IMG/VR virus record: IMGVR_UViG_3300029448_000026
Coordinates: 1-64,000 of that record
DNA length: 64,000 nt
Reading direction: 5' to 3' (one strand)
From: an uncultured virus (IMG/VR IMGVR_UViG_3300029448_000026)
Taxonomy: Duplodnaviria > Heunggongvirae > Uroviricota > Caudoviricetes
Positions 1 to 64,000 of the stretch are shown piece after piece (position 1 is the stretch's first letter; every line of letters begins with the position of its first letter). The notes below the pieces were generated by a model. It was not told the DNA's origin and made no database searches. It saw only the letters and a program-made list of their open reading frames with translations. Made by a program: the position numbers and the translations under genes.

Positions 1-1278
1 AACTCTTGGTATCTCTTTAAGTTGTATATCATTTATTTGTTTTACTAGTTCAGGATCTTTAGTTTCATTATATTCTGTTTCTAACTCACCAACCTGGTTT
101 AAAAGCGCTCTTACTTGAAAACTATTTGTCCCTATACTTCCAAATTGCATGGTTAAAGCATTATACTCTTTGGTTAGTTGTTGTAGCCTAGTAAATTTTT
201 GGTTAAAATCTAAGTTTGCTTTGGCTAATGCATTAGCTTTTGCTGCTATTTTTGCTGCTGCAGATCTTGCCCCTATTTCCATTTCTTTAAGTTTAAAACC
301 CATTGCTGTGCCTGCATCTGAACGTGCAACTGCTTCTTCACCCCGTCTAAATCTTTCTGCAGCCCCAGGTATTTGATATGGATCAGCACCTTGTCCTAAT
401 ATATACCGTAACCCTCTGTAGGGATCTTCTGCTTGACGTTGTTCTCTAATTTGTTTCATTAAATCAAAGTACATATTTCCTAAACCACCGCTACCGCTAC
501 CGCCACCTTTTGGCTTATCATTTACTACTTTAACATCCCCGTCTTTATTAAATTCAGAAGGGCTTTCAGGTATTTCATTAATACGCATCATTCTTAAAGG
601 ATCGTATTTTTCAGGTGCTTTTTTTACAATCTCTTCTAAATTAGTAGTTTTTTCACCATCTCCTTCAAGAAGTGTTTCTGTAGTTGCAGGAGCTGTTCTT
701 TCAGCTAAACCAGCAGCTCCTTTAGGTCCGTAAGGATACAAAGGATTGCCTGAATATCTAGGCCCAAAAATTGCTTCGCCAAAAGTTTTATTACGTTTTT
801 CTTTGTCTCTAGTGTTTAATCTTCCAGCAGAGCTGTAACCTATTATACCACCATCAGCTGCAAATTGTGTTCGTTTACGAGGTACACCTGCTACACCCAT
901 AGGCATGGAGGGAGATTTAAACTTAGTTGCATTTTTAACCATATTGTTCATGGCTTTATTTTGAGCCATTTTTCTTTGGTTCATTGTACTAGCAACTTGC
1001 GCTAACTTATCATTTACAGATGACATTTTGGTCTCTAAAACGTCTTCTCCTAATTGGTCGGCTACAGTCTTACCAGTTTGTTCTATTTTAAGCATGTTAT
1101 CTCTTTGCAAAGCAGCTAGTTGTTCTTTTAACTGTTGCAAACTAATTAACTTTATAAGATCAGGTTGGACACCAGATTTAACTTTAGTTTGTTGTTCTAA
1201 AGCTCTAGGATTGTTTCGATAAGCATCTGTTGTTTTTGATACTTGGCTAAGTAAATTATTTATTCCTCCTGGGATCAT
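1..1278 (-). CDS. Internal virion/ejection protein (partial, runs off the left edge)
   Basis: Not in the ORF track. ATG at 1278 overlaps the upstream TAA (TAATG). I translated the first ~150 codons as open (MIPGGINNLLSQVSKTTDAYRNNPRALEQQ...QFAADGGIIGY); the rest was not checked codon by codon. Lies in the internal-protein block. Confidence 0.65.
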   Translation of the reverse strand, partial: MIPGGINNLLSQVSKTTDAYRNNPRALEQQTKVKSGVQPDLIKLISLQQLKEQLAALQRDNMLKIEQTGKTVADQLGEDVLETKMSSVNDKLAQVASTMNQRKMAQNKAMNNMVKNATKFKSPSMPMGVAGVPRKRTQFAADGGIIGYSSAGRLNTRDKEKRNKTFGEAIFGPRYSGNPLYPYGPKGAAGLAERTAPATTETLLEGDGEKTTNLEEIVKKAPEKYDPLRMMRINEIPESPSEFNKDGDVKVVNDKPKGGGSGSGGLGNMYFDLMKQIREQRQAEDPYRGLRYILGQGADPYQIPGAAERFRRGEEAVARSDAGTAMGFKLKEMEIGARSAAAKIAAKANALAKANLDFNQKFTRLQQLTKEYNALTMQFGSIGTNSFQVRALLNQVGELETEYNETKDPELVKQINDIQLKEIPRV

Positions 1279-2078
1279 TATTTTTTATCCTCTCCACCTG
1301 GAAATGCATTTAATATTTCCATTAATATACTAGCTCCTGTAGCTCCTTGACCAAACAATCCTGGTTGACTATATATGCTTTCTCTAGCTTCTATTGGTAG
1401 CCCTTGCAATAAAGATTGCATAAATTGCACTTGTTTATAAGGAAACTCAAACTCCTTATCAAATTGAGCCATGTCTGCGTCTATACCTTCTTGCTCAATG
1501 TCTCTTTGTATACCACCCGCGTCTTGTTGTGCTTGTAAAGCATCTAAACCAAAGTTTCTCATTGTATCTTGCATACCCACAGCTTTATCAAACGCTTTTT
1601 GGTAACCTTCACCATATATTTCTGCTATAGAATCTTGTAGCCCTCTGTTACTTTCTGCTTGTAGTACTGCTTGCCTACTACCGCCATATGCTCCTGCTTG
1701 ATTTAATTTAGAAGCGTCACTAACATTTCTTATATTGGCTTGTCTAATAGCTGCATCTACTTGAGGTTGTAGAGCTTGTTCTAAATAAGGATTCATATAG
1801 TTGCCAATAGACTGAGAAGTATAATCTCCCATAAAACTAGAAGGGTTTAAACTAGCTAGTCCTTGAAAAGCTTGTTGTTGAAGACCAGATTCACCTGCTG
1901 TAAGTGGCCCCCCATAACCTGGATATTGTTGGTTGCCTAGAGCTTTGCCTTGGCCCAACATGTCTGTAACATAATCACCCGCATATTCTGCTAGAGTTTC
2001 ATCATAACCTAAATCTTGCCCAACTTGCATACCTGCACTAGTGTTTGTTGTCCCTAACAAGTTATCATCTGTACTCAT
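1278..2078 (-). CDS. Putative DNA ejection/pilot protein
   Basis: 266 aa, Q/G/A-rich, with YMNPYLEQAL and AGAYGGSRQA motifs typical of podovirus-type DNA transfer proteins. Confidence 0.55.
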   Translation of the reverse strand: MSTDDNLLGTTNTSAGMQVGQDLGYDETLAEYAGDYVTDMLGQGKALGNQQYPGYGGPLTAGESGLQQQAFQGLASLNPSSFMGDYTSQSIGNYMNPYLEQALQPQVDAAIRQANIRNVSDASKLNQAGAYGGSRQAVLQAESNRGLQDSIAEIYGEGYQKAFDKAVGMQDTMRNFGLDALQAQQDAGGIQRDIEQEGIDADMAQFDKEFEFPYKQVQFMQSLLQGLPIEARESIYSQPGLFGQGATGASILMEILNAFPGGEDKK

Positions 2079-3931
2079 TATGCTACTCCTATTCCTGCTA
2101 GTCTTGACATGAAGTTTTCAGGATTTATTTGATCCCCCTGATCCTTACCCCCATGTTTTGCACCTCTAACATTTTCTCTAAAGTCATCTAATACTTTTGC
2201 ACCTGCATCAGTGTTACCATTTCCTAACATTGAGACTATTTCTGCATCCATAATATACTCTCCTCCTGACAACATCACAGGATCAGGCCCAACTTGTGCG
2301 GGTAGTGTATCTGTCATACCATCTTCAGAACTTTTTAATAGACCCCCCACATTCATGCCTATACCTTGTTGCCCTCCAACACCCAGTAAATCACCATATG
2401 CTTTTATATCAGCTAAAAATTTGTTTAATTGATCTTTTTTCATAGCAGATAATTGTTGTAAATAAGCTCTTGTATTAGCTGCCATTTGAGGAGAAATACT
2501 AGCTTGGATAGTACCATCAGCAATTTTACTAAAATTATCAATAGCTTCTGCTTGTTTCTTCGGGCTTAAAGATGCGTACTCATTTGAAAGTGAAGTATAA
2601 CTACCAATATTATCCGCGTCTAAATTTAAACCTAGCGCAGACACAGATGCTGGCATATTAGAAGGTATTGATTGTGTAGCTGAACTACTTCCTGTTTGTC
2701 TGTAAGTTCCTTCGCCTGCACCAGAAACAACATTAGTATCAGAAGCTAATTGATCTTTTTTACCATACCCAGCAATCTCCGCTGCCTTTTTAAAATCATC
2801 AAAGGTAAAATTAGGATCACCAAAAGTATAATTTTTAAAAGTATCTAAGTCTGAATAATCCCCTGTATAACCTTTAGTAGTCGGACCCATAGTTTTAATA
2901 TAAGCTTGGGCTTGTTCTGGAGTCATACCCGCAATATTAGGTCTTGCTCCACCTGGAGTGCCTGCTACTGGATCTGGGTCTTTGTCTCCACCAAAAGGAT
3001 CTCTTTGATACGTTCCCATTATTCTTTGTTTGTCATCAAAAGTTAAAGCTTCATAGGCAGCTCTTTGGTCTGCGTCTCCTACTTTCGTAAATCCTTCTTT
3101 GAGGTTTTTCATACTAAACGTAGAAGGATCTAAAATATTACCATAGCCCCCAGTTTTTGCTAAGTCTCCTGTACCATATGCATCTGTATATTTTGTATAA
3201 GACTCATTTTCATTATCTGGTTTGTCTTGAGGTGCAGATAAAGTTACTCCTCCAGGGTATGTGTATTCTGTAGCACCTACAAACTCGTTATCACCAAATA
3301 CACCAGCGATACCATCTGTAATACTCTGTCCCGCTTTTTTTAGTGAAGGCATGTATGTACTGGGGTCGGTTAAATGAAAACCTCCATGTTTGTAGCCTGC
3401 AATACCACCACTAGCTAACCCTTTTTGTCCAGAAAGACCAATAATACCTGAAGATATTGCATCATCTACACCTGGAATTGGTTTAGTTTCGGCCAACTTA
3501 TATGGCCCCATATCAAACTTTTCCGTTTCTTCTGCTGTGACTCCTTCAGCACTTTTCTTAATAGCATCTAATGCGAAAGGCGGGTAGGAATTAAAATTTT
3601 GCAGATTTTGTAAACCCAAATCAGTAGCTTGTTGACTAGCTCCTAACTGTGCCGATTCCATATCCCCACCTTCTGGAACGTAACTTAAGTCAGAGAAATA
3701 ACGTCTGCCACCACTTCCTGGTCTTCTATTTGGTGAATAGGGTATGTTAACAGGTTCTCTTACAGCAGTGTAATTAGGTATACTACCTTGGTAACCTACT
3801 TTAGGTCTATAAGGTTCAAACCCGCCCGACAGGCCAACACCTAAACCTAGAAGACCCGCTACTTTTTGCGTGTCTAATTCTTTTTTATCTCCTGGTTTAT
3901 AAAACAGAAATTCGATTAGATCATTAAGCAT
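2078..3931 (-). CDS. Internal virion protein
   Basis: 617 aa with a C-terminal TDTLPAQV..MLSGGEYIM..LGNG segment and several xxGG motifs; translationally coupled to both neighbours. Confidence 0.5.
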   Translation of the reverse strand: MLNDLIEFLFYKPGDKKELDTQKVAGLLGLGVGLSGGFEPYRPKVGYQGSIPNYTAVREPVNIPYSPNRRPGSGGRRYFSDLSYVPEGGDMESAQLGASQQATDLGLQNLQNFNSYPPFALDAIKKSAEGVTAEETEKFDMGPYKLAETKPIPGVDDAISSGIIGLSGQKGLASGGIAGYKHGGFHLTDPSTYMPSLKKAGQSITDGIAGVFGDNEFVGATEYTYPGGVTLSAPQDKPDNENESYTKYTDAYGTGDLAKTGGYGNILDPSTFSMKNLKEGFTKVGDADQRAAYEALTFDDKQRIMGTYQRDPFGGDKDPDPVAGTPGGARPNIAGMTPEQAQAYIKTMGPTTKGYTGDYSDLDTFKNYTFGDPNFTFDDFKKAAEIAGYGKKDQLASDTNVVSGAGEGTYRQTGSSSATQSIPSNMPASVSALGLNLDADNIGSYTSLSNEYASLSPKKQAEAIDNFSKIADGTIQASISPQMAANTRAYLQQLSAMKKDQLNKFLADIKAYGDLLGVGGQQGIGMNVGGLLKSSEDGMTDTLPAQVGPDPVMLSGGEYIMDAEIVSMLGNGNTDAGAKVLDDFRENVRGAKHGGKDQGDQINPENFMSRLAGIGVA

Positions 3932-6900
3932 TAATCTTCCTCTTCTTCGTCTTTCTCATTTTTAGGGTTTACTATATCTTCATATACACCTTTTTCTCTA
4001 TTTGAAACGTCTGGTATGCCTGTTAAAGGGTTTATAAACTTTGCTTCTTGTTCTGGAGTAGCAAATATACTTTCAAAATCATAGATATAATCAATATCAA
4101 CAGGTGGGGGTACTGTTTCTTTAACAAGCCGTGACGCACCCATTGGCTGTTGTACTTGGTTTTGTTTTGTAGATATGTTATTTAAAACTTCTTGCATACT
4201 TTGTGTCTGTGTTTGGTTTTGCGTCTGCGTTTGCGTTTGAGTCTGCGCCTGCGTATCTGTTTGGGTTTGAGTATCGCCCGTTTGCCCTACCATGTCAACA
4301 TTAACAGTTGAAGATACTTGATTATTTGCTTGAGTCTGAGCCTGTGTATCAGTTGGTCCAAACACGTTTAAAGTTGGAGATATAGTTGTAGTATCTGTTT
4401 GAGATGGCGTTTTTATATCTGCTACAGTTTTTTCATAGTTTGTTTTTACATAATCTTCTACACTCATCTTATCTACATTAAGTGCGGTAGCTATATCATT
4501 ATACATTTGAAATGATATACCAAAATCATCTGTATAGGCTTTAGCTTCTTTAGCAGGTATAAACCCATCATACTGTTTATTAAGATTTTCAAATCTAGAT
4601 ACATATACATTTGGATCATCTACACTTGTATCTATAAGATCTTGTGTTTTAACTATAGATCCTCCTAAATACTCATCTGCTATACGTTGCGCATCATCCA
4701 GACTAACTGCTCCATCTTGCATAAGTATCATATTTATTTCATCTTGAGCAGCTGCTTGACTTGGGTTATAAACAACAGGTTTATCTGCTGGAATAGTATC
4801 ATAATTATAAATACTATCTTCTACTCCTAATATTTTTTTTGTTTCAGGGGTAAGCCCTTTAGAAATTTCAGTAACATATGGACTAGCAGCTGATGCAGCA
4901 ACGCCTGATCCTGCTTCTTTTACTTCTTCAAATCCTCCTTGAACACCTTTTCGACCTATAAATTCTGTAATAGCTCCTTGAATACCATAATCTACTCCTG
5001 AATTAGCCAACACTTGCTCCCCAACTCCAGAAGCAAACTCAGATAAAACTGCTCCAGCAAAACCTGCTGTAGAACTTAAAAACTTGCTACCTGCTATACT
5101 AACAGGTTTAAGTATTAATCTAGCTACCCCCATATCTCCTAAAGAACCCCATACACCTGCGGGCAGTATAGCTATTTTTGCGTTAGCCATCATTTCTGCG
5201 CGAGTTCTTAAATGATTGTTTCCATTTTTTGAAAGTAACCTTTTATATTCGTCTGTATATTTCCCAGTTTTTTCCATCTCAGCAAGTTGTTGAACTACTT
5301 GTTGTTCTATTTCTAAAGCTGCCCCTCCTGCTGCTTCAGCTATATTCAATCCTGCAGATAGTGCAAAACCAAGTGGACCCAAAGATGCTAACCCTACATC
5401 AACAACAGTATCTACAATACCCCCTGTAGCGCTTAAACTTGTACCATATATACTTGGATCTTTTCCTAAACTAACATCAGCTACGTTTACAGGTCTAATT
5501 TGCCAAGCTGCGGGTCCATATTTTTCAAACACAATATCCCCACTTGATACATTATCTTTAAATACTTGGGCATCTTCTGGGGAATAAGATGCAGAAATTT
5601 CATCCATTTTTTCTTGGGTAAGTTCAACAAGTCCTCTATACCCTTTATTAGGTTTAAATACTTCTTTATCTAAAAACTCCATTGTTAGTTCTTTATCTGA
5701 TTTTTGAGTAGGAAATATTGTTTGTATGCCTTGGTCACGTAACTCGGCTATACCTTTAACAACAGAAAGAGGGAGGGATTCAAAACCCCCACTAGTTAAC
5801 TTTTTAAGGTATGCGTTAGGGTTATCAGTAGCTGTTTGAGTTAACATATTAATAATATCAACCGCGTAAGCTTCTCCCCCTAAAACACCTGTCTTTGCTA
5901 AGATTTTTGCTCCTGTCTTAACTACTCCTCCTTTAGGAATACCTATTGGAATTGCACCAGGAAACGCCTCTCCAGTGTTCATGTTTTGACCAGCCTTAAC
6001 TTGTTCTTCAGCAGGGCTATTTTTAAAGATGTTTTCTCCATATCTAGTTAAATCTGTTACATTCATAGTAGACAAATCTATTTTATCTAAAGATGTAATA
6101 TTATCTAAAGTTAGTTTTTTTCCGAACATTAACTTAGCAATATCATCAGCTGTAAGAGTTTCTTCACTAGAAAGAGGTATATCTATCTGTAAATCTGGTG
6201 GAGCTGTTTTATTATGTTCTTTTATTGCTTTTAATTGACCTTCTCCTATTGGAACTCCTTCTTCAAAAGTAATTGGATCAGATACAGTTATGAAAGAGGG
6301 TATGCGTAAAGACTGTACTTTTCTACTTATACCCCCACCAGGTTCAGGAAATATTAAGTTATCTGGGTTTTCCGCGTTATGTTTTATTATTTTTCTTACA
6401 AGGTCTGCGTCTACCTCTTCTCCTAATTTGTATAATCCTCCTTGGTAGTTACTTCTTGGCATACCATAAGGTATATCTAGCCCAGAACCTCCTTTACTTT
6501 CTATTGCGGATAATAATTTAAAATTCAGAGGAGTTTGTTCAATTTCAGCGGAGTAAGGATCTGTAAATGTACGAGTATCAGTAGCTGCATTTATTTTTAC
6601 ATTGCCTAAAAGGTTTTCTAATTTGGGGTAAAATTTGTCTTTTACGCTATAGCCATCTGAAAGTTTTCTAACGGTATCAGCTTGAAACTGATCTACACTT
6701 TGATAAGACCCTAAATCTACACCTGCCTGTACAAAGTCTTGGTTATTTTTAAAACCTGTGCTTATAGAAGATCCATCATCAAATACATAAATGCTCTCTC
6801 CATTTTTTAATGTTTGAAACCCTGCAAACCCATCCCATGTTTGAACTTTTCCATCTTTAGTTACAGCATTCCCATCTTTATTTACAATAACATTGTTAGG

Positions 6901-7758
6901 AGCAACTAACGTACCATCTTTCTTTTCTATAACGCCAAACTCACCTAGAACACCATCAACAACTTTTTCAACAGGGTCTTTAGCTAATTTTGCTAAGTCA
7001 TTAGTTGCACTTTTGTTTAAACTAGCGTAGTACGCATCCTGTACATTTTCACCTTTAACTCCCGCCTCAATAGCTTCAAAAACAGCTAATTCAACGTTTG
7101 GCCCAAATCCTTCTCCTAAATATTTAGTTGTCGTATCCGAAAAAGTTCTGGCCAAGTCTTCGGCTATAACATTAGCTGCAGCTTCTGTTATATTTTTAGC
7201 GTTTCCAAACTGATCTACTGCTTTGTTTACAACAGATTGTATACCTTCAAAGTCTTGCAGAACTTGCCCAGTAAAATCTTTTATAGGGTTTTGTAGCTCT
7301 GTTATAAGGCTTGATAATGCAGCAAAACCAGAATCAGCTCCTTTACCTACTTTCTTTACAGTATTTCCTAGTATGTTTGAAAATGATTCTGCATATGTGG
7401 GGTTAAAATTTATTTCTTCTAGCACGTTATTAGATATATTAGTAGCAGTTGCCCCAATTTTATTAGACGCAGCACTAATTAAAGCTGCTTTAAGTATTTC
7501 CCCGCCACTAGCACCATTTGCTGCTGCTACTCCAGCATTAACAAAGGGTGACAAATGAGGAGCAAGTATACTAGTGCCTACTTGGAGAACGAACTGGACT
7601 GGTTTATCTAAAATAGCATCAAATACATCAGAAATAGAACTTGCTACTGTATTTAAAGAATCTTCAGTATCTTCTAATATATCTGTTACAGAACTTGGAA
7701 TGTCTTCAATTACATCTCTAATTGACGGTAAAAAGTCACCAAAATCTATAAAAGCCAT
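3931..7758 (-). CDS. Large internal virion protein
   Basis: 1275 aa with A/G-rich hydrophobic helical stretches and a QT low-complexity tract; downstream of tail genes. Confidence 0.5.
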   Translation of the reverse strand: MAFIDFGDFLPSIRDVIEDIPSSVTDILEDTEDSLNTVASSISDVFDAILDKPVQFVLQVGTSILAPHLSPFVNAGVAAANGASGGEILKAALISAASNKIGATATNISNNVLEEINFNPTYAESFSNILGNTVKKVGKGADSGFAALSSLITELQNPIKDFTGQVLQDFEGIQSVVNKAVDQFGNAKNITEAAANVIAEDLARTFSDTTTKYLGEGFGPNVELAVFEAIEAGVKGENVQDAYYASLNKSATNDLAKLAKDPVEKVVDGVLGEFGVIEKKDGTLVAPNNVIVNKDGNAVTKDGKVQTWDGFAGFQTLKNGESIYVFDDGSSISTGFKNNQDFVQAGVDLGSYQSVDQFQADTVRKLSDGYSVKDKFYPKLENLLGNVKINAATDTRTFTDPYSAEIEQTPLNFKLLSAIESKGGSGLDIPYGMPRSNYQGGLYKLGEEVDADLVRKIIKHNAENPDNLIFPEPGGGISRKVQSLRIPSFITVSDPITFEEGVPIGEGQLKAIKEHNKTAPPDLQIDIPLSSEETLTADDIAKLMFGKKLTLDNITSLDKIDLSTMNVTDLTRYGENIFKNSPAEEQVKAGQNMNTGEAFPGAIPIGIPKGGVVKTGAKILAKTGVLGGEAYAVDIINMLTQTATDNPNAYLKKLTSGGFESLPLSVVKGIAELRDQGIQTIFPTQKSDKELTMEFLDKEVFKPNKGYRGLVELTQEKMDEISASYSPEDAQVFKDNVSSGDIVFEKYGPAAWQIRPVNVADVSLGKDPSIYGTSLSATGGIVDTVVDVGLASLGPLGFALSAGLNIAEAAGGAALEIEQQVVQQLAEMEKTGKYTDEYKRLLSKNGNNHLRTRAEMMANAKIAILPAGVWGSLGDMGVARLILKPVSIAGSKFLSSTAGFAGAVLSEFASGVGEQVLANSGVDYGIQGAITEFIGRKGVQGGFEEVKEAGSGVAASAASPYVTEISKGLTPETKKILGVEDSIYNYDTIPADKPVVYNPSQAAAQDEINMILMQDGAVSLDDAQRIADEYLGGSIVKTQDLIDTSVDDPNVYVSRFENLNKQYDGFIPAKEAKAYTDDFGISFQMYNDIATALNVDKMSVEDYVKTNYEKTVADIKTPSQTDTTTISPTLNVFGPTDTQAQTQANNQVSSTVNVDMVGQTGDTQTQTDTQAQTQTQTQTQNQTQTQSMQEVLNNISTKQNQVQQPMGASRLVKETVPPPVDIDYIYDFESIFATPEQEAKFINPLTGIPDVSNREKGVYEDIVNPKNEKDEEEED

Positions 7759-8210
7759 TACACACTACCTTCTGCAGAGAAGTCAATAATACACAGTAGA
7801 TTGTCTTTTATCTTCATTATTCTCATGTTTGAACCTAGTTGTTCTTTTACAGCAGAAAAAACATCTATCATATCCTGTTGTATTTTTGAGAATACTATTT
7901 TTTCTATGCCTTCTTGTTCTAATTTTTTAACAGCATTAATAATATTGTTTATATAATTTGCCTTAGTATCTGCATTGAAGGGTATAACCATAGATGTTTT
8001 TGTATCTTGATTAGTTTTAACAACAAACACAGTATTGTTGTTTTGGTATGTTTTTACATCTGGTTGAGATAAAAAACCGTCTAAAACTAAGAATGATTTA
8101 GTTACCTCTTCTTTGCTATCACCTTCTTTTTCCGCTTTTGCAACAATAGCATGACTAAATATTACAGGGTAAGATAACTTTTTTTGTGAACTATCTACTT
8201 CACTTTTCAT
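7758..8210 (-). CDS. Hypothetical protein
   Basis: 150-aa ORF coupled to neighbours. Confidence 0.55.
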   Translation of the reverse strand: MKSEVDSSQKKLSYPVIFSHAIVAKAEKEGDSKEEVTKSFLVLDGFLSQPDVKTYQNNNTVFVVKTNQDTKTSMVIPFNADTKANYINNIINAVKKLEQEGIEKIVFSKIQQDMIDVFSAVKEQLGSNMRIMKIKDNLLCIIDFSAEGSV

Positions 8211-8211
8211 G

Positions 8212-8535
8212 CTAACTTACCTCTAATATACTTACTATTACATGCAATAAATTACCTGCACTTGCTTGGGTTTTTAGTATATCACCTGCTTCTAACACAA
8301 TAGGTGATGTTAGTAACTCTACAGTTGCATTTCCTGCTATCGCTTTAGTCTTAAAAAGATTAAAAACAGCAGACCCACTAGTTGTTATAGTTATTGATAT
8401 GTTTGCTCCTGTATTTGCATCTTCTGTAACTAATATAGATTTGACGATAGCAGTAGCCCCAGTAGGACAAGTGTATACTGTTGTATTGTTTGTATTAGAT
8501 AGATCGGCCTTTGCACTTTTATAATTATTTGCCAT
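8212..8535 (-). CDS. Small beta-rich virion protein
   Basis: 107 aa, YTCPTGATAIVKSILV and PIVLEAGDIL pattern common in phage tail regions. Confidence 0.55.
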   Translation of the reverse strand: MANNYKSAKADLSNTNNTTVYTCPTGATAIVKSILVTEDANTGANISITITTSGSAVFNLFKTKAIAGNATVELLTSPIVLEAGDILKTQASAGNLLHVIVSILEVS

Positions 8536-8724
8536 TTACCCTAAAAACCACGCTGTTGCTTCTGCTTGTTCTTTTAATGTAGTCTTTCTTAACGCATCGT
8601 CTACCTGACTAAAGTAAATACGTAGTATGTTATTCAAGTTACTTTGAGACATAGTACTATACTCTTTTGGGGGTAAAGGTAAAACTGGGGCTTTAAAATT
8701 TATGTCAACATCTGATTCTGGCAT
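8536..8724 (-). CDS. Small hypothetical virion protein
   Basis: 62 aa, APVLPLPPKEY..LRIYFSQVD, directly after the tail stabilisation gene. Confidence 0.55.
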   Translation of the reverse strand: MPESDVDINFKAPVLPLPPKEYSTMSQSNLNNILRIYFSQVDDALRKTTLKEQAEATAWFLG

Positions 8725-10739
8725 TACCGTCTCCCGTCTGGTCGCATCCTAATTCTTTGTGCGCCTACTTGCCATTGAGTACCTACGTCACTAGAGGTAA
8801 CTTTAAATAATACTTGCCTGCCTCTAAAACGTAAATCTAGTTCTTGTGTATAGTTTTCATACAACCCATAAAGAGTAGGGGGATATGTAGCTGATATTTC
8901 TTGTTTGTAACCTTTTTGTTGGGGATAAGTTGTAGTATTTCCACCTTGAGTTTCTGAGAAGTCTTCTCCTCCTACAGAAGGAGGTTGTGGAGTTACACCT
9001 GAACCTGAATTAGCAAAAGTAATAAACTCAAAGGTTAGTTTTGGAGTTTGTGTCCAGTCAGAACCAGAAAACAAGATATCAGGTAGTAGTTTATCTACAA
9101 ACATAAATCTATCGCCATCGTCTAAATCAAAGAAAGATGAGGTAATTCCTGCATTTATAGAAGAGGAAGTAGAGGTAGATTTATCATCAATACCTTTTTC
9201 ATGAAATAAAAGCCTGCCTGCTGTAGTACCACTATTACCCGTACCACCTGTGACGTAAGCACTGATTGGATAGTCTTGTATACCAGAATCAACCCAAGCA
9301 GTTCTAAAAAAGCTACCATAATACCATATATCATCTACATAGTTATAAATTACATATCTGCCATTATAAAACCACCATACTTCATTAAAGGCTTCGTTTG
9401 TACCCGCATTTATCTGTGGAGTTTGATCTCTATCTACCCCTGCGAATACATATTTTTTTACCTTACAAGGAAGAGGTTTTACTGTACCGTCATAGATGTA
9501 AAACTGATCTTTACCCATCCAAAAAGCTATACCTGATGCATAAACAACCGCATTTTGTGAAATAATTGATATATTGTCACCAACTAATTGTTGCCCCCAT
9601 ACAGCTTGCCCTCCTATATAAGAAAAAGCGTATAAAGAAGAGTCTGTCCAAACTAATATTTCTTGTCTACCTTGTAGAGCAGCTACAATTTCAGAACCTC
9701 TTGCTAAAGGTAACGAACCAGCTTGGTTTTCTGCAGAAGGAGTCCAGTTGGCAGGACCTTCTTGGTCTGACCAACGAACAAGCATTGGGTCTAAAGTTAC
9801 ACTGCCTAACGGGTTTACACCAAAACAAAAAACAAACCTGTTGTCAGACACTAACGATAAGTTTTGTTTAACTGGAGTATTAGAAGCTGCAGGTCTAGAA
9901 GATAATAGAACACCACGATTTGCGTCATTTACACCATTACTTGCATCCCAGTAATATAAAACTCCGCCTTTAAATCCAAAAATTAAATCTTCCCCAAAAT
10001 TAGATTGTGACCATATGCGTATAGCACTAATATCTGTTGATAGGCTTGAATGCCCCCAAGCATCTTCTCCCCATGTACCTGCACTCCAACCATTAATAGC
10101 TTGCGCATTATCTGCACCGATATTTAATTGGTATGTTCCAACTGTAGAACTACCCCCATTACCAGAATCTGAGCCAGTAGCGGATACAGCAGTTCCGTCA
10201 ATATTACCCCCTGCAGTTGTAATATCTCCTATAGCAGATACAGTTCTTGCTTTTATTTTGTATGAATTAGAATTTACGACTTCATGAATTTGATATTCTT
10301 GATTAAGAACAGCAGCCGTAATGTTTCCTCCCAGAGAGGCTGCATCACTAAAAGTAACAAAATCATAAACTGTAGCTCCATGGGCTGTATCGGTAACAGT
10401 TATTATTTCAGAACTATTTGTTGCAGAAAACGTTACATCTCCCGCACTTGTAGTAGCTCTAATAGGGGTAACATCATAATATTTACCCCCCATTTCGATG
10501 TAGAATTTCATTTGGGTTCCTACACCAATAAGCTTTAAACCCCCCAAGGTAGTCCAGTTAGATAGAGATCTACAAGCACCAAGAAAGTACTTTTCAGATA
10601 TGCGTTCCCAACCACCTATTTTTTCAGGAAAACCTTTTCTAAAACGTACATTATATCCATCATACCACCCGCCTTCGGAAGCATACATGGTATTTTCTCT
10701 ATCTATTCCAGGTTTGAAAACTATCTTTTTATAAGGCAT
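8724..10739 (-). CDS. Tail tubular/stabilisation (nozzle)-like protein
   Basis: 671 aa, beta-rich, VRWSDQE..NWTP motif; size and position typical of a podovirus tail tube B/gp10-like protein. Confidence 0.6.
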   Translation of the reverse strand: MPYKKIVFKPGIDRENTMYASEGGWYDGYNVRFRKGFPEKIGGWERISEKYFLGACRSLSNWTTLGGLKLIGVGTQMKFYIEMGGKYYDVTPIRATTSAGDVTFSATNSSEIITVTDTAHGATVYDFVTFSDAASLGGNITAAVLNQEYQIHEVVNSNSYKIKARTVSAIGDITTAGGNIDGTAVSATGSDSGNGGSSTVGTYQLNIGADNAQAINGWSAGTWGEDAWGHSSLSTDISAIRIWSQSNFGEDLIFGFKGGVLYYWDASNGVNDANRGVLLSSRPAASNTPVKQNLSLVSDNRFVFCFGVNPLGSVTLDPMLVRWSDQEGPANWTPSAENQAGSLPLARGSEIVAALQGRQEILVWTDSSLYAFSYIGGQAVWGQQLVGDNISIISQNAVVYASGIAFWMGKDQFYIYDGTVKPLPCKVKKYVFAGVDRDQTPQINAGTNEAFNEVWWFYNGRYVIYNYVDDIWYYGSFFRTAWVDSGIQDYPISAYVTGGTGNSGTTAGRLLFHEKGIDDKSTSTSSSINAGITSSFFDLDDGDRFMFVDKLLPDILFSGSDWTQTPKLTFEFITFANSGSGVTPQPPSVGGEDFSETQGGNTTTYPQQKGYKQEISATYPPTLYGLYENYTQELDLRFRGRQVLFKVTSSDVGTQWQVGAQRIRMRPDGRR

Positions 10740-10748
10740 GGTAACATG

Positions 10749-11204
10749 TTACTCTATAATTTCAAAATGAGGTCCATCTATAAAAGGTCTTCGGCCTTGA
10801 CTACGTCTTAGGTCAATATATGAGTTCATAGCATCTTCCATCGTACCGTCCCATTGGCGTATGTCGTCTACACTCCAGGCTGCGCCCCATCTAATAGTTA
10901 CATTATTATTCTTAGCAGCTTGAGCCATAGCATCAGCAATATCATCATAAAGATTCAACTCCCAAGACCCCCTCGACCCAACATAAGCCATGAGATCAAC
11001 TGCATGACCTGTAAGGTGTTTGCTCGACATTGTCTGGCTCGCGCCTTTATCTACAAGCTCGCGTTGTTCTGCTTCCGTTCTCATCCCACAAATCACACCG
11101 AAGTCAATTTTTGAAAGTTTTATGGCATCTTTAACACAGTATATCAAGTCAGGATGTACACCTTTAAGACGGTCTAAAGATCTTTGGCTTAGTTTAAAAC
11201 TCAT
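10749..11204 (-). CDS. Endolysin, peptidase M15 family
   Basis: LSQRSLDRLKGVHPDL, SKHLTGHAVD zinc ligands, WG and DGPHFE motifs. Confidence 0.85.
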   Translation of the reverse strand: MSFKLSQRSLDRLKGVHPDLIYCVKDAIKLSKIDFGVICGMRTEAEQRELVDKGASQTMSSKHLTGHAVDLMAYVGSRGSWELNLYDDIADAMAQAAKNNNVTIRWGAAWSVDDIRQWDGTMEDAMNSYIDLRRSQGRRPFIDGPHFEIIE

Positions 11205-11602
11205 TTTGTTAATCCTTTCTGCTTTTCATACGTTCTCAATCCACCGATTCCCAGCATTCCGCCCAAAACCGTAAGAAGTGTACCCATGTCAAATTTTGGC
11301 AAATCAGGTATATCTGCACCAGTTAATGCAACTATAAAAATAATAACAGGCTGCAAAATAAAATGGTAGCAAAAAGCAACCCCGCAGACCCAACCAACGA
11401 AAGGACGCCAGCCACCTTTAAAAATGCTTCCACTTGCAGCTTCTGCTGCATTAACCTCAATTTGGGCGAGGGCCAGCTGCTGTGCGTGTTTTTCGGACAT
11501 TGTTGCAAGTTCTTGAGCCAATCTTCTTTTTAGATCTTGGTCAGGTATTGCTTTGTCTAGTATCTGCGATACTGGTTGTATAAGACTACTTAGTAAGCTC
11601 AA
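11201..11602 (-). CDS. Holin (GTA 3-TM holin-like)
   Basis: GGWRPFVGWVCG, hydrophobic helices and LGGMLGIGGLRTYEK; adjacent to endolysin. Confidence 0.8.
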   Translation of the reverse strand: MSLLSSLIQPVSQILDKAIPDQDLKRRLAQELATMSEKHAQQLALAQIEVNAAEAASGSIFKGGWRPFVGWVCGVAFCYHFILQPVIIFIVALTGADIPDLPKFDMGTLLTVLGGMLGIGGLRTYEKQKGLTK

Positions 11603-11936
11603 AATTCTCCCCCTTGCTTCCTCTTCTTGCTAATTGATTAAACCCAATAAAACTGCCAATTATCCCCATATTCGATAATATCCAAATTTCAGCAATTCCA
11701 CTCAAATGGTCAATTCGGTCTATGGGTATAAGGGGGGTCATTAGTACAATAATAAAAACTGTAACTGTTAGTGCAGAGAACCATACAAGCCAGCGTTGTT
11801 GGTCTTCCTTTTTATCTCTATTCTCCAAGAGAACCATACGTTCCCTAATTTCTAATTCTTTATCGCTAACTACACCATCACCATTTGCATCTGCTTTTGC
11901 CCAGACACTGTCTTTTTCTAACTTTTTCTGTGCCAT
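11586..11936 (-). CDS. Two-TM membrane protein with EF-hand-like loop
   Basis: DANGDGVVSDKE loop followed by two hydrophobic segments; in lysis cassette. Confidence 0.6.
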   Translation of the reverse strand: MAQKKLEKDSVWAKADANGDGVVSDKELEIRERMVLLENRDKKEDQQRWLVWFSALTVTVFIIVLMTPLIPIDRIDHLSGIAEIWILSNMGIIGSFIGFNQLARRGSKGENFELTK

Positions 11937-11943
11937 AATACAC

Positions 11944-12036
11944 CTACTTTATAAATAACCATTTTGGTGGGAAAAATACAGTCCAATACATAGCTGCTAG
12001 TACAATTGCTATAAGTATTAAATCTTCAATCTCCAT
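11944..12036 (-). CDS. 30-aa single-TM peptide
   Basis: MEIEDLILIAIVLAAMYWTVFFPPKWLFIK; fills the gap between co-oriented genes; below ORF-track cutoff. Confidence 0.45.
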   Translation of the reverse strand: MEIEDLILIAIVLAAMYWTVFFPPKWLFIK

Positions 12037-12547
12037 TGTACCACTCTCTAAAACTAGGACTGCCACGTTCCATTGCGTTCAATAAAAATGCACCAAATAC
12101 GGTTACGGCTAATCCTGCTACAAGTAATAAACCTATTCCTATTGCTACTACTTCCATTATTTCTTCTTGCTTGGCCTTCCTCGCTTTCGCTTCTGCTTTT
12201 GCTTGCTCTTTGGCCTCTTGAATACGTTTAGCACGTAAATCCACGATAGACTTAAACGTACCATGTCCAAAACGTTGGTCAATAAGAACCGACATTTCAT
12301 AACGCTGCTCTGCAGCAATTTTTGCATCAATAACTTCATGGGCAACACTCTTTATTCCTAGTTGATCTTTTAAGTTTACTCCGTCTTTCTTAGCTCTTCT
12401 TGCATTAATCTCTTGCTCTCCATCAAGTAAATCATCTATCGCACCTACTATATCGTTTACATCCCTTGCGGTGCTGATAGTTGATTTTATAAAGTCTACA
12501 CTCTGCCTGACAAGGTTGATACCAGTTACTATATCTCCTAACACCAT
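12026..12547 (-). CDS. Coiled-coil protein with C-terminal TM helix
   Basis: 173 aa with an A/K/E-rich helix followed by a hydrophobic segment. Confidence 0.6.
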   Translation of the reverse strand: MVLGDIVTGINLVRQSVDFIKSTISTARDVNDIVGAIDDLLDGEQEINARRAKKDGVNLKDQLGIKSVAHEVIDAKIAAEQRYEMSVLIDQRFGHGTFKSIVDLRAKRIQEAKEQAKAEAKARKAKQEEIMEVVAIGIGLLLVAGLAVTVFGAFLLNAMERGSPSFREWYNGD

Positions 12548-12550
12548 ACA

Positions 12551-12712
12551 TCATGCCTTAATTACTAGCGAGATTAATAACACTATTGTTGTACCACTCG
12601 CTCCTATAAGTATCATTTCTAGTCTTTTGACACGGCCTAGTATAACAACCCACCGTTCTTCACTAACAGCTTTATGTACTTCAAATTCTGTTCTTAATTG
12701 ATCCAATTTCAT
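12551..12712 (-). CDS. 53-aa protein with C-terminal TM helix
   Basis: MKLDQLRTEFEVHKAVSEERWVVILGRVKRLEMILIGASGTTIVLLISLVIKA; AAGGA directly upstream. Confidence 0.55.
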   Translation of the reverse strand: MKLDQLRTEFEVHKAVSEERWVVILGRVKRLEMILIGASGTTIVLLISLVIKA

Positions 12713-12719
12713 TCCTTAC

Positions 12720-13202
12720 CTAACTAGGTTTTGTAGGCCAATCACTGTTTTCCAGATTGGGCCAATTACTGTGGGTAGGCAAATCACGTAAAGCTTGCCT
12801 ATAAGTTTTCATAGTATCAGACATTGTAACATCTGATAAGGCATAGAAATCTGTTTCTGTTAAAAGATTATTTCTTATTGCCCTGTTTGTATCTGCTTTT
12901 ATAGTATCTATTTGAGTTTGGTATTCAGCATCTTTAGTAGCTTTATCTGTACCACTATACCTATCTTCTTCTTTCCATTTAACAACCCAATCGCCATTTG
13001 AATTTTTCTCTATACCATCTTTAGATACTACCTTAGTAATTGCAGAAGGTGCAGGAGCAGGAGTTTCAAATATAGCTTTGTACCCCAAATTCTCTATAAT
13101 CACAGCTGTAGGTACAGTAGGAAAAGACGTATTAGGGTTATCTGCTTTAATACCACTCCATGTTTTAGTGACTTTATTTGTTTCATGATAATATTCTGCC
13201 AT
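12720..13202 (-). CDS. Tail fibre assembly chaperone-like protein
   Basis: RAIRNNLLTETDF..KTYRQALRDLP..WPTKPS; start moved to ATG 13202, which has a GGAG RBS. Confidence 0.7.
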   Translation of the reverse strand: MAEYYHETNKVTKTWSGIKADNPNTSFPTVPTAVIIENLGYKAIFETPAPAPSAITKVVSKDGIEKNSNGDWVVKWKEEDRYSGTDKATKDAEYQTQIDTIKADTNRAIRNNLLTETDFYALSDVTMSDTMKTYRQALRDLPTHSNWPNLENSDWPTKPS

Positions 13203-13210
13203 ATCGACTC

Positions 13211-15382
13211 CTATGAAAAAGCTATAAATATATATGTACAAGTTGCAGCGGTGCTAACTATTTTAAACCCACTACTATAAGGTTGTATGAGTCCTGACTG
13301 ACCATTTGATGACGACCCCGCATGATCGTAATTAATAGCAAGATAGTCATCGCTACCTGTTGTTATGCCTTGTACCGAACTAAACATATACCACTGTACA
13401 TTTGAAATAGTGCCAGCCCTACTTCCATCCCTCATTAAAACATACCTTGCACCACTTGAAAATCCACAGTCTACATTAGAAGCATTGCCATTTGTATGCG
13501 TAATACTGCCTACCTTACTAACTCCTGCTTTCGTAGCAAAACATATAGCTGCGTAGTCTATTGCAGTAACATTTTGTCCAGCATTATTAGCTAATCCTAT
13601 TGCACCGCTTGAAAGGTCGCCTGCAAAACATAATTGGTTATTCCAATCACTTCCAACAGTAAACACAGAAGAAGTTGGAGCAGGGTACGACCCCCAAGAT
13701 AAATCATCTGCCCAAGAAGCTCCACTATTACCAGGTAAACCATTCAAAGAAACTACTTTACTATTGTCTTTAAGCCAATTACTATAAAACCCTACCATCC
13801 TTTTATTAGAATCATTTGCTTCAAGTGCTTGAAAAATAATTGCTTCAGGAGCAACTCCTAAATTATGTTCTACATTACGAGTGTTAGTCGCATCACCTCT
13901 ATAATATGTAACATCTAATGTTTCTGGGTATGTGCGAAACATCCAATTTATAAAATTTACTCCATAATTAGCATATCCACTAGCACCCGTACCTCCATCT
14001 AGTCCTGTTGGAGAGTATATTGTACGGTTAGATATATCACCTAAATCCCTAGTTTCATCTAACTGGTTGACAAGATAGCCTCTAGTTTCACCTTGGGACC
14101 CCCTACAAAATCTATACAGGAACATATTCTGACCGCCTGTACCAGTTGTTAGGCTAAAATTACTTCTACTTATAGCCCAGTCTACAGGCCATCCAGTAAA
14201 GAAACTTGTCAACCACTCACTCCAAGTATCCAAGGATGTATCTGCTAAATTTGATTTTTGCCCATAATAAACTTGAGTTCCCGCTGTTGGGGTCTTCATT
14301 GGACCTTTCCTAATAGCAACTCCTACTATTGGGTAATAATGCTCGTGGTAAAGTTTTTTTCCTCCGTTAAAAAAATCTAATTTAGAAGTACTATCCGTTG
14401 TTCCAGCAAAACCTCTATCAACTGCCCAGCTCCTACCACCTCTCCCAAAACCTAGTTGTTGGTCTTGTAAAAACCAATTCTCAGTAGTTGAATCATTTCT
14501 TTTAGTTAAAACCCATTGAGGCATCCATCCAAGATCTTGGTAAGGGTGTGTTCCTGAAGGCCAAGTACCACTGTTGGTAGCTAAACTAAAACATTGAACA
14601 AGCCCTGTAGAAGAGGTGTCATGATTCCAAGCTGATATTACGTAGTTACCTGTGGCAAGTGCTGTACTAAGTGTTACCGTATTATTACTAACTGAAATAA
14701 CAGTGCTAGTAAAAGGAAAGTTATTTGTATTTAATTTTGCCAACTTGCCTGCTGCAAATCCCCTATGCCAACACCAAGAATCTACACTTGAGGAGAGATC
14801 ATAAGATTTAACTACAACAAACCCTGGGTTTTCTAGATCTAATGTAACCGTTGTAGGAGAAGAATTATTATGATTTACTGTTCTAATATCGAAAAATTTA
14901 GGATGTCTCCTGAAAGTATACATATTGTAGTTTCTTCTGGTGGTGTTATAAGCCCTAGCAGCCCCATGATTAAAATCTACATAATTACCACTCGCATCTT
15001 GGGGATAATTACCATAACTAGGGTCTCCTGCTGGCTGACCTACCAAAATACCACTATTACTAAAGTCTATGGAGTTTGCTAAAGTTTGTTGGGCGTAGTT
15101 ATTTTCACTTACATATAAAGCTTTATCTGCCCCACGTTCTGTATCAAACCAACATTCAGGTTGAGAACTATGGTCATAATAAAGAGTTCCGCCAGATCGT
15201 ATCCATACCATACCTCCGTAGTCTAACATACGTATACCGTTAGGTATTGTTCTATCAGAACCTGCTGAACTAGAAGCATAGTTTCCACCATACGCATCTA
15301 AGGCAAAAACATCTTCTATATCTGGCTGTAGTTCAGACCCGCCCGCTGCAGCCATTAAGATTTTTTGTGATAAAGTACTCAT
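13211..15382 (-). CDS. Tail fibre/receptor-binding-associated protein
   Basis: 723 aa rich in W/Y/G/S, with repeated P.(W/F)V(L/V)K-type units; between fibre genes and chaperone. Confidence 0.5.
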   Translation of the reverse strand: MSTLSQKILMAAAGGSELQPDIEDVFALDAYGGNYASSSAGSDRTIPNGIRMLDYGGMVWIRSGGTLYYDHSSQPECWFDTERGADKALYVSENNYAQQTLANSIDFSNSGILVGQPAGDPSYGNYPQDASGNYVDFNHGAARAYNTTRRNYNMYTFRRHPKFFDIRTVNHNNSSPTTVTLDLENPGFVVVKSYDLSSSVDSWCWHRGFAAGKLAKLNTNNFPFTSTVISVSNNTVTLSTALATGNYVISAWNHDTSSTGLVQCFSLATNSGTWPSGTHPYQDLGWMPQWVLTKRNDSTTENWFLQDQQLGFGRGGRSWAVDRGFAGTTDSTSKLDFFNGGKKLYHEHYYPIVGVAIRKGPMKTPTAGTQVYYGQKSNLADTSLDTWSEWLTSFFTGWPVDWAISRSNFSLTTGTGGQNMFLYRFCRGSQGETRGYLVNQLDETRDLGDISNRTIYSPTGLDGGTGASGYANYGVNFINWMFRTYPETLDVTYYRGDATNTRNVEHNLGVAPEAIIFQALEANDSNKRMVGFYSNWLKDNSKVVSLNGLPGNSGASWADDLSWGSYPAPTSSVFTVGSDWNNQLCFAGDLSSGAIGLANNAGQNVTAIDYAAICFATKAGVSKVGSITHTNGNASNVDCGFSSGARYVLMRDGSRAGTISNVQWYMFSSVQGITTGSDDYLAINYDHAGSSSNGQSGLIQPYSSGFKIVSTAATCTYIFIAFS

Positions 15383-16560
15383 TAGCCTAGTCTTTTACCT
15401 GCTGTAAACCCATAGTATGTTGTACCCCCGTCAGTGGTAAAAAAGGTAAACACGTCTACTTCACCTGCAGTTGTAGAAAGTGAAGGGGTAGCCCCTAAAG
15501 GCCAGTCAACAGAACCAGGCCATGTAGGTAATTTACTTCCTCCTGAACCTTGAGTAATTTTTAATGTAAATCCGTAAGCTGTGCCACTGGCAGGTGGGTT
15601 AGAGAATGTGTAAGTTACGTTACCTGTAAGAGTATGTTCAAACACGTTACCAGTTGATAGGTCAATGGTTTTTGTACCTGTAACCGTTGTGTCAGGGGCA
15701 GGTCTAGTTTCTTGGTAAGTTAACGGTTTAACACTGCCCGTAAATGTAGTTGCTGTACCGCCTGTAGGCACTGCCATAACAATAGCATCTGCATCGTTCT
15801 TTATTGTTACATCATTAACAGCTCCTTGCCCTGTGAGAATTAATCCTTCATCACTTGTATAACCCATAGCAGCTATATCGCCTGATGACGTGTCTCCAAG
15901 AGGTTTAACAGTTCCTAAAACAGTTATATCAGTTTGACCTGTAAGTACTTTTAATACTTCGTTACCTTCATCATTTTTTATAGTTACATCGTTATCAGAT
16001 CCTTGACCTGTAAGAATTAGACCTTGTGCAGATGTATACCCCATTGCTGCGTTATCGTCAGCTGCGGTAGCACCAGTAGCTTCTATTTTTCCACCTGTAA
16101 CACTTCCAGAAGCAGTAACTGTTTTAGGAGTAAGAGTTACAGTATTTAACACATCATAAACAATCGCACCCGCACCACCACCGTCAGTTGCCACTACTTT
16201 TACACTAGAAGCAGGGATAGCAACTGAAGCCCCCCCTCCTGAACCTTGTTTAATAGTTAAGGCGTAAGAAGTAGAATTTTTTATAATCCAGACTTTACTA
16301 ACGCTATCTGGGGCTAAAGTAACTATACAGGCTTGTCCTCCTCCAGTAAGGTCAAGAAACATAGCTCTTGTTTCCCCATTTGTATCAGTTGCATCAGGCA
16401 TGGTTAAAGTAACAGTTGCAGCGTTACCGATTGCCTTAGTTCGTCTTCCTAAAGCCTTTCCCAATAGAGATAAGTTAGTATTCGTAGCTGTACCCCAAGT
16501 ACCAGATCTTTCACCTGTACCTATCTCTTCCAATCTTAAAGCATTATCATATGTACTCAT
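15382..16560 (-). CDS. Tail fibre-like protein with 59-aa tandem repeat
   Basis: 392 aa; SGTWGTATNTNL N-terminus; duplicated MGYTS..GLILTGQG..NDVTIKND unit. Confidence 0.6.
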   Translation of the reverse strand: MSTYDNALRLEEIGTGERSGTWGTATNTNLSLLGKALGRRTKAIGNAATVTLTMPDATDTNGETRAMFLDLTGGGQACIVTLAPDSVSKVWIIKNSTSYALTIKQGSGGGASVAIPASSVKVVATDGGGAGAIVYDVLNTVTLTPKTVTASGSVTGGKIEATGATAADDNAAMGYTSAQGLILTGQGSDNDVTIKNDEGNEVLKVLTGQTDITVLGTVKPLGDTSSGDIAAMGYTSDEGLILTGQGAVNDVTIKNDADAIVMAVPTGGTATTFTGSVKPLTYQETRPAPDTTVTGTKTIDLSTGNVFEHTLTGNVTYTFSNPPASGTAYGFTLKITQGSGGSKLPTWPGSVDWPLGATPSLSTTAGEVDVFTFFTTDGGTTYYGFTAGKRLG

Positions 16561-16616
16561 ATCGTGTTCCTTTGTGTCTAGATACTATACTAAATAAACA
16601 AAATTATCTAGAATAT

Positions 16617-17474
16617 TTATGCTGCTTCTAATTCATTAATCCAATTTGGTGTTTGACTAGGAGTTACTGGGTTAAAAGTATTTGCTATTGCAACAGGGGG
16701 TTGAGTTACATATCCAGGAGTCTGATTTGGTAATACATCAGACCACATAAATAGTTGCCCTGCTGTACCTATAGCTTCTGCCCCAGTAGGATATACGTTT
16801 GCTTTACCTGTTACACTGCTTAACGCGTGAGTAGAACTTGTCATAGCAGACATAGCAGATAATGTTATGGTTACACTTATGCTTATAGAAATAGTACCCA
16901 TAGCAGAAGTCATGGCACTTGTAGTATTTAACGTTTGAAAAGTGTCTCCGATAGAAGATGTAAGTGCTGAAGGGGCAGATAAAGTTAAGTTTGCGTCTCC
17001 AGATACAGTAGTCCCACTACCTATAGCTGTAGTACCCTGCACTCCCGTAAGAGTCTCAAATACGTTTCCTAGTGTAGATGTAAGCCCTGCCATTGCAGAA
17101 AGCGTTACATTGGCATCTCCTGATGTAGTTACTCCATTTATACTAGTGGTAGCTTCTATTCCTGTAAGGTTGACTACTACATCAATAACAACGGTTAGAG
17201 TACCCACATTAGAAGTTGCTTGAGTGCTGTTTAGAGTTTCAAAAATATTACCTAATGAGGTTGTCATCAAGTAAGTAGGAGCTTCTATAATAGCAAAACC
17301 TGTACCAGACACTTCGCCTACGTGACTAGTAGCTTGTATACCTGTAAGAGTAGTTAAGAAGTTCGGGCTTATTGATGTAGTAGCTTCTATACCCGTAACG
17401 GCTACATCTATATTTGCCCCTCTAGCTAAACCTGAAAATGGGGCAGATGAAAAAGGATTAGCTGCGTAACTCAA
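16617..17474 (-). CDS. T/S/G-rich repetitive virion protein
   Basis: 285 aa with recurring LTGI(E/Q)ATTS(I/V)G-like units. Confidence 0.55.
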   Translation of the reverse strand: MSYAANPFSSAPFSGLARGANIDVAVTGIEATTSISPNFLTTLTGIQATSHVGEVSGTGFAIIEAPTYLMTTSLGNIFETLNSTQATSNVGTLTVVIDVVVNLTGIEATTSINGVTTSGDANVTLSAMAGLTSTLGNVFETLTGVQGTTAIGSGTTVSGDANLTLSAPSALTSSIGDTFQTLNTTSAMTSAMGTISISISVTITLSAMSAMTSSTHALSSVTGKANVYPTGAEAIGTAGQLFMWSDVLPNQTPGYVTQPPVAIANTFNPVTPSQTPNWINELEAA

Positions 17475-17478
17475 TTAT

Positions 17479-17850
17479 TTATACCCTCGGTCCAAATCTT
17501 TCTCTATTCCATTTTTCATTTTTGCCAGGTTCATTAGGAAAATCATCATCCTCTAGATTAGGCCAATTTTTATGGGTTGGTAAGTCTCTAAGAGTTTGTC
17601 TATAAGTTTTCCACTCATCAGAAACACTACCTCCAGTCTCATTAGCAACCGAAACAACATAGTCACTTTTTTCTAACGCTTCATTACGCATCTGTCTCCA
17701 CACAGTTGCCTTGTCTTTTTCTATTGCTTCTTTAATTTGTTCTTCTGTAGGTGGCTCAACCCAATCAGGACTGTCCTCATCAATAGTTACTTTTGTCATT
17801 GTTCCATCTACTGCAATAACTGTACCTGTCTGTGTTCTTTTTTCTGTCAT
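17479..17850 (-). CDS. Tail fibre assembly chaperone-like protein (paralogue)
   Basis: RQMRNEALEKSDY..WKTYRQTLRDLPTHKNWPNLE. Confidence 0.7.
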   Translation of the reverse strand: MTEKRTQTGTVIAVDGTMTKVTIDEDSPDWVEPPTEEQIKEAIEKDKATVWRQMRNEALEKSDYVVSVANETGGSVSDEWKTYRQTLRDLPTHKNWPNLEDDDFPNEPGKNEKWNRERFGPRV

Positions 17851-17859
17851 TGTAATTCC

Positions 17860-20800
17860 CTATATATCCTTTAATCGCATAATCCTAAATTTACCATAGA
17901 ACTGACTGTTGGTGTATTGCAGAGTTTCTACTCTAATTTTATTTATAAAAGTAGCATCAGTTGAAGACCCTGATGTTCCATCAACTGAAAGTCTCTGAAT
18001 CCCAAATTCTCTTCTGTAGTTATTAGTAAATTCAATTTTAAATATGGGGTTATTCGTACCACCACTACTACCCAGTCTTGCAGGTTGATAATATTCTATA
18101 TTACCATAGGAAGAGCTATAACCACTGCCAGTATCACCCATTCCACTAATACTATACCAACCTGTTGAGCCAGAACTATTATCAGCATCTCTTTCTGCAC
18201 TTCCATTATAGGAAGATTGGTCACTGCCCCCAGTATAATGCCAACCAGCCCAACCATGTCCAGTTATGTAATTATTATTATGGTCTTTCTGTAAACCATT
18301 AGTATAATTGTTAAACCTGAAATTCCAATTTTTTGAACTACTATTATTTATCATTACATCCCAAAAATAAATTTTATAATAATATCCTCTTGCCACAGTA
18401 ACTTCAAAATATAAATCAGTACCATCTCCTTCATATGTAGTAACGTGTTCCCACCCTGATCCTCCTGCATCTGCCCAAGTTGGTGCGGTAGCATTTCCTT
18501 GAGAAGTTAGAACTTGCCCAGATGTTCCTGGGTTACTGTTACTCCCAAAAGAAGAACCACTGTTATTTCCACCAAAACTCATAGGGCCAGTGAACCAGTT
18601 TCCAGTATCAGAAATTCTAGCGTATTCAGTTGTACCAGAAGTGCTAGTTGTTGACCCAGGGCCACTGTACATTCTGATCCATCTTGACTTTAAATTCATG
18701 TCATCGTGAGATCGTAGGGTAAGGTCATTTGAATATTGATTAATTGAACAGTTTGCTTGACCACCAAATTGTATAACATCCATATTTGAGGCACTTGCAG
18801 GATTAACTAAATAAGAACTACTATCAATATCAACAAATTGAGTTGCATAAATTGAGCTTTGTGAATAGACCTGTCCTGTTCCAGTAATCCTAAATTTTTC
18901 TACACCACCTCCAACTACACGAAATGCATAACTAGCACCACCTGATACACGTATATCTTGTCCATATTCAGTTGCACTACCATTGCTTTTATTTACAATA
19001 AGCCCCCAATCATTATTGTTAGTAGCAGTTACATATAAAGTAGCGTCAGTACCATTGTTTGATGTTCCACCATCTATAGAAACTCCTGCACCAGTACCAG
19101 ATACAGTTAAAAAATTATCTACAGTTACAGCACCATTAAGATAAGTAGTTCCATTGTTGTAAAAGTCATAGCTTGTGTTTGTTGCTCCAACATACATACC
19201 TGCAGCTTGAATATCGCCAAGAATGTCTAGATTGCCATTTTGATGAAGTATAAACTCATCACTGCCCCCACTATTATCAATTCTGAAAGTGTCATCAGTA
19301 TGATTATACAAAATCCATGTAGTAGCTTGATCGTCAGTTGTTCTTAGTCTTAAATGTTTATTGATAAGAACATCACCCTCAAAATAAGCATGATTTGAAC
19401 TATCAATGGTTACTGCTAGAGTTGAACTATCTCCATCAACTGCACCTGTAAAAAATTCTATAACACCATTTGACCCTCTAATTTCAAGATCATTTCCTGC
19501 AAGCCTCATGTTTGCTTTGTAATCATTTCCATTAGAGTGGTCATAAAATAATTCTATTATAGGTTGGGCGTTATTCCCACCTACTACAAGATTATTGCCT
19601 CCTATAGTTACATCAGTTGCAAAAGTAGACATTGATGCATCTACACTTAATTTTGCAACACCCCCTGCAGGTCTTACCTGAAAAGTATTTCCTTCTGCAC
19701 TAATCCCTGCAGCTCCATTATTATCAATCATTTGTATTTCTGCTACACTGTCAGTACTTGTAAATGTAGCGACTGTGTTAGTGCCACCAGAGTTGAAGGA
19801 TGAAGCAGCACCACTGGCAACTATGTTGTTAGCAGTTACAGCACCAGTAATAGTAACACCAGAAGATGTTGTTTCTAGTTTCTTAGCGTTATTATGATAA
19901 AGCTCTACAGCAAGATCATTATCCATGTATATGTGAGTATCACCTGATTGAGAAACAAGTTTAAGGTCATTTGTATTAGTATTAACTAAGCCTTGTGAAC
20001 CAACTCCAGTGTAAAAGTTTGGCGCACGAAAAAACGTAGCTGCATCCACTCCACCTGCAAAAGTAGAATTTTGAGAGCCATCTAGTGTTAATGCCGTTGC
20101 ATTCGCACCAGTTTTAAAAACCATAGAACCCGTGTAACTAATGTTACCGTGATCTGGATCACCACTATGCCCCATATTTATTTGAGCAAGAGTGCCATTA
20201 CCATTAGAATTACCAATATTAAGTACGCCAGTTGTTGCTCCAGAACCATGATTGATTGTTACGTCACCCTTAAAAGTAGCCGTATTGCCACTTAGTATAA
20301 GAACATCTGCTTCTGAGGTACTTGCATTTAGAGTTTTAAAATGTATAGCTCCAGTAGGTGTACTAGCTGCTACATTTACTATTTTTGACTCAATAGACGT
20401 ATAATTTCTAGCAGTGCTACCATCATCTTCACCACGAAAGTCTATTCTACCTATAGAATCTGCATTTGCAACTTGTGAAGAATCACGCCATAGAACTAAG
20501 TCGGGAGCTGCACTTGTACCTGTATTTGTATTTTTTATAAGTACTTGGTCAGTGGCATTATCGGATGTAAAAGTAACATCGCCATTGATTTCTAAATCAT
20601 CAGTTAGGTTCATATGAACAGATTTAGTAGCAGGAGTCGTAACAAAGACTTCTACAGCAGCAGTAAAGTTTATAGCACTAGTATTCCCAGCTGAATTAGA
20701 AAGGATTTGATTTCTGGCTAAAGTAGGACCTGAAGTAGTAAATGTACCTTCTCCAACTTCCCATAGATTATTAGCTAAGTCTTGAATAGCATAGTAAGTA

Positions 20801-20922
20801 CTATTATTGTTTCCAATAGCTGCAAAGGTTTGATACCCAAGTTCAGCTGAACCAAGAGTTACATTCCCAGTACCAGGTGCAGCTGCTGTAACTTTAATTC
20901 GATCTTTTACAACAAGTGCCAT
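17860..20922 (-). CDS. Long tail fibre protein
   Basis: 1020 aa rich in G/T/S/N; MALVVKDRIK N-terminus, ELYHNNAKKLETTSSGVTITG and GTSGQVLTSQG fibre motifs; followed by a chaperone. Confidence 0.75.
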   Translation of the reverse strand: MALVVKDRIKVTAAAPGTGNVTLGSAELGYQTFAAIGNNNSTYYAIQDLANNLWEVGEGTFTTSGPTLARNQILSNSAGNTSAINFTAAVEVFVTTPATKSVHMNLTDDLEINGDVTFTSDNATDQVLIKNTNTGTSAAPDLVLWRDSSQVANADSIGRIDFRGEDDGSTARNYTSIESKIVNVAASTPTGAIHFKTLNASTSEADVLILSGNTATFKGDVTINHGSGATTGVLNIGNSNGNGTLAQINMGHSGDPDHGNISYTGSMVFKTGANATALTLDGSQNSTFAGGVDAATFFRAPNFYTGVGSQGLVNTNTNDLKLVSQSGDTHIYMDNDLAVELYHNNAKKLETTSSGVTITGAVTANNIVASGAASSFNSGGTNTVATFTSTDSVAEIQMIDNNGAAGISAEGNTFQVRPAGGVAKLSVDASMSTFATDVTIGGNNLVVGGNNAQPIIELFYDHSNGNDYKANMRLAGNDLEIRGSNGVIEFFTGAVDGDSSTLAVTIDSSNHAYFEGDVLINKHLRLRTTDDQATTWILYNHTDDTFRIDNSGGSDEFILHQNGNLDILGDIQAAGMYVGATNTSYDFYNNGTTYLNGAVTVDNFLTVSGTGAGVSIDGGTSNNGTDATLYVTATNNNDWGLIVNKSNGSATEYGQDIRVSGGASYAFRVVGGGVEKFRITGTGQVYSQSSIYATQFVDIDSSSYLVNPASASNMDVIQFGGQANCSINQYSNDLTLRSHDDMNLKSRWIRMYSGPGSTTSTSGTTEYARISDTGNWFTGPMSFGGNNSGSSFGSNSNPGTSGQVLTSQGNATAPTWADAGGSGWEHVTTYEGDGTDLYFEVTVARGYYYKIYFWDVMINNSSSKNWNFRFNNYTNGLQKDHNNNYITGHGWAGWHYTGGSDQSSYNGSAERDADNSSGSTGWYSISGMGDTGSGYSSSYGNIEYYQPARLGSSGGTNNPIFKIEFTNNYRREFGIQRLSVDGTSGSSTDATFINKIRVETLQYTNSQFYGKFRIMRLKDI

Positions 20923-20942
20923 ATTTTTTTACCCTACTAGTG

Positions 20943-21416
20943 TTATGCAATCCTTATGATTGCGTTAGACGCGTTGTTAGTAGGAAATACTATTTGAAAA
21001 TCTCCTGCTGATGCAGCTTTATCTGCTCCAAAATCTAGAATAGCTACTGCTTTATTAGACGAGTTAGTATTGTAAATTATAGCTCCTCTTGCGCCTGTTA
21101 TAGTAACAGTACTAAAAGTAAGGGGTTGAAAACTAGCTGTTGCAGTTGTACCTCCCCCAGGTGCTGTAGGAGTTATATTAGTTAACGCGTTCCCCCCTGC
21201 AGAGTAATTTGTACCAGTAACTTGGTTGTTATCAGAATACGTAGTGATACTACCATTCATAGTACTCCCAGACCCACCAAAAGATCCTTGAGTAGGTTCA
21301 GCACTATTAGTAAACATAGCTAGTTTAAAAGCGTGTTGCCCAGTTGTAAAATTATGCGTACCCTTCATCAGATCTATTTTGAATTGGGTAGATAAAAAGT
21401 TCCCATTAAAGGCCAT
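20943..21416 (-). CDS. Conserved virion structural protein
   Basis: 157 aa, FKIDLMKGTHNF..ARGAIIYN..AVAILDFG. Confidence 0.55.
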   Translation of the reverse strand: MAFNGNFLSTQFKIDLMKGTHNFTTGQHAFKLAMFTNSAEPTQGSFGGSGSTMNGSITTYSDNNQVTGTNYSAGGNALTNITPTAPGGGTTATASFQPLTFSTVTITGARGAIIYNTNSSNKAVAILDFGADKAASAGDFQIVFPTNNASNAIIRIA

Positions 21417-21417
21417 A

Positions 21418-21711
21418 TCAAAGTCTCCTTATTAGTTCAGCCAGTTTAGGATGCCCTGCATCCGTTATCGCATTATATACAGTAGTTCTATCACTTCCGA
21501 TAGCTTCTTTTATATAATGCGTTATTATTTTTGCCAAGTTGTTTTTATATTCTATCGCCTGTTCTTTTATTGCAGGGGGTGCTGTATCAGAGATTTGTAC
21601 TATCTGAGCAACACATTGATTGGCAACTTCCTCTGGAGTAAACCCCCTATTATTAGTTACATTTACCTGTACCTGAAAGTCAGTAGGCATTGATAAAGAT
21701 CCTGTTAACAT
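21418..21711 (-). CDS. Hypothetical protein
   Basis: 97-aa ORF in structural operon. Confidence 0.55.
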   Translation of the reverse strand: MLTGSLSMPTDFQVQVNVTNNRGFTPEEVANQCVAQIVQISDTAPPAIKEQAIEYKNNLAKIITHYIKEAIGSDRTTVYNAITDAGHPKLAELIRRL

Positions 21712-21720
21712 GTTCCCTCT

Positions 21721-22353
21721 TTATTTTGGTTTTATACTGTATTGCCCTGATCGGTAAGCATCTTGCCTTAACTTGCCATCAGAAAGGTTTTTAAGTAACT
21801 GTATAGATTGAGCAAATTCTTTATCATATAGAGTTACTATATCTGGCTCCGCTTTCATAAACCGAGCAGCTTCAATTAAAGCTCCGTTTAGTAATGCGGA
21901 ATCAAATTCTGCTCCTAGCCAAGGAGTAGTGCCTGCTGTTACTATGGATTCAGGATAGTACCCATAGTGCAGATCTGTTGTATGATTACTGTTTGGGGTA
22001 GGGCCTATTATTATATATTCATCGCTAAAATAAGCGTAATGCTTGGGGAACCCTGTAGTAGCAGATTTAGGATAAGCTTCCCGTATAAAATTTTGGTCTT
22101 TCTGTATTAAGTAATTAACGTTACCATCAGTGTCCGTAACAGATAAACTATAACTATATAAAAAATCTGGAGGTATGGCTAAATACTGGTTTGCATTAGT
22201 TAACGTACCTGCAACATTCCTTCTAATAGCTGGTAATTGAACTATATTATATATTTTTTGTTCAGCCTGTTGGGTAAACAAAGCAAGCTGGTCATCTGAA
22301 AAAGAATGTTCAGCTATTTCTTTTATATTAGTTTTTAGCGATGCGTAATTCAT
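21721..22353 (-). CDS. Head-tail adaptor/tail tubular A-like protein
   Basis: 210 aa, MNYASLKTNI..AEQKI..IGPTP..LLNGALIEA pattern. Confidence 0.6.
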   Translation of the reverse strand: MNYASLKTNIKEIAEHSFSDDQLALFTQQAEQKIYNIVQLPAIRRNVAGTLTNANQYLAIPPDFLYSYSLSVTDTDGNVNYLIQKDQNFIREAYPKSATTGFPKHYAYFSDEYIIIGPTPNSNHTTDLHYGYYPESIVTAGTTPWLGAEFDSALLNGALIEAARFMKAEPDIVTLYDKEFAQSIQLLKNLSDGKLRQDAYRSGQYSIKPK

Positions 22354-22356
22354 AGG

Positions 22357-22644
22357 TTATCTCATTTTTGCTGGTCTTACACCTTTTTTAACTATACCTG
22401 CGCCACGAACTTTACCACCTTTTGTACCGCCTTTGGTCTTACCGCCCGTAGCGTAACCTTTTTTCATAGCTCCGCCCATAGCATAACTTTTTTTCTTCAT
22501 CATGCCACCTTTGCTCATAAAACCCATATTATTACGAACATCTTTAGGTAAAGAAGCTGCTCCCTTATTTGGTGCTGGTTTTAAACCGCCTGCAGCCATA
22601 CCTTTCTTCATTTTACCGCCCATCATGTAACCTTTTTTCTTCAT
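22357..22644 (-). CDS. Small K/G/M-rich basic protein
   Basis: 95 aa with seven xxGG units, ending GGKVRGAGIVKKGVRPAKMR. Confidence 0.65.
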   Translation of the reverse strand: MKKKGYMMGGKMKKGMAAGGLKPAPNKGAASLPKDVRNNMGFMSKGGMMKKKSYAMGGAMKKGYATGGKTKGGTKGGKVRGAGIVKKGVRPAKMR

Positions 22645-23321
22645 TTGTCTGTCTCCTTATATAAGTTATTGAAGACTCGACCAATATCCCAAATATAGTC
22701 TATATCTTCTTTAGAATTATAGATATATTGATTTGGTTTAAAATCTGGTGCGCCTTGACCTGTTTCAAACCACGCAGGGTGTGTAACCCGAACTCTATTG
22801 TTGGGTAAAGCAACAATATTACCAGTATACTCTCCTGCGTCTAATAATTCAAGTACATGACTTTGTTTGTGTTGTGCAGGATCATCAGCTACTTCACTAT
22901 CAGTGTAATCCACTGTAAAATAATACTTTGCAGGGAAGAACTCCCCATCAACTTTAGCTATCCAAGGGGCAGGTGAAGCTCTTTCTATTTTATAAACAGA
23001 ATGATTATGAGACATACAATCCCAAGGTTGCGCTAAGTATGGTGGTAACTCTGTAGGCCACTCATCATAGGGAGTATCAGCTACGAGGGCTGTAAGGGGC
23101 ATTCTAGCCCACATAGCTCCACCATGTACGTTAGGATCATCCGTATTATCTGACTCACACCCAGTAAATATAACTTGGAAACTGAGAGTCCTGTTCGGCA
23201 TTGATGTGACTGCTACTACCATTGCGTGTAAAAATTCTCCATGATATTTTTCAAAATTACAGGTGTATTCCCTTCTTACCCATGCCTTGAAATAGGGTAT
23301 ATTGCTTTGTAAGTACGCCAT
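22641..23321 (-). CDS. Conserved hypothetical phage protein
   Basis: 226-aa globular ORF (YLQSNIPYFKAWVRREY..ALPNNR). Confidence 0.6.
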   Translation of the reverse strand: MAYLQSNIPYFKAWVRREYTCNFEKYHGEFLHAMVVAVTSMPNRTLSFQVIFTGCESDNTDDPNVHGGAMWARMPLTALVADTPYDEWPTELPPYLAQPWDCMSHNHSVYKIERASPAPWIAKVDGEFFPAKYYFTVDYTDSEVADDPAQHKQSHVLELLDAGEYTGNIVALPNNRVRVTHPAWFETGQGAPDFKPNQYIYNSKEDIDYIWDIGRVFNNLYKETDK

Positions 23322-23353
23322 TTATATCTCTCGCTTTTATTTTTATCATTGTT

Positions 23354-24007
23354 TTATACTATTGTTATGTTTCCAACCATACTACTATGGCTTGTACATT
23401 GATACACCAAAGATGTATCGGAGGGTTCGTGAGGCACGATGAACTGTGTCAGTCCTGTAGTTGAATTGTAATTATCTGTAACACCCGTAGTAAAAGCAGA
23501 ACCACCGTTAGATGTTCTTATCTGCAAGGGATGGCTCCCTACGTTTGAAGTATTATCAATTAAATAAGTGTGTCCCTTATAGAAGGTAAAGTTTGGATTA
23601 TTACCAGATGTAGCCCCAGGACCTGTAAACGTGTAAGCAGATGATCCGTTTGTTCCTGCGGTATATTTAGTTACGGGGCCAGTTGTCTCATCATTAACTC
23701 TAATCCATGCCCCTCCATGAGCAAAATATAACCCACCAGTCGCATGAACATGAGCTACGGCTCCATGATATGTACTTGCGCTGGGCAGATCACTTAAAGC
23801 CCCGTAGTAAAAAACGATTTTGTTTGCCCCAGAACTAACGTCTATGACACCATTAGCGTCTATTATGTCAGTCAATACACTAGAACTATTTCCTAGAGCA
23901 GCGTAAATTTCGTTAAAATTATCATTTATTTTATCTGCGCCTGCTCGTAAAGTATCACCTGTACCGTCATTTGCACTGCTACCTATGCCTACTGCTTGTT
24001 TTGCCAT
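23354..24007 (-). CDS. Virion protein with T4 gp9/gp10-like N-terminus and cupredoxin-like C-terminus
   Basis: IGSSANDGTGDTLRAGADKINDNFNEIY; C-terminal HPLQI...YQCTSHSSMVG. Confidence 0.65.
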   Translation of the reverse strand: MAKQAVGIGSSANDGTGDTLRAGADKINDNFNEIYAALGNSSSVLTDIIDANGVIDVSSGANKIVFYYGALSDLPSASTYHGAVAHVHATGGLYFAHGGAWIRVNDETTGPVTKYTAGTNGSSAYTFTGPGATSGNNPNFTFYKGHTYLIDNTSNVGSHPLQIRTSNGGSAFTTGVTDNYNSTTGLTQFIVPHEPSDTSLVYQCTSHSSMVGNITIV

Positions 24008-24010
24008 TTC

Positions 24011-24502
24011 TTACCCTTCATCAAATGTGTCTGTTGTGGAGTCTAACGTAACTGCTGTACTATCAAAAGAAGGAATTGCGCCTGTAATAGTTACTGAACC
24101 GACTGAACTCGTTGCTGATACACCTGTAAGACTAACACCATCTAAACTAGTATCTGTTACTACAGTTACAACTCCTACAGAAGTTAAAGCTTTTAAATTA
24201 TTAGGTTGACTAAGTGCTTCATCACTACCACCCCCAACAGGGTCCCATCCCCATTGAATATTTCTGCTTGATACCAGTTCTGCAAAGTCAGATCTAGGAT
24301 TTTGTATAGCTTGTGGATCACTTACAGGAAACCTACCTAGTTCATTTTGTGGGTGATCTGGCTCCCAACACTCAGGACAAGCTAAAATATTGGTTGTACG
24401 CCCTCTAACCGTAGTCGATCTTAGTTCATTTAGCTGGTACTGAAACCCACAAACATCGCATATAGCAATAGCTCTGGCACTAGATGCAAACCTATTTGTC
24501 AT
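24011..24502 (-). CDS. Zn-finger protein with fibre-like C-terminus
   Basis: CDVC...CPEC cysteine pairs; T/S-rich tail. Confidence 0.6.
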   Translation of the reverse strand: MTNRFASSARAIAICDVCGFQYQLNELRSTTVRGRTTNILACPECWEPDHPQNELGRFPVSDPQAIQNPRSDFAELVSSRNIQWGWDPVGGGSDEALSQPNNLKALTSVGVVTVVTDTSLDGVSLTGVSATSSVGSVTITGAIPSFDSTAVTLDSTTDTFDEG

Positions 24503-24505
24503 TCA

Positions 24506-24820
24506 CTACCTCATTTTAACAGGGCGTACACCTCTTTGGGCTATACCTGCTCCACGAACTTGACCACCTGTTTTCATACCGTCTGTACCCTGCCTTCTGC
24601 CACCTTTAAGTGTACGTTTTTTCTTTCTAAATCCTTTTGGCCCTGCCCTGTCAATAAAATCAGTACCATGCATTCTTAGAAACTCTGCTTCTTCCTTTGG
24701 GGTCATCTTATCGTCTGGGTAAAATATACCCCCACCTTTACGGTCTGGATCGGACATACCAATATCTAACTCGTTAAAAGTAGGACGTTCTATAACTTTT
24801 GGATCTTTTGGTCCTGCCAT
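24506..24820 (-). CDS. Small basic protein
   Basis: 104 aa ending MKTGGQVRGAGIAQRGVRPVKMR, paralogous to the 22357-22644 C-terminus. Confidence 0.6.
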   Translation of the reverse strand: MAGPKDPKVIERPTFNELDIGMSDPDRKGGGIFYPDDKMTPKEEAEFLRMHGTDFIDRAGPKGFRKKKRTLKGGRRQGTDGMKTGGQVRGAGIAQRGVRPVKMR

Positions 24821-24830
24821 ATTATATCTC

Positions 24831-25517
24831 CTATATCCTATTTACTCTTGGCACGAAATGTTCCGATGTTTTCTCCCTATCTTCACCTGCTGCTAAACTA
24901 TACTGTTCATCATAAGCCTGTTTTAATATAGGTACTCTAGCTATAAGGTCAGGATCTTTCATAGCAATGTGGTAAGCTAATCCTGCTACTAAGCAAGGTA
25001 AAAACCTAAAATTCATATCTGCTGTTTCCACACCGCTACCAGCGTCTTCTACTCTTCGCATACGCCAGTAAACTAACGTATAACTATTATTGTCTGGTAC
25101 AGGCCATAAGTTTACTCTAGGAGCATCTCTTAGACGCTCTATCCATATTTGTATAGGTCTACCCTGTGATAACTTGTTTGGAATAGACGCGTAAGTACTT
25201 ACACCTATACGACTTATGGTGAGATCAGATTGTGTTGTAGAATTGCCAGCGTTTGTGCGTATTACGTGATCGAGTAAGTCTATTGTATCAGATAGTAATG
25301 TATATTGAGAAGTCCCAGCTGTAAGGGCTTGAGTTTTCTGATCTATTGTCCATAGGTTCAAACCTCTGTTCTGCCACTCAATAGTCATCAGATTCATAGA
25401 TCTGCGGGCAGTTCTTAAATCATAACCTGAACGCATCTCCCTACCAGCACGTTCCCACGCTTCTTCAGCAATCTCTGTGAAGTCCATGTCAAAAGCTGTA
25501 GTTCCTGATGTAGCCAT
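24831..25517 (-). CDS. Head completion/connector protein
   Basis: 228 aa, MATSGTTAF..EEAWERAG..NRGLNLWT..LWPVP..LVAGLAY. Confidence 0.6.
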   Translation of the reverse strand: MATSGTTAFDMDFTEIAEEAWERAGREMRSGYDLRTARRSMNLMTIEWQNRGLNLWTIDQKTQALTAGTSQYTLLSDTIDLLDHVIRTNAGNSTTQSDLTISRIGVSTYASIPNKLSQGRPIQIWIERLRDAPRVNLWPVPDNNSYTLVYWRMRRVEDAGSGVETADMNFRFLPCLVAGLAYHIAMKDPDLIARVPILKQAYDEQYSLAAGEDREKTSEHFVPRVNRI

Positions 25518-25526
25518 ATTTATCCT

Positions 25527-25754
25527 CTATGTGTACAAGGTTTGTTTCCTTCTACCTTCCATTACTTTACCACAGCCTCTAGCTATGGAACGTTTACGTC
25601 TAGCTAAACCCCCACCAAACTTTTTACTTTCTACCCCTTTATTTTTAGGGTTAAAACCTTTTGAAAGTAAAAACTGATCTAAACTCATTTGGTCAGATGC
25701 AGGTCCATCAAAGTATTCTTCTCTAAGCTGTTTCTCTTCTTCTGTCATGCCCAA
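25527..25754 (-). CDS. Small protein with basic C-terminus
   Basis: 75 aa, KKFGGGLARRKRSIARGCG. Confidence 0.55.
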   Translation of the reverse strand: MGMTEEEKQLREEYFDGPASDQMSLDQFLLSKGFNPKNKGVESKKFGGGLARRKRSIARGCGKVMEGRRKQTLYT

Positions 25755-25963
25755 GGTCCTTTCCCAGCACCTTTTGTAGCTGCCCCCATACCACGTACTA
25801 AACCGCCACCAGCTTTCTTTTCTGGTTTTTTAATGTCTGGTTGGGGTGAGGGTATTTTTAAGGTCTTTGGGGCTTTAGTTCTCCCCATCGCCATATTTCT
25901 AGAGCCAACCATTTTGTCTCTTGCGTTACCAGTCATAAGTCTTTGGAAATTTGATTTATTCAT
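25745..25963 (-). CDS. Small basic protein
   Basis: 72 aa, KKAGGGLVRGMGAATKG. Confidence 0.55.
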   Translation of the reverse strand: MNKSNFQRLMTGNARDKMVGSRNMAMGRTKAPKTLKIPSPQPDIKKPEKKAGGGLVRGMGAATKGAGKGPWA

Positions 25964-26232
25964 TTTCTTTTTCTCCTAGCTAATCCACCATGACGAAATT
26001 TTACTTTTGCCTTTGGCGTATTCGACACCACAGTTTTACCTTTTGAACCAGCCCTCTTCTTTTTCTTGGCTGTCGAAGACCTTTCGCCTTTAGATAAGGA
26101 CTGGGCTTTAGAACGAGGTAGACACCTATCAGGGTTTTTCTTATCTTTTGAAGTACCGCACTTACCTTTGATGTTACCATCAGTGCCTATTCTAACCCAA
26201 TCCTGGTTTACCCAATCTTTAAGCTGGCCCAT
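25960..26232 (-). CDS. Small basic protein (possibly DUF5872-like C-half)
   Basis: 90 aa, LKDWVNQDWV..CG..CLP, ending FRHGGLARRKRK. Confidence 0.55.
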   Translation of the reverse strand: MGQLKDWVNQDWVRIGTDGNIKGKCGTSKDKKNPDRCLPRSKAQSLSKGERSSTAKKKKRAGSKGKTVVSNTPKAKVKFRHGGLARRKRK

Positions 26233-26390
26233 TATTTTTTCTTCTTACTACCTTTTGCATAACTGGGGTCTTTACAATACTTAGACGCTGCCATGTTAGC
26301 ATAAGCTGAAGGATAAGTGTCAAAGGTTCGTTTTGCCCAAGCCTTTCCAGAAGGGCAAATCTTACCTCCGTTTTTATAGTATCTACGCAT
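26232..26390 (-). CDS. Small basic protein (possibly DUF5872-like N-half)
   Basis: MRRYYKNGGKIC..YPSAYAN; start moved to ATG 26390, which overlaps the upstream TGA. Confidence 0.55.
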   Translation of the reverse strand: MRRYYKNGGKICPSGKAWAKRTFDTYPSAYANMAASKYCKDPSYAKGSKKKK

Positions 26391-26683
26391 CAGCCGAAAA
26401 AACCTGTAAAAGAATCTACTGCTGTTAATGTAACGTGGCATTCATTCTTGAACAAAATACCTGCTCCAGGAAGGTTCATATAAAAGTCATCACTTTGATT
26501 AAAAGACATATCTAATAGAGTCGCCCCTGTAGAACTATCTTTTAATACAATTTGAGGGCTTCCAGAACCTGCAGATTTTAGGGCTAATGTTTTTAAACGA
26601 GTACGACCTTGTTTGACCGTACCCGTAGCAGTTACAGTGACCGCTTCTATGTCGGAGTCACCTGTGGATGTCAAATGAGCCAT
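26390..26683 (-). CDS. Small beta-rich virion protein
   Basis: 97 aa ending LPGAGILF..VTL..TGFFG; AGGAG RBS. Confidence 0.55.
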   Translation of the reverse strand: MAHLTSTGDSDIEAVTVTATGTVKQGRTRLKTLALKSAGSGSPQIVLKDSSTGATLLDMSFNQSDDFYMNLPGAGILFKNECHVTLTAVDSFTGFFG

Positions 26684-26695
26684 ATGTGTCTCCTA

Positions 26696-27178
26696 CTACG
26701 CTACGAGGTTACTTGCTTGTTGATACAAAACAGTCGCTCTAATTTCACCAGCTTGAGTAGCACCTGTTGTTGTCCAAGTAAGTCGGATATCAGCTGTATT
26801 TGAAGTTTCCGCCCAAGATAAGGCAGCTCCAGCTTCTGAACCAGGATATTTACGCCCAGCGTTACCCGCACCTGTTGCACAAGTAAATTGGTTAATCAGT
26901 GTTGCGTTTCCGCCTACAGTATCGCCAATACTAAGAACAGCAGCTGCATTTGTAATAGCTGTTGCTACATCAAGAACAATGTCTATGATTTGTGATTTTG
27001 CTGGTATTACAACGTCTGTAACGTTTGCTGCAGATGCGCCAGCTGCTAATGATCCTGTTGTAAAAGATTGAGCCATAACAACTTGACCTGTATTTTTAAT
27101 ATCAGAGCCAACAGTCGTACCCGTAGTTTCTTTAATTGTACCAGCCTTTATCGGGCCAGAAAAAGTAGTAGTTCCCAT
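26696..27178 (-). CDS. Putative capsid decoration protein
   Basis: 160 aa, MGTTTFSGPIKAG..IPAKSQIIDI; first gene after the capsid gene; GAGGAG RBS. Confidence 0.55.
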   Translation of the reverse strand: MGTTTFSGPIKAGTIKETTGTTVGSDIKNTGQVVMAQSFTTGSLAAGASAANVTDVVIPAKSQIIDIVLDVATAITNAAAVLSIGDTVGGNATLINQFTCATGAGNAGRKYPGSEAGAALSWAETSNTADIRLTWTTTGATQAGEIRATVLYQQASNLVA

Positions 27179-27246
27179 ATCTATCTCCTCTGTCGTTTAA
27201 GTCAACTACACTGTGTAGTTGTCAGGGATAATTTACTATACGACAG

Positions 27247-27286
27247 AAAAAATAAAAAAGAAAGGGTGATTTTCACCACCCCTTCT
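27247..27286 (-). terminator. Intrinsic terminator after major capsid gene
   Basis: AGAAGGGGTGGT-GAAA-ATCACCCTTTCT (12-bp stem with two G-U pairs) followed by a U-tract. Confidence 0.8.
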
Positions 27287-27307
27287 AGTTCCTAAGATTT
27301 TTAGACT

Positions 27308-28216
27308 TTACGCTCCAGGTGAGCCAAAGATACCTAGCGGATCGGATACACCAAAAGAGTATCTTTCTCTAGCTTTATATCTTGAATTACCTGTATCAAA
27401 GTCAGCATCCATAGATGTTGCCATTGGACTACGTGTAAAGTGTTTTAGGCCATTAGGTACGTCTGTCATGAGGAACCAAGCATCTGTATCGGTTAGATAA
27501 TGGTTGATAGAGTATCCTTCAGGTATAGAACCATTGTTACGTAGTGCGTTGAGATCATTGTCTGCTGTACCTACACGACCTTCTGTTTCTAACAATCTTG
27601 TAGCAATAAACTGTAGTGCTGGTGGGATTATTAGTTTTCTTGGTCGAGAAGCTATTAGTAGACCTCTCTCATCTGTCCAACCTGCGATCTGAATAACAGC
27701 TGCTTCTAATGAAGTTTCGTTAAGATCAGCTGCAACGGCTGGTTCGTTTGAGTTAACACCACCTGATACGAGTGGGTGATCGGTAGCACAAAGTGATTTA
27801 CCGTCTCCGTAGGTAGTGCCTCCAGCAAAAGCATTATTTAGAATTGTAGCTGCTTTTACTTGTTTTGTGTACGCCATAGCGCGAGCTAGAGCTTTGGTAT
27901 AACGAGATGATAGAGAATCATACAAGTTATCTTCAATCGCCTCTTCAGTGATTGAAAAACCCATAGCCACTGTCTCATGGTTATAGCGTGAAGTGAATGC
28001 TTCTTGTGCATTGTCATACTCGATGGCAGAACCCTCGTTTTTGACAGGTGCAGCTGAGAAGCCACTTAGTTTGGTCTCTTCTTCAAAAGAACGATCAGAA
28101 CTTTCAGACTCGAAAATTTCTGCATGTTCCTCACCGTACTTAGCATACTCTAAACCGAATAATGCATTCAAGCCAGGGAGTAGTTCTTTAAGAAGTTGGG
28201 CGCGTGAAATAGCCAT
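27308..28216 (-). CDS. Major capsid protein
   Basis: 302 aa, MAISRAQLLKELLPGLNALFG..PRKLIIPPAL..RYSFG; downstream of scaffold and followed by a terminator. Confidence 0.85.
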   Translation of the reverse strand: MAISRAQLLKELLPGLNALFGLEYAKYGEEHAEIFESESSDRSFEEETKLSGFSAAPVKNEGSAIEYDNAQEAFTSRYNHETVAMGFSITEEAIEDNLYDSLSSRYTKALARAMAYTKQVKAATILNNAFAGGTTYGDGKSLCATDHPLVSGGVNSNEPAVAADLNETSLEAAVIQIAGWTDERGLLIASRPRKLIIPPALQFIATRLLETEGRVGTADNDLNALRNNGSIPEGYSINHYLTDTDAWFLMTDVPNGLKHFTRSPMATSMDADFDTGNSRYKARERYSFGVSDPLGIFGSPGA

Positions 28217-28219
28217 TTT

Positions 28220-28822
28220 CTATACTCCTAACGCTTTATCGTACTGGTGCATTCCGAAGTTCCACTTCACAATAAATTCTACAAAATTGCCATTTGCCAA
28301 CTTAGTATCATGTACAACATCAATAATCCGCATTGGGAAAGTATTTGTTGTATTGACAGCTGAGTCCATAGCAACTGTTGAATTACCAGTTACAGTTGAG
28401 CCAGTATTATTCACTAGCTTTATATTATTACCTAACGCAGTTTGTCCAACAGCAGTTACTGTTGTTCCACCCGCTGTACAGGAAACTACTTTAAATAAAG
28501 CATTTGGATCGTCACAGACGTATGCTTTAATATCAGAAGCTGCTGTATTAGCAGGATAATACTGTCTAAAGGTAAGTTGTTGAGTTCCAGGGTCTGTATA
28601 AGTACAGCCTAGGAATACGCCAACTGTGTTGGTAGTAGCCGTTGTTATTGCGTCTCTCTCAAGAAAACCCGTGTTCACTAATTTTACAACGTCACCATTA
28701 AAAATGTTTGTATTGTAACCAGAAGCGATAGCGAATTGTCGAGTAGATCCAGCAAAAGGCGTACCACCAGTCAAGTTGACTGGTTTTAGCCCGTAAGGGG
28801 CATCTATTGTAGGCCAAGCCAT
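28220..28822 (-). CDS. Minor capsid/cement protein
   Basis: 200 aa, DAPYGLKPV..IFNGDVV..GVFLGC..DDPN; immediately upstream of capsid gene. Confidence 0.55.
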   Translation of the reverse strand: MAWPTIDAPYGLKPVNLTGGTPFAGSTRQFAIASGYNTNIFNGDVVKLVNTGFLERDAITTATTNTVGVFLGCTYTDPGTQQLTFRQYYPANTAASDIKAYVCDDPNALFKVVSCTAGGTTVTAVGQTALGNNIKLVNNTGSTVTGNSTVAMDSAVNTTNTFPMRIIDVVHDTKLANGNFVEFIVKWNFGMHQYDKALGV

Positions 28823-28845
28823 GTTTTAGTCTCCTATAACTAAAA

Positions 28846-29295
28846 TTAATTGCCAGTTCCAAAAGTGACCTTAGATTTGCGATCATGAAATAATGGCATT
28901 CTAGGATCATTTTCTCTCATAAGGTTGTTGTCAACAGATTGTATTTGTCCGTCCGTTTGTTCTTGATAATGTGCGGTACGTTCATTTACAAGCTCTTGTG
29001 GGGCTTTACAAAGCATTAAACCACCAATAACTACATTGTCCCTAAATTTTTCATTTTCAATGGAAACAACAGTAATTTCTGGATGGTCGCTTGCCTTTAC
29101 AGGCTCCCAACCTTCACGTAATTTTGAAGAAACATTGGTTGGATCTACTTGTCCTTGTGTCGCTACACGAACCCATCGGAACGCATATCCTGGCTCTGGA
29201 TCAGGGGAAGGTAAAACTTCTGGTCTGGTCCATGCTCTTTTACGTACTACTTTTTCTCGTGTTGTAGCTTCACGGTTTATTCGATTTTCAACCAT
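28846..29295 (-). CDS. Conserved head-module protein
   Basis: 149 aa, PGYAFRWVR..LREGWEPV..GGLMLCK. Confidence 0.6.
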   Translation of the reverse strand: MVENRINREATTREKVVRKRAWTRPEVLPSPDPEPGYAFRWVRVATQGQVDPTNVSSKLREGWEPVKASDHPEITVVSIENEKFRDNVVIGGLMLCKAPQELVNERTAHYQEQTDGQIQSVDNNLMRENDPRMPLFHDRKSKVTFGTGN

Positions 29296-30302
29296 TATGA
29301 CTTCCTCATTTCTTCTGCAACCTTTTGGGCGTATAGTTCTAGCGGTACTCCAAGTTTCTTAGCAAGGGCAACCTGTGTTTGCGATAGCCTAATCTTTTTA
29401 GGTGCTACGCTCCGCGCTGCGGGTGCAACCACATTGGTCTGCTTTTTCGACTCTTCGACCTCTGGTTCGTTAGCGTCCTCAAATTTATTTGGGAACACTT
29501 CTCGCATACGAGTATTTATTGCCTCGTAGTATTCATCGCTCTGCAAGTCTACACCTTGTTTGTGTAACCTTGCATGGACTCCCATGGCAAGACTTGTCAT
29601 CTCATCGTCTGTACCAAACCAAGGATTCTTCTTTGACCATTGCAAAGCCTTATCATCGACTTTTGGTGCAGTAGGAGCCGTATCTACATTCTGTTTTACA
29701 TCAGAATCTTGTTCCTGTAAAGGAGGTATTTTAATATCTTTTAATTTGTCAGCTCTTATCTTGTTATGCGTAAGGGCTTCTTGAGCTGCTACAACAGCAT
29801 CTGTATCTCCTGCTTCATAAGCTTTTTTATACGCTTCTTTAGCATTCAATAGTTCAGTATCAACACTTTGCTGTGCTTGTTTTAACAAGGCTTCTTGATT
29901 TTTATTTAAATCGCCCTTTAACTTATCATTCTCTTGCATAAGCTGTTTTGTAAGACGTTCTAGTTCTTGGCCTTCACGTATAGACTGTTCTTTAGCCCTT
30001 CTTTCATCATGATAGCCTTTGCTGAAGTGCCTTATACGTTTTTGTACTTGCTCAGAATACTTAGTAAGTTCTTCATCTGTAACGTCTTCAGGGGGTTCAG
30101 AAGGTTTACGGTTTCTATCAGCCTTTGGAGTATCATCAACAACTTCGATTTCTACTTCATCTTTCTTAGGCTCTTCTACCTCGACCTTTACTTCTTCTTT
30201 TTTGGGGTTTAAATCTATTTCCACAGCAGAAGAGGATTCAATTTCTATATCTTTCTCTTCGCCTTCATGTGGAAAACTGTATTCTACTTTCTCTATTGCC
30301 AT
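29295..30302 (-). CDS. Capsid scaffolding protein
   Basis: 335 aa acidic coiled coil, WSKKNPWFG, ending LAKKLGVPLELYA; between portal and capsid. Confidence 0.65.
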   Translation of the reverse strand: MAIEKVEYSFPHEGEEKDIEIESSSAVEIDLNPKKEEVKVEVEEPKKDEVEIEVVDDTPKADRNRKPSEPPEDVTDEELTKYSEQVQKRIRHFSKGYHDERRAKEQSIREGQELERLTKQLMQENDKLKGDLNKNQEALLKQAQQSVDTELLNAKEAYKKAYEAGDTDAVVAAQEALTHNKIRADKLKDIKIPPLQEQDSDVKQNVDTAPTAPKVDDKALQWSKKNPWFGTDDEMTSLAMGVHARLHKQGVDLQSDEYYEAINTRMREVFPNKFEDANEPEVEESKKQTNVVAPAARSVAPKKIRLSQTQVALAKKLGVPLELYAQKVAEEMRKS

Positions 30303-30311
30303 CTTTATCTC

Positions 30312-30749
30312 CTATATTGCTCTCGATACACCGCGAGGATCGGCTACTACTGCTTCGATAGAATCATCATTCATTAAACGATACTCTACACCTGCTACTT
30401 TGAATCGTGTACCTGTATTAGCACGAAACATTACATAATCACCTACCTTACACCAAGGCGTGGTAAAACGTTCTTTGTCTTTATAAGCTTCTTCACCCAT
30501 ATCAAGCACAACGCCTATAATAGACATTATATGCTCATTATGTTTATGCGAATCAGTTTTTAGTACTTTTGTACCATCAAAAGTTTCTCCAACTTCTGGC
30601 ATGGCTACTAACAGCCTGTATCCTACAGGTTTGGGTAATTGTAGTTCTAAGTCAGCATCGCTAAGTTGGGTTTTTGCCGTTGTAGTCATCATTTCTAAGT
30701 CGGCATTGTTAATTTTAACAGTCTCTATATTTGTTTCACTCATCTTCAT
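30312..30749 (-). CDS. groES: GroES/Cpn10-like co-chaperonin
   Basis: PVGYRLLV..VVLDMG..KVGDYVMF..G..EYRLMNDDSIEAVV. Confidence 0.8.
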   Translation of the reverse strand: MKMSETNIETVKINNADLEMMTTTAKTQLSDADLELQLPKPVGYRLLVAMPEVGETFDGTKVLKTDSHKHNEHIMSIIGVVLDMGEEAYKDKERFTTPWCKVGDYVMFRANTGTRFKVAGVEYRLMNDDSIEAVVADPRGVSRAI

Positions 30750-30933
30750 CTTCCATTTGGTTGCGCAAGAGGTCTTCCATGTGTGATATACTGATTTCTA
30801 GACCCCGTATAAAACCAGTCACACTTTTGTATTGAGAGAAGTCTTTTGCTCCTCCACTACTAAGAAATTCTATTGATCCATTTTTTTCCTCTATTAATTT
30901 ACTCTTAAGCACGTCAAAGACGGTTTGTACCAT
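30736..30933 (-). CDS. Hypothetical protein
   Basis: MVQTVFD..GGAKDFSQYKSVTGFIRGL; start moved to ATG 30933 with AGGAG RBS. Confidence 0.55.
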   Translation of the reverse strand: MVQTVFDVLKSKLIEEKNGSIEFLSSGGAKDFSQYKSVTGFIRGLEISISHMEDLLRNQMEDEDE

Positions 30934-30941
30934 GTTCTCTC

Positions 30942-31223
30942 CTAACAGTTCCATTTCCGCAAAGACTTATTTATCCTAGAGTTCGGATCTTTAGCGGTCT
31001 TTGCACTCGTTCTCCTTTTCTTCATTCCTTCCATTCTAGCGCAGAAAGACTTTCTTCTATTTGCTGCTTTAGAACCTTTCTTTAGCTTTGAAGGTTTAGT
31101 TGTAACCGCTGTCTTTAACTTAGATCCTGGATTAGCTTTTCTATATGAAGCGACTCCTTTTGCATTAAGTCCTCCACTCTTAGATTTACCTTCTTTCCTT
31201 TGCCATGCAGGTGACTTAGCCAT
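30942..31223 (-). CDS. Basic protein (DUF6321-like)
   Basis: 93 aa, GGLNAKGVASY..RRKSFCARM..SRINKSLRKWNC. Confidence 0.6.
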   Translation of the reverse strand: MAKSPAWQRKEGKSKSGGLNAKGVASYRKANPGSKLKTAVTTKPSKLKKGSKAANRRKSFCARMEGMKKRRTSAKTAKDPNSRINKSLRKWNC

Positions 31224-33610
31224 TATTGCTTTCCTTTCATGGTTTTTATTATATCTAAGTTAAGTTTGTTATCAGACTCTACCTTCTCTTTAGCTAACTT
31301 AACTCCTTTTTCCTTCGCGTCAATCTCTACTTTAGTTTTTTCTATTTCCACCTTCTCTTTATCAATAGCTGCGTCAGCAGCATCTTTCTGAGCTTTACGT
31401 TGTACTTCAGCTTGTTTAATGCCTAGTTCTTGCTGTTGCATCTGTACAACAGGATCTTGCGCTTTTGCCATGGCTTGCTGTTGGGCAACCATTTTTGCAT
31501 TCTTCTGTTGTAACTGCGCTCCTGCTTTGGCTACTAGCTGTGACAAGCTTACTTCTATGTCTTCTGGTAACTCCTCACCAGGTGCTGGTAGAGGTGCGCC
31601 AAGCTCCATCTCTATCTGTTTACGATACTTAAATCCAAGATGTTCAGCTATATGTGATTGTAAAGCTGCCATGATACGTTTTGCTTGTGGATTCTGTCCT
31701 ATCATTTGAGCCATCGTAGGATCTTGTAAGAATGATACATGAGATGCAATATGTGCATCGTGATCCTGATAAAGAAAAGCTTTCATCGGTTTACCTGTAA
31801 GAGCGTTCATATTCTCACTGACAGGATCTGTTGGTTTTATATCATCTTTTGTTGGAACAAGTTTGTCTGCGTTCTTTACCCCTAACACTTCTATCATCTG
31901 TCTGTGTAGTTGTGGTAAGTCGTATATTTGCGGTGCTTGCTGTGCCATTTGAAGAACTGCCTGATACTGTACCACTCTTTGCGCCATTGTAGAGCTATTT
32001 GGGTCTGACACAGGAATAACATCTGTCATCATGTAGTCAGCTTGCTTCGCGCTTGTTTGTCCTCTGTGTGGTTGGTATGTGTACTCTACAGGGGCGTATT
32101 CAGTCATAATAGCCTTGAGTAACTTAAACTCCTGTTTCATAGCATAGTGTACGCGAGCCTGTACTGCTGCCATGGGTTTAAGTGTTCTCTCTAACAAGGC
32201 AAGAGTTGTACCCACAGGAGCGTTAGCTGACATATCAGATATGTTCATATCGCTGATAGCCCCTAACCTTCTACCTTCAGTCGTAATCTGATTTAGTAAA
32301 GCTAAGAGAGTTTGGCTTGGCTCTTTATATGGTAGAGCCATAATATTATCACGAATACTGCCAGACGGTACATCTACATCTTTCCATTCACCTGGTTCAA
32401 TAGGCGCATCATCTCCTTTAATACGCAATCCACGAGATTTAAGGCCCCCTGGGAGATTAGAGAGAGTACCAGCATCAACAAGTTGACGAATGATTGAAGT
32501 TCCTGCACGAGCATATCCTCCTATAATGTGAATAAGTCCAAGACCGTAAAAACCAAACCCTGGTACATATACATAATGTACGAAATGCTGGCGTTTTAAC
32601 ATCAGCTCATCATCAGGGTTCCAGTTTCTTCTAATAGCCAATATTTCATTAGACCCACGTTCTATGGTGACCACGTAAGGTTTTGCTATCTCGTTATCAG
32701 ACTCATCAATCCCATCAATAACAAGATCTGCGTGAACTTCATACAACGCGTATCTATCATCATCTGTAAGGGAGTAACCCCCTTCTTCTGCTTTTCTTTC
32801 TTCTATATCAGTATGAAAAGATTGTGGGTCTCCTAAGTCTATATCACGGTAAAACCCATTAGCTTGCAGTTTCTTTAACTCATTCTTTGTTTTTCGCATG
32901 ATGTGCGTTACACGCTCTGCTGCCTCTATGTTAGAAGCTCCATAAGGCACGATTACGTCTTCAGCGGGTATATACATAGCGCACTGTCTGCCTATGTTAG
33001 GGTCATAGTATACCTTTTTGAAAGCTGAACCAGCTAGACCTAAACTGTACAATAATCTTTCATGCTCTGGCCTGTACTCCACCATATTCTCTGTCAACTG
33101 ATAGTTCATATCAGCTTTTACACGAGCAGCAGCTTCTTCCTTCTCTTTTGTTTCTTCACCAAGTATTTTTGTCTTAACAGGTCCAGCTGCAGGAAAAGTT
33201 TCACTCATTGTTTCCGCTTGGAACCGTATAGCAGCCTCCGCAAGCACTGTAGAGTAAACTCCACACGCACCCTCCCAAGGTTCGGTACGTTCTTCATATT
33301 TAAACCCCAGAACGTCCAGCCCCTTTACAAACGTGTCTGCCCAGTCTTTTCGACTATCCACGTCAGAATCTACCATCTCAACAATATCTGAAGCCAGAAT
33401 TTTGAGATCGTTCTCCTCCATTACATCGGCTAAGTTTTCATCAAACTCACCTGTACCTGACACATCTGCTTCAGGTATAATCGTAACCTCTACACTTCCA
33501 TCATTCAAAGTGACCATTTCTGGATCTACGATATCTATTTCTAGACCTTCACCTTCTGGCATTGGTGGGACACCCTCTGGTGCTTGGTATAAGCTCTTCT
33601 CAATAGCCAT
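31223..33610 (-). CDS. Portal protein
   Basis: 795 aa, GSAFKKVYYD and GFYGLGLIH motifs, Q-rich coiled-coil C-terminus (P22-like barrel); position in packaging module. Confidence 0.85.
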   Translation of the reverse strand: MAIEKSLYQAPEGVPPMPEGEGLEIDIVDPEMVTLNDGSVEVTIIPEADVSGTGEFDENLADVMEENDLKILASDIVEMVDSDVDSRKDWADTFVKGLDVLGFKYEERTEPWEGACGVYSTVLAEAAIRFQAETMSETFPAAGPVKTKILGEETKEKEEAAARVKADMNYQLTENMVEYRPEHERLLYSLGLAGSAFKKVYYDPNIGRQCAMYIPAEDVIVPYGASNIEAAERVTHIMRKTKNELKKLQANGFYRDIDLGDPQSFHTDIEERKAEEGGYSLTDDDRYALYEVHADLVIDGIDESDNEIAKPYVVTIERGSNEILAIRRNWNPDDELMLKRQHFVHYVYVPGFGFYGLGLIHIIGGYARAGTSIIRQLVDAGTLSNLPGGLKSRGLRIKGDDAPIEPGEWKDVDVPSGSIRDNIMALPYKEPSQTLLALLNQITTEGRRLGAISDMNISDMSANAPVGTTLALLERTLKPMAAVQARVHYAMKQEFKLLKAIMTEYAPVEYTYQPHRGQTSAKQADYMMTDVIPVSDPNSSTMAQRVVQYQAVLQMAQQAPQIYDLPQLHRQMIEVLGVKNADKLVPTKDDIKPTDPVSENMNALTGKPMKAFLYQDHDAHIASHVSFLQDPTMAQMIGQNPQAKRIMAALQSHIAEHLGFKYRKQIEMELGAPLPAPGEELPEDIEVSLSQLVAKAGAQLQQKNAKMVAQQQAMAKAQDPVVQMQQQELGIKQAEVQRKAQKDAADAAIDKEKVEIEKTKVEIDAKEKGVKLAKEKVESDNKLNLDIIKTMKGKQ

Positions 33611-34757
33611 CGGTAACTTTCTCCTTTATATACCCAAAAGGGTAGTTTTCTATAATCAGTTCTGCGAGTTCGTTAGCAGTTAAAGTATGCCTTTTCATCA
33701 TGTCTACCATTTTATCACTATTTTCCAAAAAATTAGTTACATCAAACCCATATCGTTCTGATTTGTAATCATTAATTCTTTTAATTCTTTTATTTGCAGC
33801 GTCTATCTCTTCTTGAGTATTGTCGGGGTTACTCTCTTTTGTGTATACAGGAGAATCTAGGTAATGTCTTCCAAATCCAACTCGCATACTCGCACCTACA
33901 TGTCTATTAAAAATATCGTCTAATATTTGTTCTTCGGGGCTTTTTTCTATAGACTCTTCGGGGTTTTTTTCTATAGACCCAGTAGGAGAGGCTTTGGCTT
34001 CGTCTCTTTGCGCGACTAGTTCAGTCAACTTACTACTCCAGTTCCCTTTCCCAAGTCTTTTTTGTTCTGCATTTATTTCAGCTTGTATATCTTTTACAGT
34101 CCTGCTTACTTTCTTTTTTTCTTCAGGTTCAAGTATTGTTCTAGGTATTTTACCATACTTTTGATTACGCCCATAATGGTCATCCATTGTATGTATAGCA
34201 GTGTGAGCTAAATCAGAATCCCCAAGTCCACCTACAAATTTACCCATCATTTGATAATCATTAGCTAGTGAAGGTGGTATAACTCCAGCTCTTATAAGAT
34301 CTTTTGTTATAAATTCGCCTATATGACTTAATTCATGGAAAACGGTTCGATCTCTTCTTTCTGGATCATAACCTCCTTCCTCTAGGTCTTCCAAAGATCT
34401 TAACATTACTTGGTGGTAATTCCCTCCTGATGTATTATATGGAGAGCCTGCTGGTACAGCACTCCCAAAAGCAGTAGTATCAGGTTGAAACATAAGAGAA
34501 GCTAGTCCTCCTGGAACTTCTGATCTATACTTGTCCATGTAACGTGCGCCTAGTTCTACTTGTGGTTGTTCCATAGTTCTTTGCGCATTGTATATGTCAG
34601 CTAACAATTCTGTATCACCAAATTCCTCCATTAACTTTTTCTGTTTTTCACGGTCTAGAGGTGGCTGGGTCGTGCCAGGTTCTTTAATAGTATCATAACC
34701 CATTTCAGGGCTACCCATACCAAGTAAACCTAACAATTTTTCTAGAAAGTCCATCAA
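33600..34757 (-). CDS. Protein with HExxH zincin-like motif
   Basis: 385 aa, RTVFHELSH. Confidence 0.5.
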   Translation of the reverse strand: MMDFLEKLLGLLGMGSPEMGYDTIKEPGTTQPPLDREKQKKLMEEFGDTELLADIYNAQRTMEQPQVELGARYMDKYRSEVPGGLASLMFQPDTTAFGSAVPAGSPYNTSGGNYHQVMLRSLEDLEEGGYDPERRDRTVFHELSHIGEFITKDLIRAGVIPPSLANDYQMMGKFVGGLGDSDLAHTAIHTMDDHYGRNQKYGKIPRTILEPEEKKKVSRTVKDIQAEINAEQKRLGKGNWSSKLTELVAQRDEAKASPTGSIEKNPEESIEKSPEEQILDDIFNRHVGASMRVGFGRHYLDSPVYTKESNPDNTQEEIDAANKRIKRINDYKSERYGFDVTNFLENSDKMVDMMKRHTLTANELAELIIENYPFGYIKEKVTDGY

Positions 34758-36223
34758 TCTTCCTCAAAATCAAGTTCTAGTTGTTTGTACGAGTCATCTG
34801 GGTTGACAAGCATCTCGTCATAGATAACATAATTTAATTTATCTTTGTCTGCCTCTGAAATACCCCCAAAATTTTGGCCAGGTCTAAGCTTTATACCGTG
34901 CAAACCATTTTTTGCCAACATATCTTCTATAAAAGAGGGTGCAAATATTTTATTTTTAAGTGCGTCTACCTTAGCATTCTTCGGGGGTACACGCCCCGTA
35001 ACGCTATAACCAATACCACCAGTTCGCATAGCATCAAGTGCTAATTCTTTAGCGAGGTCTTTCCAGTTGTTAATTATCTGCCCTACATCGCGACTAAAAA
35101 ACCCAGGCATCCCTACCTTAAATATTTTTCCTTCTTTTCTAGAAGGGGGAAACAATTTCTTTTGTATTTCATTTATCTTTGCAACTTGGTTAGGTAAGAG
35201 TACTTTTATTTCTTCAAATACTTTATTAAGATCCTCACCAGTTTTTCTGAAAGCACTTTGAATTTCTTTACTCTGTATTGTAATAGGACTATTCCAATGG
35301 GCCATTCTTTCTTTTAATGCTTTTGAAGTTACTTCTTTAACCGCCCCAAAACCGTCTCTAAGCTTATCTCCATGCATACTTAAAAACTCAGCTACTTTTC
35401 GCCTTCGTATTTTTTTATTAGGGTGAGATGCAAACCTTTTTGCTGCCTCTATAAAATCTACCCCATCAACTTTTTCAAAAGCTTCGTTTGCAAATTTAGG
35501 ATCATTATAAGCTTTTTTGAAAACCCCATGAATCCTATAAAAATCTGTAACATCATCTAAAGTACCAAAATAATGTCCATCGCTAAAAGCCTGACTTCCC
35601 TGCCCACTACTCATATATGATTTGTCAAAATAATCAAAAGTAGGTTCTTCAGGTGTCCCAAACCCAGTTCCGTGTTTTAAGTCCCCAATTTCCCCTTTTT
35701 CCCTTAGAAACCCAGGCCCTATAGTTCTTTCCGTAATTTCATCTTTAAAATCTGTATATAACTTCTTTTTAAAATAGGGAAAAAAATTAATCCCCTCTAT
35801 TATCTCATCAAGGTTATCTTTAACATTCGCTCCTGTAACCCCCAATTTATCTATCGCTGCCTGAGCTATAGGTGTTCCCGCCTCCTCTACTACTTTGGAG
35901 CTTAGACCAGGTACTAGAGAATATAACGCAGCTGTAGTAAGATCCATACCTCTGCCTGCGGTTCCCATGTCTATATTCCCAGATAATATGTCATCTGTTA
36001 CATCCTTACCAGCATCTAATACCTCTTGCTTATCTGCAGCAGATACTATTTCAGGTAAAAGGTTTCCTAACTTACCATAAAATTCACCAAACCCTGGTAC
36101 TCTAGCAATAGCTTCGTCAATTTTACCAAACTGTTTTCTTATGGGCTTTGTAAGCTCAAACCTTTCTTCGGGAGTATCAATCTTACCGATTGTACTTTTA
36201 TAAAGTTCGTCTAACCCAGCCAT
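34754..36223 (-). CDS. Putative ADP-ribosyltransferase (ART-PolyVal-like)
   Basis: 489 aa, LKHGT..FDYFD....SGQGSQAFSDGHYF and GLHGI..NYVIYD. Confidence 0.55.
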   Translation of the reverse strand: MAGLDELYKSTIGKIDTPEERFELTKPIRKQFGKIDEAIARVPGFGEFYGKLGNLLPEIVSAADKQEVLDAGKDVTDDILSGNIDMGTAGRGMDLTTAALYSLVPGLSSKVVEEAGTPIAQAAIDKLGVTGANVKDNLDEIIEGINFFPYFKKKLYTDFKDEITERTIGPGFLREKGEIGDLKHGTGFGTPEEPTFDYFDKSYMSSGQGSQAFSDGHYFGTLDDVTDFYRIHGVFKKAYNDPKFANEAFEKVDGVDFIEAAKRFASHPNKKIRRRKVAEFLSMHGDKLRDGFGAVKEVTSKALKERMAHWNSPITIQSKEIQSAFRKTGEDLNKVFEEIKVLLPNQVAKINEIQKKLFPPSRKEGKIFKVGMPGFFSRDVGQIINNWKDLAKELALDAMRTGGIGYSVTGRVPPKNAKVDALKNKIFAPSFIEDMLAKNGLHGIKLRPGQNFGGISEADKDKLNYVIYDEMLVNPDDSYKQLELDFEED

Positions 36224-37782
36224 CAGTAATAACCACTTCCTCTACGTTTAAAATACCTTATCTCATCTGGTTCGTCATTTGGCAATCTAATAAACCCTCC
36301 TTGCCTAAACCGCATAAGAGCCATCACCATAGAATCCACAAGGTCATCATGACTCATAAATGGAAATCCTGCAACTTCTTCTACCAATTCTTCCGCCCAT
36401 CTTGTTTCTGGAACCCATACCATTCCAGATGATACCATATCCGTTACAGAATTTAAACGGGCTAATTTATCTCCCGACCCTCTATGAGGAGTATATTCCT
36501 GTACAGGAATACCCATCCTGCGCATTTCTTGGTAAACTGCTGTACCTGCGCTCTTTTTCTCCACAATAAACGAATCAGGTTCCCACTCATCATGCTCTTC
36601 TAAAGCCAAGGCTTTTAGTTCAGGAAACTCCAAACGCTTTTTTATACTGTTAAGAAGTATGATATGATGCTCTCCTGCATCTTCATTCAAGAACACACCC
36701 CATGTTGTCAAGGCTGTAAAGTCTGCTCTGTTGTGTGTTTCAGCAGCTGCGTCCAATGACATGATAATATATTCACAGGGCGGTGGCCGTTCTACTTTCC
36801 ATTTCTGCCACCACTCCCGTTTGATGATCGAGGCTTCTTCAGCAGTGGGTTGCTGTTGGTACTGTGCGTTCCATTGAAACACAGGCATGGAAGCTTTTGT
36901 ACGATAGAGAGCTTCTAAATCAAAAAAAGCAGGCCAAAGTGGTTTTTCTACTTCTTTCTTAGTCTCTGTACCCTCTATCTTTAGTATCGCGGGGAACTCT
37001 ACGATCTCATACTGATCCGACTGTTTGTTGTTTGACATATCCTTAGTAACACGTCCTGTCAGGTCATCCATGTGCCAACGTGTTTGTATGATAGCTACAC
37101 GCCCACCAGGCATAAGGCGTGTTCTAGCACCGAAAGTGAACCAGTCGTATGCCTTTTCAAAAACTTCAAAGTTACCGTTTATAACATCCTGTTCAGAATG
37201 AGGATCGTCAACAAGCAACAGATCAGCGCCACGACCAGCGATAGAGGAACCGATTCCACAAGCATAATATTCTCCTCCCATGTTTGTATTCCATCTTCCT
37301 GCTGATTTAGAGTCAACAGCTAACTCAACAGTAGGAAATATTTGTTTATATTCTTCAGTAGCGATCAAGTTACGTACTTTTCTACCGAAATCGACAGCCA
37401 AATCAGTCGTATGAGAGACCATCATGACTTTTTTATTCGGGTTACGCCCCAAAAACCACGCGGGAAACATAATAGACACTAACTGAGATTTTCCATGTCT
37501 AGGGGGTATATTAACACAGATACGGTCTTTTTTACCCTGTTCTATGTCCATTAACATACCTGCAAGGAGCCTATGATGCCGTCCTGCTATGTAATCTTTT
37601 TGCATATGTTGACAAAAAGCGATCAAATCACTGTAAGCCTGCTCATTTTTCTTACGAGTATTGAGTTCATTGACCAATTTATCAATCTCTTGCACCTCAT
37701 CAGCGTCAAAAGTGTCTAAATTAGCCAACATTTGCTGTATTTCTGACTCAGAAAAGTCAAAAGACTGTTCAGTTGTCGTCAT
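36223..37782 (-). CDS. terL: Terminase large subunit
   Basis: Walker A PPRHGKS, Walker B LLVDDP, QTRWHMDDL, RNase H-like nuclease with HDDLVD. Confidence 0.95.
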   Translation of the reverse strand: MTTTEQSFDFSESEIQQMLANLDTFDADEVQEIDKLVNELNTRKKNEQAYSDLIAFCQHMQKDYIAGRHHRLLAGMLMDIEQGKKDRICVNIPPRHGKSQLVSIMFPAWFLGRNPNKKVMMVSHTTDLAVDFGRKVRNLIATEEYKQIFPTVELAVDSKSAGRWNTNMGGEYYACGIGSSIAGRGADLLLVDDPHSEQDVINGNFEVFEKAYDWFTFGARTRLMPGGRVAIIQTRWHMDDLTGRVTKDMSNNKQSDQYEIVEFPAILKIEGTETKKEVEKPLWPAFFDLEALYRTKASMPVFQWNAQYQQQPTAEEASIIKREWWQKWKVERPPPCEYIIMSLDAAAETHNRADFTALTTWGVFLNEDAGEHHIILLNSIKKRLEFPELKALALEEHDEWEPDSFIVEKKSAGTAVYQEMRRMGIPVQEYTPHRGSGDKLARLNSVTDMVSSGMVWVPETRWAEELVEEVAGFPFMSHDDLVDSMVMALMRFRQGGFIRLPNDEPDEIRYFKRRGSGYY

Positions 37783-38380
37783 TTTTATCCTTTAACCCTA
37801 ATTCTTCGTCAACATCTATAGATTCACCGTCAATTAGGACTGCATCTTCGATTTCTTCCTCTGGATTTACCAGTTTTGTTAGTTTTTCACGTAATCTCTC
37901 GCGTAAATCATCTGTAGACTGGTGCGTTACCGTTATTTCAGACTTCTCAGAGAACAGCCCCACGTCAGAGATCTTACCCAGAAGCTCTAATGCACGTATA
38001 CGCACCCTTGGATCTGGGTTTTCACTCTCAATCAACAGTTTATTAGTGACCAAATCGCGGATTTGCTTAGAACTTTCAACTACAGAACGCCCAAACTCCT
38101 TTAAAATGTTGTTTGTCATAACGATTGATGCGGGGGTAACTGTAGACAACTTCTTATTTGTTACTTTCTTTGACGTAGTCTCTGGGTCTCCAGAGTAAGC
38201 CGTAGATAATTTAGCTGTAACATCCTTATCCTCTTGCGTAAGTTCAAGACTTAGCCCGTGGATTTCTAACTCTTCTGCTGTATTAGCTGCAGCTTCTACC
38301 CGATCTTTTAAATCAATAGGTAAAGGACTGTTCTCCAGCTTTACCCCCATTTCAGGTTCTACTCTAATAGCCATGGACAC
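37769..38380 (-). CDS. Putative terminase small subunit
   Basis: 203 aa immediately upstream of terL; RIRALELLGKISDVGLF. Confidence 0.55.
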   Translation of the reverse strand: MSMAIRVEPEMGVKLENSPLPIDLKDRVEAAANTAEELEIHGLSLELTQEDKDVTAKLSTAYSGDPETTSKKVTNKKLSTVTPASIVMTNNILKEFGRSVVESSKQIRDLVTNKLLIESENPDPRVRIRALELLGKISDVGLFSEKSEITVTHQSTDDLRERLREKLTKLVNPEEEIEDAVLIDGESIDVDEELGLKDKNDDN

Positions 38381-38459
38381 CTGCAGGTTGTTAACTGTTG
38401 GTGCGCAACCCTGTGAATTAAAAACGATTCCCTCTCATTTTTATAAGGCTGCGCAAAAT

Positions 38460-38489
38460 ATTATATAGACAAAAAAATTTTTTTGTAAA
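38460..38489 (-). promoter_or_regulatory. Sigma70-like promoter for the leftward structural operon
   Basis: TTTACA (38489-38484) - 18 nt - TATAAT (38465-38460), overlapped by an 18-bp palindrome. Confidence 0.5.
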
Positions 38490-38771
38490 GTAGTTTGGGA
38501 CTCCTATAGGGGGGGCCTTCCTATATAGAGGGTGTACCCCTCCAACTCAGACAAAACGAAAATATTCGTCTAAAATAGTATATATAGAGATGTAGGTACT
38601 GACATATATCAAGTGGTGGTAGGGGGTAGGGTATGGTTACAGTGAGTCCAGTTAGTGATTAACTAACTAAAACGCTTTACTAACTATATCTATACTTGTT
38701 TATATATGCTTATATTAACTTATCAAGACGCAATCATGCTCTTGTTAAATCAACTAAATGGAGGTGTCACC

Positions 38772-39470
38772 ATGACACAACAAGTAAATACGACTACACC
38801 AACCGAGCATCAACTTCCTAACGGAGCATTGGCAGATCAAAAGGTCAATGCCGTAGATGATAACGTAGGTATAGTTAAAGAAGCTATTGGCTACGCTATC
38901 AAGATAGATGAAACTAAGGAAGAGGGTAAGCAAGCAAGAGGTATGCTTGAGGATATGTCGAACGTGTTTAAGGATGTTGGGATATCCGCCTTTCACTTCT
39001 GCACTCCTAAACTTGCCCATGTGGTCAAGCTGGAAGATGGTACATTCAAGATTACCGAGAATGTAAAGAACCCCCAGCATTTACCTGTGGAGGAGTTAGA
39101 GGTCAGAGGTGAGGGATGTACGGCATCACCTGCTGAGGCTATTGCTATCAGGCAAGCTTACTTTGATAGTTGTGATCCATCTGGGCTTATGACTGAGATA
39201 TTCAATACCCCACAGGATCAACGGAAGAATAAGCATAAGCTTCATGACCGACATATCTTTGATAGCTATAACAAGCAAAGAGATAAGAAGCTTGCCACAG
39301 TATTCAATGCTTTGAAGCCTAAGCAACCCCCAGAGAAAAAGACACCAAAGCAGAAAGTAATCATACATCTGGATAATGTTGCTAAAGCTTTGGAAAAATT
39401 GGATGCTGATACCATGGATATTGATAAGCAAATCCTAGCTTTAAAAGCACGGGTAATCAAACTAAAATAA
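38772..39470 (+). CDS. First early gene, hypothetical protein
   Basis: Start moved to ATG 38772 (GGAGGT RBS); 232 aa; followed by its own terminator. Confidence 0.7.
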   Translation: MTQQVNTTTPTEHQLPNGALADQKVNAVDDNVGIVKEAIGYAIKIDETKEEGKQARGMLEDMSNVFKDVGISAFHFCTPKLAHVVKLEDGTFKITENVKNPQHLPVEELEVRGEGCTASPAEAIAIRQAYFDSCDPSGLMTEIFNTPQDQRKNKHKLHDRHIFDSYNKQRDKKLATVFNALKPKQPPEKKTPKQKVIIHLDNVAKALEKLDADTMDIDKQILALKARVIKLK

Positions 39471-39476
39471 TATATG

Positions 39477-39503
39477 GGGCGACCTTCGGGTCGCCCTTTT
39501 TTT
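39477..39503 (+). terminator. Intrinsic terminator
   Basis: GGGCGACC-TTCG-GGTCGCCC followed by T7. Confidence 0.9.
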
Positions 39504-39717
39504 GTGCCTAAAGATACCAGTTCTCTCAGTAGCAGTGTGGCGTTTCGACTTAACACGTCTGGGTAGTAGACGTACCATGGCTGCCCGTCTATTAACACGT
39601 CACCACGTACATACCTTTGCCACCCTTGCCACCCAAATGGTAAAAGTTTTGAAAAACAGTTAGTCACACACTAACAAGTTTGAAGCCAGTTCTCATTGTA
39701 GCAGACCGTCTCAGTGT

Positions 39718-40051
39718 AATGTTCCATAATGTTACCATAATGTTCCATAATGTTCCCTTTTTTTTGGGCAAAAAGTAACATTTGATTTTAATTGCAAAAG
39801 GTATCACAAGGTGTCACACGATTGTATCTACTGCATAGAATTTATACTGTATATATATATATATATATAATGTTCCTTTTTTTAAAAAGTATTTAACAAC
39901 TATTCGACCCCCATCTCTTGCTATTCCATTTCAGTTAGTCATTCACTAACCGACCTTTAATTCCTTTCCGTTTGGAACATTGGAACATTCCTTTATTATC
40001 AATAACTTATTTGGAACATTATCAGGACACTATAAGACAATAGGGAACATT
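39718..40051. repeat. Iteron-like AATGTTCC repeats around a (TA)n tract; putative replication origin
   Basis: Five forward and five inverted copies (two are GTTAC variants); TA run at 39850-39869. Confidence 0.7.
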
Positions 40052-40118
40052 ACACTGTATGACGTCTTATGATATACTATGACACCAACAAGCCGCTTCT
40101 GTAGTTCGTTGACGTTGG

Positions 40119-40147
40119 TTGACACAGCAGTACACCTATGCTATACT
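40119..40147 (+). promoter_or_regulatory. Strong sigma70-type early promoter
   Basis: TTGACA - 17 nt - TATACT with extended -10 TG, 47 nt upstream of ATG 40195. Confidence 0.8.
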
Positions 40148-40194
40148 GTAAGGACAATCTAAAAGTATGTCTAGCAAACAAAGGAGAACACGTT

Positions 40195-41118
40195 ATGACA
40201 GAAGAAACAAACACAGAGAAAGACAAAACAGTTAGTGACATACTAACTGACGAGAATGATATATCTATCTCCACTAGTGCAATGTTGGTAGAGGTCAATA
40301 TATCTAAGTGGACTGGTCGCAAGTTTGATAAGTCAGCAAGCGAGTACGTAGAGACCGCAAACAAAGCACACGTTGGTATGGCTAACGTACATAAGAAGTT
40401 ACTTGGTGACTGTCCTCAACTCAGTGCCATACATAAACACGTTGGTAACAGTTACAACATACATCGCAGTAGTACATTGCCATGGTCTGACAGTGGACTA
40501 CGTCTTGTGCCAACTGTTCACTATTTTAAATACAATCAGCAAATGACAGAACTCAGAAATCACTTCTTTCAACTGTGTGACGATTTCTATGGTGTCTATG
40601 ACTTTGCAATCCAAGAAGCCAAGGTCACACTTGGCGATCTGTTTCAAGCAGACAACTACCCCTCCATTGACACAATCAAATCTAAATTTGCGTGGCGAAT
40701 GAGTTACACCGAAGTACCTCAAGGTGACTTTCGTGTAGACATTGGCAACGAGGGTTTGCGTCAAGTCAAAGAACAGTTCAAGCGGTTCTCAGATACCCAA
40801 CTCAAACGAGCGATGGGTGACGCATGGCAAAGAACGCATGACGTGTTATCACGTATGTCTGACCGCCTAGATTATTCAGGGAGCGAAGACAAGAAAGTAT
40901 TTCGTGATACGATAGTCACTAACGTCACTGACCTTGTCGATCTACTTGATGGGTTCAACCTCACCAACGATCCTGCAATGAAGACAATGCAGAAGAAACT
41001 AGAAAAGACTTTCCGTGGCATCACACCAGATGCACTACGTGAAGACGATATCTTACGGCTCGACACTAAGAAGGCCGTAGATGAAGCCATCAAGGCATTA
41101 CCTAGTCTTGATATATAG
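40195..41118 (+). CDS. Early protein (DUF3150-like)
   Basis: Start moved to ATG 40195 (AAGGAG). SAMLVEVNISKWTGRK..TLPWSDSGLRLVP..LGDLF..DNYP; typical neighbour of the AAA/vWA pair. Confidence 0.6.
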   Translation: MTEETNTEKDKTVSDILTDENDISISTSAMLVEVNISKWTGRKFDKSASEYVETANKAHVGMANVHKKLLGDCPQLSAIHKHVGNSYNIHRSSTLPWSDSGLRLVPTVHYFKYNQQMTELRNHFFQLCDDFYGVYDFAIQEAKVTLGDLFQADNYPSIDTIKSKFAWRMSYTEVPQGDFRVDIGNEGLRQVKEQFKRFSDTQLKRAMGDAWQRTHDVLSRMSDRLDYSGSEDKKVFRDTIVTNVTDLVDLLDGFNLTNDPAMKTMQKKLEKTFRGITPDALREDDILRLDTKKAVDEAIKALPSLDI

Positions 41119-41157
41119 AAACTGTTAGTCACACACTAACTAAAAGGAGAACATATT

Positions 41158-41472
41158 ATGGTACAGAAAAGAAAAAGCAGATTGATGGGCTTTGAAGAGT
41201 TCATGCAACTTTCAGAAAAAACAGAAAAGGAGAACGCGGAGAAGGCAGAGTTAGGGAAATTCCTAGAAGAGCATAACAGATTACACGCACTTCATACAGA
41301 TAAGGAGAAGGATTTTCTTATTAATGAGCAACTATTAAAAACAGAAAAGGAGAACGCGGAGAAGGCAGAGTTCTTTCAACATCTAAACAATGTGATGGCT
41401 AACAAGTTACTCAAGCCAAGTATTATAATGGAATATGTCAATCAATATAACATCAGTATGGGAGAAGAATAA
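41158..41472 (+). CDS. Hypothetical protein with internal duplication
   Basis: 104 aa, KTEKENAEKAE occurs twice; AAGGAG RBS. Confidence 0.6.
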   Translation: MVQKRKSRLMGFEEFMQLSEKTEKENAEKAELGKFLEEHNRLHALHTDKEKDFLINEQLLKTEKENAEKAEFFQHLNNVMANKLLKPSIIMEYVNQYNISMGEE

Positions 41473-42569
41473 TGGCAAACTCAGCTATAAATATGTACGA
41501 ACTATCACTCGACCAATGTGTATCAGCTATCATTGCAGGTGGTAATAAAAGAACTGTACTTATGCAAGGTCACATGGGTACAGGTAAATCAGCAACACTT
41601 ACAATGCTTGATAACAAGTTACCAGAACACAAGGCTTGTTACTTTGATTGTACCACCAAAGACTTGGGTGACTTGTTGATACCTAAACTCAAAGACGTAG
41701 ACGGTAACGACTATGTTACATTTGCAACCAACGAAGAACTTGGGTTACATCTTGCAAACACTCCGATCATACTAATGGTTGATGAGATTGGTAAGGCAAA
41801 CCCTTCCGTATTCAATGGTATGCTACGATTGATATATGAAAGAAAGATTGGTTCTTATACTATGCATCCAGAAAGTATATTGTTTGCAACTACTAATCTT
41901 GGGGCAGAGGGTGTTGGTGATATCATACCCCCACATGGGCTCAATCGTATTACTGTGGTCAAGGTACGCAAACCAGAACACATGGAGCTTATCGAATATG
42001 GTATTAACAACAACTGGGATAGTAGTGTACTTGGTTGGATCAAGGACAATCCATCTTTGTTGCAGACCTTTGAAGATGTAAAGAACCCAGACGACAACCC
42101 ACACATATACCACCCACAATCTAACCAAACATCTTTTGTTACACCTAGATCATTAGAGTGTGCAAGCGACTGGTTGCAGGTACGGGATCAGTTTGATGAC
42201 CACACGTTAACAGGTTTACTCATGGGTACGATAGGTGAACGCGGGGCAATGGACTTGATGGCCTTTGTCAAACTTGCAGATGATCTACCTAAACTTGAAG
42301 AGGTCAAGAACGATCCTAAGAATGCCAAAGTACCTACGAGTGCTAGTGCAGTATGCATGGTGGTCTATCGTACTCTTGCCAACTTGGAAAGGGATTGGAT
42401 CAATGCATGGATGGATTACATGGTGCGTCTTGACAAGGAAGCACAAGGTCTATTCGCCAATGGTGTTCGGTCAGAGAAGTATGCCAAGCGATCTATGGTT
42501 ATGACGAATAAGAAGTTCACCGATTGGGCTATGGAAAACAACTACATGTTCGTAGCAGATAAGAAGTAG
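41472..42569 (+). CDS. MoxR-like AAA+ ATPase
   Basis: Walker A GHMGTGKS, Walker B LMVDE, ATTN sensor 1, NR arginine finger, TPRS sensor 2. Confidence 0.85.
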   Translation: MANSAINMYELSLDQCVSAIIAGGNKRTVLMQGHMGTGKSATLTMLDNKLPEHKACYFDCTTKDLGDLLIPKLKDVDGNDYVTFATNEELGLHLANTPIILMVDEIGKANPSVFNGMLRLIYERKIGSYTMHPESILFATTNLGAEGVGDIIPPHGLNRITVVKVRKPEHMELIEYGINNNWDSSVLGWIKDNPSLLQTFEDVKNPDDNPHIYHPQSNQTSFVTPRSLECASDWLQVRDQFDDHTLTGLLMGTIGERGAMDLMAFVKLADDLPKLEEVKNDPKNAKVPTSASAVCMVVYRTLANLERDWINAWMDYMVRLDKEAQGLFANGVRSEKYAKRSMVMTNKKFTDWAMENNYMFVADKK

Positions 42570-42577
42570 GAGATAAC

Positions 42578-42865
42578 ATGTTACACAAAGACACTAAGAA
42601 AAGACAGACCCAACGAGAAAGGCTCTATGCTATTCGTAGGAAGAAACAAGTTATGATGGATAAAGGATCAACGTTTGCTATCTGTGAGATCCTTGAAGCA
42701 CTAGAGAAACATCTTGACGCAAATGGTTTCAAGTCAGAATGGCGATCTGTTCTCGGTCAAGATACTAACCATAATCCTATTTGGAATTTGAACATCTATG
42801 TAGAGGTGGACAAGAAACAATGGGGCAAAGCAGTTAGTAATACACTAACCAAAAATAGGAGATAA
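42578..42865 (+). CDS. Hypothetical protein
   Basis: 95 aa with AGGAG RBS. Confidence 0.6.
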   Translation: MLHKDTKKRQTQRERLYAIRRKKQVMMDKGSTFAICEILEALEKHLDANGFKSEWRSVLGQDTNHNPIWNLNIYVEVDKKQWGKAVSNTLTKNRR

Positions 42866-42866
42866 C

Positions 42867-44126
42867 ATGTTACAGATAGGAAAACAACTCACACCTGAGC
42901 AACGATTGTCTAAAGCAGTTGTCGATGCTATGGGTCACAGTAGGTACATGCGATTGGCGAGTGTACTTATGATTGGTAATAGATCAATCGAAGATGGTAT
43001 ACCAACGGCTTGCACTGATGGTAGGAACGAGTGGTATGGCAGAGAGTTTATTACCAAACTCAATGACGCAGAACTACGGTTCCTCGTATTGCATGAGTGC
43101 TACCACAAGTTATACAGACACTTATTTGTTTGGGAACACTTGGTCAAAGACGATCCACACCTTGCCAACGTAGCTATGGATATGGTTATCAATACTAAAC
43201 TTGTCACTGAGAATGAGAAAGACTTGTTTGCTACAATGACAGGTGAACTATCAATCGGTTGCTATGACAAAAAGTATGAGGGTTGGGATACTGCAATGGT
43301 GTATCACGACCTCAAGAAGAATGGTCTACCCAAGCAAAAGGGCCTACCAGGCAATGGAGATGGTACACCTACAAACACGTCATCAGGTGATGGTACTACT
43401 ACCACCGTACAGGGGCATGGTGGGTTCGATACACACGACCATGAGAATGCCAAGGTTATGAGTGAGAAAGAAAAGAAAGACCTTGCCAAAGATATTGATG
43501 AAGCGATACGTCAGGGTGCTATGATTGCAGGTAAGATGGGCAGTGGTGGTGACCGAGACTTTGACGAACTACTCAAAGCAAAGATAGATTGGAAACAAGT
43601 ACTACGTGATTTCATTACCACTACTTGTAAGGGTAAGGACTTCTCGACTTGGAACAGACCCAATCGTAGGTTCATTGGTCAGGGTATATACATGCCTAGT
43701 GGTATATCTGAGAAGGTCGGTGAACTTGTCATTGCCATTGACACGTCAGGTAGTATCGGTGACCACGAACTACAAGCATTTCTTTCAGAGGTCAAAGGTA
43801 TCGTTGACAACGTACACCCAGACAAAGTGCGTATGTTGTATTGGGATACCAAGGTATGCAAAGAAGAAATTTATGAGACGCAGGAAGTTGACAAACTCAT
43901 TCAATCCACAAAGCCAGAAGGTGGTGGTGGTACTACGATCGAGTGTGTCCCAGAACATCTTGCGGAGCATAACGTGTCACCACAAGCGACTATCATTCTT
44001 ACTGATGGTTACCTTGGTGGCTCTTGGGGTCAATGGACTTGCCCCACCCTGTGGTGCATTATCGACAATGCATCTGCACAACCAGATGTGGGCAAGTGTG
44101 TTCACATCAATTCACATGAACTGTAA
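42867..44126 (+). CDS. Metallopeptidase-like plus vWA domain protein (DUF2201-like)
   Basis: TACTDG, LHECYH (HExxH), MIDAS DTSGS, GGGGT and LTDGY. Confidence 0.85.
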   Translation: MLQIGKQLTPEQRLSKAVVDAMGHSRYMRLASVLMIGNRSIEDGIPTACTDGRNEWYGREFITKLNDAELRFLVLHECYHKLYRHLFVWEHLVKDDPHLANVAMDMVINTKLVTENEKDLFATMTGELSIGCYDKKYEGWDTAMVYHDLKKNGLPKQKGLPGNGDGTPTNTSSGDGTTTTVQGHGGFDTHDHENAKVMSEKEKKDLAKDIDEAIRQGAMIAGKMGSGGDRDFDELLKAKIDWKQVLRDFITTTCKGKDFSTWNRPNRRFIGQGIYMPSGISEKVGELVIAIDTSGSIGDHELQAFLSEVKGIVDNVHPDKVRMLYWDTKVCKEEIYETQEVDKLIQSTKPEGGGGTTIECVPEHLAEHNVSPQATIILTDGYLGGSWGQWTCPTLWCIIDNASAQPDVGKCVHINSHEL

Positions 44127-44163
44127 TTGTTAGTCACGCACTAACTAAACAAGGAGAAACTAA

Positions 44164-45240
44164 ATGTCATATAGATATCATTCAACAAACCTTAATACCT
44201 TTGCTGAAGTTGCTGAGTTATACAACACAGTAAAACCTGTGGTCAGTAAGAACCACCGTAGAGAAGATGACCTTAGACCGATAGGTGTTCGCACTAGAAA
44301 GAATGAACGCATCATCAAAGTAAGTGATAACAAGTATATACTTAATGATGGGGAGTGCGATCCAATACCATTCTGGCATGGTTACAACCACAACAATGCT
44401 ACTAGATTACCAACCATGAAAGAGGTCGAGGCACTCGCACCGATAGTGTGGTCTATTGATCGTAAGGGTAACGAGGTTATCAAGATACGTAATGGGTCTG
44501 GTAAAGGGTCACACCAAACACGATACGCATTCCTTCAACATACCCTACCAGAGAATATGGGGCTTCTTATTGATAGTGGTAAGCAGTACATTCAACTTAT
44601 ACGACACTACAATCATGAGGCTGAACATAAAAACTTCTTCCTACCAAAGAGTGAATATAATTGGAAAGATGGAGATTCAAAAGATGATGGTAGGCAGTTG
44701 TACTTTACCAGACCCATAAATCATAAGAACCCCCATACCCCTTGGAGTATCAAGGGTAACACGTTTACATTTAGCCCACCAAGGAAGAGGATAGATCTAG
44801 AACGTAAGGCTAGGGTCAAACCTCTGTGCGATAAGTTCTATGAGTACATACTAGCCATGTATCCATTGGTCGAGTTAAAAGATAGTGGTTGGCATTGGTC
44901 TGTATACCAAGACAAGCTGTCTTCTTTGCAAGAACACTTTGAGATCTTCTCAGGTACACTTGTGAAGGAAGGAAACCAACACCCTTACACACATTGGGAC
45001 TGGGATAATAAGCACGACTTCGTTGAACATGTACTAAAGAAAGAGGATCACCCATGTAGGGTCGTACTTCTAGAGTTGTTTATCATTGACAGTGAGTTGC
45101 ACCAGATCAAGGTAGGGAACTCTCATGTACCTGATGACAAGTTATCAAGTGTCATACGCAACCAATGGAACAGATGGGTCAACAAAATATTTGATCTTGA
45201 GTATGTACATACTAAGGCAACCATAGCGAGGGTGAAGTAA
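44164..45240 (+). CDS. Hypothetical early protein
   Basis: 358 aa with AAGGAG RBS. Confidence 0.7.
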   Translation: MSYRYHSTNLNTFAEVAELYNTVKPVVSKNHRREDDLRPIGVRTRKNERIIKVSDNKYILNDGECDPIPFWHGYNHNNATRLPTMKEVEALAPIVWSIDRKGNEVIKIRNGSGKGSHQTRYAFLQHTLPENMGLLIDSGKQYIQLIRHYNHEAEHKNFFLPKSEYNWKDGDSKDDGRQLYFTRPINHKNPHTPWSIKGNTFTFSPPRKRIDLERKARVKPLCDKFYEYILAMYPLVELKDSGWHWSVYQDKLSSLQEHFEIFSGTLVKEGNQHPYTHWDWDNKHDFVEHVLKKEDHPCRVVLLELFIIDSELHQIKVGNSHVPDDKLSSVIRNQWNRWVNKIFDLEYVHTKATIARVK

Positions 45241-45737
45241 TGGGTTACCGTAGCGATGTAGTCATTGCACACTCTTTCATTTCTAAGAGCCACATGGAAG
45301 AGGTGCTTACCGTACTGACATTGGATAAGAGGTTTGCTGAGTACAAATTGGCAGACCACGTCTACACCAGCGAGGAGTACATACCACATGAAGACAAGTA
45401 TATGTTTAACCTTGTGGTGGTTGGCGAACAATGGAAGTGGTATGAGGAAAGCCAATTTGGTGGGTATGAGGATGTAGCTTGCATTAATTCCTTACTTACA
45501 ATCTGCCAAGATTTTAACACAGAAAGGGGTGTACCATACGCATACAAGTTTCTACGTATTGGTGAAGACGTGACCGATGAAGAGATGCGTGAGAAGGCAA
45601 GTGATTGTCAACATGGGGAATGGCTTGGAGAGATGCAAGATCGGGTCATGTTTATAAACAGAACAATAGAAAACGACTTCGCTAACTTACAATCAGTTAG
45701 TGGGTCACTAACCGAAAAGGAGAATGACAATGAGTGA
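45240..45737 (+). CDS. Conserved phage hypothetical protein
   Basis: MGYRSDV..WKWY..FLRIGED motif set. Confidence 0.65.
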   Translation: MGYRSDVVIAHSFISKSHMEEVLTVLTLDKRFAEYKLADHVYTSEEYIPHEDKYMFNLVVVGEQWKWYEESQFGGYEDVACINSLLTICQDFNTERGVPYAYKFLRIGEDVTDEEMREKASDCQHGEWLGEMQDRVMFINRTIENDFANLQSVSGSLTEKENDNE

Positions 45738-46755
45738 TAGTAGATTTTTAGATAGCAACTATAAGAAGGAAAGCCTAGAGAAGTTACACTCAGTGACTAG
45801 GAGTAAGAAATGTATTGTCAAAGGTGAGACCTTGAGAAACCTTCCTGTCATTAATGATGAGACAGAGATTAGTGAGGTGTTTGTTGATGTGTCAGGGGAG
45901 GCTCTATTTGGTGACAAATACAATGTAAACTTCCCACAATTATTACACCACAGTACGACATATAAAGCTATTGTATTCGCCAAGGAGTTAGCACACAAGA
46001 TCAGAGGTGTTGACTTTGCAGTGTGTTCGATAAAAAGGACTAAGAGTGTATTTTGGGTATTCATGGAGGAACAAGTTTATACGATGGGTCAGATTGGCTA
46101 TGGGGATTTCTATACAACAACTACCCCTGCCCAGTACGAGTACATGGTTAGTTCCTACCCTATACAAAACTACAAGTATGATTCGTATTCTGAGCAACAC
46201 TACATGGCTAGGTCTATGCATATAGACAAGGCTATAAAGAATGCGAGTTCTTATTTGCGTAACCCTGCACCGAAAGACGTAGCGATATTAAATGCATTCA
46301 AGGCTAAACGAGAGTTCACTGATATTGGTGATAATATAGAATACAAGGTAAGGAGTAGTGCCAAAGAGGTTTTGAACGATGAAGTTATGTTGATAAGAGA
46401 GTTGAGAAATCTTTTGGACACAGATCATAAGTTCATACATGATGTTTTCCGTAGTAATGTTGAAAGATGGATACATGATACAGACGAGCTGGCCGATAGG
46501 AAACGTAAGGCACTCAACCTATATCACGTTAGGGTGTACATGGAAGAGGATGTACAGACCTTCGATGTCATACCTATGGACAACGTACAAGGAGATGTAC
46601 ACAAATCTGTCGGAGACCTTGTAACATATACTGTAGACAATGTACCAGAATATATAGTTGGTAAGGTGTCCGTATTATCCATGGTCAATGCTGAAACTTT
46701 TGTTGATGATGTGGGGTACAGAGATGAAGCAGGTTGTTTCTACATTACACGATGA
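45724..46755 (+). CDS. Hypothetical early protein
   Basis: 343 aa ending VPEYIVGKVSVLSM..VDDVGYR. Confidence 0.7.
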   Translation: MTMSDSRFLDSNYKKESLEKLHSVTRSKKCIVKGETLRNLPVINDETEISEVFVDVSGEALFGDKYNVNFPQLLHHSTTYKAIVFAKELAHKIRGVDFAVCSIKRTKSVFWVFMEEQVYTMGQIGYGDFYTTTTPAQYEYMVSSYPIQNYKYDSYSEQHYMARSMHIDKAIKNASSYLRNPAPKDVAILNAFKAKREFTDIGDNIEYKVRSSAKEVLNDEVMLIRELRNLLDTDHKFIHDVFRSNVERWIHDTDELADRKRKALNLYHVRVYMEEDVQTFDVIPMDNVQGDVHKSVGDLVTYTVDNVPEYIVGKVSVLSMVNAETFVDDVGYRDEAGCFYITR

Positions 46756-46996
46756 CTTGTTATCTAGTGACAGGGTATACCGTGTACAGATACCGATAGA
46801 TAGGAAATACATAACTGTGATATGTATTGGCATAGAATGTATTGACAAGGAATTAAAGAATTGCTACCATTCGATTAATGACTTACCAAATTGGTTGCAG
46901 GGCAAGATAGCGGTGCTTATGCTCTGTGACTTTAACGAGGAGATAAGGGGAGTTGGTCGGAGAGTGCGAGAGGATTTATTCTACATATTTGGTTAG
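46724..46996 (+). CDS. Hypothetical protein (start uncertain)
   Basis: LPNWLQGKIAVLML..IRGVGRR resembles the C-terminus of the upstream protein; its TAG stop is supplied by palindrome copy 9. Confidence 0.55.
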   Translation: MKQVVSTLHDDLLSSDRVYRVQIPIDRKYITVICIGIECIDKELKNCYHSINDLPNWLQGKIAVLMLCDFNEEIRGVGRRVREDLFYIFG

Positions 46997-47013
46997 TGCG
47001 TTACTAACTGATT

Positions 47014-47042
47014 GACCCACTTGGCTACGGCTGAGTGGGTTT
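47014..47042 (+). terminator. Stable hairpin, weak terminator or processing site
   Basis: ACCCACTTGGC-TACG-GCTGAGTGGGT (UNCG loop) with only a short T tail. Confidence 0.5.
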
Positions 47043-47074
47043 GATGCCAGTTCCACCACTATTAGGGAGAAACG

Positions 47075-47227
47075 ATGAAGACAGAAGATTTACCAACTGA
47101 TTTAACTTTGTTCCTGAGAGAGATGGGATTAATTGAGGACATGGCTTTACCAAATAAAACGGTTAGTGCTACACTAACTTACAAGGTGTGGTTACCAACA
47201 AATAAAGAAGAGGAGATACCGTTTTGA
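47075..47227 (+). CDS. 50-aa protein ending EEEIPF
   Basis: GGGAG RBS; stop overlaps the next TTG start; below ORF-track cutoff. Confidence 0.65.
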   Translation: MKTEDLPTDLTLFLREMGLIEDMALPNKTVSATLTYKVWLPTNKEEEIPF

Positions 47228-47565
47228 AACCAGAAGCTAAAGTTAAACGTACAGTAACAAGTTATTTAAAGAACATGGGTGCATACTATTTTTACCCAGT
47301 AACAGGTGGGTATGGGGGTAGCGGAGTACCAGATATCATAGCCTGTTACGAGGGTAAATTTATAGCTATCGAATGTAAAGCAGGTAGCAACAAGCCCACA
47401 CCATTACAAGAAAAAAATATTAGGGATATAAAAAACTGCGAGGGATTGGCATTAGTCATTAATGAAGAGAGTATGCATACTGTTGTTGATAAAATAGTGA
47501 GGTTCACTGCAAAAGTAGAGAGCAAAGAAATAGATATGAACAACATCTATAAGATGATGCAATGA
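47224..47565 (+). CDS. VRR-NUC/resolvase-like PD-(D/E)XK nuclease
   Basis: PEAKVK..SGVPDIIAC..FIAIECKAG..PTPLQ. Confidence 0.8.
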   Translation: MKPEAKVKRTVTSYLKNMGAYYFYPVTGGYGGSGVPDIIACYEGKFIAIECKAGSNKPTPLQEKNIRDIKNCEGLALVINEESMHTVVDKIVRFTAKVESKEIDMNNIYKMMQ

Positions 47566-47760
47566 GTTTTGTTGTCGGTGTTTTTTTGAGTTTGACACCG
47601 AGTAAGACAAGCAGTGAGAGTCTTACGACATGGAATATCCACTGCAACAAGAGGTAGTCTTAGTGTTAATGATGCACCTCCAACTACTGATCTTGTCGAG
47701 TAGGGTACGTAAAATCTAGCCCCCTACTGTAATAGGGGGCGACTAAAAAAGGAGAACGAT

Positions 47761-48105
47761 ATGAGTATAGCTGACGAATTTAAACTTAGAGAAATACCAA
47801 AAACAAAGGGTTGGTACGCACCAAATAGGCGTAGACTGGTTAAGACAAAGTCTGGCAAGGTGCAGGTCCGAAAAGTAGCCGTAAAGATTGGGCTTAAAAC
47901 GAATAATGTAGCAAAAGAAAGAGCTGAACGATTGAACAAAAGAAAAGAAAAGTATGAAGCCTACACGAAGAAGAGTGAGGAAATTAAGCTCTGGACTCTA
48001 CGCGAGTTACTAATATTCTTGGAGGGGCGCGATCCCAAGAAGTCTGCCACTGTTTCTAACATTGTGAATGATATAGTTAGAGGTAAGTATAATGACGAGG
48101 GATGA
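47761..48105 (+). CDS. Basic hypothetical protein
   Basis: 114 aa with AAGGAG RBS. Confidence 0.6.
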   Translation: MSIADEFKLREIPKTKGWYAPNRRRLVKTKSGKVQVRKVAVKIGLKTNNVAKERAERLNKRKEKYEAYTKKSEEIKLWTLRELLIFLEGRDPKKSATVSNIVNDIVRGKYNDEG

Positions 48106-48370
48106 GATATTACGAGAAGCAATGCGCCTCATAAATAACGACAGGGCAAAGGATTATGGTGATGCTTATATCAACCATGACCGTATAGCCAAGCTATGGT
48201 CCGTTATCATAGACAAAGAGATAACAGTAAAAGATGTTATGATGTGTATGTTGTGTGTGAAACTAGCTCGTTTGATCCATGCAGATAAGGCCGATAGTTG
48301 GGTAGACATATGTGGTTACGCAGGATTAGGAGGGGAGTTGAGTGGGAAAACAAATGACGATATGCCCTAG
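48092..48370 (+). CDS. DUF6378-like protein
   Basis: DRAKDYG..IAKLWS..KLARL..DSWVDICGY. Confidence 0.7.
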   Translation: MTRDEILREAMRLINNDRAKDYGDAYINHDRIAKLWSVIIDKEITVKDVMMCMLCVKLARLIHADKADSWVDICGYAGLGGELSGKTNDDMP

Positions 48371-48503
48371 ATGTGGGCAAGAAACTACTATGATACCTGT
48401 GCATGGACACTACCAATGTATACTATGTATGAGTGTTGTTGACGATTGCTGTAATGGTTTAACTTGTCAAAAACCAAAGGAGGAAGAGGAAGATGAGCAA
48501 TGA
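48354..48503 (+). CDS. 49-aa Cys-rich Zn-ribbon peptide
   Basis: MTICPRCG..VHGHYQCILC..DCCNG; stop overlaps the polA start. Confidence 0.6.
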   Translation: MTICPRCGQETTMIPVHGHYQCILCMSVVDDCCNGLTCQKPKEEEEDEQ

Positions 48504-50326
48504 GTATGAATTTAATTACATTAGACTTTGAAACATACTATGACAAAGATTACTCGTTGAAGAAGGTTACAACCGAAGAGTATATACGCAGTCAAGATTT
48601 TGAAGTTATAGGTGTTGGTGTAAAGCTAAACGAAGAAGAAACCCAATGGGCGAGTGGTACACACAAACAAGTTAAGGAGTACTTACTTACCTTCCCCTGG
48701 TGCAACAGTGTGCTAAATGCGCATAACACTATGTTCGATGGGAGTATTCTTAATTGGGTCTTTGATATAAAACCAAAATTGTTTGCAGATACATTGTGTA
48801 TGGCTAGAGGTATACATGGTGTAGATAAGAGTGCTAGTCTGGATGCTTTGACTAAACGATACGACATAGGTGTTAAAGGTAAAGAAGTGCTAAACACTTT
48901 AGGTAAGCGAAGAGAAGATTTTACCAAAGAAGAACTGTCTAGATTTGGTGACTATTGTGTTAATGATGTAGACCTTACGTTTGAGTTGTTTAAACTTATG
49001 GGTAAGAATTTCCCCAAGAAAGAATTTAAGTTAGTCGATTTAACTTTACGTATGTTTATAGAACCTACCTTGGACTTGGACGTGATATGGTTAGAGAATC
49101 ATCTTAGAGAAACACGTCAACGTAAAGATAAGATGTTGGTAGATGCAGGGTGTAGCAAAGAAGATTTGATGAGTAACCCCAAGTTTGCAGAACTACTGAA
49201 AGGGTTTGGTGTTGAGCCTCCCACAAAGACAAGCCTTACAACTGGCAATAAAACTTTAGCACTTGCCAAGTCTGATGAGGGTTTTAAGAAACTCATACAT
49301 CACCCCAACGAAGAGGTTAAAAAACTAGTGGGGGCTAGGCTTGAACTAAAAAGCACCTTAGAAGAAACAAGAACTGAGAGATTCATAAACATAGGTAAAC
49401 GTGGTCTACTGCCTGTCCCAGTAAAATACTACGCGGCACACACTGGTAGATGGGGTGGTGATGACAAGATAAACTTACAGAACCTACCAAGCAGAGGGGA
49501 TCACGCAAAAAGATTAAAGTCCAGTATTGTTGCTCCGCGTGGTTGCACGTTGATTGATGCCGACTCTTCTCAAATAGAAGCAAGGGTATTAGCGTGGCTT
49601 GCGGAACAAACTGAGCTTACAGAAGCGTTTAAAAATGACGAAGATGTATATAAGAAGATGGCATCAGCTATATATAATGTAGGAGAAGATAGTGTAACTA
49701 AAGACCAACGGTTCGTGGGTAAGACTACTATACTTGGCGCAGGTTATGGTATGGGTGCGTTGAAGTTCCAGAACCAACTCCAAACATTTGGTTTTAGTAT
49801 GGGTATAGACGAGGCTAGGCACGTCATTAAAATATACAGAGATACTAACGACAATATAAACAAGTTGTGGCGTGATGCCCAACGATTCCTCCAAGGTGCT
49901 GTAAATGGAGACGATAATCAATTTGGGTTGCGCGGTGTTCTAAAAGTAGAGAAGGGTAGAATAAAATTACCTTCTGGTCTTTATATATCTTATGATGGAT
50001 TGGAAGCTACTCAAACAGACTTGGGGTTTGAGTATAGCTACATGACACGTAATGGTAAGACACGAATCTATGGCGGAAAGATAATAGAAAATGTATGTCA
50101 GGCCATAGCACGTTGCATTATAGGCGAACAAATGATAAAGATAGCTAATAAATATAAGGTAGTTCTGACTGTCCACGATAGCATCGTTTGTTGTGTAAGA
50201 GATAAAGAAGCAGAAGAGGCACAACAATACATAGAAGAATGTATGCGTTGGACACCAGAATGGGCAGGCGGACTCCCAGTTAATTGTGAGAGTGGAAAAG
50301 GTAAATCATATGGAGATTGCGAGTGA
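48500..50326 (+). CDS. polA: Family A DNA polymerase with 3'-5' exonuclease
   Basis: ExoI LDFET, ExoII AHNTMFD, NLQNLP, motif A DSSQIEAR, motif B RFVGKTTILGAGYG, motif C VHDS. Confidence 0.95.
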   Translation: MSMNLITLDFETYYDKDYSLKKVTTEEYIRSQDFEVIGVGVKLNEEETQWASGTHKQVKEYLLTFPWCNSVLNAHNTMFDGSILNWVFDIKPKLFADTLCMARGIHGVDKSASLDALTKRYDIGVKGKEVLNTLGKRREDFTKEELSRFGDYCVNDVDLTFELFKLMGKNFPKKEFKLVDLTLRMFIEPTLDLDVIWLENHLRETRQRKDKMLVDAGCSKEDLMSNPKFAELLKGFGVEPPTKTSLTTGNKTLALAKSDEGFKKLIHHPNEEVKKLVGARLELKSTLEETRTERFINIGKRGLLPVPVKYYAAHTGRWGGDDKINLQNLPSRGDHAKRLKSSIVAPRGCTLIDADSSQIEARVLAWLAEQTELTEAFKNDEDVYKKMASAIYNVGEDSVTKDQRFVGKTTILGAGYGMGALKFQNQLQTFGFSMGIDEARHVIKIYRDTNDNINKLWRDAQRFLQGAVNGDDNQFGLRGVLKVEKGRIKLPSGLYISYDGLEATQTDLGFEYSYMTRNGKTRIYGGKIIENVCQAIARCIIGEQMIKIANKYKVVLTVHDSIVCCVRDKEAEEAQQYIEECMRWTPEWAGGLPVNCESGKGKSYGDCE

Positions 50327-50991
50327 GCATAACCCCTTGGTCTTTTAGTAGACTTAAGTCTTTTGAGCAGTGTCCTAAACAGTTCTTCCATTTAAAGATG
50401 GTAAAGGATTATGAGGATAAAGTGTCAGAAGCTATGATGTATGGAACTAAGGCACACTTGATTGCTGAAGAATACATACGTGATGGTAAGCCGATACCAA
50501 AACCCTTTGCTTACATGGAGGGACCTCTTAAGGCTCTTAACAATAAGCGTGGTAACAAGTTTACAGAAATGAAGTTAGGCTTAACCGAAGAGCTGAAGCC
50601 TTGTAAGTTTAATTCTAAAGACGCTTGGTTCAGGGGTATTGTTGACTTGGTTATTATCAAAGATTATAAGGCATGGATCATAGATTATAAGACTGGAAAG
50701 AATCCACAAAATGCAGATAAAGGCCAACTTGAATTGATGGCTTTAGCTATATTTAAGTACTTTCCTTTTATAGAAAACATCAGTGCAGGTTTGCTATTCA
50801 CAGTTAAAAAAGTATTTATAACATCTAAGTATCATGTAGATGATAGCGAAACTCTTTGGAAAAACTGGAGGGAAAGGCATGATAGAATGAAGATGGCTGT
50901 AACATCGAATGTATGGAACCCGAACCCAAGCGGTCTTTGCTATCGCCACTGTCCTGTGGTAGAATGTGTGTATAATGGAGCGAATAGATAA
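50317..50991 (+). CDS. Cas4-like PD-(D/E)XK exonuclease
   Basis: SFSRLKSFEQCP, GIVD, IIDYKTG, C-terminal C..C....C. Confidence 0.8.
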   Translation: MRVSITPWSFSRLKSFEQCPKQFFHLKMVKDYEDKVSEAMMYGTKAHLIAEEYIRDGKPIPKPFAYMEGPLKALNNKRGNKFTEMKLGLTEELKPCKFNSKDAWFRGIVDLVIIKDYKAWIIDYKTGKNPQNADKGQLELMALAIFKYFPFIENISAGLLFTVKKVFITSKYHVDDSETLWKNWRERHDRMKMAVTSNVWNPNPSGLCYRHCPVVECVYNGANR

Positions 50992-51197
50992 TGTTAGTAG
51001 ATTTAGAAGAAAAACAAATACAGCTACTTATTTTAGCTACTAATTATTACTTAGATGAAAAGTCTTTCTCGCGCTTCATAAACTTAAAATACGAGACACA
51101 TGAAGAAGAAGATAAACTAGACAAAGACTATAAGTTATTAAGTGACGCACAAATGAAATTGTACGAAGCAGTACAACGGTATAAAAAAAGAGGATGA
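50991..51197 (+). CDS. Hypothetical protein
   Basis: 68 aa, coupled by TAATG overlap. Confidence 0.55.
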   Translation: MLVDLEEKQIQLLILATNYYLDEKSFSRFINLKYETHEEEDKLDKDYKLLSDAQMKLYEAVQRYKKRG

Positions 51198-51292
51198 TAT
51201 GGTTTTTTATATTGTCCCTAGCAGTAGCACTAACTTTCGTACTAACAGGTTTAGTATGGATATTGAAAAACAAAAATGGGAGTAAGTACTAA
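51194..51292 (+). CDS. 32-aa single-TM peptide
   Basis: MIWFFILSLAVALTFVLTGLVWILKNKNGSKY; ATGA and TAATG overlaps at both ends. Confidence 0.5.
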   Translation: MIWFFILSLAVALTFVLTGLVWILKNKNGSKY

Positions 51293-51540
51293 TGCCCTAC
51301 ACTAAGTCACCAAGACCTTATAAAAAAGAATATAAGAAACAAAAAGAAAGAGGGGAACACCCTGATAGGATGGAACGTCAAAGAGCTAGGCGCAAGTATG
51401 ATAAGAAGGGGATAAGTCGTAAAGGTAAAGATGTATCCCACAATAAAATGTTAAGTCGAGGGGGATCTAACAAAGATGGTACAAAATTAGAAAGTCCATC
51501 AAAGAATAGGAGTAGGAACGGCAAAAAGCCGAAGAAGTAG
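51292..51540 (+). CDS. Basic protein, degenerate HNH-like
   Basis: GKDVSH..LSRGGSN..NRSRN. Confidence 0.55.
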   Translation: MPYTKSPRPYKKEYKKQKERGEHPDRMERQRARRKYDKKGISRKGKDVSHNKMLSRGGSNKDGTKLESPSKNRSRNGKKPKK

Positions 51541-51551
51541 AGGAGAACGAA

Positions 51552-53084
51552 ATGCAAATAGTGGACAACGAGAGTGTCTTATTACGCCTGCGTAATCCAG
51601 CAAGGGTTATGAAACATTTAGATACTGCCAAACATAGTGGTGCTAATGGGGTCACTGTAGATTGGAATCTAAGAGAAACTACAATATTAAATGCGTTAAA
51701 CATTTACGTGCCATCACCCATATATGGACAGTACGCGTGGCCTGGGAAGGTTCCGTTTGAACACCAAAAGAAAACAGCTTCTTTTCTTACATTACATAGA
51801 AAAGCATTTTGCTTTAACGAACAAGGTACAGGTAAAACAGCAAGTGCCATATGGGCATCAGACTATCTGATAGACTTGGGGATGGTAAGACGTGTGTTAG
51901 TTATATGCCCACTCTCGATAATGGATAGCGCATGGCGCACTGACTTGTTTACATTTGCACCTCATAGAAAAGTGGCTATAGCTTATGGTTCAGCGAACAA
52001 AAGAAAAGAAATTATAAAGTCAGACGCTGAGTTTGTTATTATAAACTATGATGGAGTATCCATTGTAGTAGATGAAATAGCTAAAGGCGATTTTGATTTA
52101 ATCATTGTAGACGAAGCAACACATTACAAGAACGCGCAAACTACAAGATGGAAGAAACTAAAGAAGATTATGAAAGATGATACATGGTTGTGGATGATGA
52201 CAGGCACACCCGCGTCTCAAAGTCCAGTGGATGCCTATGGCCTAGCTAAGTTGGTAAACCCTTCTGGTGTACCCATGTTTTTTAGTACGTTCAAAGACAA
52301 AGTTCTGTATAGAGTTTCACAGTTTACATGGAAGCCAAGAGATAATGCTATAAATACAGTATACTATGCTTTACAACCTGCAATACGTTATAAGAAGGAA
52401 CAGTGTTTAGATTTACCAGACATGGTATATACAAAAAGAAAGGTGGAACTAACACCGCAACAAAGTAAATATTACAAGAAACTAAAAGACCAGATGACTA
52501 TGGAGGTTGTAGGAGAGGAGATCACCGCAGTCAATGCAGCTGTACATCTAAACAAGTTACTACAGATATCAGCAGGGGCAGTATATACTGACAGTGGTCA
52601 AGCACTTGAGTTTGATATAAAGAATAGATACAAAGTTCTAAAAGAAGTAATAGATGAATCTAGTCAAAAGGTATTAGTGTTTGTCCCTTTCAAACATTCT
52701 ATACGAATACTAACAAACGCTTTAAACGAAGATAATATATCTACAGAAATAATAGATGGGTCTGTACCTGTCCATAAAAGAACTGACATATTCAAGAAGT
52801 TTCAGACTACTGCTGACCCACAGGTACTCGTGATACAACCTCAAGCAGCTGCACATGGTGTCACGTTAACACGCGCTAATACAATAGTGTGGTGGGCGCC
52901 TGTGAGTAGCTTAGAAACATACTCTCAAGCCAATGCACGTATACACAGGAGTGGGCAGACCCATAAATGTACAGTGGTGCAGTTGCAAGGATCTGATGCT
53001 GAGAAACATGTTTACAGACTTCTTGATAACAGAATACACATACACACAAAAATTATAGATTTATACAAAGAAATACTTGACTAA
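51552..53084 (+). CDS. SNF2-family helicase
   Basis: EQGTGKT, ICPLS, VDEAT, TGTP and QANARIHRSGQ. Confidence 0.9.
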   Translation: MQIVDNESVLLRLRNPARVMKHLDTAKHSGANGVTVDWNLRETTILNALNIYVPSPIYGQYAWPGKVPFEHQKKTASFLTLHRKAFCFNEQGTGKTASAIWASDYLIDLGMVRRVLVICPLSIMDSAWRTDLFTFAPHRKVAIAYGSANKRKEIIKSDAEFVIINYDGVSIVVDEIAKGDFDLIIVDEATHYKNAQTTRWKKLKKIMKDDTWLWMMTGTPASQSPVDAYGLAKLVNPSGVPMFFSTFKDKVLYRVSQFTWKPRDNAINTVYYALQPAIRYKKEQCLDLPDMVYTKRKVELTPQQSKYYKKLKDQMTMEVVGEEITAVNAAVHLNKLLQISAGAVYTDSGQALEFDIKNRYKVLKEVIDESSQKVLVFVPFKHSIRILTNALNEDNISTEIIDGSVPVHKRTDIFKKFQTTADPQVLVIQPQAAAHGVTLTRANTIVWWAPVSSLETYSQANARIHRSGQTHKCTVVQLQGSDAEKHVYRLLDNRIHIHTKIIDLYKEILD

Positions 53085-53133
53085 AGTATTTTATGACACT
53101 ATATGTTAAGTATAGAGAGTGAGGAATCTATAA

Positions 53134-53529
53134 ATGGATATAAGTAAACTAATAAAAACCTATATAAAAATACGAGACCAACGTTCCGTATTGAAATCAG
53201 ACTATGCCGACAAAGACTCCACTTTACTGAAACAACAAGACACTATTAAAGAAGCTATCAATGAGTATGCTGACATGAATAAGGTCGATAGAGCAGGAAC
53301 AAGTGAGGGTATGTTTTATAGGACTACAAAAACCAGATACTGGACAAGTGATTGGGAGTCTATGTACAAGTTTGTTGTAGAAAATAAAACACCAGAGTTC
53401 TTTGACAAACGTCTAAATCAAAAAAATGTAAGGGAGTATTTAGACGAGAACCCAGACAAACTTCCAGAAGGATTAAACGTAGATACGGAGTATGTCATAT
53501 CTGTTAGGAAAAATAAAAATGATAAGTGA
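53134..53529 (+). CDS. Conserved replication-module protein
   Basis: 131 aa, YIKIRD..DWESMYKFV. Confidence 0.6.
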   Translation: MDISKLIKTYIKIRDQRSVLKSDYADKDSTLLKQQDTIKEAINEYADMNKVDRAGTSEGMFYRTTKTRYWTSDWESMYKFVVENKTPEFFDKRLNQKNVREYLDENPDKLPEGLNVDTEYVISVRKNKNDK

Positions 53530-53761
53530 AGAACCTTTTGTTACAATAGATAATGTTGCAAAACATTTTTCTGTTTCAAAATCTACGGTACGTGGTTGGG
53601 TAAGAGAGAACCGTATACCGAAAGATACCTATATACGTATAGGTAATACACTACGATTTAAGATTAGTGGTGTAAGCGAAGCCCTAATTCAGTTTTCAAA
53701 AGATACTTTGAGTACAGTTGATATGGATGACGAATTAGATTTACTTGATGAAGATAATTAA
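53519..53761 (+). CDS. Excisionase-like HTH DNA-binding protein
   Basis: TIDNVAKHFSVSKSTVRGWVRENRIP..RIGNTLRF; start moved to ATG 53519. Confidence 0.8.
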   Translation: MISEEPFVTIDNVAKHFSVSKSTVRGWVRENRIPKDTYIRIGNTLRFKISGVSEALIQFSKDTLSTVDMDDELDLLDEDN

Positions 53762-53776
53762 TAGTTGGAGAACGAC

Positions 53777-54460
53777 ATGAGCGAGAGCTACAAAATAGAG
53801 AACGTTGAGGCTTTATGGCCTAAGATAAATACTACCTATAGATTTGACAGTACCGAAAACAGATCTGTACCTTGCAGTGCTTTGGATGATAATTCAGAGT
53901 ACAGCTTACAATTTAAAATGGATGAAGCGACTGCTCAAGCTTTATATAAGCCAATGAGTTCAGCCTATAAAGCAAAAAAGCAGAAAGGTTGGGAGGACAA
54001 GTTACCTTTACCTTTTGAAAAGGATGAAGAAGGTATGTACATTGGTAAGGCACGTCTAAAGGGTGCATACGGTGCAGACCCCACTAGAAAGCCATCACAA
54101 TATGATGCGAAAGGTAATAGACTTGATTCCGATTTTAAACTTACCACTGGCAGTAAGATAAATGTGCTTGTTGGTTTTTATCCTTGGAATATGGGGGGAA
54201 GATCTGGCGTATCGTTAAGATTAAAAGCAGTGCAAGTTGTTAAATATATACCTATGGAGGAGTCTTCTCCTTTTGATGAGGTAGAGGGATTCAATTCTTC
54301 TTCTGAAATGGATCAAGTATTTTCGGATACTACGACTGAGAAAGAAGAGGTCATTGAAGAACCAAAGAAACTAACTCCGAAACCTGATAAAAAAGAAGTA
54401 AAGACACCCCAACAGGCAACGAGTGAGTTAAGTGATATTGTTGATAGTTGGGATGACTAG
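53777..54460 (+). CDS. ssb: Single-stranded DNA-binding protein (T7 gp2.5-like)
   Basis: GSKINV..GVSLRLKAVQVVKY and acidic tail ending DSWDD; start moved to ATG 53777 with GGAG RBS. Confidence 0.7.
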   Translation: MSESYKIENVEALWPKINTTYRFDSTENRSVPCSALDDNSEYSLQFKMDEATAQALYKPMSSAYKAKKQKGWEDKLPLPFEKDEEGMYIGKARLKGAYGADPTRKPSQYDAKGNRLDSDFKLTTGSKINVLVGFYPWNMGGRSGVSLRLKAVQVVKYIPMEESSPFDEVEGFNSSSEMDQVFSDTTTEKEEVIEEPKKLTPKPDKKEVKTPQQATSELSDIVDSWDD

Positions 54461-54475
54461 TAAGCAATAGAACTT

Positions 54476-54535
54476 CACTGTGGCTAGGGCATTGCGCCCC
54501 GAAAAGAGTATAATGCAAATACTCCTGCCACGGTG
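54476..54535 (+). ncRNA. Candidate structured cis-element (three-way junction) upstream of primase-helicase
   Basis: Stems CACTGTGGC/GCCACGGTG, GGGC/GCCC and GAGTAT/ATACTC; complementary loops. Confidence 0.45.
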
Positions 54536-54555
54536 TCTTTATTAGGGGTGGTATT

Positions 54556-57342
54556 ATGGAAACAAAACAATTTTTACAGAGCGTAGTAGCTTCAGAAGGT
54601 TACTACTGCGTATGGGGTTTTAAAGGTGACCGACTCGTAACCAAGTTTTACGACTCCATTGATAAGGTCATAGATACAGCTACAAAACTAGACAGCAATG
54701 GATACAATGCTTTCTTTGCATTGGCGACATTTGAAAAGTCTGGCTCTAGAAAAGTAGAGAATGCCAAACAATATAAGTCTTTCTTTCTTGATTTAGATTG
54801 TGGCGATAAGAAAGATTACCCAACTCAACAGGATGCTTTGACAGCCCTCCGTGGGTTTTGTAAGAAGAATACTTTACCTAAACCTGTTATAGTGAGTTCT
54901 GGTAATGGGGTACATTGTTACTGGCCTTTGGAAACTCCTATTATATATAGTGATTGGTTTCCTGTGGCTGAAAGGTTAAAGGCTCTTTGCGCAGAACACA
55001 ATCTACTAGCAGACCCTGCTGTTACATCGGACGGTGCTAGGGTACTAAGAGTACCAGAAACACATAACCACAAAGGTGATACACCTATAAGAGTTCACGC
55101 AATAAGTAGTAATATAACAACCATACCTTTCCACGAATTTTCAGAGTTAATTGGCGAGATAATACCTGCACCTAAAACTCTTCCTATGAACCAAGTTGAT
55201 AGTAAAGTTGCTGATAGTACAGAAGCATGGTTTGTGGACATAATAAGAAAGACAAAAGAAGGTAGAGGGTGTGAACAGATAAAGAATATCATTATAAATC
55301 AAAAAGATATAAGCGAACCTTTATGGAGAGGGGGGCTATCTATAACAAAGTTCTGTGTTGATTCTGAAGAAGCGTCTAAAATAATATCCGAAAAGCACTT
55401 AGAATACTCAGAAGAAAAAACACAAGAGAAATTAGACCTTATAAAGGGGCCTTATTGGTGTACTACATTTGACGAACATAACCCAGATGTATGTCCGAAT
55501 TGTCCTAACTGGAAGAAGGTAAAAAGCCCGATTGTTCTGGGGAATAGAATTATAGAATCAGAAGAGGACATAAAGAAGGCACTGGCTATGGATCTGCCAG
55601 AAGATGAAGAGATGGATTATAAAGTACCATCAAAATACCCTTCGCCCTACTTTAGAGGATCTAATGGCGGTGTATACATGAGGTATAAAAACGCTGATGG
55701 TGACCCAGAAGATAAGTTAATATATCACAACGATCTATATGTTGTGAATCGTATTACAGATGCAGAAACTGGAGAAGGTGTCGTGATGCGTCTACACTTA
55801 CCCAGAGATGGGGTAAGAGAATTTACAGTTCCTTTAACTGCTGTAACATCAAAAGAAGATTTTAGAAAACAACTGTCCATGCAAGGTGTGGCAGTTCCAA
55901 AAATGGATGACCTTATGAAATACACTACAACATGGGTAAACGAGTTACAGGTGCAAGAAATGGCAGATATAGCTCATAAACAGTTTGGTTGGACTAATGA
56001 TGAATGTGGTTCATTCATACTAGGTAACAAAGAGATATCAAAAGATAGTGTCAAGTTTAATGCACCATCTTTGCAAACAGCTAGTTTCTTTCCTTATTTT
56101 GAACCTAAAGGTGAGCTTGAAAAGTGGAAAGAGATGATAAATTTTTACGATAGAGATGATTTTGAACTACACCAATTTGTTGTCGCAACTTCTTTTGGTT
56201 CCCCTTTGATGCAATTTTTGCCCATACACTGCGCTACTTTACATCTGCATGGAGATACAGGCATAGGTAAAACAACTGTCCAGATGGCCGCAGTGTCGGT
56301 TTGGGGCAATCCATCACAACTTATATGTTCAGAAAATGATACAGTTAATACAAAGATGAATAGGGGCGAGGTGTACCGTAACTTACCGTTATATATTGAC
56401 GAGTTAACAAATGAGAAGCCTAAAGACCTAAGTGATCTAGCCTATAGACTTACTGGTGGTAGGCAAAGAAATAGAATGTCTGCTGGTTCTAACGTGGAAA
56501 GATATCGGGGTGAACCTTGGAGACTATTAGCAGTAACTAGTGCTAATGCAAGTATTGTAGAAATGATAAGTATGATAAAGATAATGCCGAAAGCAGAAGC
56601 GCAAAGGATATTGGAATGTAAGACAAAAGAGATGAGGTTTGATACAAAAGAGGAGACAGATGCGTTTAGTTTACTCCTCACCCATAACTATGGTCACGCG
56701 GGTAGGATATATCTTAAATCTATACTGAATGATATAGAAGGCGTTAAGAAATTATTAAAAGAAGTCCAGATTAAGATAGATACCACAGCAGGTCTTACAG
56801 CGAAAAATAGATTTTGGTCTGCTTTAACTGCATGTTCATTGACAGGTATTATATTGGCTAAGAAAGCAGGGCTTGTAAACTATGATGTAAAGAACCTTTT
56901 TAAATGGACTGTGGGTCAGTTGAAACGTAACTTACATATGTCTAATGACATGTCTGCCTCTGTAGAAGAAGTTATAAATGATTACATACATGAACACTGG
57001 AGTAATGTCCTTTGGATAAAAAGTACAGATGATCTCAGGGGTAAGGAAGGTGATGAGATATCTACACTTGTTGTACCAGAAGCTGTACCCAGAGGTAAGT
57101 TAGTAGCAAGGTATGAAACCGATTTAAAGAAAGCTTATCTCCTACCTAAACCGCTAAAGAAGTGGTGTGTAGAACAACAGATAAATTATACTTCTTTTAT
57201 TCAAGATTTAAAACTTAAACTAAATGGCAAGAAAGGTAAGGTGAGACTTAGCAAAGGTACGCACATGAACTTACCGCCTACTCATGTTATTATAATAGAT
57301 TGCACTATACAAAATGAGACAGGAAGTACTGAAGAACTTTGA
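54556..57342 (+). CDS. Primase-helicase (AEP-like + DUF927-like + P-loop)
   Basis: FLDLD, SSGNGVHCYW, RVLRVP, Cys cluster, Walker A GDTGIGKT, IDE. Confidence 0.85.
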   Translation: METKQFLQSVVASEGYYCVWGFKGDRLVTKFYDSIDKVIDTATKLDSNGYNAFFALATFEKSGSRKVENAKQYKSFFLDLDCGDKKDYPTQQDALTALRGFCKKNTLPKPVIVSSGNGVHCYWPLETPIIYSDWFPVAERLKALCAEHNLLADPAVTSDGARVLRVPETHNHKGDTPIRVHAISSNITTIPFHEFSELIGEIIPAPKTLPMNQVDSKVADSTEAWFVDIIRKTKEGRGCEQIKNIIINQKDISEPLWRGGLSITKFCVDSEEASKIISEKHLEYSEEKTQEKLDLIKGPYWCTTFDEHNPDVCPNCPNWKKVKSPIVLGNRIIESEEDIKKALAMDLPEDEEMDYKVPSKYPSPYFRGSNGGVYMRYKNADGDPEDKLIYHNDLYVVNRITDAETGEGVVMRLHLPRDGVREFTVPLTAVTSKEDFRKQLSMQGVAVPKMDDLMKYTTTWVNELQVQEMADIAHKQFGWTNDECGSFILGNKEISKDSVKFNAPSLQTASFFPYFEPKGELEKWKEMINFYDRDDFELHQFVVATSFGSPLMQFLPIHCATLHLHGDTGIGKTTVQMAAVSVWGNPSQLICSENDTVNTKMNRGEVYRNLPLYIDELTNEKPKDLSDLAYRLTGGRQRNRMSAGSNVERYRGEPWRLLAVTSANASIVEMISMIKIMPKAEAQRILECKTKEMRFDTKEETDAFSLLLTHNYGHAGRIYLKSILNDIEGVKKLLKEVQIKIDTTAGLTAKNRFWSALTACSLTGIILAKKAGLVNYDVKNLFKWTVGQLKRNLHMSNDMSASVEEVINDYIHEHWSNVLWIKSTDDLRGKEGDEISTLVVPEAVPRGKLVARYETDLKKAYLLPKPLKKWCVEQQINYTSFIQDLKLKLNGKKGKVRLSKGTHMNLPPTHVIIIDCTIQNETGSTEEL

Positions 57343-57541
57343 TTTAGACCCAGACCATGTTAGAATTATTGTAAATTGGGGCAAGATGGTCGTAAATGCA
57401 TCGGTGTTTGTACCTTGTGTAAACACTCAAAAGGCCACACAACAAGCAAAAACTATAGCTAAAGAGAAAAGCTGGGAGTTCAAAATACATGTTCGTATAG
57501 AGGATAACAAACTTGGAATCCGTATATGGAGGTTATTGTGA
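57314..57541 (+). CDS. Hypothetical protein
   Basis: 75 aa, SVFVPC..GIRIWR. Confidence 0.6.
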   Translation: MRQEVLKNFDLDPDHVRIIVNWGKMVVNASVFVPCVNTQKATQQAKTIAKEKSWEFKIHVRIEDNKLGIRIWRLL

Positions 57542-57635
57542 TGTGGCAAGGTAACATATTTAGGTATGTAAATTATTGGTTAGGCACAAGGAGAATGCCT
57601 ATTATTAGATTAAAACATAAAGTGAGAAACAGAAA

Positions 57636-58034
57636 ATGGTTATCGAGAGTGCATTAATTTGTTTAGCTATGAACATCTACCATGAGGCTAGAAGTGAACC
57701 CGTAGATGGTAGGGTTGCAGTTGCAGAAGTTACTTTGAATAGGGTTGAATCAAAATACTACCCAGATACTGTATGTTCTGTAGTCTACCAGAAAGGTAAA
57801 AAAGCATGTGCCTTTAGTTGGACTTGCGATGGAATTTCAGACACGCCATACGAAGAAAAAGAGTTTAACAGCGCAAAAAGATTGGCAAGAATGATAATGT
57901 TAAACAGAGAAAGCGTACACGAAGTCGGCAAAAATGCAACACATTACCATAATAAACGTGTAAAACCCTACTGGTTAACAGACGTAGAGCTAATAAAACA
58001 GGTAGGTAACCATATTTTTTACAAAAGAAAGTAG
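57636..58034 (+). CDS. Cell wall hydrolase (SleB/Hydrolase_2-like)
   Basis: CLAMNIYHEARSE..VTLNRV..YPDTVC..FSW..ATHYH..GNHIFY. Confidence 0.85.
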   Translation: MVIESALICLAMNIYHEARSEPVDGRVAVAEVTLNRVESKYYPDTVCSVVYQKGKKACAFSWTCDGISDTPYEEKEFNSAKRLARMIMLNRESVHEVGKNATHYHNKRVKPYWLTDVELIKQVGNHIFYKRK

Positions 58035-58099
58035 TCAAACTATATATTGGTGTGGTACATTGTGCGTGGCAGTATCCTCGCACTGTCGTTCTCCCTCCT

Positions 58100-58130
58100 A
58101 AACTCCCCCTTTAATTAGGGGGGGTTTTTT
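58100..58130. terminator. Terminator between the convergent arms
   Basis: AAACTCCCCCT-TTAATT-AGGGGGGGTTT followed by a T tract. Confidence 0.75.
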
Positions 58131-61100
58131 ATTTAATATTCAGAGGGGGAAACAACCCAGATTCTTCTAGTATGTCAAAAGTAGAAAGCATTTCATTAAT
58201 TGCATCTCTATTCTTTTCTGTTAGCAGTACACCAAACTTCATTTTTTGAGATGTTTCTACGAATTTTTTACGTGATCTAAGTAACGTTTTCATATCTATA
58301 ACATTGAATGGGTGTTTAAGATTAAAATCCATCATGGCTGACTCTGTTTCTATCCGCATAAGTATATCCCCATTTAATATAGAGTTATTCCACATACGTA
58401 GTAGCTTTGACCTTTTCGCATTTATAGCTGTATCTAACTGTTTTGAAACTCTAGCCTTTGTCTGTGCTTGTGTTAACCTGTTAAACCCAAAACCAAAACC
58501 AGTAATAGATTTTTCAAAGAGGNNNNNNNNNNTTCGTCTTCTGTGTACCTAAATGCTTTACGTGCATTTCTGATTGAGGCTGGTAACATATTTTCTATAC
58601 CTCTACCCATGTTACCATCTTCTGACATGATTTCTTTGAACCCATTATATAACTGCCTACCTACACTACCCGCTGGACCAAGAAGCAATTCGTAAGTAAA
58701 CACTTCTGGTGACCATTCTTTTTGGTAAGGGTTGGATCTAAATAGTAAATTAGATAGTCCAATACGTGTAGACACGTCAGCACCTGACATTGCAGTAACG
58801 GCCCCTTTGTACCACCCTTCACCTACGTACATTCTCACAAGGGTATCTGCGTCTAGTTCATCGTCATCTAAGAACAGGTCAGCTATCATGGTAACTATGC
58901 CATACATAGGTAGCCCTCCGACCCCTGCTAAAAACAAGGAGGAACCTACCATACCTACAAGTTGCCTAAAAGCTATCCTTTGTTCTTCGGGATTAGTATA
59001 AGCATTCTTGACAAGTGATCTGGCTGTCTTAAACATATTGTAGTACATCATGATGCCAAAGCCCTTATACATCATGGCAACTCTACCTACACCTTGTTGT
59101 GCTATAGGTGGAGCAGTATCTAACAATGCACCGCCATTTATAAGTTGTGTATTATAAACGGCAAATTCGGCAGCACGTTGTTGCTTCTGTGTAGGTGTTA
59201 ACGCTTTCTCNNNNNNNNNNCTGGCGTAGGTTTATTTGTAAGCCTGTCTAACTCAAGATTATATGAACCCATCAAAGCTATTTGCCTGTTGAACCTCTCG
59301 ACTTGATGAAACATACCTGCTGAAATTATTTGGAATCTATCAAGGATACCAGTTCCTCGCTTAGTACCCTCTATACCAAGAGTATCAAAGAATATTGATC
59401 TGTTTAGCTGTCCTTGTTGCTCTGCAACCTCGACTAGCTTTTGCATGGTTTTTAATTTTTCTATAAAACCTTTTGAGTACTTGCCATCTTTTAGTACGCT
59501 ATCTTTTATCTGGTAATTACCCTGCGCATCTAATTGGAAATAATTATCAATAGATGGGGCTGCAGCTACATCTTTGTATATACTACCCTTAACACGTTTA
59601 GACAAACGTATCTTATTACTGAAACCACTATTTGTGTAGAAACGAGCTGCGTCTATAAACGCTTTACTTGATTTTAAATAACCGAACCTACCGCCTAGCA
59701 TCGGAGCCATAACAAGTGGTATTTGTGATAGGTTAACAATAGCAGAGGAAGCGTTCAACCCCAGTGTAAATGTAAAAGCAAACCTGTTACCAAGTATAGC
59801 TAATGCATCTGGAGGGGGGTTCATAGCAAACCTTCCTCGCTCTATCAGGCTTTCTATGATAGCTCCTTTTGTGCTATCACGGTCTACTTTCATATCTAAA
59901 AGCCTGTCTATTTCTTTTCTAAACAAGTCTGCGTATCTTATCTTTTCTACTTGCCTAGCGAGATCATAACCTTTTGTTTTTAGACCGTATATTATGTCTT
60001 GGTTGTACCCCAGAGTTCCTTCTCTTTTAGCGAAAGACTTGGCAAAGCTAGATTCTGGCAGAGCTTCTATAAATAACTGTAGCAAAGAGTCTCTTGTCTC
60101 TTGTGGTATCTTCGTCTTTGAACCATCTAATACTTTTAACATTTCTGCCATAAAAGATGTAGATGGTGGATTTTTGTATGCTCTATTGTATTGTGATGGT
60201 TTCTCAAAAGACTCTATATTATTAACTCCGTACCCACTTTGTAATCTTTTTACTGCTCTTCTTCTTTGATTTATACTTTCAAACGCCATTACGACACGTT
60301 CTTCTTTGTTAAACTTTTCGTCAAACACATCGAATGCAAGCCAATACTGGCCTTTTCTAACTAGAGGTATGTAGGGTTCAAGTTTTGCCTTCTCAAATAA
60401 CTTACTGAATATTTGACTTTTTAACTTGTTTTTTGTTCCTTGGTCTATAGGACTACCGTCTTCTCCTGTAAGATTATTTATTTTACCTTCAATAGTTTTC
60501 TTTAGTTTCTCAAATAAACTTTTGTATTCAGCTACAACAAGTTTAAAAGCTTGTTTACTATCTGGGTCGAGAGTTTCGTAATCTTTTTTCACTATCTCCC
60601 AATTTTGAAACTCTTCGGTATTTTGTCCGTATTTATCAATAGCTTGTTTTCTATCCAATGTAGGATCTACCTGTAGCCTAGTAGCGTCTGTGGACATTTC
60701 GTTAAACTTATCCATTTTAGCTTTAGGCACTAATGATTTTATTGATTCTATAGTACCTTCTACAGATTGTTGCGCCTTGTTAATATCACCCTGTTGCCCC
60801 CTAAGTAAGGTATCCATAGTATATGCTTCATCTATACCTGCATTACCTGCAAAATCACTTACTGCATTAGAAGGTAGAAATCTAAAAAATATATCCCGCC
60901 CTTTTTTAGACATGAATGACAGTATACCCATAGACTCTTCTATGTACTCTTTAGTAGCTGTTTGACTAGGGCTAGGAAAATTAGATGATACTTCTTGTAT
61001 GTTTTTCATAAACTTTCTTATAGGGGTAAAGTTTAATCTTTTACCTTCTGCGACTTCTTGAGAGGGAGCAATAAGATTTTCAAGTATTTCCATTGATTCA

Positions 61101-64000
61101 TCAAACACGGTAGTGGGTTTGACATTTGGTTCTCCACCTATTCTACCATTTAGGAAACCTACTATGTTGTTTTTAAATCTATCCCATAGAGATACTTTAA
61201 TTGCAGGAGCTTCTTTACGAGGGGATTTTATTTCTTGCAGGGTGCTTCTAAAACTAACATTGCTTAAAGCTTCTGAAAGAAAATCATCTAAGGAGACAAT
61301 ACTTACATCTCCCCCAAGAGTATCCTTAACATCTTTATGTAGTAATTTAAGACGACTTACAAACGCTTGTGCTTTAGGATCTCTCAACGCTTTGTATGTC
61401 ACAGCATGTATAAGTTCATGCAGTATAACATGTGTATTCATACCCTGTTGGCTATTAAGGTATATCGTGTTTTCTTTAGGATCATACGCACCATATGGAA
61501 TATCGTCACCTAGTTTTGTATTTTCTTTTACAACAAATACGCGTGGGTTGCCCATATCGTTAATTAATCTTCTAAGAAGTTTTTCTACCGTTCTATTAGC
61601 GTTCTTAAAGTAATTTGATGTTTCTTTTGCATCTATTAAATCCTGTAAGGCTTCTTTAAATAGAGCTGGGTCTTTATTTTTAGCTGATTGTCTTATCTTT
61701 GCACTTACGTTTGCAGGTAACTCTCTCCCCTTTACAAGATCTTTTTTGTATTCGGACTTTGACAAGGCTATTTGTTTTCTGTAACCCGCAATTTCTTTGC
61801 TTATTTGTTCATTTAAATAAACATTTGCTTCTTTCGATAGATTTTTTGATACCCATTCTTTGGCTAACAGAGCATTAGTTGTACCCGTGCCTTTATAAAA
61901 TTCTTTATCAAAACGTGGATAATCAGTTGTTCGTATCGTAGCAGACCCCTCTGCTATATCAGACGCAATATTATCTAACACAGCTTGAGGGTAAGCTGAT
62001 CGTCTAAAATACATTTGTGCTTTGCCTGCTGGGTTTGATTTGTCTCTAGTTGTTAAGGCTTTTTTAGTTAGACTAAGTATTTCTCTAAAATCATCATAAG
62101 TCGCAGGATCATTTATTTTAATTTTCTTTGGATCTTTAGGATCTACTTCTTCTCTGTAAGCTTTACCATCTTTACCCACTTCAGGCATTGCATATTGATC
62201 TACACCCTCTTTGTCAGTTTTAGGCGCTACTGCTAAATTTTTCTGTAAGTCTTCTATAACTTTTAGTTTATATTCACCTTCTTTTTTCTGCCTTAATTTT
62301 CTATTCGCTTCTTTTATAACTTCGTTAGGGTCTTCAAACTTGCTACCTTTTAATTTTTTGGTAGGAACTTGAGCATTTTTGTTTATAACATCAGTACGTG
62401 CCATAAAAGATCCAAACCCTTCAGCCTCTTTACCTAACGAGTTTAACCCACTTTTAAAATCTTCTGGACTCATGTCTATACCCAAAGCATCTGCTGTAGC
62501 TACGTTGTCTTTTACAACATCATTGTTAGTAGCCATTTCCATGCGGTCTCGTATGTAATCATCAAGATCTGAGCTTAGATTAGGTCTTGATTCAGCATCT
62601 GGGTCAACAGCATCATCAGTTATACCAAACTTCCCTGAATCTTTTTTATCAATGTCTTCTTCAGCAGTAGCAGCGCGACCCTGATCTTCAATGATTTCTT
62701 CTTTAGGAGTAGCAGCGCCAGTGTCTTCATCAATTTCAATACCGTATTTTTGTTTTAGTTCGTTAAACGCTTTATTTATACGTTTATCACCTGCAGGTGC
62801 TTTTGGTAAATATATACCATTGTCAGTAAATATTTTTCTTGTTTGGATGGGTAGAATCGTATCAACAAGATCATCAGGATCTACATTTTGAATAAAATTT
62901 AAAGAGCGATTTTTTAGTGATGTGTCTTCTTGCTCTTGGACTCCATCTGTTTCTCCAGCAGGTCTTCCACGATCTCCCAATCCAACGGATGTAGATGATG
63001 CAACTCCTTTGGTATCGTTGCTTGGGAGTTCTCCAACCACGTTTTGTATACTACTTGAAACGCCAACTCCAGTTGTTTCTTCGTCAGTTTGCTTGATATC
63101 ATCTTTTTTTCGCGCTAATAACGTTTCTTTTATTTTTTCTTTTAAAAAGTTTTGTTCATCTGTTAAAGGTTTTTTGAGTTTACCTTCTTCAGATAACGTA
63201 CCTTTAAGATTTTTATAGGTATCATCTATTGTAGGTACTGTTTCTTTAGTTTCAACTGTTTCTTTTGGTTTTGCTTTTGGGCTTGGTGCGGTTATTTTTT
63301 TTGGTGGAGGTTGTTGTATCTTTTCTTCAATATCAGAATCAGTTACACTGCCACGTTTTCTAACCGCAAGGTCTAATATTCCTTGTACAAATGCACCTAC
63401 AGCTCCGCCATACGCAGCCTCTTCACCAGTTTGCTCAAACAAGTCTTGTTGTGGGTTGTAACCTTTTGCAATAGCATTTTGTAAAATACCTGCTACAGCT
63501 TCTTGCCCACCTTCTATACCTCCTGATGCTGCAGCCCTATAGGCTCTTTTAAATAAACTAGCTCTTTCTCCAGGACTAAGAACTTTTAACAATTTAATTG
63601 GCAAGAGTTCTGTAAGACCAACAGCCCCACCTAAAAGAGCAGCTTTGTTTCTTTCTTCTTGTGTTGTGCCAAAAGCTCGCGCTCTTTCACTTGCTTCCCC
63701 TGCTCCTGCTCCTATTGCTGTAGATGCTGCTAAAGGAAGTCCAACATATGGTAGTAAAGATGTTATACCTAATGCACCAAAAGAACCTAATGCCTCACCA
63801 AACCTACGAGGTACAGAGTCTTCTAATCCTGGCGCAGCTTTAGTAGCATCTAATTCAAAAAAATCTTTTACACCTTTTCTAGCTTTTAATTCTGTTTCTT
63901 CACCAAAAGGAGTTATAGCGCCAAGAGCTGCCGACTCAAACATTTGTACTGCCCCTGCCCTTGTTCCTTTTTGGAACTCGTTTAGTAAGGAAAGTATCCC
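58129..64000 (-). CDS. Giant internal virion protein with zincin motif (partial, interrupted by two assembly gaps)
   Basis: Track ORFs 59198-63943, 58473-59126 and 58129-58395 stay open up to the N-runs at 59211-59220 and 58523-58532; frame is open past 64000; GAYDP..IYL..ILHELIH. Confidence 0.75.

What the first reader, a model, noticed from the sequence alone, without database searches (positions are those of the whole stretch)
58018..58130. Candidate small RNA antisense to the phage's own GGAGAACGA ribosome-binding sites
Seen: the + strand before the terminal terminator reads TGTCGTTCTCC (58084-58094). This is the exact 11-nt reverse complement of the ssb RBS through the A of its start codon (GGAGAACGACA, 53767-53777). 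It also pairs with the 47761 gene RBS (GGAGAACGATA, 11 nt with one G-U), the SNF2 RBS (GGAGAACGA, 51542-51550) and GGAGAAC at 40183 and 41146. It is followed by another anti-SD tract (CTCCT). Upstream is a promoter-like TTTACA-N17-TATATA (58018-58046), and downstream is an intrinsic terminator. Inference: a ~75-80 nt sRNA, or a 3'-UTR-derived RNA, could silence early and replication genes carrying this extended RBS and act as an early-to-late switch.
Basis: partly seen in the sequence, partly recalled or inferred. Interest (0 to 1): 0.7.

Follow-up and report, generated by a model that had tools for sequence, protein, structure and literature searches.

The report
Phage small RNA mirroring ribosome sites
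At the end of its replication genes, this uncultured phage and many relatives keep a tiny gene for a roughly 65-base RNA whose exposed middle mirrors the ribosome-landing sites of several of the phage's own early genes and changes together with them between lineages, so it probably turns their translation down, although the RNA itself has not been seen.

Summary
The sequence match is real, and relatives make it far more than chance. 58051-58132 is a promoter-to-terminator unit: extended -10 (TG-G-TACATT), start G58068, a 6-bp hairpin, an unpaired tract GUUCUCCCUCCU and an intrinsic terminator; about 65 nt. 232 of 266 related loci carry the promoter signature, with a purine at +1 in 61 of 62 primase clusters. 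The tract changes between lineages, and the ribosome-binding sites (RBS) of the SNF2, gam-like and ssb genes change with it: permutation p=5e-5 for each gene, own tract favoured in 19 of 22 tree-neighbour pairs against 12 of 22 for control genes. The antisense ORF is not conserved (11-72 aa). Corrections: the proposed TTTACA/TATATA promoter is not the conserved one, and TGTC lies in the stem. Best reading: a trans-acting sRNA that represses translation of a small set of the phage's own early and replication genes (0.68). No transcript is shown, the early-to-late timing is untested, a G-U wobble test was inconclusive, and two clades lack the unit. No Rfam family matches; the closest known are P1/P7 c4 RNA and mycobacteriophage start-associated sequences. 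This scan noted similar RNAs before on other phage DNA.

The parts
58051..58061 (+). Extended -10 promoter element TGTG-G-TACATT (TRTGnTAnnnT); weak -35-like TAGTCA at 58032-58037, 18 nt upstream
   Evidence: TG.TA invariant in alignment A1; 232 of 266 loci; kept in 14 of 15 hydrolase-bearing loci where it is not a stop codon (the 15th is cut by its contig end)
58068..58132 (+). Predicted small RNA, about 63-65 nt; +1 = G58068
   Evidence: The base 7 nt after the -10 hexamer is G in 92 and A in 6 of 99 distinct variants; fold -25.3 kcal/mol; median length in relatives 61 nt, n=199. Transcript not observed.
58068..58087 (+). 5' hairpin GGCAGU / ACUGUC with loop AUCCUCGC (GACAG/CUGUC in most relatives; absent in some lineages)
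   Evidence: 83% of cells paired against 28-43% for slid registers, with G-U variants on this strand
58084..58099 (+). Anti-RBS tract; 58088-58099 (GUUCUCCCUCCU) unpaired, 58084-58087 inside the stem
   Evidence: Unpaired probability 0.97-1.00 for 58088-58099; covaries with RBSs
58100..58132 (+). Intrinsic terminator (11-bp hairpin plus U tract) at the convergence of the two gene arms
53767..53777 (+). Best predicted target: RBS of the ssb gene (start 53777), 11-nt perfect complement, duplex -19.4 kcal/mol
   Evidence: ssb identity from phrog_112 and 47% to Roseobacter phage ssb
47751..47761 (+). Predicted target: RBS of the 114-aa gene of unknown function (47761), -17.7
51542..51550 (+). Predicted target: RBS of the SNF2 helicase gene (51552), -16.6
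45719..45729 (+).
47065..47074 (+). Possible target: RBS GGGAGAAACG of a 50-aa ORF (47075), bulged duplex -17.3
40183..40189 (+). Weaker target: GGAGAAC in the RBS of gene 40195, -12.4
41146..41152 (+). Weaker target: GGAGAAC in the RBS of gene 41158, -11.7
57314..57541 (+). Conserved 75-aa ORF of unknown function; in most relatives its TGA stop overlaps the sRNA promoter
   Evidence: 218 of 219 loci where it ends in TGA continue with TA; no Pfam family or PDB fold at threshold
57636..58034 (+). Cell wall hydrolase gene (Hydrolase_2), lying between the 75-aa ORF and the sRNA gene in this clade only
57865..58083 (-). 72-aa antisense ORF, rejected as a gene
   Evidence: 11-72 aa in 14 loci with the identical tract; no Pfam or PHROG hit; overlaps the hydrolase gene

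Best explanation
A stand-alone phage sRNA gene. Host sigma-70 RNA polymerase starts at G58068 from an extended -10 promoter and stops at the terminator (inferred from sequence signatures). The ~65-nt RNA presents an unpaired GUUCUCC(C) tract that nucleates on the GGAGAAC RBSs of a handful of the phage's own early and replication genes (ssb, SNF2, 47761, 45730; more weakly 40195, 41158, 47075), then opens its 5' stem to extend pairing toward the start codon and blocks 30S loading (predicted). The effect would be a translational brake on that gene set. The promoter resembles the phage's own early sigma-70 promoter, so the RNA most simply builds up with time and genome copy number and damps these proteins as replication proceeds (inferred, least certain). 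Shown here: conservation, promoter/+1 signature, structure, covariation. Not shown: transcript, repression, timing, need for Hfq.
For: Promoter: 232 of 266 loci have TG[ATG]TA; T at hexamer position 6 in 73 of 99 variants; purine at +1 in 98 of 99, while the six bases in between vary; purine at +1 in 61 of 62 primase clusters; retained where not a stop codon. Covariation: own against other tract/RBS permutation p=5e-5 (floor of 20,000) for SNF2 (n=26 clusters), gam-like (30) and ssb (23); lineage matrix own-best 6 of 7, 6 of 8, 3 of 8 against 1 of 8, 0 of 6, 1 of 8 for primase, polymerase, HTH; disjoint tree-neighbour pairs 19 of 22 against 12 of 22 for controls; derived tracts pair better with their own RBSs than ancestral tracts do in 14 of 17. 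Examples: L237 CATGTCGTTTCTCC with SNF2 GGAGAAACGAC|ATG (14 nt, one extra base on both sides); L316 12 nt; L036 11 nt; L317 GGTCTCC with GGAGACC; L219/L220/L222 flanks changed on both sides. In the window GGAGAAC is in 5 of 22 early and 0 of 44 late RBSs. Where the unit is lost the RBSs share a shorter word (4.9 nt, n=9, against 6.2 nt, n=56).
Against: No transcript evidence of any kind. The G-U wobble test does not separate RNA pairing from a shared motif: pairing resumes after 18 of 43 G-U against 11 of 50 A-C mismatches, and transitions confound it. Primase, a control, shows a weak own-tract signal (run p=0.011, energy p=0.11), as does HTH energy (p=0.044). Early-arm enrichment is significant in the window and G006 but not in G002, G003 or G005, and early RBSs pair better with non-cognate tracts too. 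Own tract is not better in 3 of 17 derived lineages (two of lineage C, L197), and ssb fits in only 3 of 8 lineages. Some loci keep the ancestral tract with poorly matching RBSs (L102, L109, L259). The unit is absent from two clades, so it is dispensable; the loss comparison rests on those two clades only. Tree pairs share branches and are not fully independent. Start codons came from my own simple caller.
Confidence: 0.68

Rival explanations
1. The GGAGAAC-type word is a protein-binding motif (a DNA operator, or an RNA site for a phage translational repressor), and the tract is one more copy in inverted orientation or a decoy on late read-through RNA.
For: A lineage-specific motif would also 'covary'; the wobble test is inconclusive; the phage has an HTH gene; Pope et al. 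left open whether start-associated sequences bind RNA or protein (PMC3203893, passages).
Against: The inverted copy always lies between a promoter signature and a terminator of the + strand, unpaired. G-U pairs in both hairpins and the U tract point to the + strand as the RNA. On the - strand the hairpin precedes the motif.
Confidence: 0.1
2. The tract acts as the 3' end of the early operon mRNA, pairing in cis or released by processing, rather than from its own promoter.
For: The terminator also ends the early arm; the -35 is weak and the consensus scan lists no promoter here.
Against: Fixed 12-nt spacing from the -10 TA to a conserved purine, T at hexamer position 6 and TRTG; the promoter stays with the unit in the hydrolase-bearing clade and is lost after the 75-aa ORF there. 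Both origins can coexist, and the targets would be the same.
Confidence: 0.1
3. It is a general anti-Shine-Dalgarno RNA aimed at host mRNAs (host shut-off), and the match to phage genes is incidental.
For: The tract and often the loop carry CUCC/CCUCC; other phage sRNAs act on host genes (PMC12197685, Table 1).
Against: It does not explain why the phage's own RBS spacers follow every seed change; a phage attacking host RBSs should move its own away from the seed. The host is unknown, so host targets were not tested.
Confidence: 0.06
4. Pairing activates or protects the targets (opens local structure or shields from RNases) instead of repressing them.
For: A phage sRNA that activates a host target is reported (PreS, as summarised in PMC12197685).
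Against: The predicted duplexes cover the SD core and spacer up to the start codon, the geometry of repression (established sRNA knowledge).
Confidence: 0.04
5. The tract is simply the RBS of minus-strand ORF 57865-58083.
For: GGAGAACGACA-GTG is a well-spaced RBS and start in the window.
Against: The ORF is 11-72 aa in 14 loci with the same tract; among 90 variants scored, 33 have no start and 5 reach 50 aa, in mixed frames; no family hit.
Confidence: 0.02

Closest known systems
c4 antisense RNA of phages P1/P7
   Same: Phage-encoded, about 77 nt, acts in trans on the phage's own mRNA and partly occludes an RBS; specificity changes with paired substitutions (PMC5320573 passages; PMC12197685 Table 1).
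   Different: c4 has three stem-loops, is cut from a precursor by RNase P, uses two loops (a', b') on the antirepressor operon and serves immunity. This RNA has one small hairpin, a single-stranded seed and its own terminator, several dispersed replication-gene targets, and no Rfam c4 match.
Start-associated sequences (SAS) of Cluster K mycobacteriophages
   Same: A non-palindromic extended RBS word, confined to the non-structural arm, in one orientation, with a single opposite-strand copy not tied to a gene start; function unknown, RNA or protein partner proposed (PMC3203893 passages).
   Different: SAS is a 13-bp GGGATAGGAGCCC in 11-19 copies in actinophages; here a 7-11 nt word in 5-7 copies. 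The passages read describe no sRNA for SAS, and I did not examine SAS genomes.
Cuckoo RNAs and other anti-SD sRNAs of Alphaproteobacteria
   Same: Short CU-rich anti-SD sequences shown in unpaired regions; many relatives have CCUCC in the hairpin loop.
   Different: Cuckoo RNAs have 2-4 hairpins, each with CCUCCUCCC (PMC4615179 abstract), and are chromosomal. Here there is one hairpin, no such nonamer, and a seed that tracks phage RBSs.
P22 sar, lambda OOP, PAK_P4as15
   Same: Phage RNAs that repress a phage gene by pairing (PMC12197685).
   Different: Each has a single listed target gene, OOP and PAK_P4as15 being cis-encoded; this unit lies 4-18 kb from several targets.
HTVC023P / CRP-901-like phages (host genome context)
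   Same: Major capsid 65% to HTVC023P, 57-58% to CRP-901/902, 70% to MinM2.
   Different: Their replication genes were not among the primase hits; model R1 found no convincing homolog of the RNA in 5 such records (best E 0.002).

Membership tests
Trans-acting base-pairing bacterial sRNA (class) | Own promoter and intrinsic terminator around a 50-150 nt unit without an ORF | tested here: met
   Sequence signatures only; median 61 nt
Trans-acting base-pairing bacterial sRNA (class) | Unpaired seed complementary to targets encoded elsewhere, with compensatory change | tested here: met
Trans-acting base-pairing bacterial sRNA (class) | Transcript detected and target regulation shown | not testable with these tools
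   No RNA holder listed; needs experiments
Trans-acting base-pairing bacterial sRNA (class) | Hfq or ProQ binding | not testable with these tools
   Host unknown; a terminator with U tract is present
c4 antisense RNA (P1/P7) | Rfam covariance model match | tested here: not met
   No hit at gathering score or at E<=10; none in 10 related loci
c4 antisense RNA (P1/P7) | Three stem-loops with a' and b' loops, RNase P-processed | tested here: not met
   Fold has one 6-bp hairpin plus terminator; c4 features from PMC5320573
c4 antisense RNA (P1/P7) | Target is an antirepressor operon in a temperate phage | tested here: not met
   Predicted targets are ssb, SNF2 and unknown genes; no integrase or antirepressor family among the ORFs scanned (not every ORF was scanned)
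Cuckoo RNA | 2-4 hairpins, each with CCUCCUCCC in the loop | tested here: not met
   Loop AUCCUCGC, single hairpin; definition from abstract
Start-associated sequences (Cluster K) | Consensus GGGATAGGAGCCC | tested here: not met
   The word here is GGAGAACGA
Start-associated sequences (Cluster K) | Extended RBS word confined to the non-structural arm, with one reverse copy | tested here: met
   5 of 22 early against 0 of 44 late RBSs; GGAGAACGAC has one copy on each strand, the - strand copy being the tract

The most novel reading that the evidence does not exclude
Phages without their own RNA polymerase can tag a chosen set of early genes with a private RBS extension and control the whole set with one small anti-tag RNA, tag and RNA evolving together like an address and its key. 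This would be a widespread translational timer in lytic phages. It could explain the start-associated sequences left open since 2011, whose lone reverse copy would be the sRNA gene, and an analogous anti-RBS hairpin after the capsid gene of the cultured phages CRP-901/902 would make it testable now.
Probability: 0.4. Interest if true: 0.87.

Novelty: new variant of a known kind. Interest (0 to 1): 0.72.

Why it matters
Of the phage sRNAs in a 2025 review table (PMC12197685), those aimed at phage genes are nearly all listed with a single target gene; none is listed as pairing with the RBSs of several dispersed replication genes of its own phage. Seed-target covariation at this depth (primases down to about 40% identity) is rarely visible for sRNAs, and it gives ready-made orthogonal seed/RBS pairs for testing. 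It suggests how an RNA-polymerase-less phage could time its replication proteins, and offers a testable idea for the start-associated sequences of mycobacteriophages.

Tried and rejected
Rfam: no match for the element at gathering score or above it at E<=10. RNA evidence: no RNA holder listed; the four runs laid were contigs and only show that the DNA is present. Host: no primase relative in GTDB genomes; one 7.7-kb contig titled Parvibaculum MAG carries the 75-aa ORF and a short variant of the unit, which may be a misbinned phage, so the host is left open. Cultured relatives: the 75-aa ORF has no match among 50,697 phage records; the distant primase hits Rollin and RHph_TM27A show no such unit. 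Wobble test inconclusive. Whole-arm enrichment not significant in 3 of 5 unit-bearing genomes. Pattern scan: 68 stretches; 39 of the 64 new loci were in the primase/75-aa ORF context, and the other 25 looked like chance matches and were not used. My terminator detector missed real units: 42 loci were called 'no' but only 11 also lack the promoter signature, one of them cut short; one search used the 200 loci with both signals. The first antisense-ORF test was mis-anchored and was redone. The treekit tree did not finish; FastTree with midpoint root was used instead, so 'ancestral' is tentative. The 75-aa ORF as an RNA-binding partner: good model (pLDDT 87), no PDB match, weak DUF7303 lead; it persists where the RNA gene is lost, so I do not link them.

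Full report
Setting. The window is a 64.1-kb virus record rated complete. A + strand arm (38.7-58.0 kb) carries AAA ATPase, DUF2201, Holliday junction resolvase, DUF6378, DNA polymerase A, PD-(D/E)XK nuclease, SNF2 helicase, an HTH, ssb, a DUF927 primase, a 75-aa ORF and a cell wall hydrolase. The - strand arm is structural. The capsid is closest to MinM2 (70%), HTVC023P (65%) and CRP-901/902 (57-58%). The host is unknown; 'probably marine' is my inference from these relatives and from the names of related contigs. The finding lies where the two arms converge.

Observation. Every quoted sequence is at its coordinates. The 11-mer occurs twice exactly, against 0 in 100 shuffles, and five times with one mismatch, against 0.35; all four other sites are RBSs of + strand genes. 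The pattern was picked after the fact, so the real test is in relatives.

Relatives. I pooled 302 sequences: the window, 80 primase loci (the best 80 of 189), 64 new pattern loci, and loci found with the 75-aa ORF (the best 80 of at least 565 viral and of at least 515 metagenome matches, so close relatives are favoured). In 266 the end of the 75-aa ORF could be placed.

Promoter. 232 of 266 loci have TG[ATG]TA at or just after the last gene. Among 99 distinct variants, hexamer position 6 is T in 73, and the base 7 nt further on is G in 92 and A in 6, while the bases between vary. The two bases before TG are T/C and purine, giving TRTG. In most loci the TG-A is the stop codon of the 75-aa ORF; 218 of 219 TGA-ending loci continue with TA. 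In the window's clade a hydrolase gene intervenes, and the element persists outside coding sequence as TGTG-N-TAnnnT (14 of 15 loci). This is the signature of an extended -10 promoter and start site (established knowledge of sigma-70 promoters). It places +1 at G58068. The phage's early region has a near-consensus TTGACA-17-TATACT with TG before gene 40195, so it uses this promoter type.

RNA. 58068-58132 folds into a 6-bp hairpin, 12 unpaired bases (58088-58099) and the terminator. The hairpin is mostly GACAG/CUGUC, with G-U and a few double changes: 83% of cells paired against 28-43% in slid registers (24 sequences, structure chosen by me). Some lineages have no such stem. No Rfam family matches.

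Covariation. The tract reads GTTCTCC across deep branches and is altered in several lineages. The RBSs of the SNF2, 'gam-like' (53134 orthologs; weak Pfam hit below cut-off, a PHROG labelled minor head protein) and ssb genes follow it. Examples: TCTCTTTCTC with GAGAAAGAGA; ACTACTCC with GAGTAGT and GGAGGGTAGT; TATTTTCTCTC with GAGAGAAAATA; CATGTCGTTTCTCC with GGAGAAACGAC|ATG; GGTCTCC with GGAGACC. With one locus per cluster, own pairs beat other pairs for each of the three genes (p=5e-5, the permutation floor). Polymerase shows nothing; primase and HTH show weak signals in one of two measures. In 22 disjoint nearest-neighbour pairs with different seeds, own pairing is favoured in 19 (mean -5.2 kcal/mol) against 12 for control genes (-0.8); the three misses are close pairs with near-identical tracts. 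These pairs share branches, so the p-values are optimistic.

Results against. ssb fits its own tract best in only 3 of 8 lineages. 3 of 17 derived tracts are no better than ancestral ones. Some loci keep the tract with weak RBS matches. In the window the gam-like, primase and polymerase RBSs are not matched, so the target set shifts between lineages. Early-arm enrichment holds in the window (6 of 22 against 1 of 44, p=0.004) and G006 (5 of 14 against 2 of 41) but not in G002, G003 or G005 (G002 was fetched for 60,000 of 62,058 bases). The wobble test cannot separate pairing from a shared motif. Two clades have lost the unit: one has abutting genes, the other a bare terminator. Model R1 and a pattern scan find no copy elsewhere in G001 (60,000 of 60,546 bases searched) or G004. 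Their RBSs share shorter words, but this is only two events.

Antisense ORF. It is 11 to 72 aa long in 14 loci with the identical tract and absent or short in most others, so it is not the reason for the tract.

Mechanism. Shown: the unit, its signatures and the covariation. Predicted: nucleation at the open GUUCUCC, opening of the stem and duplexes of -16 to -19 kcal/mol over SD and spacer of ssb, 45730, 47761, 47075 and SNF2. Inferred: repression of translation. Least certain: purpose. A sigma-70 promoter would fire early, so build-up with time and copy number is the simplest timer; an early-to-late switch, superinfection exclusion or dosage tuning cannot be told apart here.

Comparison. It works like P1/P7 c4 (trans, RBS occlusion of the phage's own mRNA) but fails c4's structure, processing and target features. 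It resembles the start-associated sequences of Cluster K mycobacteriophages, which sit at RBSs of non-structural genes and have one unexplained reverse copy. Papers seen: PMC12197685 (passages and Table 1); PMC5320573 (passages); PMC3203893 (passages); PMC4615179 (abstract and outline); PMC10149686 (passages; no occurrence of 'small RNA', 'non-coding' or 'ribosome binding'). Ten searches listed no paper describing this RNA or a multi-target anti-RBS RNA in such phages, judged from titles and abstract starts. The library lacks most subscription journals, and I did not read the review's Supplementary Table S1 (38 sRNAs without function) or motif-discovery supplements, which could bear on novelty. 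Earlier notes of this scan describe similar RNAs in other phage genomes; they are unchecked, and none was found by place or sequence for this genome.

A cultured analog. In Roseobacter phages CRP-901 and CRP-902 a 7-bp hairpin between the capsid stop and its terminator has the loop TTCTCTCTC or TTCTCCTCTCT. In CRP-901, 8 RBSs give runs of 7 or more bases with this region, 7 of them in the non-structural part; GAGAGAGAG occurs 8 times, partly overlapping, at 5 places in the first 22 kb, against 0.19 expected. CRP-902 RBSs AGAGAGGAGA match its own loop for 10 nt. It is not homologous, it is low in complexity and I followed it only this far.

Verdict. A real, conserved candidate sRNA with unusually clear comparative support for pairing to the phage's own RBSs; a new variant of trans-acting antisense control; function untested.

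Noticed in passing
window 54477-54548 (+): Rfam int-alpA RNA match (41.8 bits, cut-off 35.8) in the primase leader. A similar two-hairpin multibranch fold precedes the primase in G002, G004 and G005, though no Rfam hit was found in 10 related loci. It may give the primase its own control.
   Followed up: partly
L347:1200-1285 (CRP-902) and CRP-901 record about 34660-34715, - strand: Hairpin after the capsid stop whose loop is antisense to AG-rich RBSs of non-structural genes, differing between the two phages in step with their RBSs. These are cultured phages, so it can be tested.
   Followed up: partly
L329:1500-1590 (CRP-901 52510-52591, - strand): Weak R1 hit (E 0.002): a -10-like TAATTA, a GACAG start at the same spacing and a terminator; few RBS matches. 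Possibly another small RNA.
   Followed up: partly
L197:7220-7325 (also L260, L267, L288): A variant unit whose tract does not match the SNF2, gam-like or ssb RBSs but has an 8-nt match to the primase RBS in L197; possible target switch.
   Followed up: partly
L219, L222, L321: Minimal variants in which the tract starts at +1 with no 5' stem and matches the gam-like RBS for 11-12 nt.
   Followed up: partly
window 41218-41251 and 41338-41371 (approximate): A direct repeat of about 34 nt, 120 nt apart, inside ORF 41158-41472; each copy holds GGAGAACG with no start codon after it.
   Followed up: no
window 39470-40195: Long intergenic region with repeated ATGTTCC/GGAACATT words, a TA run, a terminator at 39476 and a near-consensus sigma-70 promoter; a candidate origin or control region.
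   Followed up: no
window 30312-30743 (-): GroES/Cpn10-family gene in the structural arm.
   Followed up: no
window 57314-57541 (+): Highly conserved 75-aa protein after the primase (at least 565 viral matches), confident alpha/beta model, no family or fold match.
   Followed up: partly
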